Positions 1 through 64,000 of a DNA stretch of 64,000 bases are shown in pieces (position 1 is the first letter of the stretch; each line of letters starts with the position of its first letter). Under the pieces are notes generated by a model. That model searched no databases and was not told where the DNA came from. It was given only the letters and a program-made list of their open reading frames with translations. The position numbers were made by a program, and so were the translations under genes. This stretch comes from an uncultured Gammaproteobacteria bacterium (GTDB lineage: Bacteria > Pseudomonadota > Gammaproteobacteria > UBA9214). Where the stretch lies: positions 69,336 through 133,335 of the forward strand of contig CAVQJD010000011.1 of assembly GCA_963712695.1 (NCBI GenBank). The letters are read 5' to 3'.

Positions 1-749
1 ACCACAGCGGTGGCGGCATGCGCCTTGTGCTCCTGCATCATCGCGAGCAGTTCGCGATAGGCGAGATACTGGATGCGCCGGTCGATACTGAGTTGCAGAT
101 CCTTGCCCGGGCGCGGCAGGCTGATACTCTCGACGTCCTCGACGATATGGCTCTTGCCATCCTTGATAACGCGCTTGGCACCGGGTTCGCCCGACAGCCA
201 GTCTTCGTAGGCGAGCTCCAGTCCTTCCTGACCGACATCGTCGACATTGGTGAAGCCGACCACATGTGCCGCAACCTCGCCATCCGGGTAGTAGCGGCGG
301 TATTCACGCTGCAGGTAGACACCGGGTATATCCAGCGCCTCGACCTGCGCCGCCGTGGCCGGATCGATATGCCGGCGCAGATAGATGAACTCACGGTCCG
401 CACGGCTCGCCAGCAGGCGCTGCACACTGGACTTTTGCAGTTCCAGCAGACCGGTCAGCTCGGGAATACGCTGCTGCTCGTTACCCAGCTCCTGCGGATT
501 CACCCATACCGACTCCACCGGCGTACTGATCGCAAGTGGCTCTCCGTTGCGGTCCTGGATGATGCCGCGATGCGCCGGCAGGGTCACGATACGCAGATGC
601 CGCGCCTGCCCCTGGTTGAGCAGAAAATCCTTGTCCAGCACCTGCAGACAGACAGCACGCCAGACCAGCACGGCGGCCGCCAGGCCCATACACAGCATCA
701 GGAAAACCCGCCGCCCGGAATACAGTGTGTTCATGCGTGAATGGCTCAT
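1..749 (-). CDS. ftsI: Peptidoglycan D,D-transpeptidase FtsI (PBP3), N-terminal part; the 3-prime end lies beyond the window start
   Basis: Not in the ORF track because it is cut by the window edge. Manual minus-strand translation from ATG at 749 gives MSHSRMNTLYSGRRVFLMLCMGLAAAVLVWRAV...RRYYPDGEVAAHVVGFTNVDDVGQEGLELAYEDWLSGEPG..., i.e. a membrane anchor plus PBP dimerisation-domain motifs. Its start overlaps the ftsL stop (ATGA), and the order mraZ-rsmH-ftsL-ftsI is the dcw order. Confidence 0.85.
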   Translation of the reverse strand, partial: MSHSRMNTLYSGRRVFLMLCMGLAAAVLVWRAVCLQVLDKDFLLNQGQARHLRIVTLPAHRGIIQDRNGEPLAISTPVESVWVNPQELGNEQQRIPELTGLLELQKSSVQRLLASRADREFIYLRRHIDPATAAQVEALDIPGVYLQREYRRYYPDGEVAAHVVGFTNVDDVGQEGLELAYEDWLSGEPGAKRVIKDGKSHIVEDVESISLPRPGKDLQLSIDRRIQYLAYRELLAMMQEHKAHAATAV

Positions 750-1015
750 GGCTTCACAATCACCATTGCGTCAGCGCCCAGACTCGCCATGCCAAGCCGG
801 TCCCGCGCCACCTTCTCGATCTTGCCCTGCGTGGTCAGCATGCCCTGCTCCAGCTGCAGCTGCCCCCACTCGATCTCCATGTTGTCGCGCTCCTTGTCCA
901 GCGCCGACAATTCGATGAACAACTTGCGCCCCTGGTGCTTGGTATAAACGACGGCGACCGCTGACGTGACCACCAGAAGCAGCAGAATCAGCACGGCACC
1001 CGGCTGCCGGCTCAT
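746..1015 (-). CDS. ftsL: Cell division protein FtsL
   Basis: 89 aa with a single N-terminal TM helix (AVLILLLLVVTSAVAVVY) followed by a coiled-coil-like region. It sits between rsmH and ftsI with 4-nt overlaps on both sides. Confidence 0.85.
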   Translation of the reverse strand: MSRQPGAVLILLLLVVTSAVAVVYTKHQGRKLFIELSALDKERDNMEIEWGQLQLEQGMLTTQGKIEKVARDRLGMASLGADAMVIVKP

Positions 1016-1947
1016 TGCAAACGCTCCGCAACTCTCAGCACGGCACTGCGCGCACGCGGGTTGCGCTGCAGCTCATCCGCACCGGCGCGAATTGCCTTGC
1101 CGACAGGTTTCATACGTGGCGCGTAATCCATTCCGGCCAGCGGAAATTCCCTTGGCGGCGGCTCACCGCGGAACTCGTCCCGAATAAAGCGTTTGACAAT
1201 GCGGTCTTCCAGCGAGTGAAAACCGATCACGGCCAGCCGCCCGCCCGGCGCCAGCACGTCCGGAACCTGCTCCAGCACGGCACGCAGATCATCAAGCTCG
1301 TGGTTGATGAAAATACGAATCGCCAGAAAACTGCGCGTGGCGGGATGCTTGTTCTGCTCGCGCGCAGGAACCGTTGCGGCAATCAGCCCGGCGAGTTGAC
1401 GTGTTGTCAGCAACGGCGTTGCAATGCGTGCATTGACGATAGCGCGCGCGATCCGGCCTGCATAACGTTCCTCGCCCAGCGTGCGCAGTACCTCGCCGAT
1501 CTCGCGCGCACTCGCCTGTGCCAGCCACTGCGCCGCACTCATGCCCGTGGCAGGATCCATGCGCATATCAAGCGGACCGTCCTCGGAAAAGCTGAAACCG
1601 CGCGCAGCGTCGTCGAGTTGGGGCGAGGAAACGCCGAGATCCAGCAACAGACCATTGACCCGACCCGTCAGTTTTCGCTGCGCCATCAGCTCGCTCAGCA
1701 TCGTGAATGCACCCTGCACAATTTCAAAACGAGGATCATTTTCAAACTGCATACTTGCTGACCGCACCGCCTCGGGATCCTTGTCCATGGCGAGCAATCG
1801 ACCAGCCGGTCCGAGCCTTTCGAGCATGGCGGCGGCATGACCGCCCCGACCAAACGTTCCGTCCACGTACACGCCATCCGCCTGTATTGCCAGTCCGTCC
1901 AGCACTTCCGCAAGCAGTACCGGCTGGTGTGTATACGTCAGCCCCAC
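1012..1947 (-). CDS. rsmH: 16S rRNA (cytosine1402-N4)-methyltransferase RsmH/MraW
   Basis: 311 aa beginning HQPVLLAEVLDGL...YVDGTFGRGGH...LLDLGVSSPQLD, which are typical RsmH motifs. It follows mraZ. Confidence 0.95.
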   Translation of the reverse strand: MGLTYTHQPVLLAEVLDGLAIQADGVYVDGTFGRGGHAAAMLERLGPAGRLLAMDKDPEAVRSASMQFENDPRFEIVQGAFTMLSELMAQRKLTGRVNGLLLDLGVSSPQLDDAARGFSFSEDGPLDMRMDPATGMSAAQWLAQASAREIGEVLRTLGEERYAGRIARAIVNARIATPLLTTRQLAGLIAATVPAREQNKHPATRSFLAIRIFINHELDDLRAVLEQVPDVLAPGGRLAVIGFHSLEDRIVKRFIRDEFRGEPPPREFPLAGMDYAPRMKPVGKAIRAGADELQRNPRARSAVLRVAERLQ

Positions 1948-1953
1948 CGATGA

Positions 1954-2406
1954 TCAGATCGTCAGTTCACGCAGGGCATCCGGCAAATCGGTACCGTCAC
2001 CGCTGCCGGACGTCCAGTCGCCGCACTTCTTCTCCCAGACCTCTTCATTCCAGATCTCGAACTTGTTGCCCATACCGAGAAACATCACGCGTTTATCGAG
2101 ACCGGCAAGCTTGCGCAAGTGCGGCGGTATCAGCACGCGGCCGTTTTTATCCACCTCAAGCTCAGCGGCATTGCCGAACAGCATGAGTTGCAGTTCGCGC
2201 GTGAGTTTGTCCTGGTTAGGCAGGCGCACGATCTTGCGCTCGAGATCGTCCCAGTCGGGGCGGGGAAACAGCAGCAGGGCGCGGTCACTGTGCATGGTCA
2301 TCACCACGTGACCGCCACAACGCTCCATCAGGCTGTCACGGTAGCGCGTTGGCAGCGCCAGGCGGCCTTTAGCATCCAGATTGACCGTGCTGCCACCAAT
2401 GAACAA
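1954..2406 (-). CDS. mraZ: Transcriptional regulator MraZ
   Basis: The ORF is open to 2457, but a TTG at 2406 gives (M)FIGGSTVNLDAKGRLALPTRYRD, which matches the usual MraZ N-terminus and length (~150 aa). The exact start is uncertain. Confidence 0.88.
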   Translation of the reverse strand: MFIGGSTVNLDAKGRLALPTRYRDSLMERCGGHVVMTMHSDRALLLFPRPDWDDLERKIVRLPNQDKLTRELQLMLFGNAAELEVDKNGRVLIPPHLRKLAGLDKRVMFLGMGNKFEIWNEEVWEKKCGDWTSGSGDGTDLPDALRELTI

Positions 2407-2790
2407 AACTGCCCCCTTTTGCTCCCTTGAAACCCAGAAATAACCACTGGATCCCACTTTTCGACACTATAGGGAGCGGGGTTTACTTCGTCAAGAAAAA
2501 TCTAAAAAAAATATCCACCCGGACAGTAACTTAGGTCAGATTTTCGAAATCACCGCCGTCGCTGAGGACATATAAATAGAAATCAAAAGGTTGCCAAAAA
2601 TACCTTGAGTAGATTGGCAGCTTGACCCGTTTTTCCGGCTTTTCGTGCCGTGCGCAGACTGGCAGTGACCGCCTGGTGGAGATTATACGCCTGTTCAAAC
2701 CCACTATATTGGGTCTGTGAGTGGCTTTCTTAACTAAATGGTGGGATTGTTAACCGCCATGCGGCGGCACTCATCCAGCCGTTACCCAAT

Positions 2791-2818
2791 AAAAAAGCCT
2801 GCAAATGCAGGCTTTTTT
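2791..2818 (-). terminator. Rho-independent terminator downstream of ssb (symmetrical, could act in both directions)
   Basis: The sequence aaaaaagcctgca-aat-tgcaggctttttt forms a GC-rich stem flanked by A and T runs, 26 nt past the ssb stop. Confidence 0.7.
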
Positions 2819-2843
2819 ATTGGGTAACGGATATCGACGGTGT

Positions 2844-3284
2844 CTAGAACGGAATATCGTCATCGAAATCGGCGGGGCCTTCCGCGACAGCGGGCGCGCG
2901 GGACTCAGTGCTGTCACTGGAGGAAAATCCGGCGCTGCCGCCACCCCCCCGGCCACCCAGCATCTGCATTTCATTGGCAACGATTTCAGTGGTATAGCGG
3001 TCGTTGCCGGAACTGTCCTGCCACTTGCGTGTTTGCAACTTACCCTCGATATAAACCTGCGAACCCTTCTTGAGATACTCACCGGCAATCTCGCCAAGTC
3101 GCCGGAACAGCACCACGCGATGCCATTCGGTCTTTTCCTGCGCCTCGCCAGTCTGTTTGTCCTTCCAGGACTCCGTGGTGGCAAGGGTAATGTTGGCGAC
3201 TGCGTTGCCGTTCGGCATGTAGCGCATTTCCGGATCCTTACCCAGATTCCCTACCAGAATCACCTTGTTAATGCCTCGCGCCAT
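2844..3284 (-). CDS. ssb: Single-stranded DNA-binding protein
   Basis: 146 aa: [22 protein letters not shown]... OB fold, a Gly-rich linker and the acidic C-terminal tip DFDDDIPF. Confidence 0.97.
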
Positions 3285-3421
3285 GATGTTCTCCTGTTCT
3301 CCAGCGTTATGCTTGCATTGCCCCCTGCCGGGCCTGTGCAGACGGGTTGATGCGTTATTCTAAGCCAAAGCCGCTGCCCTTAATACCGGGAAAAACGCGT
3401 GGAGATCACCGACATTTCCTG

Positions 3422-4804
3422 TCAGACCCGTGGCAGGCTGGCATCATCAAACAGCCGCTTGTCGACTTTCATATAAGCCACGCCTTCCTCCGCCACCACC
3501 ACAACCTCGGTCACACCCGCCAGTTCGGCCAGTTGCCGGGACAGGGTTGCCACTTCATCCGGCGTCGTGACACGCACCGGGTGGATAATGGTGGCCAACT
3601 TCGGCGGCGGCACCATGGAGCTGGCCAGTCCCAGCCATACCAGTGCGCCCGCCGCGGAGCATATAAAGATACTGTGCAGACCGAACTGGCCATGCAGCCA
3701 GCCACCCAGCGACCCACCCACGAAAGCACCGAAAAACTGCATACTGGAATAGAAGCCCATGGCCGTGCCGCGGCAGTCGGCAGGCGCTGAACGTGACACC
3801 AGCGAGGGCAGCATGGCCTCGAGCAGGTTGAACGCGGTGAAAAAACCGAGCAGCAGTGCCACGCTGCTGACCAGCGTGGCCGGTACGCTGTACAGACCCA
3901 GTTGCACCAGAATCAGCAACGCAATCGCACCGAGAAACACCGGTTTGATGTACCCCTTGCGCTCCGCCAGAATGATGAACGGCACCATAACCGCAACCGA
4001 ACAGACCAGTACCGGCAGATAGACCTTCCAGTGACTGACCGCAGCCACGCCGGCCTCGTCCCTCAGCAGCAGCGGCATCACCACGAAGCTCGCAGTCATG
4101 ATGGCGTGCAGTATCAGTATGCCGAAATCCAGTCGCAGTAACTGGCCATGCCGCAGCACGCGACCGAACTGTGCCGGAATCGCCTCTGACTCGCGATGGA
4201 TGCGCAATGACAGCGGCCGCGGCACCACAAAGGCCACCACCAGCACCCCGCCCAGCGCCAGCACGGCAGTGAGGGCGAAGATGCCCGGCACGCCGATCCA
4301 GTGATTCAGCACCGGGCCAATTACCAGCGCCGCTGCAAACGAGATGCCGATGCTCATGCCGATCAGTGCCATGGCCTTGATGCGGTGCTCCTCACGGGTG
4401 AGGTCGGCGGTCAGCGCCATAATCGCCGCCGCGATCGCACCGGCACCCTGGAGGGCACGGCCCAGGATGACTATGAAAATGGAATCTGCCAGCGCCGCGA
4501 CCACGCTGCCGGCGGCGAATATCAGCAACCCGCCGATGATGACCGGTTTGCGGCCGATGCGGTCGGACAGCAGGCCGGCCGGAATCTGCAACAGTGCCTG
4601 GGTCACGCCATAGATGCCGATGGCCAGCCCGGTCAGCGCCGGGGTAACGCCCTCCAGATCGGCTGCATACAGCGCGAATACCGGCAGGATCATGAAAAAA
4701 CCAAGCATACGCAGGGCATAAACGCCCGACAGTGACAGCGCCGCCCGCCACTCATCCCGGCTCATGCCGGCACCGCTAGCCTCCGCCCGATTCACAATCC
4801 GCAA
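3422..4804 (-). CDS. MFS transporter with a ~60-aa soluble C-terminal extension
   Basis: 460 aa with about 12 predicted hydrophobic helices and the MFS loop motif [11 protein letters not shown]. The start may instead be the Met at 4765 (MSRDEW...). The C-terminal tail ...[44 protein letters not shown] is not membrane-like. Confidence 0.85.
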
Positions 4805-4869
4805 TCCTTTTGGCCGTGGACACGAAAACGCCGTATATTAACAGGTTGGCCGGCCAGACGTAGCAATAC

Positions 4870-7770
4870 ATGGATACCATACAGATCCGCGGGGCACGCA
4901 CCCACAACCTGAAAAACATCGACCTGGACCTGCCACGGGACAAGTTGATCATCGTCACCGGCCTGTCCGGTTCAGGCAAGTCGTCACTTGCCTTCGACAC
5001 GATTTATGCCGAGGGACAGCGCCGTTATGTGGAGTCGCTGTCGGCCTATGCCCGCCAGTTCCTCTCCATGATGGAAAAGCCGGATGTCGACCATATCGAG
5101 GGCCTGTCGCCGGCCATTTCCATCGAGCAGAAATCGACCTCGCATAACCCGCGCTCAACAGTCGGCACCATCACCGAGATCTACGATTACCTGCGCCTGC
5201 TGTATGCACGCGTCGGCACACCGCACTGCCCGGAACACGGCACGGTGCTGGAGGCGCAAACCATCAGCCAGATGGTCGATCACGTGCTGTCGCTGCCGGA
5301 AGGCAGTCGGCTGATGCTGCTGGCACCGGTGGTTGAATCACGCAAGGGCGAACATGTACAGGTACTGGAAGAACTGCGCGCGCAGGGTTACATCCGCGCA
5401 CGCATCGATGGCGAGATTGTCGAACTCGATCAACCACCGAAACTCGACCTGCGCCGCAAGCATGTTATCGAGGCAGTTGTGGATCGCTTCAAGGTACGAC
5501 CGGACCTGCAGCAGCGCCTGGCCGAATCTTTCGAGACCGCACTCAACCTGTCAGATGGACTGGCACGCGTCGCGTGGATGGACAATGCCGGTACGGAGGA
5601 ACTGCTGTTTTCGGCCAAGTTCGCCTGCCCGCAGTGCGGCTACTCCATCAGCGAACTGGAACCGCGACTGTTCTCATTCAACAATCCGGCCGGCGCCTGC
5701 CCGGCCTGCGACGGACTCGGGGTACGCCAGTTCTTTGATCCAGGCCGCGTGGTCGGCCATCCCGAACTCAGCCTGGCCGGCGGCGCCGTGCGCGGCTGGG
5801 ACCGCCGCAATGCCTACTATTCCCAGCTCATCACCGCGCTGGCCACCCATTACGACTTCGATACAGAGACACCGTTCGAGGAACTGCCGGAACGCATCCG
5901 GAACATCATCCTGCATGGCAGCAAGGGCGAGGTGATCCGGTTCCGCTACCTGAACGAACGCCGCGGCATGGTGGAGCGCAGCCACCCGTTCGAAGGCATT
6001 ATCCCGAACATGAAACGCCGCTACCATGAAACCGAATCCAACACGGTGCGCGAGGAACTGGCGCGCTACCTCAGCCACCAGGCCTGCCCGGACTGCGGCG
6101 GGGCACGCCTGAACCTGGCCGCACGCCATGTCACCGTGGCGGGTCGCACCCTGCCCGAAGTCACCGCCCTGCCAGTCGGTGGCAGCCGCGAACTGTTCAG
6201 CACCCTGCAACTCGAGGGACGGCGCGGCGAGATCGCCGGCAAGATACTCAAGGAGATCAACCAGCGCCTCGAGTTCCTGGTCAACGTCGGGCTCGACTAC
6301 CTGTCCCTGGAGCGCAGCGCCGAGACCCTGTCCGGTGGCGAGGCACAGCGCATCCGGCTTGCCAGCCAGATCGGTGCCGGCCTGGTCGGGGTCATGTATG
6401 TACTGGACGAACCATCGATCGGACTGCACCAGCGCGACAACCAGCGCCTGCTCGCCACCCTGACCCACCTGCGTGATCTCGGCAATACCGTAATCGTTAT
6501 CGAGCACGACGAGGAGGCGATCCGCGCCGGTGACTATGTTGTGGATGTTGGACCGGGTGCCGGTGTGCATGGCGGACGCATCGTGTCACAGGGTACGCCG
6601 GCGCAGATCATGGCCGACGCACAGTCACTCACCGGCCAGTACCTGTCCGGCCGGGCAACCATCGGCATACCGGAACACCTGTCGGTGTACGATCCGGATC
6701 GCGTGCTGACCATTCGAGGCGCCACCGGCAACAACCTGAAATCGGTCACCGTGGATATCCCGGTTGGCCTGATGACCTGTGTCACCGGCGTATCCGGTTC
6801 CGGCAAGTCCACGCTGATCAATGACACCCTGTACCGGCGCGCCGCCCAGGTGCTGAACCGCGCCTCCGAGGCATCCGCGCCCTGCACGGCGATCGAGGGC
6901 CTCGAACACTTCGACAAGATCGTCGATATCGACCAGAGCCCGATTGGCCGCACCCCGCGCTCCAACCCCGCCACCTACACCGGCCTGTTCACGCCGATTC
7001 GCGAACTGTTCGCCGCCACCCAGGAAGCACGCTCGCGTGGCTACAAACCCGGCCGCTTCAGTTTCAACGTCAAGGGAGGCCGCTGCGAGGCCTGCCAGGG
7101 TGACGGTGTCATCAAGGTCGAGATGCATTTTCTGCCGGATATCTACGTACCCTGCGACGTGTGCAAGGGCAAACGCTACAACCGTGAAACGCTGGATGTG
7201 CGCTACAAGGGCAAGACCATTCACGAGGTACTGGAACTGACCGTGGAAGATGCAGTGCCCTTCTTCAGCGCCATCCCGGTGGTCGCGCGCAAACTGCAAA
7301 CACTGATGGATGTCGGGCTGTCCTATCTCACGCTGGGTCAGAACGCCACCACCCTGTCCGGCGGCGAGGCGCAGCGCATCAAGCTGGCGCGCGAACTGTC
7401 CAAGCGCGACACCGGCAAGACGCTGTACATCCTGGACGAACCGACCACCGGCCTGCACTTCCATGACATTGCCCAGCTCCTGCAGGTACTGCACCGGCTG
7501 CGCGATCACGGCAACACCATCATCGTCATCGAGCACAACCTGGACGTCATCAAGACCGCCGACTGGATTATCGACATGGGACCGGAAGGCGGCATTGGCG
7601 GAGGCACCGTGGTCACCACCGGCTCTCCCGAAGCGGTCGCCGGGCACCCCGACTCCTACACCGGACACTACCTCAGGCAGACACTGGATCAGTACCGGCG
7701 CCAGACCCGGCCGGCAACCGCCATGAAGCAAACGGCCAAACGCATGAAGACAGAGAAAATCACTTCCTGA
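4870..7770 (+). CDS. uvrA: Excinuclease ABC subunit A
   Basis: 966 aa starting [65 protein letters not shown]. It has two ABC ATPase modules and Zn-finger Cys clusters. Confidence 0.98.
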
Positions 7771-8500
7771 ACAGTGTTCCCACCCGCAGTCCCAGCTCCC
7801 GGTCTGCGCGACCCTGATTCACGGCGATCTCTACCAGGCCGTTGGCATTCCCGTACCAGAACGGGGCGCCGACGGTGACATCGGCAAAGGTGCGCGCCCG
7901 CGGCAGCAGGTACTCGCCGGTGCGCAGCAGCGCATGATCCGGCATGACCGAGGCCCGCACCCCGGTAATGGCATTACCGTAGCGGTCGATATACACCACC
8001 CGAAACAGATCATCCGGCCAGTCCGGCTTCAGCAGGGTCTCGACTGACACGCTCTGCCCGGTCTCGCGGCCACCGCGCGCCAGTCGTGCGGCGGCCGGGG
8101 CAAACACGTCGCGCGCATGAAAGGTCGCCGAGGCTTGTTCCGCTGCCGGCATCTGCCAGCATTCGATTTTCCCGACTCGTCGCGCCAGGATGGCGAACAG
8201 GCCTTCGTTCGGTCCGACAAACCAGCGTCCGTCGGCCCGTAGCACCACACCCGGGCGCTGGCTGCCAACTCCCGGGTCGACCACGCACAGGAACACCGTG
8301 CCCGGCGCAAAGCCCAGCGTATAGGCTGGCAACAGGTAGGCCGCACCCTGAATATCAAACGCCGCGAGGTCAGCAAACAGGCTGATGACCGGCATCCCGG
8401 GCGCCTGCTGATGCAGCACAGCCTGCACCTGGCCGGTATACGGCCCGTCCAGACCGAAATCGGTTACCAGCACAATCATCGAGGTCTCCGACAATGCCAC
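7760..8500 (-). CDS. SAM hydroxide adenosyltransferase family protein (DUF62; fluorinase/chlorinase-like fold)
   Basis: 246 aa with [21 protein letters not shown]...VVDPGVGS...FVGPNEGL...FHARDVFAP, motifs typical of the DUF62 family. Its 3-prime end overlaps the uvrA 3-prime end by 11 nt (convergent). Confidence 0.8.
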
Positions 8501-8780
8501 GCGCCCGGAAAAAAACTGTCGCCTGCCATCGTCAGCACATGGCTGAGTCTGCGAGCGCCAATCAGAGCGTTTAATACGGGCAGTGAGGCAACAATGATTC
8601 CTCCGGCAAGGATCAGCATGCCGACTATTCGCTGTGATCGATATGGATGTCGTGCGGGAACAGCCGGCCCGTGCCGGTTTCGATAGCGTCTTTCAGACTC
8701 AACAGGAAAACACCCCACCTGGTGCGGCAGTGCGCCATGGACTCAGTCGCGACATGATAGATAGATCTCCGGCATCGCAC

Positions 8781-8990
8781 TTATTTACCCTGCTCCTGCG
8801 CCAGCGTGTGCCTGTATTCATAATAGGTCTGGGCCGTGGAGTCCAGGCAGCGCTGCTGCTCAGCGCTGTCGGCGATCTTGTAGCATTCGCGCTGTTTCCA
8901 GTTACGTCCGGAATCGTACACGAGACTGGAAGCACAACCGGAAACCGCCAGGGTAATGGCCAGAACGCCGGATAATGAGGTGATTTTCAT
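8781..8990 (-). CDS. Small putative lipoprotein
   Basis: The internal Met at 8990 gives MKITSLSGVLAITLAVSGC..., a signal peptide plus lipobox (LAVSGC), for a 69-aa product. The longer ORF to 9125 has a non-signal-like N-terminus. Confidence 0.5.
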   Translation of the reverse strand: MKITSLSGVLAITLAVSGCASSLVYDSGRNWKQRECYKIADSAEQQRCLDSTAQTYYEYRHTLAQEQGK

Positions 8991-9197
8991 GGCTGACAGT
9001 ACCCGCAGGAAAACTGCGCCTAGTTTAGGGAAAAACGTCCGCCCGCACCATTGCTGAATGACTGCAGCGCCGACCGACATGGCGACTGTCTCAGGGCGCT
9101 GCCGCCTGCAACCGGTTGATGCCAAGTAACACGTAGTACACCCAGCTGTTTGCCGCTACACTGTGTCGACCCTGTCCAATAACGTGAGTTCAGCACC

Positions 9198-9476
9198 ATG
9201 AAAGCTACCGCCGAATTACAGGTCATTCCACTGGGTACAGGGGTCTCGGTGCGCGCGGAGGTCACGCGCATCATTGGCCTGCTCCAGCAATACAACTTCA
9301 TCCTGGAAACCCATGCCGCGGGCACCGACATCGAGGGCGAGCTGGGTGACATCCTCGCCGCCGTGCAGCATGTCCACGAAACCCTGCACGCCGAGGGCAG
9401 TGTGCGGCTGATCAGCTACCTGAAGCTCGAGACACGCAGCGACAAGGTGCCGACACTGGCCGGCAAGCGGCTTTAG
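9198..9476 (+). CDS. MTH1187/YkoF-like (DUF77) thiamine-binding family protein
   Basis: 92 aa: MKATAELQVIPLGTG.S....V..I...L......LETHAAGTDIEGEL..IL..V...HE. The size and pattern are typical of this family. Confidence 0.7.
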   Translation: MKATAELQVIPLGTGVSVRAEVTRIIGLLQQYNFILETHAAGTDIEGELGDILAAVQHVHETLHAEGSVRLISYLKLETRSDKVPTLAGKRL

Positions 9477-9651
9477 CAACAATATCAATTAGTTACCTGC
9501 ATACCCGACCCGCATTTTTGGTAATTGCCGCTGTACATTACGGCGCGGAACAGGTAAAAAAGGTACAGAAACTTTAATAACAAGGCATGGCTGATCTTCC
9601 CTGTCCTGATCTGGAATACAAGGACACGGGGCGACAGAGTGGTAACCCGGC

Positions 9652-11355
9652 ATGACAAGCAGCACGATCCGCCCTCTCACCGGCCACTACGGCCGACTGC
9701 TACCATCGCTGGCAGCCCTGTTGCTGCTGTCCGGACCGGCACTACCCGATTCGCAAGTCAGCGACACTATTTACGCACGTGTTGCTGACATTCGCGGTGG
9801 CATCGACGTCAGCATCGATCAGACCCCCATCGCCTCGGCTATTGTGTTGCCGGCACTGTATGCAAAACGTGACTACGCCCCGGCATGGTCCAACCCGGCA
9901 TCCGTGCAGCAAATGATCAGCGCCATCGAACACGTCGATCAGGACGGGCTCGATCCCGCAGATTACAACCTCGCCACCCTCAAGCTGCTGCTGGAGCGCA
10001 ACAACGAAACCGGTGATGCCAACCCGGTACGCACCGCCAATCTCGATCTGCTGCTTACCGACAGCCTGATCAGGCTCGGTTATCACCTGTCCTTCGGCAA
10101 GGTCGATCCGGAGGAACTCGATTCCAACTGGAACATGACCCGCTACCTCGAGGACCTCGACACGTTGCTGCAGCAGGACAATGCTATCGAGCACGGCCGT
10201 GTCGCCGAGCTGCTGCAATCGCTGCTGCCACAATCCCCCGTTTATCAGCGCCTGAAGCAGGCACTGGCAAGCTATCGCCGCTACCAGCAGCTCGGTGGCT
10301 GGCAAGCGGTACCGGACGGGCCGGCACTGAAGACCGGCATGTCGGACGAACGCGTGCTGGCACTGCGGGCACGACTGGTCGCCACGCATGATCTTGCCAC
10401 CCAGGACATGTTACTGCCGACCTATGACGATGCGGTCGAGGCCGGAGTGAAGCATTTCCAGCACCGCCACGGTCTGGAGGTCGATGGTATCGCGGGACAG
10501 AAAACCCTCGCGGAGCTGAACGTACCGGTTGAAGCACGCATTGCACAGATACGTGCCAATCTCGAGCGCGCCCGCTGGATGCTGCGTGACCTGCCGGAAA
10601 CCTACATCATGGTGGACATCGCGGGCTTCAATGTGCGCCTGTTCAGGAACGGCGAGGTCGCATGGGAAACACGCGCCGTGGTTGGTCAACCCTACCGCAT
10701 GTCGCCGGTATTCCGATCCACGCTGACCTACCTTGATCTCAACCCGACCTGGACGGTACCGCCGACCGTGCTGGACGAAGACCTGCTTCCGGAACTGCGC
10801 AAGAACCCGAACCACCTGGCAGAAAAGGACATGCAGGTCATCGATTATCAGGGCAACCCGGTCGATGCACGCAACATCGACTGGCACCGCTATACCGGCC
10901 ACAGTTTCCCATGGCTGATCCGGCAAAAACCCGGACCGAAAAATGCGCTCGGCCGCATCAAGTTCATGTTCCCCAACGGGCATTCGGTCTACCTGCACGA
11001 CACACCCAGCAAGTCGCTGTTCGCGAAACCGGAGCGCGCCCTCAGCTCCGGCTGCATCCGCATCGAGCATCCCTACGAACTCGCGGAACTGTTGTTGCAG
11101 GGCAATGCAGGCTGGAATCACGGCCGCCTCGTCCAGGCCATCGATTCGCTGCAGACACGCACCGTCAGCCTGGAGCAACCCGTGACGATCCTGCTGATGT
11201 ACTGGACGGTATCGGTGGACGACGATGGAACAGTCCTGTTCAGCCGCGACATCTACGCACGAGATCCGCCGATCATTCGCGGCCTGGGTGAACCGTTCCG
11301 GTTTCGCAAACGGGACATCATCCGCCCTCCGCTGGAAATGACAGCATCGCGCTGA
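9652..11355 (+). CDS. L,D-transpeptidase with peptidoglycan-binding domain (YcbB/LdtD-like)
   Basis: 567 aa with an N-terminal signal-like segment, a PG-binding repeat (FQHRHGLEVDGIAGQKTLAELN), and a YkuD catalytic motif HDTPSKSLFAKPERALSSGCIRIEHP. Confidence 0.9.
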   Translation: MTSSTIRPLTGHYGRLLPSLAALLLLSGPALPDSQVSDTIYARVADIRGGIDVSIDQTPIASAIVLPALYAKRDYAPAWSNPASVQQMISAIEHVDQDGLDPADYNLATLKLLLERNNETGDANPVRTANLDLLLTDSLIRLGYHLSFGKVDPEELDSNWNMTRYLEDLDTLLQQDNAIEHGRVAELLQSLLPQSPVYQRLKQALASYRRYQQLGGWQAVPDGPALKTGMSDERVLALRARLVATHDLATQDMLLPTYDDAVEAGVKHFQHRHGLEVDGIAGQKTLAELNVPVEARIAQIRANLERARWMLRDLPETYIMVDIAGFNVRLFRNGEVAWETRAVVGQPYRMSPVFRSTLTYLDLNPTWTVPPTVLDEDLLPELRKNPNHLAEKDMQVIDYQGNPVDARNIDWHRYTGHSFPWLIRQKPGPKNALGRIKFMFPNGHSVYLHDTPSKSLFAKPERALSSGCIRIEHPYELAELLLQGNAGWNHGRLVQAIDSLQTRTVSLEQPVTILLMYWTVSVDDDGTVLFSRDIYARDPPIIRGLGEPFRFRKRDIIRPPLEMTASR

Positions 11356-11391
11356 CCAGCCACCTGGTCACACCGGGTATTGACGTGCCGC

Positions 11392-12027
11392 TCAGTGCCC
11401 CCGCTTCTTCCCGGTGATCATGGCCCGAACCAGATTTTCGCCGTGTACCCGGCTGGCTACGATGACACCGGCCACATGGATAACCACCAGCAGCACGGTA
11501 AGGTTGGAAAAGAACTCGTGGAGCTCTTCCCAGAACTCTTCTCCCCATGCCTCGCCGTCGCCGTGGCCTTCATGCGCCTCGTCCTCGCCATGCTCATCGT
11601 CGGCATGCGCCGGCGCCACTAACGTGACTTCAACGCCGCCTGCGGCCAGCGGGCCATGTCCCTCGAGTCCGTAGACCTTCAAACCGGTATAGCTGGTAAG
11701 CACCAGGGACACCAGCAGCATGACGATCATCCAGCCGCCCGCCGGGTTGTGGCCGGTAAACGGTTCCGGCGTCCCGGAGAACATGCCCTTGAGGTACTGC
11801 ACGGTGCGACGCGGCGAGTAGAGAAAATTGCTGAAGCGGGCATAGCGGGTGCCCACAAATCCCCACAGGATCCGGAATGCCAGCAGGCCGATGATGTAAT
11901 AGCCGGCATAGATATGCACCAGGCTATCCTCCTCGCCGGTGACATAGGCAATGATGAATGCGGCCACCAGCGTCCAGTGGAACAGGCGTACCAGCGGATC
12001 CCAGACCCGAACCTGATTACCAGTCAT
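11392..12027 (-). CDS. Cytochrome b561/Ni-hydrogenase-type b cytochrome family membrane protein with a His/Asp/Glu-rich loop
   Basis: 211 aa; VWDPLVRLFHWTLVAAFIIAYVTGE...HNPAGGWMIV resembles PF01292-type dihaem cytochrome b. There are four hydrophobic helices. An inserted loop reads HADDEHGEDEAHEGHGDGEAWGEEFWEELHEFF. Confidence 0.75.
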   Translation of the reverse strand: MTGNQVRVWDPLVRLFHWTLVAAFIIAYVTGEEDSLVHIYAGYYIIGLLAFRILWGFVGTRYARFSNFLYSPRRTVQYLKGMFSGTPEPFTGHNPAGGWMIVMLLVSLVLTSYTGLKVYGLEGHGPLAAGGVEVTLVAPAHADDEHGEDEAHEGHGDGEAWGEEFWEELHEFFSNLTVLLVVIHVAGVIVASRVHGENLVRAMITGKKRGH

Positions 12028-12148
12028 GACTTAACTCCGTATAATTCATGAAACGGGCTGACAGTGTGCTGCACAACCGTCCACGACGCATCAGGCAGAC
12101 GCCGCAAGGTGGCCTGCCGTGGGGCATTTGCCTCATGCGTGACACACC

Positions 12149-12673
12149 ATGAATCAACCACCTACGGTATACGGCATGATCTACCTGAAGGAAACCCTGC
12201 TCATCGCCCTGCTGTCGGTGATCATTCTCGGCAACCTGTATGACTTCAGCACCGACTACCGGCACGGCGCCCCGGTCCTGCACCTGCTGGAAGAAGCCGC
12301 CGTCATCGTGATTTCGACCGCGCTCATGGCCTGGCTGTTGCTCGACCTGCGCCGGCAACGCCTTGAACTCGAGCAACTCCGCCAGGAAGTCGCACAGCGC
12401 ATCCTGCCGGCCAGCACACCGCCACCGGCGGTGGTCGAGGCGCGCCGGCAACTTGGCGGCCTTATACAGACCCAGTTCCGGGACTGGGACCTTACCGACA
12501 GCGAGCAGGCGGTCGGCCTGCTGCTGCTGAAAGGCCTGAGCTTCAAGGAAATCGCCGCCCTGCGCGAGACACAGGAGAAAACCGTGCGCGCCCAGGCCTC
12601 CGGTATCTATCGCAAGGCCGGCGTCAGCGGCCGGCACGCCTTCGCGGCCTGGTTCATCGAGGATTTTTTATAG
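12149..12673 (+). CDS. Membrane-anchored LuxR/GerE-family transcriptional regulator
   Basis: 174 aa with two N-terminal hydrophobic helices (LLIALLSVIILGNLY, AAVIVISTALMAWLLL), then a C-terminal GerE HTH: LTDSEQAVGLLLLKGLSFKEIAALRETQEKTVRAQASGIYRKAGVSGR. Confidence 0.75.
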   Translation: MNQPPTVYGMIYLKETLLIALLSVIILGNLYDFSTDYRHGAPVLHLLEEAAVIVISTALMAWLLLDLRRQRLELEQLRQEVAQRILPASTPPPAVVEARRQLGGLIQTQFRDWDLTDSEQAVGLLLLKGLSFKEIAALRETQEKTVRAQASGIYRKAGVSGRHAFAAWFIEDFL

Positions 12674-13136
12674 ACGGTAGTAAAATCACGAAAGGGAACT
12701 CGCGCTGAGACGCAGAGAAATCAGATAGAACAATATCTCGTGCCAGGAGGCCGGGGCGTGAAGTAAAAATTGCCTCGAGGATCTGGAAAAACACAGACTG
12801 AATGGCTGTCATTCCCGCACAGGAGGGAAGCCAGTGCCAGTGCAGCAGCATCAGCTGCCGGGCTCGTTAAGGAACGAACGGTTTTCGGAGCCAAACAGAG
12901 ATTCTCTTGCCCCTCGTTATTCCCTATTAATTTACTGCCGTACTTCGTGAAACGGCGCACGCCAACTTCTGACCTTCCCGGTTACTGATCTGAAGGTCCG
13001 TTAATACTGAAAGCAGACGTTCATGTGTAGCTTGTGATCTGTACTCATTCAACCTGCTTCAATCGTCCCGGTTAAGCGGCGGCGCTTAGCGCCGTCCGCT
13101 GCAACCGGTTGTTAGCTGAAGTGGCGTCAAATATCC

Positions 13137-15496
13137 CTATTCCGCAGGTTTCACTTCGAGAGTGATCTGATTGATCTTTCCGGTAAACCGCGTCTCCGCA
13201 CCGATACCGATGCCCTCGGCGACCGGAGTCTGATTATCGAGGCCGACGTCCGCCGTCTCGTCCGCAGAGAAGATGTTGGGCTGAGTTTTTTCTACACGCC
13301 CCTCTGCAACGGGTTTACCGTTTACTTGCAGAGTTGCCTTGCCGCCCTTGCCGATCCCGCCACCGTCATAGTCGAAATCGAGCGTGACCGTTGCCGGGCC
13401 GGCCGGCAATGCCTTGGGTGCTGCGATGGTGTAGCGCTCCAGCCCCAGGAAGTTGTAGACGTAAGCGGGTTTGCCGTCCTTCATGTAGAGCGACCAGCCG
13501 CCAAAGCGCCCACCCTGGGACAGGATCGCGCCATTGGCACCGCCTTCCGGAATCTCGAGTTCGGCGGTGATCTTGCTGGATTGGTTCTTGATGTTCATGA
13601 AGGTGTTTTCCAGCATGCCCTGCATTCCCTCGTAGAGGGTGAGCGAGGTTCGGTCGCCGAGCACATCGGGCCGGCCGGCGAGCGCCGGGTTCGTGCGCTC
13701 GATCGTCCGATCGTCAATCGGCAGCACGTGGTACTTCTCGGCCTCCTTCATGAACAGGGCCTGCAGATCCTTCAGTTTGCCGGGTTGTTCAGCGGCCAGG
13801 TTCTTGGTGAGGCTGAAATCGCTCTTCACGTCATAAAGATCCCAGACGTCGGTCTTCAGGGGCGGCAGGTTAACTGTTTGCCAGGGCGCGCGGTGAATGG
13901 TGCGGGCAAGCCAGCCATCGTGATAGATCGCGCGATTGCCGAACATCTCGAAGTATTGCGTGGTGTGTCGTTCCGCGGCGTTCGGCATCGTCGAAGGTAT
14001 AGAGCATGCTGGTGCCCTCGATGGGTGTCTGCGGCGTGCCGTTCACACTCTTGGGCTCTGGCAGTCCGGCAGCTTCCAGAATGGTGGGGGCAACATCGAT
14101 CACGTGCGAGAACTGGCTGCGGATTTCGCCCTTGGCCTTGATACCCTTGGGCCAATGAATGACCGCACCGTTGCGGGTGCCACCGAAGTCGGAAGCCACC
14201 TGCTTGGTCCAGGAGAAAGGCGAGTCGAAGGCCACCGCCCAGCCGGCGGCCATATGCGGGAAGGTCTCCGGTCCGCCCCACTTGTCGATCAGCGGGATAA
14301 GATCCTCGACCTTCTCGGTAACGCCGTTGAAGTAGGTCATTTCGTTGTACATGCCGACAAAGCCACCTTCGGCACTGGTTCCGTTGTCGCCAGCGATATA
14401 GATGAACAGCGTGTTGTCCATCTCGTTGATGTCTTTCAGCGCTTGCACGAGTCGTCCGACCTCGTAATCGGTCTGTGCCATGAATCCGGCGAACACTTCG
14501 GCCTGGCGTGCGAAGAGACGTCGCTGCTCCGCAGGCAACTTGTCCCAATCCTTGATGTCCTCCGGCTTGGGAGCCAACTGGGTATTGGCTGGGATCACGC
14601 CCAGCTTCTTCTGTCGCTCGATGGTCTCCAGCCGAACCTGGTCCCAGCCCTTGTCGAACTGCCCCTTGTACTTGTCAGCCCATTCTTTGGGAACATGGTG
14701 CGGTGCATGGACGGCGCCGGTGGCGTAGTAGACGAAGAACGGTTTGTCCGGCGTCATCGACTGCTGGGCTTTCACCCAGTTGATCGCCTGGTTGGTCATG
14801 TCGACCGTGAAGTGATAGCCCTCGGTTTTCGGTGGATCGACCTTGGTCACGCCGTCGTAGACGAGCGGATACCACTGGTCGGTCTCACCCCCGATGAACC
14901 CGTAGAACTTGTCGAAACCCTGATGCGTGGGCCAGCGGTCATACGGGCCCGGACACACTGGTCTCCCAGGCGGCGGTTTCGTGCCACTTGCCGAAGGCTC
15001 CGGTGCTGTAGCCGTTGAGGCGCAGCATTTCTGCCAAAGGGGCAACGCTGTTCGGAATCTGCCCGGTGTTGCCGGGGAAGGCCGTCGCGGTCTCCATGAT
15101 CGAGCCGGTGTTGGTGGTGTGATGGTTGCGGCCGGTCTTCAGAGCGTTGCGCGTCGGCGAGCACAGCGCGGTCGTGTGAAAGTTGTTGAAGCGCAAGCCT
15201 GCATTGGCCAGTGAATCCAGCGTTGGCGTCTGGATGGGGCCGCCGAATGTGCTGGGGCCACCGAAGCCGATATCGTCGATCAGCACGATCACAACGTTGG
15301 GAGCTCCCTCGGGCGCCTTGACCTCAAAGCGTGCCGGAGCCTTGGCATTGCGTGCGTCGAGCTCTTTGTAAGTCGGTGGCTTCGGCTCTGCAATCGGCAG
15401 CATTGTGCGATCGAGCGTCTCCTGTGCCGCTACCACCCCAGCCGAACTGGCCAACAGGGCCGCTGCCATCCAGAAGGTTTTATACGGTGTCCTCAT
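13137..15496 (-). pseudogene. Arylsulfatase (formylglycine-type, CSPTR motif) disrupted by two frameshifts
   Basis: Three consecutive minus-strand ORFs (14939-15496, 13870-15045, 13137-13988) join into one ~780-aa sulfatase. It has a signal peptide and VIVLIDDIGFG...ALCSPTRNALKTGRNHH. Frame changes occur at ...TSVSGP|YDRWPTHQGFDKFYGF (about 14942-14951, in a GGGCCC run) and ...MLYTFDDA|AERHTTQYFEMFGNRAIYHDGW (about 13972-13985). Confidence 0.85.
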
Positions 15497-15922
15497 TTCT
15501 ATCTCCCTTCAAAATTTCTGAGTCATCAGCTAACGACAAGATCACCCGCATTGAATCTGGCGCTGGCGCGGTCGGCAAGCACCTTGGGTTCCGCAGGGAT
15601 TGTTTCCTCAGGGAGGCCCCACCACAGTTACCGCCATAAGGACAGCCATCAGCATTTCTATTTTCATTGTCTTCAATGTTTTCTACTTTTGTTTTGTTTT
15701 CCGGCTCACGGCGGGGGTTATCCACTCATGTCCACGCTCATAGGCGAACTTAGCCCCTCACTTTACCGGCTCTCCCTTTGGAAATCTCCACGACCCGTCT
15801 ATATTTGCCTGCTTCGGCTGATACATCCGTACGATGTACTTCCAGATAGTAGCGGTCTGTCCCTGAATGCACAACGACGGTGCACTCAGGTCATCCAGGA
15901 AGATATACAGAACTTCCGACTG

Positions 15923-16223
15923 GGGTCGACTCTCGCTGTTTAGCAATTACTGATACAGCCACAGCCTCTAGATCTTATCCCGGCCAAAACACATCTTACA
16001 TCTTTGCAAGATTGCGATATGAGCAAATCATACCGGCTGGCTACAGCATGAACGGGTACCAAGTCTGTTCCATTGTCCGGCTTAATTGCCGACAGCAATG
16101 CCGGGTGGATTTCGGAAAAACAGATATGTGGCAATCGCTGTCGCCCAGAATATTACGGTCGCGAACACAAAGAACCAGTCAAACCCGAAGACAATCGGGA
16201 TGAAGAACGAGACCAGGGAACCA
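15923..16223. repeat. Direct repeat copy A (partner 18752-19172)
   Basis: Positions 16033-16223 match 18982-19172 at 189/191 nt by eye. The left part (15923-16032) matches 18752-18981 more loosely, with a ~120-bp indel. Confidence 0.85.
16082..16223 (-). pseudogene. Orphan 3-prime fragment (last ~47 codons) of a paralogue/duplicate of the 742-aa membrane protein gene
   Basis: ORF 16082-16369 ends ...GSLVSFFIPIVFGFDWFFVFATVIFWATAIATYLFFRNPPGIAVGN, identical to the C-terminus of ORF 19031-21259. Similarity stops abruptly upstream of GSLVSFF (at 16223). Confidence 0.75.
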
Positions 16224-16602
16224 CGAGAAATAGGAGTCATTCCGACCAGTATTGTTGTACTTCGTTTCTTGGGTCGACTCCTGCCGATTAGCGGAATCCT
16301 GTACAAGAATTCCGTGGAGTACAGGGCGCACGCCATGAGTTGACGTTCCCCGATTTCAGAAAACTCCACCGATACTGGTTTCCAGGTTGCAATAGCAAAG
16401 AATAAAATAGATAGGGGAATCTGTACCTATGGCCATTCGGAGTCACTTCGGGCTTGCGGGACAATGCCACCAAACGAGTAATGACACGTGTCCGGACAAA
16501 AGATTTACGTGGCCACAGAAAGCCACGTCAGGGGTGTGTCTCAAGGACGCTAAATCCATAGGGTCGCGTGACAGTGGTATTGTACAGCCGTTTGTAACGC
16601 CC

Positions 16603-16631
16603 AAACAAAACCCCCTCCGCAAAGGAGGGGG
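16603..16631 (-). terminator. Rho-independent terminator after the 637-aa gene
   Basis: The minus strand reads ccccctcc-tttgc-ggaggggg followed by ttttgttt, 30 nt past the stop at 16661. Confidence 0.75.
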
Positions 16632-16660
16632 CTGTTTGTACTATTGCAGTGATTGACCGG

Positions 16661-18574
16661 TTACAAGGTATGCCAATGCCGCCTTGAACCAAGGTAGACC
16701 AGTGTACCCAACAGCAGCAGTGGGAACAGCGGGTCGAATCCACGCTGCATGCCGGTGACACTGCAACCACCTCCGCCGCCTCCGCCACCTCCGCCACCAC
16801 CGACCGCGGGTGCTTCCACGGCGCCGACATCGCAGATTACGACGCCATCACCGTTGCCATCATTCCGGCGCGGGAAGCCCACGCCGCGCTGATCGACATT
16901 GCCATACAGCCCGACCAGCGTCTGGCAGACTGCATCGTCACCCGCCTCGATAGCCGGGCTGCCGCCACCGATGGCGTGAGTTTCGGTCAGGCCACCGTTG
17001 TCCTGCAGCAGGCCCAGCAGGGCATCGGTAGTGATCTGGTCCTGGAGTACCGCCGGATCCATGTCGCAATCGTTACCGTCCTCGATGTTGGAACCGCCCG
17101 AGACCATGATATTCGGATTACAGGCGCCACCACCGCTGCAGCCGCAGTTGACGAGCACCGGCAGAGCCGGCAGAACCGGCACCTTCTGATTGTTCTGCAA
17201 GACTGTATTGGTGAAATTGAAGATACCGGCACCGAAGGCGTTCAGACCGGCACCACCGCCAGGGGCATCAGTGGTCGCGACATTATCCACCACCGTGACA
17301 TTGCGCAGGTTTACCGTGCCGTTGGTGGTGATACCACCGCCGACATCGGTCGCCTGGTTGGTGCTCACCGTGCTGTTGTCCAGGTCGATGGTGACACCCG
17401 CGCGCCCGGCGATACCACCGCCGCCGATGGCGTTGTTGCCATTGATGGCACTGCCGGCGATGGTGGTGGTGTGCGAACCGGTATCGAACAGACCACCGCC
17501 GTTCTCCGCCACGTTGGGATTGGTCAGCTCGATGGGGGCCGCGGCATCGAATAGCATGCCGACCGTGGTATTGGTCATGGTCAGTATGGCGTCGTTGTAG
17601 ATACCGCCGCCGTTGGCATTGCTGGTATTGCCGCTGACAATGGACTCGGTGACGGTCGCCGGCACGGCACTGTAGAGGCCGCCACCGTCCGCGCCGGCCC
17701 AGCTGGCGACGACGGCCACCCGGTTCAGCGTCACGTTGGTAATGCCCACGGTGTCATCTTCGCCGGGCTTGCCGCCGGGGAACGGTCCGCCATTGTCGGA
17801 ACCACCACCGCCAATGCCACCCCCCGCACCACCGCCAGAGCCGTGCACGGATTCCACATACTCCACCACGGCATTGGACGCACCCAGGCCAATGGCACCG
17901 CCCATGCGGCGGAACTGCCAGATGTCCACGCTGCCCGGGTTCGCGTTGACTACATTGATGTCATAGGCATTGGGGCCCGTGGCCGCCAGGGAGGTTGCGT
18001 CCGTGGGAATTAGGCCTACCTCGCCGTTCCTGATCGCCAGGTCCTGGATCACCACACTGTTGATGGCACCCGTCGCGGTGGTTGTCTGGACGTGAAAGAT
18101 GCGATCGCCGGTCAGCGGGTCGGCATCGGGTGCCGCCGCGGCCCACTCGATTAGAGTCTGGTCCACACCGGCACCCGTGATGGTCACGTCACCGGTGATA
18201 TCAAGGTCGCCCATACTGGCATCCGCCGTGACCACCGGTACGTAGGGGTCTGCAAGTGTACCTGTCCCCGTACAGGGCACGGCACCATCGCAGCGCTCGT
18301 CCACGCCAGCAAGCGTCAGGGTGATCGTGCCCGCCGGCACGGAAATCGTGTCGGCACCGGCCAGCGCATTGGCCTCCATCACCGCCGCACGCAGGGTGCA
18401 GTCGGCAGTAGCCAGCGTGGCCTCGCAGACCCCGTCTCCCGGCGTTATGTCCACTGCATCTGTAAGGTTATTGACAGTAAAAACTGCTGCTTGGACAGCG
18501 CTTGCACCAAGTCCGCATATGCTAGCCAGGACAAGACCAATTGTGTGTTCACTTATTGTTCTGAATTTAATCAT
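16661..18574 (-). CDS. Secreted right-handed beta-helix protein: CSLREA-type N-terminal motif, Pmp-like GGG[IL] repeats, choice-of-anchor-Q-like end (CDVGAVEA), then a Gly12 linker and C-terminal sorting-signal-like tail
   Basis: 637 aa. The signal peptide is MIKFRTISEHTIGLVLASICGLGASAVQA, followed by GDGVCEATLATADCTLRAAVMEAN. There are repeated NGGGIY/NGGGLF/GGGGIA/VGGGIT ... N.T...N motifs. The tail reads CDVGAVEAPAV-G12-CSVTGMQRGFDPLFPLLLLGTLVYLGSRRHWHTL. Confidence 0.8.
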   Translation of the reverse strand: MIKFRTISEHTIGLVLASICGLGASAVQAAVFTVNNLTDAVDITPGDGVCEATLATADCTLRAAVMEANALAGADTISVPAGTITLTLAGVDERCDGAVPCTGTGTLADPYVPVVTADASMGDLDITGDVTITGAGVDQTLIEWAAAAPDADPLTGDRIFHVQTTTATGAINSVVIQDLAIRNGEVGLIPTDATSLAATGPNAYDINVVNANPGSVDIWQFRRMGGAIGLGASNAVVEYVESVHGSGGGAGGGIGGGGSDNGGPFPGGKPGEDDTVGITNVTLNRVAVVASWAGADGGGLYSAVPATVTESIVSGNTSNANGGGIYNDAILTMTNTTVGMLFDAAAPIELTNPNVAENGGGLFDTGSHTTTIAGSAINGNNAIGGGGIAGRAGVTIDLDNSTVSTNQATDVGGGITTNGTVNLRNVTVVDNVATTDAPGGGAGLNAFGAGIFNFTNTVLQNNQKVPVLPALPVLVNCGCSGGGACNPNIMVSGGSNIEDGNDCDMDPAVLQDQITTDALLGLLQDNGGLTETHAIGGGSPAIEAGDDAVCQTLVGLYGNVDQRGVGFPRRNDGNGDGVVICDVGAVEAPAVGGGGGGGGGGGGCSVTGMQRGFDPLFPLLLLGTLVYLGSRRHWHTL

Positions 18575-18751
18575 GAGCCTTTATCTCCTCCAATTAAGAC
18601 TACCCCCCGAAAGAAAATCATCTTCTAGTGTGAGGAGAATCATACGCGTGTCAAGTTAATAAGATGTTCTTATAGTACGAGTGTTGTGTAAAGGTGGTTT
18701 TTCGCGACAAGTCGTTGTTTACATAAGCTGCGTCAGCTACAGGTCCGATTA

Positions 18752-19172
18752 GGGTCGACTCTCGCGGTTTAGCAATTCAATTACTGATACGGATTCGGCA
18801 TCCAGGTCTTATACCCGCCAAAACACATCAACCTACTCGCGAACGGCAAATTCGATGCAGGACATTATATCCTTTTATCTAGCAGGCAAACCTGATCAGC
18901 TCACTGGCTGATTGACAACTCTTATTTAGATGAGTGCCTCAACCAGAACCATCAACTTTGCAAGGTTGCAATATGAGCAAACCGGCTGGCTACGGCATGA
19001 ACGGGTACCAAGTCTGTTCCATTGTCCGGCTTAATTGCCGACAGCAATGCCGGGTGGATTTCGGAAAAACAGATATGTGGCAATCGCTGTCGCCCAGAAT
19101 ATTACGGTCGCGAACACAAAGAACCAGTCAAACCCGAAGACAATCGGGATGAAGAACGAAACCAGGGAACCA
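18752..19172. repeat. Direct repeat copy B (partner 15923-16223)
   Basis: It covers the last 142 nt of the 742-aa gene plus ~280 nt downstream of it. See copy A for the alignment. Confidence 0.85.
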
Positions 19173-21259
19173 ATGGCTGCGCCAATGGAGTCAGCGGCAA
19201 AGACTCCAAGCGGATTATCTGCTGCTGCTTCAAATACTGCCGGAAAGAAACTGCCCGTAACGAATGCCACCGGAGCAAGCAACGCGAGATTCGCCCACGG
19301 CGACAGGCTCGCATGCGTGAACAGCAGCACCAGAATGAACAATCCGCCGATAAACTGCAGCAGCGGACGCTGGCCGGGCCTGATGAAGGTACTGCCAAGC
19401 CCGGATATGACCAGGAAACTGATCGCCCCGAGTACCAGTGCGTCATGATAGATATACAGCTTCCTGAACAGTGCCAGAATCAGATAATGCTCGATTACCA
19501 GAAAGTTGGCGCCTATGAACAGACTTATCAGTATGACCTGCGGGAAAGTTTTCCCGGGAATTTTCGGGTCTCCACTTTTTTTCAACAGCAGGTACAGAAA
19601 GCCGGCAAATACCGCCAGCAGGCCACCGACCAGCGCGAACAGCTTGCCGACCTGCTGCGTGGAAAAGATATGCTGGACATTCCCGGCCAGGAACGGCTGG
19701 TCGTCGCTGATGGGCCTGAATGCCGAACGATCCCAGCTGCCTCCCAGTTCCACGGGCATGTCAACGAAAAAGGGCGCTAATCCCGCGCCCACTCTGGCAA
19801 CGACCGGCTGAATATAAAACGCCTGTACCTCACCGAGTGCGGGCAGGTTTTCTGACCTTCTCGCGGCCATAATCAGGAACTCACCGCGATTCCGGTAGAC
19901 GCGGACCTGCAGCCCGATGTCCGGGCTCGCCAGTGTGTGCATGTATTGTTCTGTCAGGATGGACCGTGGATCGAGCACGGATGGATACCAGATGGCCAGC
20001 ACCCCTTCCTCCGTCAGGTGGTTGCTGAGTGTCTTGTAGGCTTCGAGGGTACGTATCATGTTACCGGGCTCCAGCATCATCTGCGGGTATCCGCCAACGC
20101 TGGGGAGATAAATCAGGTCAAAACGCTCAGCGGAGTTTTCCATAAAGCTGCGTGCTTCATGGTTGACCACTTCCACGCTACTGTCCTGGTACACGTGGTC
20201 GAAACGCTCGGCAAGAACCCCCTGCACCGCCCTGATAACGGCCGGCTCGATCTCAATGGCCAGGATCTTCCTGAAATCGTGCCCCGATTTACGTGCGTAT
20301 TGCACCTGGCGGCCGCCACCTGCACCGATGATTGCAATCCGGCCACCCGGTGGCGCCCACTCAAGCGGCAGCATCCCGATATTGTGCTCGAAATAGCCAT
20401 TGCCAGGGGCATAACGCCACTGAATGATGTCGTTGTAGAAACCGATGTAGTGTTCCATCCCGGTTTTCTGCATGACCTCGACGAGACTGTAGGTGCCCCA
20501 TTCCTGGTATATGGTCTGGTAACCCTGCTGGCTGGCATAGGCATGGGTGGACTGCATGCTGGTGCCCTTGTACAAGTGCAGGAAGCCACTTTCAAGCTGT
20601 GGCACGAACAGCAACACGGCAATAACCGACTGCTGGAAAAACAACAACCGGCTTGCCCGGGCAGGCGGGCTGAGCAGCAGCATTGACACGGCGACCAGCA
20701 GAAACGGAATGCCCAGAAGACGCGCAGCACCCAGCAGCGGGAAGGCGAACTCTGCAAACAGGTACGCCCCGGCCGCGCCAAACAGGTACAGCGCATAAAC
20801 TACCGGCATCCGGCCCTTGAGGTGCCTGCGGCCGATCTGGTACCCAACGTATTCGCTCAGTCCGTAGGCAAGAAAAAACGGCAGAAACAACAGCGTGAAC
20901 GTGAGCATCTGGACGAACAGACGCTGCAGCTCGACATCGAACAGGTGCGCCCGGAGGTAGTCAAAATGCTTGCTGGTCAGCATGGCAAGGATGGAAACGA
21001 CCATCGCCCCCTGCAGGATCCATAATGCATTCAGAAAGGACTGGTTGCTGATGCGCAGGAAATAGGCACCTGCCAGCGCACCCAGGGGAAAGCCGATGAA
21101 CAGCAGGTCGAAAAACAGCGACGGCATGATGAAGAAGGTGAGCAGCCGGAACAGGACAATGGTGAACAGGACGGTAGCGAACGACAGCAGAAACAGCACC
21201 AGCGGAAGTTTCCGGGGGCTCAAACGTTCTCCAGCTGCATGTTGTCCGGGTGATGGCAT
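19031..21259 (-). CDS. Polytopic membrane protein with a central spermidine-synthase-like (class I SAM-dependent fold) domain; resembles fused MFS/spermidine synthase proteins
   Basis: 742 aa. Residues ~17-215 and ~525-742 are runs of hydrophobic helices (about 6 each). The central ~300 aa carries GGRIAIIGAGGGRQVQYA...ILAIEIEPAVI...FDLIYLPSVGG, which looks like a SpeE/methyltransferase Rossmann pattern. Confidence 0.75.
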   Translation of the reverse strand: MPSPGQHAAGERLSPRKLPLVLFLLSFATVLFTIVLFRLLTFFIMPSLFFDLLFIGFPLGALAGAYFLRISNQSFLNALWILQGAMVVSILAMLTSKHFDYLRAHLFDVELQRLFVQMLTFTLLFLPFFLAYGLSEYVGYQIGRRHLKGRMPVVYALYLFGAAGAYLFAEFAFPLLGAARLLGIPFLLVAVSMLLLSPPARASRLLFFQQSVIAVLLFVPQLESGFLHLYKGTSMQSTHAYASQQGYQTIYQEWGTYSLVEVMQKTGMEHYIGFYNDIIQWRYAPGNGYFEHNIGMLPLEWAPPGGRIAIIGAGGGRQVQYARKSGHDFRKILAIEIEPAVIRAVQGVLAERFDHVYQDSSVEVVNHEARSFMENSAERFDLIYLPSVGGYPQMMLEPGNMIRTLEAYKTLSNHLTEEGVLAIWYPSVLDPRSILTEQYMHTLASPDIGLQVRVYRNRGEFLIMAARRSENLPALGEVQAFYIQPVVARVGAGLAPFFVDMPVELGGSWDRSAFRPISDDQPFLAGNVQHIFSTQQVGKLFALVGGLLAVFAGFLYLLLKKSGDPKIPGKTFPQVILISLFIGANFLVIEHYLILALFRKLYIYHDALVLGAISFLVISGLGSTFIRPGQRPLLQFIGGLFILVLLFTHASLSPWANLALLAPVAFVTGSFFPAVFEAAADNPLGVFAADSIGAAIGSLVSFFIPIVFGFDWFFVFATVIFWATAIATYLFFRNPPGIAVGN

Positions 21260-21534
21260 TTTTCTTTATCTGGCAATGCAGAGTGTGTTTTCCCAGTTCG
21301 TTATAGTAATCGCCGGGCCGGAAAATGGGGTACGCCGGTTTGTTGCCCATTGCCGCTTGCGCGGGCAATCAAACGCACATTTGGCCAACAACCTTGCCAT
21401 CAGAAGGAAGCGGTACACCGGCACGGGAATGACTGCATGATATGCCCTGTACCCGGTATACCCTCTGTGGTAATTGATGTTTGCTGATATCCCTGCGACA
21501 GATGTTTTCCGGAGGTCCTGCGCAACGGGGCATG

Positions 21535-21563
21535 AAAAAGCCGGGCTGTGCCCGGCTTTTTTT
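21535..21563 (-). terminator. Rho-independent terminator of the alpha operon (after rplQ)
   Basis: The sequence aaaaagccgggc-tgt-gcccggcttttttt lies 23 nt past the rplQ stop. The stem has runs on both sides. Confidence 0.8.
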
Positions 21564-21585
21564 CGGCTCGATTTAACCGTGCTGC

Positions 21586-21966
21586 CTACCCGGCGCCGGC
21601 CTCGCCCTGCGGACGATCGACCAGCTCGACGTAGGCCATTGGCGCACTGTCGCCCGTACGGTAACCCATTTTCAGGATGCGCAGGTAACCACCGGGACGG
21701 TCCTTGTAGCGCGGCCCCAGTTCGTTGAACAGCTTGCTTACTACCTCGCGGTCACGCAGGCGGCTGAATGCAATACGGCGCTTGTGCACGGAATCACTTT
21801 TCGCCATGGTGATGAAGGGCTCGGCAACGCGGCGCAATTCCTTGGCCTTCGGCAGCGTGGTCCTGATCGCCTCGTGGCGCAGCAATGATACCGCCATATT
21901 CTGGAACATGGCCTTGCGATGTGAACTGTTGCGGTTTAATTGCCGCCCTGACTTACGGTGACGCAT
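21586..21966 (-). CDS. rplQ: 50S ribosomal protein L17
   Basis: 126 aa starting [24 protein letters not shown]...; it follows rpoA. Confidence 0.97.
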
Positions 21967-21987
21967 GGTTTGGATCCTGTAGTGTCT

Positions 21988-22995
21988 TCAGCCGCTTACG
22001 GCTTCGATTTTCTTGCTGGCGAGTCTGGCCGGCGGCCAGTTCTCCAGACGCATGCCCAGTGACAGGCCCTTGGTGGCGAGCACGTCCTTGATTTCGGTTA
22101 GTGACTTCTTGCCCAGGTTAGGGGTCTTCAGCAGTTCGACCTCGGTACGCTGGATCAGGTCACCGATGAAGTAGATGCTTTCCGCCTTCAGGCAATTGGC
22201 GGAACGCACGGTCAGTTCGAGGTCGTCGACCGGACGCAGCAGGATCGGGTCGATGTCAGTCTCCGGCATGGTTGTGGCTTCCTGCGTGCTGGCCTGCAGG
22301 TCGACAAAAGCCGACAGCTGATCCTGCAGGATGGTCGCTGCATGACGGATAGCCTCTTCCGGGTTGACGGTGCCATTGGTTTCGATGTCGATAATAAGCT
22401 TGTCCAGGTCGGTGCGCTGCTCGACGCGGGCACGATCGACGTTGTAGGAAATACGGTTGACCGGACTGAACGAGGCATCCAGCTGCAGGCTGCCGATAGG
22501 ACGGCCTTCGCCCTCAACTTCCTCACGACGCGTGGCTGGCTGGTAACCACGCCCCTTGGCAACCTTCAGGGTCATGTTCAGCTCGCCGGCCTTGGTCAGG
22601 TTGGCAATCACAAAGTCCGGGTTGATGATCTCGATGTCGTGGTCGAGCTTGATGTCACCGGCAGTGACCGGACCCGGGCCTTTCTTGCTGAGCGTCAGGG
22701 TGGCCTGCTCGCGGTTATGCATGCGCAGGGCAACCTTCTTCAGGTTCAGCAGGATATCGATAACGTCTTCCTGCACGCCCTCGATGGTCGAGTACTCGTG
22801 CAGCACACCCTCGATTTCCGCGTTGATGATGGCGGTACCCGGCATGGACGACAGCAGAATACGGCGCAAGGCGTTGCCCAGTGTATGCCCGAAGCCGCGC
22901 TCCAGCGGCTCCAGCGTGACCTTGGCGTGGTTATTGTTGATCGCCTGGACATCCACGATACGGGGTTTCAGGAATTCATTGACATTACCCAGCAT
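21988..22995 (-). CDS. rpoA: DNA-directed RNA polymerase subunit alpha
   Basis: Starting at the Met at 22995 gives [17 protein letters not shown]..., the typical RpoA N-terminus. The ORF is open to 23010. Product is 335 aa. Confidence 0.97.
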
Positions 22996-23013
22996 GAACA
23001 GGTTCCTCAACAG

Positions 23014-23640
23014 TTACTTGGAATACAATTCAACGATCAGATGCTCGTTGATATCGGCCGGCAGTTCACTGCGCTCCGGACGTGACTTGTACACGCCCTG
23101 CATTTTTTTCGAGTCTACGTCGATCCAGTCTGCAATACCGCGCTGCTGGGCCAGGTCCATGGCGGACTGGATACGCAGCTGGTTGCGGGATTTCTCATTG
23201 ACGTTGATAACGTCATTCGGCTTTACCTGGTAGGACGGAATATTCACGCGCGAGCCGTTTACACTGATGGCGTTGTGACGCACCAGCTGACGTGACTCGC
23301 TGCGCGAGGCAGAGAAGCCCATGCGGTAGACCACATTGTCGAGACGACCCTCCAGCAGCTGCAGCAGGTTTTCACCCGTCGAGCCCTTGGTGCTGGCGGC
23401 CTGCTTGTAATAGTTGCGGAACTGGCGCTCCAGTATGCCGTAGATGCGGCGGACCTTCTGTTTCTCGCGCAGCTGGGTCGCATAGTCAGACAGACGCGTA
23501 CGACGCTGGCCGTGCTGTCCCGGCGGGAACGGACGGCTCTCGACGGCGCACTTGGCAGTGAAGCACTTCTCGCCTTTCAGGAACAGCTTGCCGCCTTCAC
23601 GACGGCACTGGCGACACTTGGATCCGGTGTACTTGGCCAT
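23014..23640 (-). CDS. rpsD: 30S ribosomal protein S4 (Cys4 zinc-ribbon-type N-terminus)
   Basis: 208 aa starting [31 protein letters not shown]...PGQHGQRR... Confidence 0.97.
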
Positions 23641-23655
23641 ATCTCTATCCTTCCC

Positions 23656-24039
23656 TTACACGCGGCGTTTCTTGGGTGGCCGGCAACCGTTGTGCGGTAT
23701 CGGCGTTACGTCGGTTATGTTGGTGATCTGGAAACCGCAGTTGTTCAGCGCGCGCACGGCAGATTCGCGGCCGGGACCCGGGCCTTTCACCTCGACCTCG
23801 AGGTTCTTCATGCCGTATTCCTTCACCTTTTCACCGGCCTTTTCGGCGGCGACCTGCGCGGCGAACGGCGTGCTCTTGCGCGAGCCGCGGAATCCCGACC
23901 CGCCAGCCGTCGCCCAGGCCAGTGCATTACCCTGGCGATCGGTGATCATGATGATGGTGTTGTTGAACGATGCGTGAACGTGAGCGATGCCGTCAGCGAC
24001 ATCTTTCTTCACTTTCTTGCGTACAGGTGCTTTTGCCAT
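23656..24039 (-). CDS. rpsK: 30S ribosomal protein S11
   Basis: 127 aa with ...[46 protein letters not shown]... Confidence 0.97.
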
Positions 24040-24079
24040 ACCGGGGTTCCAGTTTTATCCAGTCGATTCGATGATGTTT

Positions 24080-24436
24080 TTACTTGCGGATCGGACGCCG
24101 CGGACCCTTGCGGGTGCGACCGTTGGTCCGCGTGCGCTGACCGTGCACCGGCAGTCCGCGACGGTGGCGGATACCGCGGTAGCAACCCAGGTCCATAAGT
24201 CGTTTGATATTCATGGACACGGTACGACGCAGGTCGCCTTCAACGGTATAGCGCGCAATCTCGGTGCGGATGCTTTCAAGTTCAGACTCGCTGAGATCCT
24301 TGATCTTCATATCCTGCTTGACGCCGGTGGCGTTGCATATCTTCTGCGCCGTGACACGGCCGATGCCATAAATCCCGGTCAGCGCAATCACTGCATGCTT
24401 GTGGTCAGCAATATTAATTCCGGCTATACGAGCCAT
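24080..24436 (-). CDS. rpsM: 30S ribosomal protein S13
   Basis: 118 aa starting [26 protein letters not shown]... Confidence 0.97.
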
Positions 24437-24608
24437 TTAAATCTTCTCCAACGTGGTACGTTTTTTTACGTGCCGCCAAAAAGCGGGTAAGAATAACCCT
24501 GTCAGGCCAATAAATCAAACCCAAACGACAGCTCTCCGATCCGGGCAACCCCGCACCGCCTGCTCCAAATACATATCAATTCAATGTCTTGCATAAACCC
24601 GCGACGGC

Positions 24609-24722
24609 TCAGCCCTGACGCTGTTTGTGGCGGCCATCCTTGCAGATGACCCGTACCACACCCTTGCGTCGAACGACCTTGCAGTTGCGGCAAATACACT
24701 TGACCGAAGCACGCACTTTCAT
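24609..24722 (-). CDS. rpmJ: 50S ribosomal protein L36 (Zn-binding C+ form)
   Basis: Below the ORF-track size cut-off. Manual minus-strand translation gives [37 protein letters not shown] (37 aa), located between secY and rpsM. Confidence 0.93.
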
Positions 24723-24749
24723 GTCATTACACCCCTGGGTAGACCGATG

Positions 24750-26105
24750 CTAACGCAGCAGACCGGTTCCGCCGTGTCCTTTCAGGTTCGCCTTCTTCAT
24801 CAACCCGCTGTACTGGTGTGAAACCAGGTGGGTCTGAACCTGCGCCATGAAATCCATGGTCACCACGACAATAATCAATAACGATGTACCGCCGAAATAG
24901 AACGGTACGTTCCAGTACAGAATCAGAAACTCCGGCATCAGGCATACCAGCGTGATATACACGGCACCGGCGGTGGTCAGCCGGGTCATCACACGGTCGA
25001 TGTACTGCGCGGTCTGGTCACCGGGACGGATTCCCGGGATGAACGCGCCGGATTTCTTCAGGTTGTCTGCCGTCTCCTTGGCATTGAACACCAGCGCGGT
25101 GTAGAAGAAGCAGAAAAAGACGATGGCCAGGGCATAGAAGATCACATACAGCGGCTGTCCTGGCGACAGTGTTGTCGCGATATCGCTCAGCCAGCCCATG
25201 CCCTCGCTCTGCCCGACCCAGCTGCCCATGGTCGCCGGGAACAGGATGATGCTCGAGGCGAAGATCGGCGGAATCACGCCGGCCATGTTGATCTTCAGCG
25301 GCAGGTGGGTGCTCTGCGCGGCATATACCTTGCGGCCCTGCTGGCGCTTGGCGTAATTCACCGTGATGCGGCGCTGGCCGCGCTCGACAAAAACCACGAA
25401 ACCTGTCACCGCCAGTGCCAGCGCGAACAACAGGAGGATGGTCATGACATTCATTTCACCGGTGCGCACCAGTTCCAGCGTGCCGCCGATCGCCGAGGGC
25501 AGGCCTGCAACGATACCGGAGAAGATGATGATCGAGATACCGTTACCGACGCCGCGCTCGGTGACCTGCTCGCCAAGCCACATCAGGAACACGGTACCGG
25601 TCACCAGCGTCACCACTGCGGTGAGCACGAAGGCGGGGCCGGGATTCAGCACCAGGCCACTGCCGGCAACCTGCTGTGCCTGCAGCGCAGTGGAAATGCC
25701 AAACGCCTGCATGGTCGCCAGGCCCACCGTGCCGTAACGGGTGTACTGGGTAATCTTGTGCCGGCCCGCTTCACCCCCCTCCTTCTTGAGTTGCTCCAGT
25801 GACGGTACCGTCACGGTCAGCAGGTTCATGATAATGGAGGCCGAGATGTAGGGCATGATACCGAGCGCAAACAGCGACAGGCGCTCGAGCGCGCCACCCG
25901 AGAACATATTGAACATTTCCAGGATGGTGCCGCGCTGCTGTTCGACCAGTGCCGCCAGCACGTGCGGATCGATACCCGGCAGCGGAATAAACGATCCGAT
26001 GCGGAATACGATGATGGCGCCAATGACGAAAAAGAGCCGCTGACGCAGCTCTTTCAGCTGCCCGAGACCCGCGGCAGCGCCCGAGATGGAGGGACCGGTA
26101 GCCAT
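24750..26105 (-). CDS. secY: Preprotein translocase subunit SecY
   Basis: 451 aa and multi-TM, with ...[27 protein letters not shown]...; at the spc operon position after rplO. Confidence 0.97.
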
Positions 26106-26540
26106 TTAGTCCTCGATCCTGCCCCCGGCGGATTCGATGGCGGTGCGTGCGCCGCGCGTCACCAGGATGCCCTTCAGGGTTACGGCCTTGTCGAGCTTGC
26201 CCGAGGCAAATACCTTCACCCGCGAGATACCGCGCGCGATCAGGTTGGCCTTCTTGAGTGCCTCGAGATCGATCACCTCGGCGTCCACGAGCGCCAGTTC
26301 ATGCAGGCGTATCTCGCCGGTACTGCGCGACTTGGCGGTAGTGAAGCCGATCTTCGGCAGACGCCGCTGCAGCGGCATCTGGCCGCCCTCGAAGCCGACC
26401 TTGTGGAAACCGCCGGAGCGTTCTTTCTGGCCCTTGTGACCGCGACCGCAGGTCTTGCCCAGCCCGGAACCGATTCCGCGTCCCACGCGCCTGGCATTTG
26501 TCCTGCTGCCGGCTCCCGGCTTCAGTGTATTCAATCTCAT
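26106..26540 (-). CDS. rplO: 50S ribosomal protein L15
   Basis: 144 aa starting [38 protein letters not shown]... Confidence 0.97.
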
Positions 26541-26543
26541 AAC

Positions 26544-26729
26544 CTAGTCCTCCACCCTGACCATGTACTGGATCTTGTTAATCATGCCGCGCACTTCCGG
26601 CGTGTCATCCAGTTCGACGGTGTGATGCATACGATGCAGGCCCAGGCCGCGCACGGTGTCGCGGTGACTCTGGATACGCCCGTAGGCGCTGCGGGTCTGC
26701 GTTACCCTGATCTTCTTGGTGGCAGCCAT
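26544..26729 (-). CDS. rpmD: 50S ribosomal protein L30
   Basis: The internal Met at 26729 gives [31 protein letters not shown]... (61 aa). The longer ORF to 26858 overlaps rpsE. Confidence 0.95.
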
Positions 26730-26734
26730 GGTTG

Positions 26735-27241
26735 TTACTCCAGGATTTCCTTGATCGATTTGCCGCGCTTGCTGGCGATTTCTTCCGGCGAGCGCATTTC
26801 TTCCAGGCCGCGAATTGTGGCACGCAGTACGTTCATCGGATTGCTGGAACCGATGCACTTGGCCAGCACGTCGTGCACGCCGACCACCTCGAACACGGCA
26901 CGCATGGCGCCTCCGGCGATAATACCGGTACCTTCGGAGGCAGGCTGCATGTAGACCTTGGCGGCGCCGTGACGTGCGCTGAGCGGGTACTGCAGGGTGC
27001 CGTCCTTGAGGGCGACACTGATCATGTTCTTGCGGGCAGATTCCATGGCCTTCTGGATGGCCGCCGGTACTTCGCGCGCCTTTCCGTAACCATAACCGAC
27101 CCGGCCTTCGCCATCACCAACCACGGTCAGTGCGGTGAAGCCGAACTGACGGCCACCCTTCACAACCTTCGCGACGCGATTGACGGTGACCAGCTTCTCC
27201 AGCAGACCGTCGCCCTGTACCTGTGATTCTACCCTTGCCAT
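26735..27241 (-). CDS. rpsE: 30S ribosomal protein S5
   Basis: 168 aa with ...[47 protein letters not shown]... Confidence 0.97.
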
Positions 27242-27255
27242 AGTTCAGCCCTTGA

Positions 27256-27609
27256 TCAGAATTCGAGGCCGCCTTCACGAGCGGCATCGGCCAGCGCCTT
27301 CACGCGACCATGATATTTGAAACCGGAACGGTCAAACGCAACACGCGTGATACCGGCGGCCTTTGCGCGCGCGGCAATCGTCTTGCCGATTACAATGGCG
27401 GCGCTGGTGTCTCCGGTCTTGCTTATGTCCTTGCGCACATCCTTGTCCAGCGTGGATGCACTGGCCATCACCCGGTCACCATCCGGCGAAATGACCTGCG
27501 CATAGATGTGCCGCGGCGTACGGTGAATGCACAGCCGGTTTGCCCCCAGTTTCTTGATATGGGAGCGGGTGCGCCGTGCGCGGCGCAAGCGTGTCTGCTT
27601 TTTTTCCAT
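27256..27609 (-). CDS. rplR: 50S ribosomal protein L18
   Basis: 117 aa starting [40 protein letters not shown]... Confidence 0.97.
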
Positions 27610-27633
27610 AACCTGTGCCTGCCTGAATAATGC

Positions 27634-28167
27634 CTATTTCTTCTTCGCTTCTTTGCGGACGACCACTTCGTCCGAGTAGCGAACACCCTTGCCCTTGTAG
27701 GGCTCCGGCGGACGGTACGCACGAATCTCCGCCGCGACCTGACCGACCTTCTGCTTGTCGCAACCCCTGAGCAGGATTTCGGTCTGGCTCGGCGTCTCGG
27801 CAGTCACGCCTTCCGGCAGTTCGTAATCGACCGGATGCGAGAAGCCCAGCGTCAGGTTCAGCACCTTGCCCTTGGCCTGTGCGCGGTAACCGACACCGAC
27901 CAGTTCCAGCTTGCGCTCGAAGCCTTCGCTGACACCCGTGACCAGGTTGTTCAGCAGGGCACGGGTTGTACCTGCCAGCGCATTGGCTGCCTGTGATTCG
28001 TCGCGTGGACGGAACGTCAGCTCGACGTCCTCGCGCACCATCTCGACGAGATCGTGGATGGTGTGCGAGAGCGTGCCCTTGGGACCCTTCACCGTCACCT
28101 GCTGACCACTGGTGGTAATCTCCACCGCCTTGGGCAGCACAACCGGCATTTTTGCAACTCTTGACAT
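27634..28167 (-). CDS. rplF: 50S ribosomal protein L6
   Basis: 177 aa starting [33 protein letters not shown]... Confidence 0.97.
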
Positions 28168-28185
28168 GTCTGTAATCCGCCTGGC

Positions 28186-28578
28186 TTAACTCACGATGCA
28201 GAGCACTTCACCGCCCTGTCCGGCCGCGCGGGCCTGGCGGTCACTCATTACACCCTTGGAAGTCGAAACGATCGCCACACCGAGGCCGTTCTGGATTCTC
28301 GGTACGTCGTCCTTGCCCTTGTAGAGGCGCAGTCCCGGACGGCTGGCGCGCTGGATACTTTCTATCACGGGCCGGCCATTATAGTACTTCAGCTCGACAG
28401 AAAGCACCGGCTTGCCGTCCGCGTCGTCAACGGCATAGCCCTTGATGTAGCCTTCATCAGCGAGCACCTGCGCAATCGCGCACTTCAGCTTCGAGGATGG
28501 CATGCTCACCTGTGCCTTGCTGGCAGCCTGCCCGTTACGGATACGGGTCAGTAAATCTGCAATGGGATCTGTCATCAT
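28186..28578 (-). CDS. rpsH: 30S ribosomal protein S8
   Basis: 130 aa starting [19 protein letters not shown]... Confidence 0.97.
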
Positions 28579-28584
28579 AATCGT

Positions 28585-28890
28585 TTACCAGCTTGCCTTG
28601 ACCAGTCCGGGAACATCACCACGCATGGCGGCCTCGCGCAGCTTGTTCCGGCTTAGGCCGAATTTACGATAGTAGCCATGCGGCCGTCCGGTCACGCGGC
28701 AACGGTTGCGCCCGCGCACAGGGCTTGAGTCACGCGGCAATTCCTGCAGCTTCATCTGTGCCTGGTAGCGCTCGTCGTAGGACGCCGTGGTACTCTTGAT
28801 AATCGCCTTCAGAGCTGCGCGTCTTGCTGCAAAGCGCTTGACGGTGCGAATACGCTTGCTTTCGCGGGCGATCATGGAATTCTTCGCCAT
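28585..28890 (-). CDS. rpsN: 30S ribosomal protein S14 (long, C- form)
   Basis: 101 aa ending ...[41 protein letters not shown]. Confidence 0.97.
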
Positions 28891-28899
28891 ATCTTTACC

Positions 28900-29439
28900 T
28901 CAGTTCCTGAACGGGAAGTTGAATGCAGCCAGCAGGGCGCGCCCCTCTTCGTCCGTCTTTGCTGTTGTCGTGAATGTAATGTCCAAACCCCGCAGGGCGT
29001 CGATCTTGTCGTAATCGATTTCCGGAAAGATGATCTGTTCCTTTACACCCATGTTGTAATTGCCGCGACCGTCGAAGCCCTTCGGGTTCATGCCGCGAAA
29101 GTCGCGGACACGCGGAATGGCGATGTTTATCAACCGGTCCAGGAATTCATACATATGCTCGCGACGCAGGGTCACCTTGCAGCCAACCGGCCAACCCTCG
29201 CGCACCTTGAAGCCGGCAACCGACTTGCGCGCCTTGATCACGATCGGCTTCTGGCCGGCGATCCTGGTCATGTCTTCCACGGCATGTTCCATGACCTTGC
29301 GATCGGCCACAGCCTCGCCTACACCCATGTTCAGCGTGATCTTGGTGATACGCGGAATCTCCATCGGGTTGCTGTAGCCGAACTGCTTTTTGAGTTCGGG
29401 AACCACGGTATCTGTGTAAAACTGTTTAAGCCTGGCCAT
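28900..29439 (-). CDS. rplE: 50S ribosomal protein L5
   Basis: 179 aa starting [43 protein letters not shown]... Confidence 0.97.
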
Positions 29440-29456
29440 GTCTCTATACCATTGAA

Positions 29457-29774
29457 TCAGACATCCACCACTTCATTGGTGGACTTGAAAAACCGCACCT
29501 TGCGACCGTCATCCAGCGTTTTATAGCCAACGCGGTCACCCTTGTTCGTCTGCGAATTGAACAACATTACGTTGGAGGCGTCGATCGGCATTTCCTTTTC
29601 GACGATTCCACCCGGCACACCACGGTTCGGGTTCGGCTTGGTGTGACGCTTGACCATATTGATATCAGCGACCACCACCCTGCCGTCCGCCATCACGCGC
29701 ATCACACTGCCGCGTTTGCCCTTGTCCTTTCCTGCGATGACAATGACCTCATCACCTTTCCTGATTCTGTTCAT
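29457..29774 (-). CDS. rplX: 50S ribosomal protein L24
   Basis: 105 aa starting [24 protein letters not shown]... Confidence 0.97.
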
Positions 29775-29783
29775 TTTCCGTCC

Positions 29784-30152
29784 CTACAGCACTTCCGGTG
29801 CCAGCGAAATGATTTTCATGAAACGCTCGCTGCGCAGCTCGCGGGTAACCGGTCCGAAGATACGCGTCCCGATCGGCTGCAGCTGGTTATTGAGCAGCAC
29901 GGCTGCATTACCGTCAAAACGGATCAGCGACCCGTCGGGACGGCGCACACCCTTGCGGGTACGCACCACGACGGCATTGTAGACGTCGCCCTTCTTGACC
30001 TTGCCGCGCGGGATCGCCTCTTTCACACTGACCTTGATGATGTCGCCAATGCGGGCATAGCGGCGGTGCGAGCCACCCAGCACCTTGATGCACATCAGCC
30101 GGCGCGCGCCGCTGTTGTCCGCCACATCAAGAATTGTCTGCATCTGTATCAT
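29784..30152 (-). CDS. rplN: 50S ribosomal protein L14
   Basis: 122 aa starting [28 protein letters not shown]... Confidence 0.97.
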
Positions 30153-30195
30153 GCTGTTATTCCATTCTGTTTCGTTATGCTAGGCGGGCACGCGA

Positions 30196-30456
30196 TTATT
30201 CGCTGCGCCCGACGACCTCGACCAGCATCCATGACTTGGTCCTGGAATACGGCCGGCATTCCTGGATTGTCACCAGGTCACCTTCGCGGCAGGTGTTGTT
30301 TTCATCATGTATGTGGAGCTTGGTCGAGCGCCGGATGTACTTGCCATACACCGGGTGCTTGACCTTGCGCTCGATCAGGACGGTGGCTGTCTTGTCCATC
30401 TTGTCGCTGACGACCTTGCCGGTGAGCGTGCGGATTGCCTGGTTCATCTCGCTCAT
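30196..30456 (-). CDS. rpsQ: 30S ribosomal protein S17
   Basis: 86 aa with ...[44 protein letters not shown]... Confidence 0.97.
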
Positions 30457-30659
30457 ACTTTCTCGCCTGCCTTCGCTTTTTCGTTCAACACGGTATAGAC
30501 CCTGGCAATATCCTTGCGCACCCTGGTGATCTGGTTCGGGCGCGACAGCTGACCTATCCCGCGCTGCATGCTGAGGTTGAATTTCTCGCGCAGCAGGTTC
30601 TCCAGTTCCAACCGGAGTTCGCTGACCGATTTGCTTCTCATCTCGTCGGCATTCATCAC
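30453..30659 (-). CDS. rpmC: 50S ribosomal protein L29
   Basis: 68 aa with ...[29 protein letters not shown]...; 4-nt overlaps with both rplP and rpsQ. Confidence 0.95.
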
Positions 30660-31069
30660 ATCACCGTCCGTGCTACAAATGTTGTCTTGAAGGGCAGTTT
30701 TGCCGCTGCCAGCTTGAACGCCTCGCGTGCATCGGCCTCCGAGACACCCTCAATTTCATACAGCATGCGACCGGGCTGTATCTGGGCGATCCAGTATTCC
30801 ACATTGCCCTTGCCCTTGCCCTGGCGCACCTCGATCGGCTTCTTGGTGATCGGTACGTCCGGAAACACCCGGATCCACAGCTTGCCACCACGCTTGACGA
30901 AACGCGTGATGGTGCGGCGCGCTGCCTCGATCTGGCGCGAGGTCATGCGGCCACGATCGGCCGCCTTCAGGCCGTACTCACCGAAACTGACCTTGCTGCC
31001 GCGCTGCGCCAGGCCACGGTTACGACCTTTCTGCTGCTTGCGAAATTTTGTTCTCTTGGGCTGTAACAT
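30656..31069 (-). CDS. rplP: 50S ribosomal protein L16
   Basis: 137 aa starting [21 protein letters not shown]... Confidence 0.97.
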
Positions 31070-31087
31070 GTCTGTCGTTCTCCGCTA

Positions 31088-31762
31088 TCAGGAAGCCGCC
31101 TTGCGCGCGCCTTCCGTCTCGGTCTCTTCTTCCCGGCCGATAACCTCGCCCTTGAAGATCCACACCTTTACGCCAATCTTTCCGTAAGTGGTGTTGGCTT
31201 CGGCGGTGCCGTAATCGATATCTGCGCGCAGCGTATGGAGCGGCACGCGACCCTCGCGATACCACTCGTCACGCGCGATTTCGGCGCCGTTCAGACGGCC
31301 ACCCACCTTGATCTTGATACCCTGCGCACCGATGCGCATGGAATTGCTTACCGCGCGCTTCATGGCACGCCGGAACATGATGCGTCGTTCCAGCTGCTGC
31401 GCGACACTTTCGGCGACCAGTGTTGCGTCAAGTTCCGGCTTGCGGATTTCCTCGATATTGATGCTCACCGGCACGCCCATCTTTTCGGATATTTCCTTGC
31501 GCAGGCTGTCGATATCCTCGCCCTTTTTGCCGATCACGATGCCGGGGCGCGCAGTATGCACGGTAATCACGGCATTTTGTGCCGGGCGTGCAATCTGGAT
31601 GCGGCTCACCGACGCCTGCGACAGGCGCTTTCTGATGAATTCACGGATCTTGAGATCCATGTTCAGGTAATCGGCATAATTACCGGCACCGGCATACCAG
31701 GTGGACGTCCAGTCCTTGACGATGCCAAGCCTTATACCTGTTGGATGTACTTTTTGACCCAT
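31088..31762 (-). CDS. rpsC: 30S ribosomal protein S3
   Basis: 224 aa starting [24 protein letters not shown]... Confidence 0.97.
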
Positions 31763-31792
31763 GCTGCTGTCTGCCTCTGCCTGTTAGTCCTG

Positions 31793-32122
31793 TCAGTCGC
31801 CCACCGTGACGGTGATATGGCTGCTACGTTTCAGAATCCTGTTACCGCGGCCCTTTGCACGTGCCTGAAAACGTTTCAGGGTGCGCGCCTCGTCGACGAA
31901 GATGGCAGCGACCTTGAGTTCATCAATGTCAGCACCTTCGTTGTGCTCCGCATTCGCAATAGCCGATTCCAGCACCTTGCGTACAATGCCTGCCGCCTTC
32001 TTCTCGCTGAACAACAGCAAATTAAGCGCCTTCTCGACCGGCATGCCACGCACCTGGTCTGCTACCAGGCGGGCCTTCTGCGGTGAGATGTGCACCTGTT
32101 TCAATTTCGCACTGACCTGCAT
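31793..32122 (-). CDS. rplV: 50S ribosomal protein L22
   Basis: 109 aa starting [33 protein letters not shown]... Confidence 0.97.
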
Positions 32123-32133
32123 TGCTCTGTCCT

Positions 32134-32406
32134 CTACTTCGACTTCTTGTCGGCTACGTGCCCGCGGAACGTCCGGGTCAGGGCAAACTCACCCAGTTTG
32201 TGTCCGACCATGTTTTCGTTGACCAGCACCGGTACATGCTGGCGCCCGTTGTGAATGGCGATCGTGAGACCGACCATTTCCGGGATCACCATCGAACGAC
32301 GTGACCAGGTCTTGATTGGACGCTTGTTGCGTTCAGCAACCGCCTTGTCCACCTTCTGCTGCAGGTGGTTGTCAATGAACGGACCTTTTCTGATTGAACG
32401 TGCCAC
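32134..32406 (-). CDS. rpsS: 30S ribosomal protein S19
   Basis: 90 aa starting [19 protein letters not shown]... Confidence 0.97.
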
Positions 32407-32425
32407 TGTTTCGAATCCTCAATGA

Positions 32426-33253
32426 TTACTTCTTGTTGCGCCGCCTGACGATCATGTTGTCCGTGCGCTTGTTGCTGCGCGTGCGGTAACCCTTGGTCGG
32501 AGTACCCCACGGACTCACCGGGTGACGGCCACCTGAAGTGCGACCTTCACCGCCACCATGCGGATGATCGACCGGGTTCATGGCAACTCCACGCACCGTC
32601 GGGCGCTTGCCGCGCCAGCGTGTTGCACCGGCCTTTCCGAGCGAGCGCAGACCGTGTTCAGTGTTACCGACTTCGCCAATGGTGGCGATGCAGTCGGATA
32701 GCACCTTGCGCATTTCACCGGAACGCAGGCGCAGGGTGGCATGATCGCCACTGCGCGCCACCAGCTGCGCACTGCTGCCGGCACTGCGTGCCAGCTGGCC
32801 GCCCTTGCCCGGCTTCAGCTCGACGTTATGCACCATTGAACCGACCGGAATATTGCGCATGGGCATGGCATTGCCGGGCTTGATCGGTGCATCACTGCCG
32901 TTGCGAATCTCGTCGCCGGCCTTGACACCCTTGGGTGCCAGGATATAGCGACGCTCGCCGTCCGCGTACAGCAGCAGCGCTATGTGCGCCGAGCGGTTCG
33001 GGTCGTATTCAATTCGTTCCACTTTCGCCGGCACACCAAGCTTGTTGCGCTTGAAATCGATCAGGCGATAGTGCTGCTTGTGCCCGCCGCCCTGATGACG
33101 CGTGGTGATCCGGCCGGCATTGTTCCTGCCGCCGTTCTTGCGCTTCACGTCGAGCAGCGCAGTGTGCGGCTCACCCTTGTGCAGCTCCGGAGTACGCACG
33201 GAGATTACGAAGCGTCGGCCCGGTGATGTTGGTTTGGCTTTAACGAGTGGCAT
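32426..33253 (-). CDS. rplB: 50S ribosomal protein L2
   Basis: 275 aa starting [19 protein letters not shown]... and containing ...[15 protein letters not shown]... Confidence 0.97.
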
Positions 33254-33294
33254 TATACTGTTCCCTTGTGCAAAGGTCGCGCTTTATACGCAAA

Positions 33295-33591
33295 CTACTC
33301 CGCGCCCATGAAATCGATGTCGTGCCCTTCGGCCAGGGTCACGTAGGCCTTTTTCCAGTCTGCCCGCCGTCCGGTTGTTGCACCCTGGCGCTTGACCTTG
33401 CCGCGCATATTGCTGATCCGGACATTGTCGACCTTGACATTGAACATCAGTTCGACAGCCTTCCTGACATCAGGCTTGCTGGTGCCCGGCAGTACTTTAA
33501 ACACGAACTGGCGATGTGCTTCTGCCAGACGCGTACTCTTTTCCGATACAATCGGGGCCAGCAGTACCTTCATCAATTGTTCCCGGTTCAT
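33295..33591 (-). CDS. rplW: 50S ribosomal protein L23
   Basis: The internal Met at 33591 gives [24 protein letters not shown]... (98 aa), with an ATGA overlap onto the rplD stop. The longer ORF to 33687 runs into rplD. Confidence 0.95.
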
Positions 33592-34193
33592 GCCAGACGC
33601 TCCTCCAGCTGCTTCAACGCGCCGGTGGTTATCAGTATCTTGTCGAAACCGATCAGGCTTACCGGGTCGGCATCTGTCACATCGCACACGGCAACCCGCG
33701 GCAGGTTGCGTGCAGCCAGATACAACCTGTCATCCGCCATATCGGTGATGATCAGCACGTTGTCCAGGCCCATGTCCTTCAGCTTGCCAGCCAATTCACG
33801 CGTCTTCGGCGCGGTGACATCGAACGCCTCGATCGTCAGCAAGCGGTCCTGGCGCAGCAGTTCGGACAGGATCGAGCGCATGGCCGAACGATACATCTTG
33901 CGGTTGACCTTCTGCGCATAGCTGCGCGGCACTGAAGCGAAAACCTTGCCGCCGCCACGCCATAGCGGGCTGCGGATAGTGCCGGCACGTGCGCGGCCGG
34001 TACCCTTCTGGCGCCACGGCTTGATGCCGCCACCGCTGACCAGGGCGCGGTTTTTCTGCTGCGAATTGCCGGAGCGATCAGCCGCCATGCAGGCGGTCAC
34101 GACCTGATGTACCAGCGCTTCCTTGAAGTCCTGGCCGAAGACGGCATCGGAAACCTTGATCTTCGCCTTGGCACCCTGTAACTGTAAATCCAT
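33588..34193 (-). CDS. rplD: 50S ribosomal protein L4
   Basis: The internal Met at 34193 gives [23 protein letters not shown]... (201 aa). The 339-aa ORF extension overlaps rplC in another frame. Confidence 0.95.
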
Positions 34194-34204
34194 TGTAATT
34201 ACTC

Positions 34205-34846
34205 CTAGCGCGCCTTGACTGCCGGACGAATGATTACATCGCCGCCCCTGGCGCCCGGCACCGAACCCTTTACCAGCAGCAGGTTGCGCTCGGCATCCAC
34301 GCGCACGACCACGATATTCTGTGTGCTGCGGCGCACGTTGCCGAGGTGTCCGCACATCTTCTTGCCCTTGACGACACGACCCGGGGTCTGGTTCTGACCG
34401 ATAGAGCCCGGCGCCCGATGCGACAGCGAGTTGCCATGCGTCGCGTCCTGCATGCTGAAGTGATAGCGCTTGATCACGCCGGCGAAACCCTTGCCGATCG
34501 AGGTTCCGGTGACATCGACTTTCTGGCCGGGTTCGAACATTTCGACCCTGATCTCGCTGCCGACCTGGATGTCCTCGCCCTCGCCGTCGGCGAGCGGGAA
34601 TTCCCACAAGCCACGCCCCGCCTCGGTACCGGCCTTCGCAAAATGCCCGGCCATGGGACGGGTTACGCGCGAGGCCTTGCGGGAACCTGTGGTTACCTGC
34701 AGTGCACGATATCCATCCGTGTCGGCGGTCTTGACCTGTGTCACGCGGTTCGGTTCGACCGCGATCACCGTAACCGGCACGGTGACACCGTCATCACCGA
34801 TGATGCGTGTCATGCCTGCCTTGCGTCCTACTATTCCGATAGTCAT
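34205..34846 (-). CDS. rplC: 50S ribosomal protein L3
   Basis: 213 aa starting [28 protein letters not shown]... Confidence 0.97.
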
Positions 34847-34857
34847 ATCGATACCCG

Positions 34858-35290
<433 letters not shown>

Positions 35291-36481
35291 TTATTCGATA
35301 ATCTTCGCTACCACGCCGGCGCCAACGGTACGGCCACCTTCGCGTATCGCAAAGCGCAAACCCTCTTCCATCGCAATCGGCGCAATCAGCGATACCATCA
35401 TCTTCACATTGTCTCCCGGCATCACCATCTCAACACCTTCCGGCAGATCCACCGCTCCCGTCACGTCCGTCGTGCGAAAGTAAAACTGCGGACGGTAATT
35501 ACTGAAGAACGGCGTGTGACGACCACCCTCCTCCTTGCTCAGCACGTATACCTCACACTCAAACTTCGTGTGCGGCTTGATACTCCCCGGCTTGCACAGC
35601 ACCTGACCACGCTCCACATCCTCACGCTTCGTGCCACGCAGCAACACACCCACATTGTCACCCGCCTGACCCTGGTCCAGCAGCTTGCGAAACATCTCCA
35701 CACCCGTGCACGTCGTCTTCGAGGTCGGATTGATACCCACAATCTCAATCTCGTCACCTACCTTCACCACACCACGCTCGATACGTCCCGTCACCACCGT
35801 GCCACGACCCGATATCGAAAACACATCCTCCACCGGCATCAGAAAACTACCGTCCACCGCACGCTCCGGCTGCGGAATGTAACGGTCCATCTCCTCCACC
35901 AGCTTGACGATCGACGGCACGCCAATCTCACTCGTGTCACCTTCCAGCGCCTTCAGCGCAGAACCCGTCACAATCGGCGTGTCATCCCCGGGAAAATCAT
36001 AACTGTCCAGCAACTCCCGGATCTCCATCTCCACCAGCTCCAGAAGCTCCGCATCATCCACCATGTCCGCCTTGTTCATGTACACCAGAATGTACGGAAC
36101 ACCGACCTGACGACTCAGCAAAATGTGCTCGCGCGTCTGCGGCATCGGACCATCCGCCGCACTCACCACCAGAATCGCTCCGTCCATCTGCGCCGCACCC
36201 GTGATCATGTTCTTCACATAATCCGCATGCCCCGGACAGTCCACGTGCGCATAATGACGGTTCTTCGACTCGTACTCCACATGCGCCGTCGCAATCGTAA
36301 TACCACGCGCACGCTCTTCCGGCGCATTGTCAATCTGGTCATAGGCCTTGAACGTACCACCGTGCGCCTCCGCCATCACCTTCGTGATCGCCGCCGTCAA
36401 CGTCGTCTTCCCGTGATCCACGTGGCCAATCGTCCCCACATTCACATGCGGCTTCGTTCGTTCAAATTTTTCCTTTGACAC
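35291..36481 (-). CDS. tufA: Elongation factor Tu (copy in the str operon; GTG start)
   Basis: 396 aa starting (M)[27 protein letters not shown]... The protein is identical to the copy at 52038-53228. The start codon is GTG (revcomp of cac at 36479-36481). Confidence 0.98.
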
Positions 36482-36518
36482 GACTTTATTCCTCTATGTT
36501 CGTCAGATTAATAAAAGC

Positions 36519-38615
<2,097 letters not shown>

Positions 38616-38654
38616 GGTCGTAGTCCTGCTCGTCTGTATATGTCTGGCGTCTGC

Positions 38655-39134
<480 letters not shown>

Positions 39135-39163
39135 TCAAATCAATATTCGTTGTTCGACCTGGA

Positions 39164-39538
39164 TCACGATTTCGGGCGCTTGGCGCCGTACTTGGAGCGG
39201 CCCTGACGGCGGCTGGTCACGCCGGAGGTGTCGAGGCTGCCGCGCACGGTGTGATAGCGCACACCCGGCAGGTCCTTGACGCGGCCGCCGCGGATCAGCA
39301 CCACCGAGTGCTCCTGCAGGTTGTGGCCCTCGCCACCAATATACGTAGTGACTTCGAAACCGTTGGTCAGCCGTACGCGCGCGACCTTGCGCAGTGCCGA
39401 GTTCGGCTTCTTCGGGGTCGTGGTGTAGACGCGTGTGCAAACCCCGCGCTTCTGGGGGCAGGCCTCCAGCGCCGGTACGGTACTTTTTTCCCGTTTACGG
39501 GAGCGCGGATTGCGCACTAATTGATTAATTGTGGCCAT
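39164..39538 (-). CDS. rpsL: 30S ribosomal protein S12
   Basis: 124 aa starting [51 protein letters not shown]... Confidence 0.98.
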
Positions 39539-39584
39539 TACTCAAAAAAACCCCGAGATTTAGATCGAAATTATTCTACAGCTG

Positions 39585-39619
39585 AAAAGAAACGACAGGC
39601 CGGTTGGGCCGGCCTGTCG
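39585..39619 (-). terminator. Rho-independent terminator after rpoC
   Basis: The minus strand reads cgacaggccgg-cccaa-ccggcctgtcg followed by tttctttt, about 50 nt past the rpoC stop. Confidence 0.8.
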
Positions 39620-39668
39620 AAAGGAGCGGAATTCTAGAAGCAGGGCACTGCCCTGTCAAGGATGTTTT

Positions 39669-43898
<4,230 letters not shown>

Positions 43899-43965
43899 CG
43901 TCTCTCCTGCACGTGGAGTGTCGCGTTACCGGCGAACCGGCTGCTGATATTCCTGTTGCCTGTTC

Positions 43966-46900
43966 CTAATCCTGTTCCAGCTCGATATTGAGCCCGAGCG
44001 AGCGTATTTCCTTGACCAGCACGTTGAAGGATTCCGGCATGCCGGCGTCCATGTGGTGGTTGCCGTCCACGATATTCTTGTACATCTTGGTACGACCGTT
44101 TACGTCGTCGGACTTGACGGTCAGCATCTCCTGCAGGGTGTAGGCGGCGCCATAGGCCTCCAGCGCCCAAACCTCCATTTCGCCGAAGCGCTGGCCACCG
44201 AACTGCGCCTTGCCGCCCAGCGGTTGCTGGGTAACCAGACTGTAGGGGCCGGTGGAACGGGCATGCATCTTGTCATCGACCAGGTGGTTGAGCTTGAGCA
44301 TGTACATATAGCCAACCGTTACCTCGCGGTCGAAAGCATCACCGGTGCGCCCGTCATACAGCGTGGTCTGGCCGCTGGCCGGCAGGTCCGCCAGTTCCAG
44401 CATGTACTTGATCGCCGCTTCCGGCGCGCCATCGAACACCGGTGTTGCCATCGGCACGCCTTTCACCAGGTTGCTGGCCAGGTCGATGATTTCCGCGTCA
44501 TTCAGCGAATTGAGGTCTTCCTTGCGGCCGCTGGAGTTATAGATTTTCTCGAGGAAGCCGCGGATATCGGCAACTTTCTGCTGCGCTTCCAGCATCTTGC
44601 CGATCTTGATACCCAGCCCCTTGGCGGCCCAGCCCAGGTGCGTCTCCAGCACCTGGCCGATGTTCATGCGCGATGGCACACCGAGCGGGTTGAGTACGAT
44701 GTCGACCGCGGTGCCATCGGCGGTGAACGGCATGTCCTCCACCGGCTGGATCATCGAAATCACGCCCTTGTTGCCGTGCCGGCCGGCCATCTTGTCGCCC
44801 GGCTGAACGCGGCGCTTTACCGCGAGGTACACCTTGACCATCTTGAGCACGCCCGGCGCCAGATCGTCGCCGGTGGTGAGTTTCTTGCGCTTGTCTTCCA
44901 GGCGCTGCTCGAAGTCGTTACGCATCTGCTTGAGCTGTTCGGCGGCCTTCTCCAGGTCGGCGTTGGCATCCTCGTTACGCAGGCGGATCTCGAACCATTT
45001 GTCACGCCCGATATCAGTCAGATAGTCCCTGGTAATCTTGCTGCCAGCGGCCAGTTTCTTCGGTCCGCCCTCGGCCAGCTTGCCGGCGAGCAGCATGCCG
45101 ACACGCTCGTAGATATCGTCTTCCATGATGCGCATCTGGTCGTTCAGGTCCTTGCGAATCGCTGCCAGCTGCTCGTCCTGGATCTGCAGCGCGCGGGCGT
45201 CTTTCTCCACGCCGTCGCGGGTGAACACCTGCACGTCGATGACAGTGCCGTCCATACCGCTGGGCACACGCAGCGAGGTGTCCTTCACGTCGGACGCCTT
45301 CTCGCCGAAGATGGCGCGCAGCAGTTTTTCTTCCGGCGTCAGCTGGGTCTCGCCCTTGGGTGTCACCTTGCCAACCAGGATGTCGCCCGGCTTTACCTCG
45401 GCACCGATATACACGATGCCGGACTCGTCCAGCTTGGCGAGTGCGCTTTCGCCGACGTTCGGAATATCGCCGGTGATTTCCTCCGAACCCAGCTTGGTAT
45501 CGCGGGCTACCGAGGTCAGTTCCTCGATATGGATGGTGGTAAAGCGGTCTTCCTCCACCACGCGCTCGGAAATGAGGATGGAATCCTCGAAGTTGTAGCC
45601 GTTCCAGGGCATGAAGGCGACCAGCAGGTTCTGCCCCAGCGCCAGCTCACCGAAGTCGGTACTCGGACCGTCGGCGAGCACGTCGCCGCGCGCGATGACA
45701 TCACCCGGACGCACCAGCGGACGCTGGTTAATGCAGGTATTCTGGTTGGAACGCGTGTACTTGGTCAGGTTGTAGATATCGACACCCGGCTCACCGGCCA
45801 CGGTCTCCTGATCGTTGACCTTGACCACGATACGGCCCGCGTCAACGGAATCCACCACGCCACCGCGTCGCGCAACCACGGTCACACCGGAGTCGATCGC
45901 TACAGTGCGTTCAATACCGGTACCCACCAGCGGCTTCTCCGTTATCAGCGTCGGGACTGCCTGACGCTGCATGTTGGAACCCATCAGTGCACGGTTCGCG
46001 TCATCATGTTCCAGGAACGGGATCAGCGCTGCTGCAACCGAAACGATCTGCTTTGGCGAGATATCGATGTAGTCGACCTTGTCCGGTATCGAGGTCGTGA
46101 ATTCGTTCTTGTGGCGGCAGGTCACCAGGTCCTCGGTCAGGTTACCCTTCGCATCCACGGTGGCATTGGCCTGCGCGATGACATACTGGCCTTCCTCGAT
46201 GGCGGACAGGTACACGATCCTGTCAGTAACGCGACCGCTCTCGACTTTCTGGTACGGGGTTTCCAGGAAGCCGTATTCATTGGTGCGCGAATACACGGCA
46301 AGCGAATTGATCAGACCGATGTTCGGGCCTTCCGGCGTCTCGATCGGGCAGACACGGCCATAATGGGTCGGGTGCACGTCGCGCACCTCGAATCCGGCAC
46401 GCTCGCGCGTCAGACCACCCGGACCCAGCGCGGAGACGCGGCGTTTGTGGGTGACCTCGGACAATGGGTTGTTCTGGTCCATGAACTGCGACAGCTGGCT
46501 GGAGCCAAAGAATTCCTTCACGGCAGCGGCCACCGGCTTGGCATTTATCAGTTCCTGCGGCATCAGGCTTTCAGACTCCGCCAGGCTGAGACGTTCCTTG
46601 ACAGCGCGCTCCACGCGCACCAGGCCGATGCGGAACACGTTCTCGGCCATCTCACCCACACAGCGGATGCGGCGGTTGCCGAGGTGATCGATATCGTCGA
46701 CGTAGCCGTTGCCATTGCGGATGTCCACCAGAGTCCTGAGCACGTGCAGGATGTCGGAACCATAGCCATGGATGGCCTGTTTCAGATTGCCCCAGCTCAG
46801 GGTCTCGCCGCCGGCGCCGGCGGCGCGCGCCAGCTGCACGATGTTCGCGTCGATATTCGCGAGGGAAATCTCGTGTGCATCGTTCTTCGGCTTGAGTCTG

Positions 46901-48213
46901 GTTTCCAGCTCGTTGATGAGGTACACGTCGTCGATCAGGATACCGGGTCCGGCCACCTCGTCACGTCCGATGCGGCGGTTGAACTTCATGCGGCCGACCG
47001 CGGACAGGTCATAGCGATCACTGGTAAAGAACAGGTTACGGAACAGATTCTGCGCGGCGTCCTTGGTCGGTGGCTCGCCCGGTCGCATCATGCGGTAGAT
47101 CTCGACCATGGCATCCAGTTCGTTGGTGGTTGGGTCGATGCGCAGGGTGCTGGAAATATACGGGCCACGATCGAGGTCGTTGACGTACAGCGTGCTGAGT
47201 TCCTTGACGCCGGCATCGATCAGCCTGGCCAGCAGCTCCTTGCCGATTTCATCGTTGGCACTGGCGATTATCTCACCGGTTTCCTTGTCGATAATGTTGC
47301 GCGCGACGATCTTGCCAATCAGATAGTCCTCGGGCACGACCAGCGTCTTCACGCCGGCCTTTTCGAGTTCGCGGATATGACGCGCAGTCACGCGCCGGCC
47401 TTCCTCGACGATGACCTTGCCCTTCACCTTGATCTCGAAACTGGCCACCTCGCCACGCAGACGTTCGGCCACCAGGTCGAGCTTGATTTCGTTCTTGCTG
47501 AAATGGAACGTGTTGGTCTCGAAGAACAGATCGAGAATGCGCTCGTTGTCATACCCCAGTGCGCGCAGCAGTATGGTTGCCGGCAGCTTGCGGCGGCGGT
47601 CGATGCGCACGAACACGCAATCCTTGGGATCGAACTCCATATCCAGCCAGGAACCGCGGTAGGGAATCACACGTGCCGAGAACAGCAGCTTGCCGGAGGA
47701 ATGGGTCTTGCCCTTGTCGTGATCGAAGAACACACCCGGCGAGCGGTGCAACTGGGACACGATCACGCGTTCGGTGCCGTTGATCACGAACGTGCCATTC
47801 TCGGTCATCAGCGGCAGTTCGCCCATGTAGACTTCCTGCTCCTTGATGTCCTTGATCTTCTTGGCATCGGCCGGCGATTCCTTGTCGTAGATGACCAGGC
47901 GTACCAGCGCACGCAGCGGCGCCGCATAGGTCAACCCGCGCAGCTGGCATTCCTTGACATCGAAGGTGGGCTCGCCGAGGCGATAGTTGACGTAGTCGAG
48001 TGCGGCGTTGCCGGAATAGCTGACAATCGGGAAAACCGAACTGAACGCGGCGTGCAGGCCCTTGTCATCGCGTGACTCGGGGGCCTTGTCGGCTTGCAGG
48101 AAGTCACGATAGGACTCGATCTGGGTCGCCAGCAGATAGGGGACTTCCAGAATGCTGTGGCGCTCGCCAAAGTCCTTGCGGATGCGTTTCTTCTCGGTGT
48201 AGCTATAAGCCAT
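43966..48213 (-). CDS. rpoB: DNA-directed RNA polymerase subunit beta (with a ~57-aa lineage-specific insertion)
   Basis: 1415 aa starting [35 protein letters not shown]... and containing ...[20 protein letters not shown]... Confidence 0.98.
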
Positions 48214-48316
48214 CGGTTTTCCTCTCCAGTAAAGATGAAGAAAGCTGTGTCAGTGCAGCCGCGCGGGCGTCTGTCACGGACAGGCGTGGCGCGAAGCGCA
48301 CACTGCCCTTTCTTGA

Positions 48317-48359
48317 ACAACAAGCAGAAACAGGCCGGACGCATTAACTGCGTCCAGCC
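48317..48359 (-). terminator. rplL-rpoB intergenic hairpin plus U-rich tract (candidate partial terminator/attenuator)
   Basis: The minus strand reads ggctggacgc-agttaat-gcgtccggcc followed by tgtttctgcttgttgtt, about 55 nt past the rplL stop. An attenuator at this position is known in E. coli. Confidence 0.6.
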
Positions 48360-48412
48360 CGCCCTGTATACCCGGGTTTGCTGTAATCACAAATGGATTA
48401 CGCGCAACCCGC

Positions 48413-48790
48413 TTATTTCAGCTCTACGGTAGCGCCAGCGTCCTCGAGCTGCTTCTTGATATCGGCGGCGGCATCCTTGGAGGCGGCTTCCTTCACGGTT
48501 GAAGGCACGCCTTCCACCATGTCCTTGGCTTCCTTCAGGCCCAGGCCGGTAATGGCGCGTACGGCCTTGATAACACCGACCTTGTTCTCGCCGAAGCTGG
48601 TCATCACGACGTCGAACTCGGTCTGCTCTTCCACCGCGGCAGCTTCACCACCGGCAGCCGGTGCGGCAACCGCGACGGCCGCTGCAGCGGACACGCCGAA
48701 CTTCTCTTCCATGGCGGATATCAGACCGACAACGTCCATCACCGACATGTTTGCAATTGTTTCCAGAATCTCTTCTTGTGAAACGGCCAT
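48413..48790 (-). CDS. rplL: 50S ribosomal protein L7/L12
   Basis: 125 aa starting [38 protein letters not shown]... and containing ...[21 protein letters not shown]... Confidence 0.97.
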
Positions 48791-48832
48791 TTCGAATACT
48801 CCTGTCTGTAATCTCTAAAAAATTGGATGTGG

Positions 48833-49360
48833 TTAAGCTGCCTGCTTGGCATCGCGGATCGCAGCCACGGTACGCACCAGCTTGCCCGGCACCTCGTTGA
48901 GGGTCTGGGCCAGTTTGATGATCGGGGCCTGCATCACGGACATCAGCATGCTGATTGCCTGGTCGCGGGTCGGGAGCTTGGCCAGCTTGTCGATCTCGGT
49001 TGGCTCAAGCAGTACACCGCCGACGGAAAGCATGGTGACCCTGAACTTGTCGTTTGCCTTGGCAAAGTCCTTGGTCACGCGTGCGGCTGCACCCGGATCC
49101 TCGCGCGAAAATGCCAGGATCAGCGGGCCGGTCAGTCGCTCGCTCATGCATGCGAAGTCAGTTCCTTCCAGGGCACGACGCGCCAGCGTATTCTTCACGA
49201 CGCGCAGATAGACATTGTCTTCGCGCGCCTTGACTCGCAGGCTGGTCAGCTGCTCGACCGTCAATCCGCAGTACTCCGCGGCAACGGCCGAAAAAGCCCC
49301 TTTGGCAACCTCGGTTACTTCAGCGACAACAGCCTTTTTCTCTTCAAGAGTTAACGCCAT
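48833..49360 (-). CDS. rplJ: 50S ribosomal protein L10
   Basis: 175 aa starting MALTLEEKKAVVAEVTEVAKGAFSAVAAEYCGLTVEQLTSLR... Confidence 0.97.
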   Translation of the reverse strand: MALTLEEKKAVVAEVTEVAKGAFSAVAAEYCGLTVEQLTSLRVKAREDNVYLRVVKNTLARRALEGTDFACMSERLTGPLILAFSREDPGAAARVTKDFAKANDKFRVTMLSVGGVLLEPTEIDKLAKLPTRDQAISMLMSVMQAPIIKLAQTLNEVPGKLVRTVAAIRDAKQAA

Positions 49361-49662
49361 TGTGTTTACCTCTTCAGGAAGTCACACCCGGGTTTTACCC
49401 GCGCGCTCCCTTCCCGTTCATTGACATCACGCCGGAAACCGCCCGACGCACTCACCTGGTGATCTACAGACAGGTCATTCGATAACTGTCGTGCGCTCAC
49501 CCTCTGCGCAGGCTGCCTGCCGGTGGCAGACAATTAAACACGACCCGCGTCGCGTACCTGCGGTCTTTGACGGCCAGTCGCACCTGCTACAGGCACGACA
49601 CCAGCGCCAAACCTTCTACTCCCTCCCCCTGAGGGGGGAGCGAGGGATAATGATAAAAACCC
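49361..49662 (-). promoter_or_regulatory. rplA-rplJ intergenic region: expected rplJL promoter and L10 leader
   Basis: A 302-nt untranslated gap upstream of rplJ. A GC hairpin (ctccctccccc-tga-ggggggagcgaggg, about 49619-49648) lies just after the rplA stop. The assignment rests on position and the known L10(L12)4 autoregulation in Gammaproteobacteria, not on a recognised fold. Confidence 0.4.
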
Positions 49663-50355
49663 TTAACTCAAGCTCGTCTGGTCGACCTGCAATCCGGGAC
49701 CCATGGTCGTCGAAACCGACACCTTCTTCATGTATATGCCCTTGGCGGATGCCGGTTTGGCCTTGTTCAGGTCTGCCAGCAGCGCGCCCAGGTTTTCCTT
49801 CAGCGCATTAACCTCGAAATCAACGCGACCGATCGGGCAGTGGATAATGCCCGCCTTGTCGGCGCGGTAGCGCACCTGGCCGGCCTTGGCATTCTTCACG
49901 GCAGTGGCCACATCCGGCGTCACTGTGCCGACTTTCGGGTTCGGCATCAGGCCGCGCGGGCCGAGAATCTGACCCAGCGTACCGACCACGCGCATGGCAT
50001 CCGGCGAGGCGATCACGACGTCAAAATCCATAATGCCCTTCTTGATCTGTTCCGCCAGGTCTTCGAAACCCACGATATCGGCACCGGCGGCCTTCGCAGC
50101 CTCCGCGTTCGCACCCTGGGTGAACACGGCAACGCGCACCGTCTTGCCAGTGCCGTTCGGCAGCACGGTAGCGCCACGCACGGCCTGATCGGACTTGCGT
50201 GGATCGATGCCGAGGTTGACGCTGACGTCAACTGACTCCTTGAACTTCACGCTGGACAGATCCTGCAGCAGGCGCAATGCCTCGTCGATCGGATACTGTC
50301 TGCCACGCTCGATCTTTTCACGATAGGCTTTTACCCGTTTTGTCAGTTTGGCCAT
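49663..50355 (-). CDS. rplA: 50S ribosomal protein L1
   Basis: 230 aa starting [30 protein letters not shown]... Confidence 0.97.
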
Positions 50356-50361
50356 GATCGC

Positions 50362-50790
50362 TTACTCCTTCACATCAAGGCCCATACTGCGGGCACTTCC
50401 GGCAATGATACGCACGGCCGCTTCCATGTCCGCAGCATTGAGATCGGGCATTTTGGCGGTGGCGACCTCTTCCAGCTGGGCGCGCGTCACGCTGCCGACC
50501 TTGACAGTGTTAGGCGTGCTCGAGCCTTTAGGTATACCGGCGATCTTCTTCAGCAACACGGAGGCCGGCGGTGTCTTGGTGATAAACGAAAAACTGCGAT
50601 CGCCGTAGACCGTGATGACCACCGGAATCGGCAAACCCTTTTCCAGGCTCTGCGTCTGAGCGTTGAACGTTTTACAGAATTCCATGATGTTCACGCCGTG
50701 CTGACCCAGCGCCGGGCCAACCGGCGGACTCGGGTTCGCAGCACCGGCAGGCACCTGCAGCTTGATATAAGCCTCGATTTTCTTGGCCAT
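50362..50790 (-). CDS. rplK: 50S ribosomal protein L11
   Basis: 142 aa starting [40 protein letters not shown]... Confidence 0.97.
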
Positions 50791-50830
50791 GATTACTCCT
50801 GTGGGTACAAGCGCCTCGCGGCTCCCCTGT

Positions 50831-50891
50831 AAATTAAATGAGGCCAGACCCCATTTTTTAATAATAAATGGGGTCTGACCCCATTTAATTT
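50831..50891. repeat. Inverted pair of a REP-like palindromic unit (ATTAAATGGGGTCWGACCCCATTT) between nusG and rplK
   Basis: aaattaaatgaggccagaccccattt (50831-50856) pairs with aaatggggtctgaccccatttaattt (50866-50891) as near-perfect reverse complements. The right arm overlaps the nusG stop codon. Confidence 0.8.
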
Positions 50892-51423
50892 AAGCTTTTT
50901 CCACCTGGCTGAACTCGAGTTCGACAGGCGTCGAGCGACCGAAGATCAGTACCGAGACCCGCAGTCGGCTCTTTTCGTAATTAACCTCTTCCACCACGCC
51001 ATTGAAATCGTTGAACGGGCCGTCGGTGACACGCACCACCTCGCCGACCTCGAACAGCACCTTTGGCCGCGGTTTTTCGGCACCTTCCTGCACGCGCTGG
51101 AGAATGGCATCGGCCTCGCGCTGCGTGATCGGCGCAGGGCGGTCACTGGTACCACCGATAAAACCGAGCACCTTGGGGGCATCCTTGACCAGATGCCAGG
51201 TATCCTCGTTCATGTCCATCTGCACCAGCACGTAGCCCGGGAAAAACTTGCGCTCGCTCTTGCGCTTGGCACCTTCGCGCATCTCGACCACTTCCTCGGT
51301 CGGTACCAGGATATCGCCGAACGAATCCTGCATGGCGGCGCGTGCAATACGCTCCTGCAGCGCACGCTTGACCTGATTCTCGAATCCCGAATAGGCCTGT
51401 ACGACATACCACTGTAATGACAT
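50890..51423 (-). CDS. nusG: Transcription termination/antitermination factor NusG
   Basis: The internal Met at 51423 gives [22 protein letters not shown]... (177 aa). The ORF is open to 51486, where it overlaps secE. Confidence 0.96.
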
Positions 51424-51425
51424 CG

Positions 51426-51803
51426 TCAGCCTCCCTGGCCAGTCAGCAACTGGATTGCCCAGAGCAGGACCATGTCCAGCAGCCACAGGCCAATACCGAC
51501 CAGCAATACGATGAACAGCACCGCCAGCGTGGTCTGCACTGTTTCTGCCCGCGTCGGCCAGACGACACGCCGCACCTCGGACTGCGCACCTGTCACGAAC
51601 CCGAGCACGCCCTTGCCCATGCTGGACTGCGATGCAATAAACGCGGCAATGCCGGCGATCGCCAGCAGGCCCAGCACGCGCACCACCAGCAGCTGGTCTG
51701 CGAAGTAGTAGAAGGCGGCAACACCGCCGGCCAGCAACAGCACGGCCAGCGTCAGCTTGATGCCGTCGAACCGGCTGCCTTCTGATTCAACCTTTGCGTT
51801 CAT
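51426..51803 (-). CDS. secE: Preprotein translocase subunit SecE
   Basis: 125 aa with three hydrophobic helices, ending ...[34 protein letters not shown]... It lies immediately upstream of nusG. Confidence 0.93.
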
Positions 51804-51809
51804 ATATTA

Positions 51810-51894
51810 ATTAAGCGGGGTCAGACCCCGATTGTTTACCCCTTTTTTAACTTTCACAGACCAGCCGAAAAATTGGGGTCTGACCCCGTTTAAT
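51810..51894. repeat. Second inverted pair of the same REP-like unit, between tRNA-Trp and secE
   Basis: cggggtcagaccccg (51816-51830) and tggggtctgaccccg (51874-51888) have matching ATTAA/AATT flanks in opposite orientation. Confidence 0.75.
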
Positions 51895-51895
51895 C

Positions 51896-51971
51896 TGGCA
51901 GGCCAGGAGGGAATCGAACCCCCAACCTGCGGTTTTGGAGACCGCCGCTCTGCCAATTGAGCTACTGGCCT
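51896..51971 (-). tRNA. trpT: tRNA-Trp (anticodon CCA)
   Basis: The reverse complement is AGGCCAGTAGCTCAATTGGCAGAGCGGCGGTCTCCAAAACCGCAGGTTGGGGGTTCGATTCCCTCCTGGCCTGCCA. It folds as a cloverleaf with anticodon loop CTCCAAA, a TPsiC arm GGTTCGATTCC, and an encoded CCA. Confidence 0.95.
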
Positions 51972-52037
51972 AAACTTCCGTAATACGTGAATCGTGCGAC
52001 GGAACAGCCTCACGTTTCACGTTTCACGCTTCACCCG

Positions 52038-53228
52038 TTATTCGATAATCTTCGCTACCACGCCGGCGCCAACGGTACGGCCACCTTCGCGTATCGCAAA
52101 GCGCAAACCCTCTTCCATCGCAATCGGCGCAATCAGCGATACCATCATCTTCACATTGTCTCCCGGCATCACCATCTCAACACCTTCCGGCAGATCCACC
52201 GCTCCCGTCACATCCGTCGTGCGAAAGTAAAACTGCGGACGGTAATTACTGAAGAACGGCGTGTGACGACCACCCTCCTCCTTGCTCAGCACGTATACCT
52301 CACACTCAAACTTCGTGTGCGGCTTGATACTCCCCGGCTTGCACAGCACCTGACCACGCTCCACATCCTCACGCTTCGTGCCACGCAGCAACACACCCAC
52401 GTTGTCACCCGCCTGACCCTGGTCCAGCAGCTTGCGAAACATCTCCACACCCGTGCACGTCGTCTTCGAGGTCGGATTGATACCCACAATCTCAATCTCG
52501 TCACCTACCTTCACCACACCACGCTCGATACGTCCCGTCACCACCGTGCCACGACCCGATATCGAAAACACATCCTCCACCGGCATCAGAAAACTACCGT
52601 CCACCGCACGCTCCGGCTGCGGAATGTAACGGTCCATCTCCTCCACCAGCTTGACGATCGACGGCACGCCAATCTCACTCGTGTCACCTTCCAGCGCCTT
52701 CAGCGCAGAACCCGTCACAATCGGCGTGTCATCCCCGGGAAAATCATAACTGTCCAGCAACTCCCGGATCTCCATCTCCACCAGCTCCAGAAGCTCCGCA
52801 TCATCCACCATGTCCGCCTTGTTCATGTACACCAGAATGTACGGAACACCGACCTGACGACTCAGCAAAATGTGCTCGCGCGTCTGCGGCATCGGACCAT
52901 CCGCCGCACTCACCACCAGAATCGCTCCGTCCATCTGCGCCGCACCCGTGATCATGTTCTTCACATAATCCGCATGCCCCGGACAGTCCACGTGCGCATA
53001 ATGACGGTTCTTCGACTCGTACTCCACATGCGCCGTCGCAATCGTAATACCACGCGCACGCTCTTCCGGCGCATTGTCAATCTGGTCATAGGCCTTGAAC
53101 GTACCACCGTGCGCCTCCGCCATCACCTTCGTGATCGCCGCCGTCAACGTCGTCTTCCCATGATCCACGTGGCCAATCGTCCCCACATTCACATGCGGCT
53201 TCGTTCGTTCAAATTTTTCCTTTGACAT
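52038..53228 (-). CDS. tufB: Elongation factor Tu (second copy; ATG start)
   Basis: 396 aa, identical in protein sequence to 35291-36481. Only 3 synonymous nucleotide differences were seen, plus ATG versus GTG at the start. Confidence 0.98.
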
Positions 53229-53302
53229 CGCGCCTGACTCCCCTTACGGTTTGTGCCTGTACCTTAAATATATGTCCAACTGTTGCAACCATGTTCATGG
53301 TC

Positions 53303-53378
<76 letters not shown>

Positions 53379-53395
53379 AATAAACCCTGTCATTC

Positions 53396-53469
<74 letters not shown>

Positions 53470-53580
53470 CTGTCACAATAATCCGACGCCAGGCGTGACC
53501 ACCCAACCCTGCTTTCCAACCCTTCGTTGTTCTTCCACCCCCACAAAAAATGGCAAAAACGGCGGAAAAAACCCAACATC

Positions 53581-53665
53581 TGGTGGAGGGGGGAGGATTT
53601 GAACCTCCGAAGGCTGAGCCGTCAGATTTACAGTCTGATCCCTTTGACCGCTCGGGAACCCCTCC
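53581..53665 (-). tRNA. tRNA-Tyr (anticodon GTA), long variable arm
   Basis: The reverse complement is GGAGGGGTTCCCGAGCGGTCAAAGGGATCAGACTGTAAATCTGACGGCTCAGCCTTCGGAGGTTCAAATCCTCCCCCCTCCACCA, with anticodon loop CTGTAAA. Confidence 0.95.
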
Positions 53666-53889
53666 AAAAATGCAAGCCCGCTATTCTGTTGCAGCCTCAT
53701 GCGAGTGTCAACAGGCATGCAACGATTGAATAGCGCTAATCGCCCACGTTAGTATCAGACCGGCTCCAGGCGGAATCTGCAGGAAAGCCGGCTATTCAGG
53801 GGCAACGGAGTGCGCAACTATAACCCTCTGCGGCACATGTCGCCCGAAAATATCTATCTCAATGTTTATCATACAAATACGGGGGGATT

Positions 53890-54402
53890 TTGATGGAACA
53901 GCGGCTGTATTTCCTGGTACCCGACCGGGCACACGCCCTTGCCGTGGTTGATGACCTGGTCAGTCAGGGCATCGACATAAACCATCTGCGCGCCGTTGCC
54001 GATCGGCACACGCGAATGGACGGTTTGCCCGGCGCGCCCGCCCGCGGAGCACACACCTCAATCAGTTCCGTGCGGCAACTGGTCTGGCATGCCAATACCT
54101 TCAGCTTCGCCATTGCCGTGGTCGCCACGGTCCTGGCGCCGCTGTTTGTGGGATTGAGCTGGTGGCTGCTGCTGCCGGTCGCCATCATGGCCGCCAATTT
54201 TTTGACTGGTTTTTACCTGAACAACGCCTCAAACACGGAACTGAACGAGTTCCGCGATATGGTCGCACACGGCGAGATCCTGCTCGTCGCCGATGTCCCG
54301 GACACCCGGGCCGTCGAAGTACATCACAAGATTCAGCGCCGCCATCCTCAAGCCACCAGCAGCGGCACCCCATCCCCGAACGCCCAGGTTGTCAGGCTTT
54401 AA
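53890..54402 (+). CDS. Hypothetical membrane protein
   Basis: 170 aa with a soluble N-terminal ~60 aa, two hydrophobic helices (FSFAIAVVATVLAPLFVGL, WWLLLPVAIMAANFLTGF), and a soluble C-terminus. No family was recognised. Confidence 0.5.
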   Translation: MMEQRLYFLVPDRAHALAVVDDLVSQGIDINHLRAVADRHTRMDGLPGAPARGAHTSISSVRQLVWHANTFSFAIAVVATVLAPLFVGLSWWLLLPVAIMAANFLTGFYLNNASNTELNEFRDMVAHGEILLVADVPDTRAVEVHHKIQRRHPQATSSGTPSPNAQVVRL

Positions 54403-54429
54403 TTTATAATTTGTCAGATAGTTACATCG

Positions 54430-54897
54430 CTAGTGGCTGAAGCGTCCGTGCCCTGTCCGCTCACCCAGCAGCAAACTGAACGATTCGGCGCTGACATGGA
54501 TCAACTGCTCGTGGTCACCCGCCTCGAAATAGATATCCGGTTGCTCGGCAATCAAGTCATCGACCAGGGTTTCAATGCCATACGCAGGACCCAGCGCCGG
54601 AAGCGCCCCGATTTCGCAGTCCCTGAACAGCTGACCCAGCTCATGCTCTGTTACCAGACCGAGATTGCGATTCATCTGACGATGCAGCTCGCCCAGATCG
54701 ACCTGGCGGCTGGCCGGTAAAACCACCATCAGGTAACCCAGATCGTCCCCCAGGATCACTGATTTGGCGAGCCGGCTGCCGGGGATATGTGTGGCCTGGG
54801 CGCTCTCTCCGCTGGTCGAGGTGTGCGGATGTGAAAGTATGTCGTATTCGACGTCATGATCGGCCAGGTAATTCGAGATTGTGGTTGCGATTGCCAT
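54430..54897 (-). CDS. YbaK/EbsC-like aminoacyl-tRNA editing-domain protein
   Basis: 155 aa; the pattern ...YDILSHPHT.T..E.A....I.G.RLAKSVIL.D..GYLMVVLPA...VDL..L ... F.AGDHEQLI resembles the YbaK/ProX deacylase fold family. Confidence 0.65.
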   Translation of the reverse strand: MAIATTISNYLADHDVEYDILSHPHTSTSGESAQATHIPGSRLAKSVILGDDLGYLMVVLPASRQVDLGELHRQMNRNLGLVTEHELGQLFRDCEIGALPALGPAYGIETLVDDLIAEQPDIYFEAGDHEQLIHVSAESFSLLLGERTGHGRFSH

Positions 54898-55048
54898 TTC
54901 TGCACCCTCCGCGACTGTTCAGTCAAAAGTATAGATCACGGCTTGCTGACACGCAGACCCGGTGCAGTCTTTTCCACGCAATCAGGCAGGTAATTTGTTT
55001 GCGCCAGCCACGACCTTCCATGGCAGGCAGTAGCGCAGCTGTCGGTGT

Positions 55049-55591
55049 TTACAATGTGTTGCGCAACGCCGCGAGCCGTCGCATCCAGTCAGTCAGCTCA
55101 TCCAGCGCAACAGCTGCGTTGGCGGGACTCGGATTCGGTGTCACGAACACCCGGCTGGTGCCAAGCGTGAACGGCTGCACCCCACAATCGAGTGTCACGC
55201 GCAGCCCCTCGGCATAGCGCATGTAATACTGACAGGCCTGCTTGCCCTGGAACCAGGCAATGCGCGGCGCATAATGCACGAGCCTTTCTTTCAGCAGCGG
55301 CGCCCAGCTGCGGTAATCGGCCGCACGCAGCTCGCCGCCACCGGCAGTCGGACGCTTCACTACATCGGTGAAACCGATGTTGTCCCGTTCAAGCAGCACC
55401 TGCATGGCATCGACACCTGCCTGAACAGGAGCCTGCAGCAGGCCACTGGCATTCAGCGCTCGCCAGAACCGGTTGCGCGGATTGGCGTAATAGAAACCGG
55501 CCGCTACCGAGGGCAGTGACGGATTCAATCCGATGGAGATGATGTCGAGACCGGGATGGAGGTAATCGGGAAGGGTGTTGAGTTGTCTCAT
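55049..55591 (-). CDS. mug: G/U mismatch-specific DNA glycosylase (Mug/TDG family)
   Basis: Starting at the Met at 55591: MRQLNTLPDYLHPGLDIISIGLNPSLPSVAAGFYYANPRNRFWRALNASGL...GFTDVVKRPT. The ORF is open to 55621. Confidence 0.85.
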   Translation of the reverse strand: MRQLNTLPDYLHPGLDIISIGLNPSLPSVAAGFYYANPRNRFWRALNASGLLQAPVQAGVDAMQVLLERDNIGFTDVVKRPTAGGGELRAADYRSWAPLLKERLVHYAPRIAWFQGKQACQYYMRYAEGLRVTLDCGVQPFTLGTSRVFVTPNPSPANAAVALDELTDWMRRLAALRNTL

Positions 55592-55799
55592 GGCTGTAGA
55601 GTATCGAATCCGGCAAGACATTTTCAGCTCCCATCCAACCAGACAATCCCGCCAGGACGGGCGTTGCCTATCCCGGCGAGAAATGCGGGCTAGTTGTTGC
55701 GGCGGATGCGCAGAAAACGTAGCTTGCCGGTAGACGATCCGGTCAAGCTGGAGCGTTAATTATCATTTTATCCACGACTCTTTATTCAGCAGGCCATAT

Positions 55800-56165
55800 A
55801 TGAGCAAGTCAATGAAAGCAGCCCTGTTATCGGCCTTCGTATTTCCGGGCCTCGGGCATTTCTATCTGAAGCGGCCTGTTCACGGCGCCTTGCTGACCGG
55901 CGCTGCATTTGGGTCACTCGTTCTGATCATTTCCACGGCGGTCGATACGGCCCTGAAAATATCCGATCAAATCATGCGTGGCGAAATACAGCCCGATGTC
56001 GCTGCCATTACAGAATTGCTCTCGAGGCAACCGGCGGAAACCGGCTCCCTGCCACTGAATATTGCCTATGCCGTCCTGATCATTGCGTGGCTGGCCGGCA
56101 TCATTGACTCGTATCGGGCAGGACGCACTCACGTCGACAAGAGAGACAGAGAAGATAAACACTGA
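55800..56165 (+). CDS. Small membrane protein (hypothetical)
   Basis: 121 aa: MSKSMKAALLSAFVFPGLGHFYLKRPVHGALL... It has about three hydrophobic segments and no confident family call. Confidence 0.5.
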   Translation: MSKSMKAALLSAFVFPGLGHFYLKRPVHGALLTGAAFGSLVLIISTAVDTALKISDQIMRGEIQPDVAAITELLSRQPAETGSLPLNIAYAVLIIAWLAGIIDSYRAGRTHVDKRDREDKH

Positions 56166-56336
56166 TTCACCCTGCCTCGTTTATCATCCTGTCATTCCCG
56201 CGCACGACTGCGTGGAGGAGGTGAGACCATTTTCACGGGCATAGCCCGGGTTGAGAGGCTGGTCCGGGCCATGCAGAAAGCACACCTGAAGAGGACTCGG
56301 GAAAAAGTTTCCCGCCCCTCCCTGGCAGTTAGAAAC

Positions 56337-56792
56337 CTAGCGCGCGATGCGCGTCTCGCCATTGAGCGTCAGAATGCGCACGCGGTCGCCGACCCGGAAG
56401 CTGGACTGCGGGGTCTGCTCCTGCACCACGGAAATGACGCGGCCGCTGTCGAGCTTAACGGTGATATCGACACCCTGACGACGGGTCAGACCTTCCTCGG
56501 CGGCCGCCCCGGCCACACCGCCCGCTACGGCGCCGACAACCGTGGCGACTGCAGAACCCTTGCCACTGCCCACGGTGCTGCCGGCGATACCGCCGACCGC
56601 TCCGCCCGCGACCGTGCCGACCGGCGTCTTGGTACCCTCGATGACCACCGGGCGCGTCGCCTCGATGCTGCCGTACTCCACGGTCTGGATGCGACGCGCG
56701 TCATCGCGCGAATAGTAGTCACCGGTCAGGGTGGACTGGCAGCCTGCCAGCAGAAGTGTCAGGGCGAGTGTGGCGATTACTATGTGTTTCAT
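56337..56792 (-). CDS. Outer-membrane lipoprotein, SlyB/Pcp-like (glycine-zipper)
   Basis: Starting at the Met at 56792: MKHIVIATLALTLLLAGC (lipobox), then a glycine zipper GTVAGGAVGGIAGSTVGSGKGSAVATVVGAVAGGVAGAAAE. Confidence 0.8.
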   Translation of the reverse strand: MKHIVIATLALTLLLAGCQSTLTGDYYSRDDARRIQTVEYGSIEATRPVVIEGTKTPVGTVAGGAVGGIAGSTVGSGKGSAVATVVGAVAGGVAGAAAEEGLTRRQGVDITVKLDSGRVISVVQEQTPQSSFRVGDRVRILTLNGETRIAR

Positions 56793-56834
56793 CCGCTTAT
56801 CCTCGGTTAATGGGGACCACACCCGGTATGGCCG

Positions 56835-57824
56835 CTAGTGAGTGTCGATCTTGACCAGAAAGCGCCCGCGGTGGTTCCCGGACAATACCCGGTCGAACAC
56901 AACGGGCAACTCGTCGAGTGTAATGACCCCGGCCAGCATGCGCTCCAGATGGCGCGGCCGGAGGTCGGTAACCAGTCGCTGCCAGACCTTGCGACGCCGT
57001 TCCATCGGGCAGTTGGCCGATGTGATGCCAAGCAGGCTCACGCCACGCAGAATGAATGGCATCACCGTGGTATTCAATTGCACACCGCCAGCCAGCCCGA
57101 CGCCGGCGATATTACCCCACGGCCGCACCGTGCGCGTCAGCCAGGCCAGCGTGTCGCCGCCAACACTATCTATAGCACCGCCCCACTGCGCCTTCTCCAG
57201 CGGTGCATCATCATTCACCACGCAGCCGGCGTCGAGCACCCGGTTCGCTCCCAGCGCCACCAGGTAGCCGTCGTTGTCCGGCTTGCGACTCAGCGCAACG
57301 ACCTCATAACCGCTGCCGCTGAGCAGGTCGATGGCCACGCTGCCGACGCCGCCGGTTGCACCGCTCACCAGCACCGGCCCGTGTGCCGGCGTCTGACCAT
57401 TCTGCTCCATGCGGTCGATCGCCAGCGCCGCGGTGAAGCCGGCAGTGCCCAGCAGCATGGCATCGCGCAGCGACAGGCCATCCGGCAACGGTACCACCCA
57501 GTCGGCCGGCACCCTTACCATTTCAGAGAACCCGCCATCGTGGCTCTCGCCCAGCCCGCAACCGGTGACGAGCACTTCATCCCCGGCTGCAAAGCGGGCA
57601 TCACTGGATTGCTCGATAACACCGGCCACGTCGATTCCGCCAACCAGCGGAAAGTGCCGCAGAATTCTGCCCTTGCCGGTCGCGGCCAGTGCATCCTTGT
57701 AGTTGACGCTGGAATAGCGCGCGTGGATCACGACCTCGCCCGCCGCCAGATCCGCCAGCTGCAGGGTTTCCAGACGCGCCATTCCCTGCATGTCATAAAT
57801 CCGGAATGCACGAAAACCCGCCAT
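56835..57824 (-). CDS. NADPH-dependent oxidoreductase, YhdH/AcuI (MDR zinc-independent quinone oxidoreductase) family
   Basis: Starting at the Met at 57824: MAGFRAFRIYDMQGMARLETLQLADLAAGEVVIHARYSSVNYKDALAATGKG..VSGATGGVGS (329 aa). The 420-aa ORF extension overlaps the upstream gene. Confidence 0.85.
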   Translation of the reverse strand: MAGFRAFRIYDMQGMARLETLQLADLAAGEVVIHARYSSVNYKDALAATGKGRILRHFPLVGGIDVAGVIEQSSDARFAAGDEVLVTGCGLGESHDGGFSEMVRVPADWVVPLPDGLSLRDAMLLGTAGFTAALAIDRMEQNGQTPAHGPVLVSGATGGVGSVAIDLLSGSGYEVVALSRKPDNDGYLVALGANRVLDAGCVVNDDAPLEKAQWGGAIDSVGGDTLAWLTRTVRPWGNIAGVGLAGGVQLNTTVMPFILRGVSLLGITSANCPMERRRKVWQRLVTDLRPRHLERMLAGVITLDELPVVFDRVLSGNHRGRFLVKIDTH

Positions 57825-57834
57825 AGCAACCCGG

Positions 57835-58344
57835 CTATCTTGCGGAAATACTGTCAGTAGCGGGTTTCCAGTCCAGCGTCCCGTGGTAGTCAAACGGCAA
57901 CCTCGCCCTGCTGTTGGCAAGGCTGAGTTTGCCGGAAATGCGGTAATCCAGCCTGTGTTGCTGGTCAGCATTAAGCGCCTGCAACTGGCGCAACATACCC
58001 AACAGGCTGCTGACCACTTCAACCTCCACGACGGCCTCTCCCAGTGCAGGAATGACCACGGCCTGGCGACTGACGCCATAGGCAAATTCACGGTCATTGA
58101 TCTCTACGCCGTAGCTTAACCCGCTCACCCGCAACTCGATATCGTTCGGATTGATTATCCTCAGTGCCAGCAGGTAGCGCTGTTCCAGCAGCGTCATGTC
58201 CAGCGGCTGGATGCTGACCAGCGAGACCCGTGGCTTCTCGTGGTAGCCGCCCAGGCTGGCACAGGCCGAAATCAGCAGGCCCACGAGCGCTGCCGCCAGC
58301 AGACTGGACAGTGATGTCCGCAGGTTCCTGATCATTCCTGGCAT
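57835..58344 (-). CDS. LEA-2 (water stress/hypersensitive response, LEA14-like) domain lipoprotein
   Basis: 169 aa with signal peptide and lipobox ...LVGLLISAC, then ...VSLVSIQPLDMTLLEQRYLLALRIINPNDIELRVSGLSYGVEINDREFAYG. Confidence 0.7.
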   Translation of the reverse strand: MPGMIRNLRTSLSSLLAAALVGLLISACASLGGYHEKPRVSLVSIQPLDMTLLEQRYLLALRIINPNDIELRVSGLSYGVEINDREFAYGVSRQAVVIPALGEAVVEVEVVSSLLGMLRQLQALNADQQHRLDYRISGKLSLANSRARLPFDYHGTLDWKPATDSISAR

Positions 58345-59048
58345 TTCATTTCCTCGCCCTTGCGGACCGGCCCATAGGGTTCGTGTCGGTGCGCGTCATG
58401 ATAGCGCATGCGGTAATAGGTGAAGCGCTCAACATCGTCGAAATGCAGGAACGGATTGCCCGCCATCTGTTCGGCCAGGGTCGAGGTGGATAGCTCGGCA
58501 TAGTTGTGGCCGGGATGTATGCGGGTATCGGCCGGCAACAGCTCGACCATGTTCCGCAGTGTGCCGTACATCTGTTCCGGATCACCGCCGCGCAGATCGC
58601 ATCGGCCACAGCCGAACACAAACAGTGTATCGCCGGTGATCAGTTCATTGCCCACATGGTAGCAAGCCGAACCCGGCGTATGTCCCGGCGTGTGCAGCAC
58701 CCTGATTTCGGTCGTGCCCAGCATGATCACATCGCCGCCATGGTGCAGGGTGGGCAGATCCAGCCCCTTACCCCAGAACTGCGCCTCGGCCTTGAGCAGG
58801 TGCAACTGCGCATCATCGTGTTCCAGCACCTGGTTGATGCCGTTGATGTGATCGTGATGGCTGTGCGTGAGCAGTATATCGGTAATGCGCATACCGTGAT
58901 GCGTAGCCAGAGCAAGCACCTCGGGTACATCCCACGCAGGATCGACCACAGCGGCGCGACCACTGGCGTGATCGTGAATCAGGTAGATGAAATTCTCCAT
59001 CGGCCCGAGCTCCAGGGCCAGAATGGAAAAAGGCCTGGTCTGTGACAT
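58332..59048 (-). CDS. MBL-fold metallo-hydrolase (glyoxalase II-like)
   Basis: Starting at the Met at 59048: MSQTRPFSILALELGPMENFIYLIHD...LLTHSHHDHINGI...VLHTPGHTPGS. The ORF is open to 59120. Confidence 0.85.
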   Translation of the reverse strand: MSQTRPFSILALELGPMENFIYLIHDHASGRAAVVDPAWDVPEVLALATHHGMRITDILLTHSHHDHINGINQVLEHDDAQLHLLKAEAQFWGKGLDLPTLHHGGDVIMLGTTEIRVLHTPGHTPGSACYHVGNELITGDTLFVFGCGRCDLRGGDPEQMYGTLRNMVELLPADTRIHPGHNYAELSTSTLAEQMAGNPFLHFDDVERFTYYRMRYHDAHRHEPYGPVRKGEEMKCQE

Positions 59049-59271
59049 TCCGGGACCTCGCGTGCTGTCATGTATCTGCAGACAGTATGATAGATTCGAC
59101 AGCGCGGCAACAGCCTGCACCTTACACCACCTGCAACCAGAATCGCGCCAGACAGCACGCGTTCACATCAATATATTTACGTGTTATTCCGTGGGTTCCG
59201 TGGCTATATTTACAGCCTGAGCACATCCAGCCCCGGGTGCAAACGCAACGCAAAACCATTTCCATATCAAA

Positions 59272-59877
59272 TTGCAGGGAACTGCCGTGGCCGCTTACAA
59301 ACTCTTGCTGTACCCGCAGGACCCGTACTGCGCACCGGTCGAACTCGCCAGGCTGGACGACGCCCTGCAGGAAATCGGCTTCATCGCCGCACCCGTCGCG
59401 ACCAGAGACGGTGTGTTCTACCCGACCGGCACCCGGTTCCTGCAACTGCTGAGCTTTCTCGGCTGTGCGCCGGCCATCGAACTGGACCCGCCGACCGATC
59501 CCGCAGCGCTGGAAACAGCCCGCACCAGTGGCAGCTTCTGTCACGTCTACCTGTCGTGCAGCGACCAGCTGCAATTTCGCGCCGATCCAGGTACACCCGC
59601 CCCGCGCTGCCCGGCATGCCGCCAGCCGGACACGGACTGGCGCCCGCAGGTCGCCGCATGGCAGGGAAACCCCGTGCTGGACGAGTGGACTTGTCAGCGC
59701 TGCGGTTTCAGTGGCAGGCTCACCGACCTGCAGTTCCGCAAGTCCGCCGGGTTCTCCTGCACCTGGGTAGAGGTACGCGGCATCTACCCGTCCGAGGCCG
59801 TACCGGGCGAGGCCCTGCTGACGCGCCTGCGCCAGCTCAGCGGGTGTAACTGGCTAACCATCTATCTGAAGGAATGA
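59272..59877 (+). CDS. Hypothetical protein with CxxC...CxxC zinc-ribbon
   Basis: 201 aa containing ...APRCPACRQPDTDWRPQVAAWQGNPVLDEWTCQRCGFSG... No family was recognised and the start is uncertain. Confidence 0.55.
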   Translation: MQGTAVAAYKLLLYPQDPYCAPVELARLDDALQEIGFIAAPVATRDGVFYPTGTRFLQLLSFLGCAPAIELDPPTDPAALETARTSGSFCHVYLSCSDQLQFRADPGTPAPRCPACRQPDTDWRPQVAAWQGNPVLDEWTCQRCGFSGRLTDLQFRKSAGFSCTWVEVRGIYPSEAVPGEALLTRLRQLSGCNWLTIYLKE

Positions 59878-59949
59878 ACACCTGCCTGCACAGGCTATCT
59901 GTGCCACAATAGGGCCTGCATGTATTTAATCGGTAGTGCGGACATTGCC

Positions 59950-60240
59950 ATGACAGATCTTGAACTCAGCAAAGAAGAACGCATCCTGCGCATGATGAAG
60001 CGCGTCCTGACTGATGTCGCCAAGGACACCTATACCAAGCCAGGGTACCGGCATCCCCTGTCTGACAATACGGTAGATGGCATTCGCCAGTGCCTCGCGC
60101 TGATTACCGCGCGGGAAGGCGAACTGAACGCGGCGGCCGGACGCAGCAGCAATATGCGCCCGCGGTTCGTCGATGAACCGCAACGCTCTGTCATAGTCCC
60201 GCTGAAGATTCCGGATCCGAAAAAGAAGGACCCGCAGTAA
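59950..60240 (+). CDS. Hypothetical small protein
   Basis: Starting at the Met at 59950: MTDLELSKEERILRMMKRVLTDVAKDTYTKPGYRHPLSDNTVDGIRQCLALITAREGEL... (96 aa). The ORF is open from 59920. Confidence 0.5.
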   Translation: MTDLELSKEERILRMMKRVLTDVAKDTYTKPGYRHPLSDNTVDGIRQCLALITAREGELNAAAGRSSNMRPRFVDEPQRSVIVPLKIPDPKKKDPQ

Positions 60241-60674
60241 CCATCCACGCCCTCCCGGCGCTCCCGTCCCATCCGCCCAACGCCTCGCCCGGCACCCCGC
60301 CAGGCCATATTTTTAGAAGTAAAATCAATACTTAAGAACCATCCCGGCAGTGCCGATAAGCCGGAAATACGACCCGCCTTCTTCAATACTGTTTGGGTGC
60401 ACTGCTTTTTAATCGTGATTTTCAGCGGGTTATACGAATCAGCCAGGCAGCGGCTACCAGCACTGGAGAACGGGACGACCACAGCAGCTGGCATGAGGTT
60501 TTTGATGCAACCAGGACATCACCGATGAATGTCTGCGGCGCTTTTGCCCGTCAGCTGCTTGCTGCGCAGAAGCGCATTACGTCTGCTGCCCTGCCCCTGA
60601 AATATCCGCCAGGCTGCCGTTCATGGCGCCCGTTCTCCGCACTGCTTGCTTGCATGCCGGGCGGTCTGTCGGTT

Positions 60675-61289
60675 ATGACCGGCGCAAACGCCAGCCACAC
60701 CGCCAGCCTGCCATGTTCAACACCACCGCCAGCGCATCCCTTGCGGCATGCCCGCCATGGCAGCGACCTGATAGTGACACTGCTGTTCCTGCTGTTTTCA
60801 TGGCAGCCTGGAACCTGTACGGCGGAAGACACACGACAGACCGAGCAGCGGGTAAAAACTGCATTCCTGTACAACATTGCCCGGTTTGTCACCTGGCCCG
60901 AGATGCCGGCAGGTCAATTCACCCTGTGCGTACTTGGCCGCGACCCGCTCGGTCAGCAACTGGACACGTTGCAGCACAAGGCCGTAAATGAGCGGCAGCT
61001 CAGGGTTATGTATCTGAACAGCCTGGCCATGGTCGATCAATGTCAGCTTGTGTTTGTCAGCGCGTCATACAGGCACAAGCTGCACACTGTCATCTCCCTG
61101 CTGAGAGAACAACCGGTACTGACGGTAAGCGATATCGATAATTTCATTGCAAGTGGCGGCATTATCGGTTTCCGGCTGATCGACAACAAGATCCGCTTCG
61201 AGATCAACACTGCAGCCGCCAGCACAGCCGGTCTGTCGATAAGCTCCAGGCTGCTGACACTGGCCACATCGGTCCGTGCGGAGGAATAG
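60675..61289 (+). CDS. YfiR-like periplasmic protein (DUF4154 family)
   Basis: The C-terminal ~150 aa reads VKTAFLYNIARFVTWPE...FTLCVLGRDPLGQQL...QCQLVFVS......LTVSDIDNFIASGGIIGF.L.DNKIRFEIN...A...GL.ISS.LL.LA, the DUF4154 pattern. The hydrophobic signal-like segment is LIVTLLFLLFSW. The start codon is uncertain (ORF open from 60393). Confidence 0.7.
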   Translation: MTGANASHTASLPCSTPPPAHPLRHARHGSDLIVTLLFLLFSWQPGTCTAEDTRQTEQRVKTAFLYNIARFVTWPEMPAGQFTLCVLGRDPLGQQLDTLQHKAVNERQLRVMYLNSLAMVDQCQLVFVSASYRHKLHTVISLLREQPVLTVSDIDNFIASGGIIGFRLIDNKIRFEINTAAASTAGLSISSRLLTLATSVRAEE

Positions 61290-61295
61290 GCGGCG

Positions 61296-63449
61296 GTGAT
61301 GCGTGTAATCAAAAACATCTCGATTCGCCACAAGCTGATGCTAATCATCATGGCTGTCAGCACCGTCACCGTGATGATCGCCAGCTTCGCCTTCCTCACC
61401 AGCGACCGGCTCTACTCACAGAAAAATGTCGGCGACAGCCTTGGCATAATCGCCGATATGATTGCAGCGAACAGCACTGCAGCAATTCTGTTCGGCGACC
61501 CGGCCGCTGCCAGGGAAACGCTCGGGTTTCTCAAAATGCAGGAAAATATAGAGGCTGGCGTAATCTACACTGTCGATAACGAGATATTTGCCATGCACGG
61601 TCAAGCCGGCGCGACGTCGCAGCTGCCGGATCAGCAAGTGCAAGCCAAGAATATTCTGTTCCGGGGAAGCTACGTTGAGCTGTTCTCAGACATCATCTAC
61701 CAGGGCGAGAAGATCGGCGTGGTCTACCTGCGCTCGGACATGCGCGCCATACATGACCGCCTGATCTGGTTCCTTGCCATCGCGGCGGCCGTCCTGCTTG
61801 TTTCCCTGCTGGTCGCTTACTCGCTCAGCGCGCAGCTGCAGCACATCGTCACGGCACCGTTGATAAGACTGTCTGCCATTGCACGCCGCATCAGCACGGA
61901 AAAGAACTACTCGCTGCGTCTTGGCGGCGAAGGAAAGGACGAGCTGGGCACACTGATCATCGACTTCAATACCATGCTCGATGAAATCAAGGCACGCGAT
62001 GAGAAACTCAAAATGCACCAGGAGGAACTGGAAGCGCGCGTCGCCCAGCGCACCCGCGAGCTGGAACGCGCCAACCTGGAACTGGCCTCCTCCAAGGAAC
62101 ATGCGGAAGCGGTCGCCAAGCGCATGCAGTTCCATGCCCATCACGATTCACTTACCGGATTGCCCAACCGTGTGCTGTTGAATGACCGCATCAGGACCGA
62201 ACTGGCGCATGCGCGTCGTGAACAGTCCATACTGGCCCTGCTGTTCCTCGACCTGGATCGATTCAAGATTATCAACGATTCGCTGGGGCATGCCACCGGT
62301 GACCAGTTGCTGCGTGTGATATCGCGCCGCATCAAGGACTGTGTCCGCGAGGGAGATACGGTCGCGCGACTGGGTGGTGACGAATTCATGATCCTGCTGC
62401 CGCGCATCACAAGCGTCTCGGATGCCGGCCGCATCGGCAACAAGATTATCGAATCATTGACAGAACCGGTGACCTGCAACGGGCATGACCTGCATATCAC
62501 TACCAGCGCCGGCATCAGCGTCTATCCGTATGACGGCACCGATTCCGACACCCTGATCAAGAACGCCGATATAAGCATGTACCGGGCCAAGGAACTGGGA
62601 CGCAACAGGGCAGTGTATTACACCGCAGAACTGAATGCCGGCTCGCGCAAACAGCTTACCCTGGAAACCAACCTGCGCAAGGCGCTGGAACGCAATGAGC
62701 TGAAGCTCTTCTACCAGCCCAAGATCGACATCACCTGCAACAGCATTGTCGGTGTCGAGGCCCTGCTCCGGTGGAAGCGACCCGGCATGGGTTATATCAG
62801 CCCGAGTGACTTTATTCCGATTGCAGAAGAATCGGGGATGATTTTACCTATCGGCGAGTGGGTGCTGCACACGGCATTCAGGCAACTCAGGGAATGGCAT
62901 GAGGCCGGCTTCACGGAAATGACCATGTCGGTAAACCTGTCGTCCGCACAGCTGGCCAGATCCGGCTTCGAAAAAGTCCTGGAGCGCGCGCTGGCCGAAT
63001 CCGGGATTAATCCTGCCCTGGCGGAGCTCGAGGTAACCGAGAATATTGCGCTGAAGAATATGGAATCCGCCGTGGCCACACTCGAAACACTCAAGAAGAT
63101 GGGCGTCACTATCGCAATGGACGATTTCGGGACGGGCTACTCATCGCTCAGCTACCTGCGCCGCCTGCCCATTGATACCGTAAAGATCGATCAGTCGTTC
63201 GTGCGCGAAATCCCTGACAATATGGAAGATGTGCTCATCGCCCAGGCAATCATTGCCATGGCCAGGAGCCTGAATATGTCACTGGTCGTGGAGGGCGTCG
63301 AAACCGCAAGGCAACTCAACTTTTTCAAGCAGCAAGGCTGCCGGATCATACAGGGTTACCTGTTCAGCAAGCCGGTTGAGGCCGGTGAAATACTCGAGAT
63401 GCTGCGGGCACAGACCATACCCGGCGCGATCAACTCCATCCGGCAATAA
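61296..63449 (+). CDS. Membrane sensor diguanylate cyclase/phosphodiesterase (periplasmic sensor, CHASE8-like, then HAMP, GGDEF and EAL)
   Basis: 717 aa with TM1 LMLIIMAVSTVTVMIASFAFL and TM2 FLAIAAAVLLVSLLVAYSL, a coiled-coil, the GGDEF motif ARLGGDEFMILL, and EAL motifs VEALLRW...DDFGTGYSSLSYL. It starts 7 nt after the YfiR-like gene. Confidence 0.9.
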   Translation: MMRVIKNISIRHKLMLIIMAVSTVTVMIASFAFLTSDRLYSQKNVGDSLGIIADMIAANSTAAILFGDPAAARETLGFLKMQENIEAGVIYTVDNEIFAMHGQAGATSQLPDQQVQAKNILFRGSYVELFSDIIYQGEKIGVVYLRSDMRAIHDRLIWFLAIAAAVLLVSLLVAYSLSAQLQHIVTAPLIRLSAIARRISTEKNYSLRLGGEGKDELGTLIIDFNTMLDEIKARDEKLKMHQEELEARVAQRTRELERANLELASSKEHAEAVAKRMQFHAHHDSLTGLPNRVLLNDRIRTELAHARREQSILALLFLDLDRFKIINDSLGHATGDQLLRVISRRIKDCVREGDTVARLGGDEFMILLPRITSVSDAGRIGNKIIESLTEPVTCNGHDLHITTSAGISVYPYDGTDSDTLIKNADISMYRAKELGRNRAVYYTAELNAGSRKQLTLETNLRKALERNELKLFYQPKIDITCNSIVGVEALLRWKRPGMGYISPSDFIPIAEESGMILPIGEWVLHTAFRQLREWHEAGFTEMTMSVNLSSAQLARSGFEKVLERALAESGINPALAELEVTENIALKNMESAVATLETLKKMGVTIAMDDFGTGYSSLSYLRRLPIDTVKIDQSFVREIPDNMEDVLIAQAIIAMARSLNMSLVVEGVETARQLNFFKQQGCRIIQGYLFSKPVEAGEILEMLRAQTIPGAINSIRQ

Positions 63450-63640
63450 ATCCCCGGGGATGCGTCAACAGGCAGAAAGAGAGACTGCCAGTTAACGAGA
63501 CGCAAGAGCAGATATCCTGCACCATCGGCTCTTGCGATATTCATTCACCCGTGTAATAACGTGTCCAGGCAGCGATGCCCTGCAGGTCCTGCGCTGTCTG
63601 GCGTTCAGGGCTGGTCAAGGGTGACAACAGACCTCGCCTG

Positions 63641-63916
63641 CTAGTGCCGCATCCCCGCACCGGATCCGTAACGGTTATCGTTGGGCAGACGCTGCGGTAA
63701 CACGGACGGATTACCATACCAGGCTGGCTGAACCGGACTGTATGGATAATCCTGAAAGACTGCCGGCGAAAAACCGATGGCTGGCATGCGGCCGTTGTTG
63801 AAGTTCGCGCGCCGGTCATCCTTTTTCAGGAAACAGAACGCCTGGGCCGTACTCGCGCCCAGCAATGAAACCAGAATGATAGCGGGCAACGCCCGTGTTG
63901 CAATCCTGTTTAGCAT
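63641..63916 (-). CDS. Small secreted hypothetical protein
   Basis: 91 aa with signal peptide MLNRIATRALPAIILVSLLGASTAQA. The mature part is Pro/Tyr/Asn-rich. Confidence 0.45.
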   Translation of the reverse strand: MLNRIATRALPAIILVSLLGASTAQAFCFLKKDDRRANFNNGRMPAIGFSPAVFQDYPYSPVQPAWYGNPSVLPQRLPNDNRYGSGAGMRH

Positions 63917-64000
63917 GACACTCCCCCCTCCCGGTATTACCAGGAGCTGATATGGCGTTTCGTCAGAGAGGTTGAGAATCCTGGTGACGATGTCGATTGC

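Follow-up and report, generated by a model that had tools for sequence, protein, structure and literature searches.

The 637-residue protein encoded on the minus strand at positions 16661..18574 of the window (the whole stretch of DNA that was analysed, 64,000 nucleotides) very probably ends in the catalogued JDVT-CTERM sorting domain, carried by a Sec-exported choice-of-anchor Q beta-helix surface protein. The tail is already known: the family to which it belongs is catalogued, it is an unremarkable member of that family, and its signature is not new. The description of the gene as a client encoding a secreted beta-helix protein draws on the ORF list and its translation, on NCBIfam matches, on an AlphaFold model and on weak fold matches, and the architecture of the product runs from a CSLREA-like N-terminus through a choice-of-anchor Q domain to the JDVT-CTERM tail.

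Organization of the tail

Translation of ORF 16661..18574 (minus strand) gives the last 57 aa as CDVGAVEAPAV-G12-CSVTGMQRGFDPLFPLLLLGTLVYLGSRRHWHTL, exactly as the first-pass annotation had described them. All parts of the tail lie on the minus strand. A run of 12 glycines, evident from direct reading of the sequence, occupies residues 592-603 (16766-16801) and is the longest Gly run that we have seen; its coding DNA is a 9-nt tandem repeat present four times (TRF: period 9, 4.0 copies, 16767-16802). It is followed by Cys604 (16763-16765), the sole cysteine of the tail and invariant in our alignments, which is the presumed site of modification and cleavage by analogy with the account of Haft (2023) and with experiments on the MrtX/MYXO-CTERM system. 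Nine residues separate Cys604 from D614, and Asp614-Pro615 (16730-16735) form a DP motif at the start of the helix that is invariant in both alignments, A2 and A3. The Leu-rich hydrophobic transmembrane stretch covers residues 616-630 (16685-16729), as recognized from the sequence and from the helix in the AlphaFold model. In the sequence, LFPLLLLGTLVYLGS precedes RRHWH, so that the Leu-rich segment gives way to a basic cluster (R631 R632 H633 W634 H635; 16670-16684) that is predicted to be cytoplasmic. The first of its arginines is near-invariant in A2 and A3, and the cluster as a whole is weaker than the RRR(R) usual in the family and weaker than that of any close homologue. The stop codon is at 16661-16663, and 28 nt past it a terminator scan finds an intrinsic terminator hairpin with a T-tail (16599..16633, minus strand), called strong and also given as 16609-16633, in which a stem of 10 pairs (7 GC) is followed by TTGTTTGGGC.

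Assignment to JDVT-CTERM

When the protein was compared with the NCBIfam models, the JDVT-CTERM model NF033191 matched residues 599-633 of the 637 (16676..16780, minus strand) over model positions 1-34 of 35, with an E-value of 3.4e-11. The curated cut-off is 27 bits; the whole protein scores 37.0 bits and the tail by itself 42.9 bits, and a six-frame search of the genome with the same model also returns the tail at 42.9 bits. In six-frame searches of 14 control genomes nothing scored over the NF033191 cut-off. The strength of this match, the clean control genomes and the retention of the cysteine, the DP motif and the basic end in 16 of 16 homologues together show that the tail is not a chance pattern. 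A Pfam search gave no match for either the protein or its tail.

The features expected of a JDVT-CTERM protein are all present: the protein begins with a signal peptide (recognized by eye) and has the domain at its very C-terminal end, and the domain includes a single cysteine, a DP motif, and a Leu-rich transmembrane segment with an Arg cluster. In the description by Haft, JDVT-CTERM always has a single Cys, with a nearly invariant Asp-Pro about nine residues further on, a transmembrane segment rich in Leu and an end rich in Arg; the Cys comes after a Gly run, and the DP, which stands at the start of the helix, is the hallmark of the family (bioRxiv 10.1101/2023.06.07.544157). The first-pass annotation had proposed a tripartite sorting signal of the processed type, belonging to a Cys-containing class akin to MYXO-CTERM, and the NF033191 match bears this out. 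It had also held that the signature was none of the canonical ones, which does not stand beside a score of 37.0 bits where 27 suffice, and that a spacing of 15 residues from the Gly run to the helix was out of the ordinary, whereas a Cys after the glycines with a DP later on is the normal JDVT layout. A confident match to an existing sorting-domain model, which it had itself named as grounds for giving up its reading, is what NF033191 provides.

It is hardly conceivable that the tail belongs instead to another catalogued class, whether MYXO-CTERM, GlyGly-CTERM/rhombosortase or PEP-CTERM/exosortase. There is a weak match to the MYXO-CTERM model (TIGR03901), but its 14.4 bits fall short of the 20 required, and the single Cys of the tail is accompanied by a DP, a motif absent from MYXO-CTERM. 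The Gly run ahead of the hydrophobic segment, together with weak fold matches of the protein to rhombotarget A, a beta-helix GlyGly-CTERM protein, might suggest a rhombosortase substrate; here, however, a Cys motif stands between the Gly run and the helix, and the GlyGly-CTERM and PEP-CTERM models are absent from the NCBIfam results even at E <= 10. At the level of model scores, membership of any of these other classes is ruled out.

The passenger protein

The N-terminal 29 residues (MIKFRT...GASAVQA / AVF; 18488..18574, minus strand) read by eye as a Sec-type signal peptide, with a basic n-region, a hydrophobic core and a VQA-A site. An (A/V)QA-A(D/N)F site is also present in the closest homologues P0002, P0003, P0004 and P0006, and the signal peptides of farther homologues end differently (P0005 ALA-ADF, P0011 VFA-ADF, P0012 YA-LDF). 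Residues 517-588 (16811..17026, minus strand) are a choice-of-anchor Q domain, matched by NF041518 at 53.4 bits (cut-off 25), and the CSLREA-like N-terminal motif scores 14.8 bits, below its cut-off.

An AlphaFold model made from 20 homologues has a mean pLDDT of 70.7 and a pTM of 0.71. Its confident part is a beta-helix core from about residue 30 to 500; residues 577-613 are disordered, a terminal helix spans residues 616-636, and residues 2-22, within the predicted signal peptide, are modelled as a helix too. The terminal helix is the most confident part of the tail, with 10-residue block means of 59, 83 and 65. Foldseek comparisons show likeness at the level of fold class alone to right-handed beta-helix proteins, among them AlgE6 epimerase, rhombotarget A and pectate lyases; no TM-score exceeds 0.46, and the passenger gains no functional assignment from them. 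The guesses that come most readily are an adhesin or an enzyme active on polysaccharides. Close homologues already bear the NCBI name 'choice-of-anchor Q domain-containing protein'.

Homologues and conservation of the tail

The same tail, of the form Cys-x9-(F/V/Y)DP-hydrophobic-RRR, is present in all 16 of the closest homologues inspected, which are 54-78% identical to the protein. In thirteen of them the Cys is preceded by 4-11 consecutive glycines, and in the remaining three by Gly/Ser stretches that are shorter or interrupted, so that the run lengths form a continuum with the 12 glycines seen here at its long end. Alignment A2, of 21 tails, has as invariant positions two Gly and the Cys, Asp and Pro; the last three are likewise invariant in an alignment of 20 full-length homologues (A3).

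Farther afield, the passenger homologues vary in the kind of anchor. Passenger homologues from gammaproteobacteria carry JDVT-CTERM (49.2 bits), those from Polyangiales, Myxococcales and Sandaracinaceae carry MYXO-CTERM (GCGC, 30 bits), and the remaining distant homologues have other hydrophobic tails or none. Such an exchange of JDVT-CTERM and MYXO-CTERM on one passenger is what a choice-of-anchor domain would lead one to expect.

The 58%-identical homologue P0011 adjoins a gene for a 163-aa MrtJ (101.5 bits) in divergent orientation, with no gene called inside the 474 bp intergenic gap between the two, and this pair is the published two-gene JDVT-CTERM/MrtJ arrangement. The congeneric orthologue in G002 is at a contig end, and its gene context is uninformative.

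The mrtJ locus

The genome contains one locus matching the MrtJ model NF033192, at about G000:C26:112740-113200, on a different contig from the client (C11). As it stands the locus has internal stops and scores 49.2 bits; with its frames stitched together it reaches 87.1 bits, the NF033192 cut-off being 75. The sequence is spread over three frames, and when all three are read the whole gene is present, with the three catalytic motifs (EEIVFRG, FTGLHF and HVFYN) reading cleanly. A DNA alignment with three congeneric mrtJ genes identifies the lesions as three 1-nt deletions, one 2-nt insertion and a TAC>TAG stop, i.e. five within about 460 nt, none of them in a homopolymer. No other CPBP gene was detectable by a PF02517 scan of the assembled 2.33 Mb, and with mrtJ broken there is therefore no intact sorting enzyme in the genome as assembled.

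These observations raise the possibility, which we consider appreciable though on balance rather unlikely, that the sorting signal is orphaned: the tail would be JDVT-CTERM by descent, mrtJ would truly have been lost, and the uncleaved tail would either serve as an inner-membrane anchor alone or belong to a protein that is itself decaying. The density of the lesions, their position outside homopolymers and the nonsense substitution among them point in this direction, as do the failure to find a second PF02517 gene in the 2.33 Mb, the decayed neighbours that flank the client gene (a frameshifted arylsulfatase and a duplicated gene end) and a basic cluster weaker than that of any close homologue. 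However, dense and patchy frame breaks occur elsewhere in the assembly. At one biotin-carboxylase locus the reading frame is in at least 7 pieces, with a second copy intact, and this lowers the case for mrtJ as a true pseudogene. The three catalytic motifs of MrtJ are still clean and the 637-aa client ORF is intact, and since the assembly is rated 61% complete despite consisting of only 28 contigs, a second mrtJ could be missing from it; congener G019 has two.

Clients and mrtJ across the genus

Three JDVT-type tails are present in the genome, on the 637-aa protein, on a multihaem-cytochrome-like protein and on a 270-aa protein. The scan for further tails that the first-pass annotation had suggested thus turned up two more in the same genome, and the tail is not a singleton. 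With NF033191 the tail of the multihaem-cytochrome-like protein scores 38.9 bits in the six-frame genome search and 34.2 bits as a translated ORF, and that of the 270-aa protein 21.9 and 25.9 bits respectively, both values being below the cut-off; with a lineage model that includes both of them the two tails score 48.2 and 45.5 bits. The lineage tail profile A2, built with the three tails, finds none in the genome beyond those three.

An intact MrtJ scoring more than 99 bits is encoded by 20 of 24 congeners, as a single copy in each except G019, and 14 of the 24 have between one and four tails over the cut-off. In these congeners the tails and mrtJ are on separate contigs or far apart; in two more distant genomes (G025 and G035) a tail adjoins mrtJ. 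The DNA upstream of mrtJ, which contains the 3' end of an SseB-like gene, appears by eye, from out-of-frame translations, to be homologous in six congeners, and this sequence comparison suggests that throughout the genus mrtJ may have a fixed place, downstream of one and the same gene. We put forward only tentatively, as something that we would judge improbable as it stands, the idea that MrtJ is a stand-alone housekeeping enzyme in the genus, serving from none to four unlinked clients, and that it has decayed in this strain to leave three orphaned, anchored clients.

The distribution of MrtJ also bears on the original reading of the tail as a genuinely new sorting signal with an enzyme of its own. 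The unusual run of 12 glycines, the weak basic end and the lack of an adjacent protease gene lend that idea some colour. It is nevertheless extremely improbable in view of the confident NF033191 match, the continuum of Gly-run lengths across homologues, the pairing of an orthologous protein with a bona fide MrtJ and the near universality of MrtJ in the genus. We regard it as refuted by the match to an existing model.

Comparison with known sorting systems

The resemblance to the JDVT-CTERM/MrtJ system (NF033191, NF033192) extends from the over-threshold C-terminal match, the one Cys after a Gly run and the DP some 9-10 residues further on to the Leu-rich helix, the basic end, the predicted signal peptide, the proteobacterial host and the presence in the genome of an mrtJ locus, if one that reads as broken in the assembly. 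The departures from the norm of that system lie mostly in gene arrangement. Haft found the client to adjoin mrtJ in 16 of 17 cases, typically with one client (10.1101/2023.06.07.544157), whereas here the client is on C11 and mrtJ on C26, congeners likewise have the two apart, and there are three clients in this genome and from none to four in the congeners. Adjacency of client and mrtJ is typical of the family, not defining. The other departures are a Gly run longer than any other seen, a basic cluster consisting of RR and two His, and an mrtJ that is broken in the assembly.

Counted against the JDVT-CTERM reading in our analysis were the broken mrtJ, the lack of another CPBP gene, the unlinked mrtJ with three clients and the weak RRH-H end. 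The classification is unchanged by an unlinked mrtJ with several clients, by the longest Gly run, by the weak basic end or by a broken-looking mrtJ.

With MYXO-CTERM/MrtX (TIGR03901) the tail shares a tripartite plan, an invariant Cys after Gly residues and a sorting enzyme from the same CPBP subfamily, and passenger homologues from Polyangiales and Myxococcales bear MYXO-CTERM at the same position. MYXO-CTERM differs in often having a second Cys (GCGC) and in a helix without DP or other charged residues or Pro, whereas the tail studied here has a DP and a second Pro at the start of its helix, and the myxosortases differ in possessing extra N-terminal domains. Common to the GlyGly-CTERM/rhombosortase system are a Gly-rich stretch, a hydrophobic helix, a basic end and delivery to the surface by a type II secretion system (T2SS), the last of these presumed here by analogy, and rhombotarget A, a GlyGly-CTERM target, is also a beta-helix protein (a weak fold match to the passenger). 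In GlyGly-CTERM, however, the Gly-Gly abuts the helix, there is no Cys and the enzyme is a serine protease of the rhomboid family; its model does not match our tail.

Proposed processing

A plausible course of processing may be taken from the published model of the sister MYXO-CTERM/MrtX system, in which cleavage of MYXO-CTERM by MrtX has been demonstrated by experiment (Guo, Haft & Wall, mBio 2025, PMC11980579), as for no other member of the class. By this analogy the client protein would first be exported by the Sec pathway and then held transiently in the inner membrane by the helix at residues 616-630, with the RRH end in the cytoplasm. Cys604 would next be modified, probably by lipidation by some enzyme, and MrtJ, a glutamic intramembrane protease of the CPBP family, would cleave just after the Cys and so free the helix, whereupon the T2SS could take the protein to the cell surface. 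Two GspD secretins in the genome score over the cut-off, and thus a type II secretion route exists. The 12 glycines could provide a flexible spacing of the folded passenger from the membrane, and may have been expanded by slippage of the 9-nt repeat.

Implications

A suitable annotation for the protein is 'JDVT-CTERM, choice-of-anchor Q domain-containing surface protein', and the identification is of little import beyond annotation. As regards the family, the Gly spacer ahead of the Cys varies in length, from Gly/Ser stretches that are short and interrupted to a run of 12 residues, and from one phylum to another the same passenger exchanges JDVT-CTERM for MYXO-CTERM. For the study of JDVT-CTERM/MrtJ processing, a small pair of client and enzyme, for instance P0011 and its neighbour, would be well suited. 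One genus shows MrtJ unlinked from its several clients and, if a housekeeping MrtJ has indeed decayed in this strain, the genome would offer a natural snapshot of a sorting system lost enzyme-first.

Genomic context of the beta-helix gene

The beta-helix gene encoding the 637-residue choice-of-anchor Q protein with a JDVT-CTERM tail is bracketed by a direct repeat of about 300 bp (window positions 15915-16223, copy A, and 18744-19172, copy B), whose core of 195 nt is 98% identical between the two copies (16029-16223 versus 18978-19172), with an indel of about 120 nt lying farther out. Copy B contains the final 47 codons of a minus-strand gene for a 742-residue membrane/SpeE-like protein (19031..21259), and copy A repeats this gene end as an orphan duplicate. 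This arrangement suggests a duplication or insertion event that either brought in the JDVT-CTERM gene or came after its arrival. We note that a fragment of an rve_3 transposase adjoins the gene of P0002, the closest homologue of the 637-residue protein. Also nearby on the minus strand is an arylsulfatase gene (13137-15496), whose product has a signal peptide and a CSPTR motif; it is made up of three overlapping ORFs and must thus contain at least two frameshifts.

Frame disruptions and other JDVT-type clients

The gene for MrtJ, the CPBP-family glutamic intramembrane protease presumed to sort JDVT-CTERM proteins, is spread over three frames on the minus strand of contig C26 of the source genome, G000 (G000:C26:112740-113200, equivalent to L005:1485-1945). 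Compared with its counterparts in congeners, it lacks one nucleotide at each of three sites, carries two extra nucleotides at a fourth and has a TAG stop in place of a TAC codon, and the SseB-like gene immediately upstream likewise has at least two frame changes. These breaks may reflect either real decay of mrtJ or assembly error. There is evidence for patches of dense frame breaks in the assembly, since one of its two biotin-carboxylase (accC-type) loci (G000:C23:78832-80143 and G000:C26:177137-178462) is intact, scoring 621.6 bits, and the other is broken into at least seven frame pieces. The genome has two further JDVT-type clients. One, of 270 residues (L003:823-1635, contig C12), is abutted upstream by a 272-residue ORF in a different frame, and the two may constitute a single larger frameshifted gene. 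The other, of more than 535 residues (L002:1495-3102, contig C4), is predicted to be a sorted multihaem cytochrome-like protein and has several CxxCH haem motifs.

C-terminal ends of the Chloroflexota homologues

Ten Chloroflexota passenger homologues (loci L049, L059, L061, L063, L065, L066, L067, L070, L072 and L106) end in a short conserved motif, (Y/F)(L/I)(Y/F)LP(L/I)(I/V/L)(V/L)K(P/S)-COOH, placed directly behind the choice-of-anchor Q domain and having neither a transmembrane helix nor an arginine cluster. When three of these tails (L049, L065 and L072) were searched against NCBIfam, choice_anch_Q was the sole match and no model covered the motif itself; it is possibly a short signal for sorting or anchoring that has yet to be catalogued.
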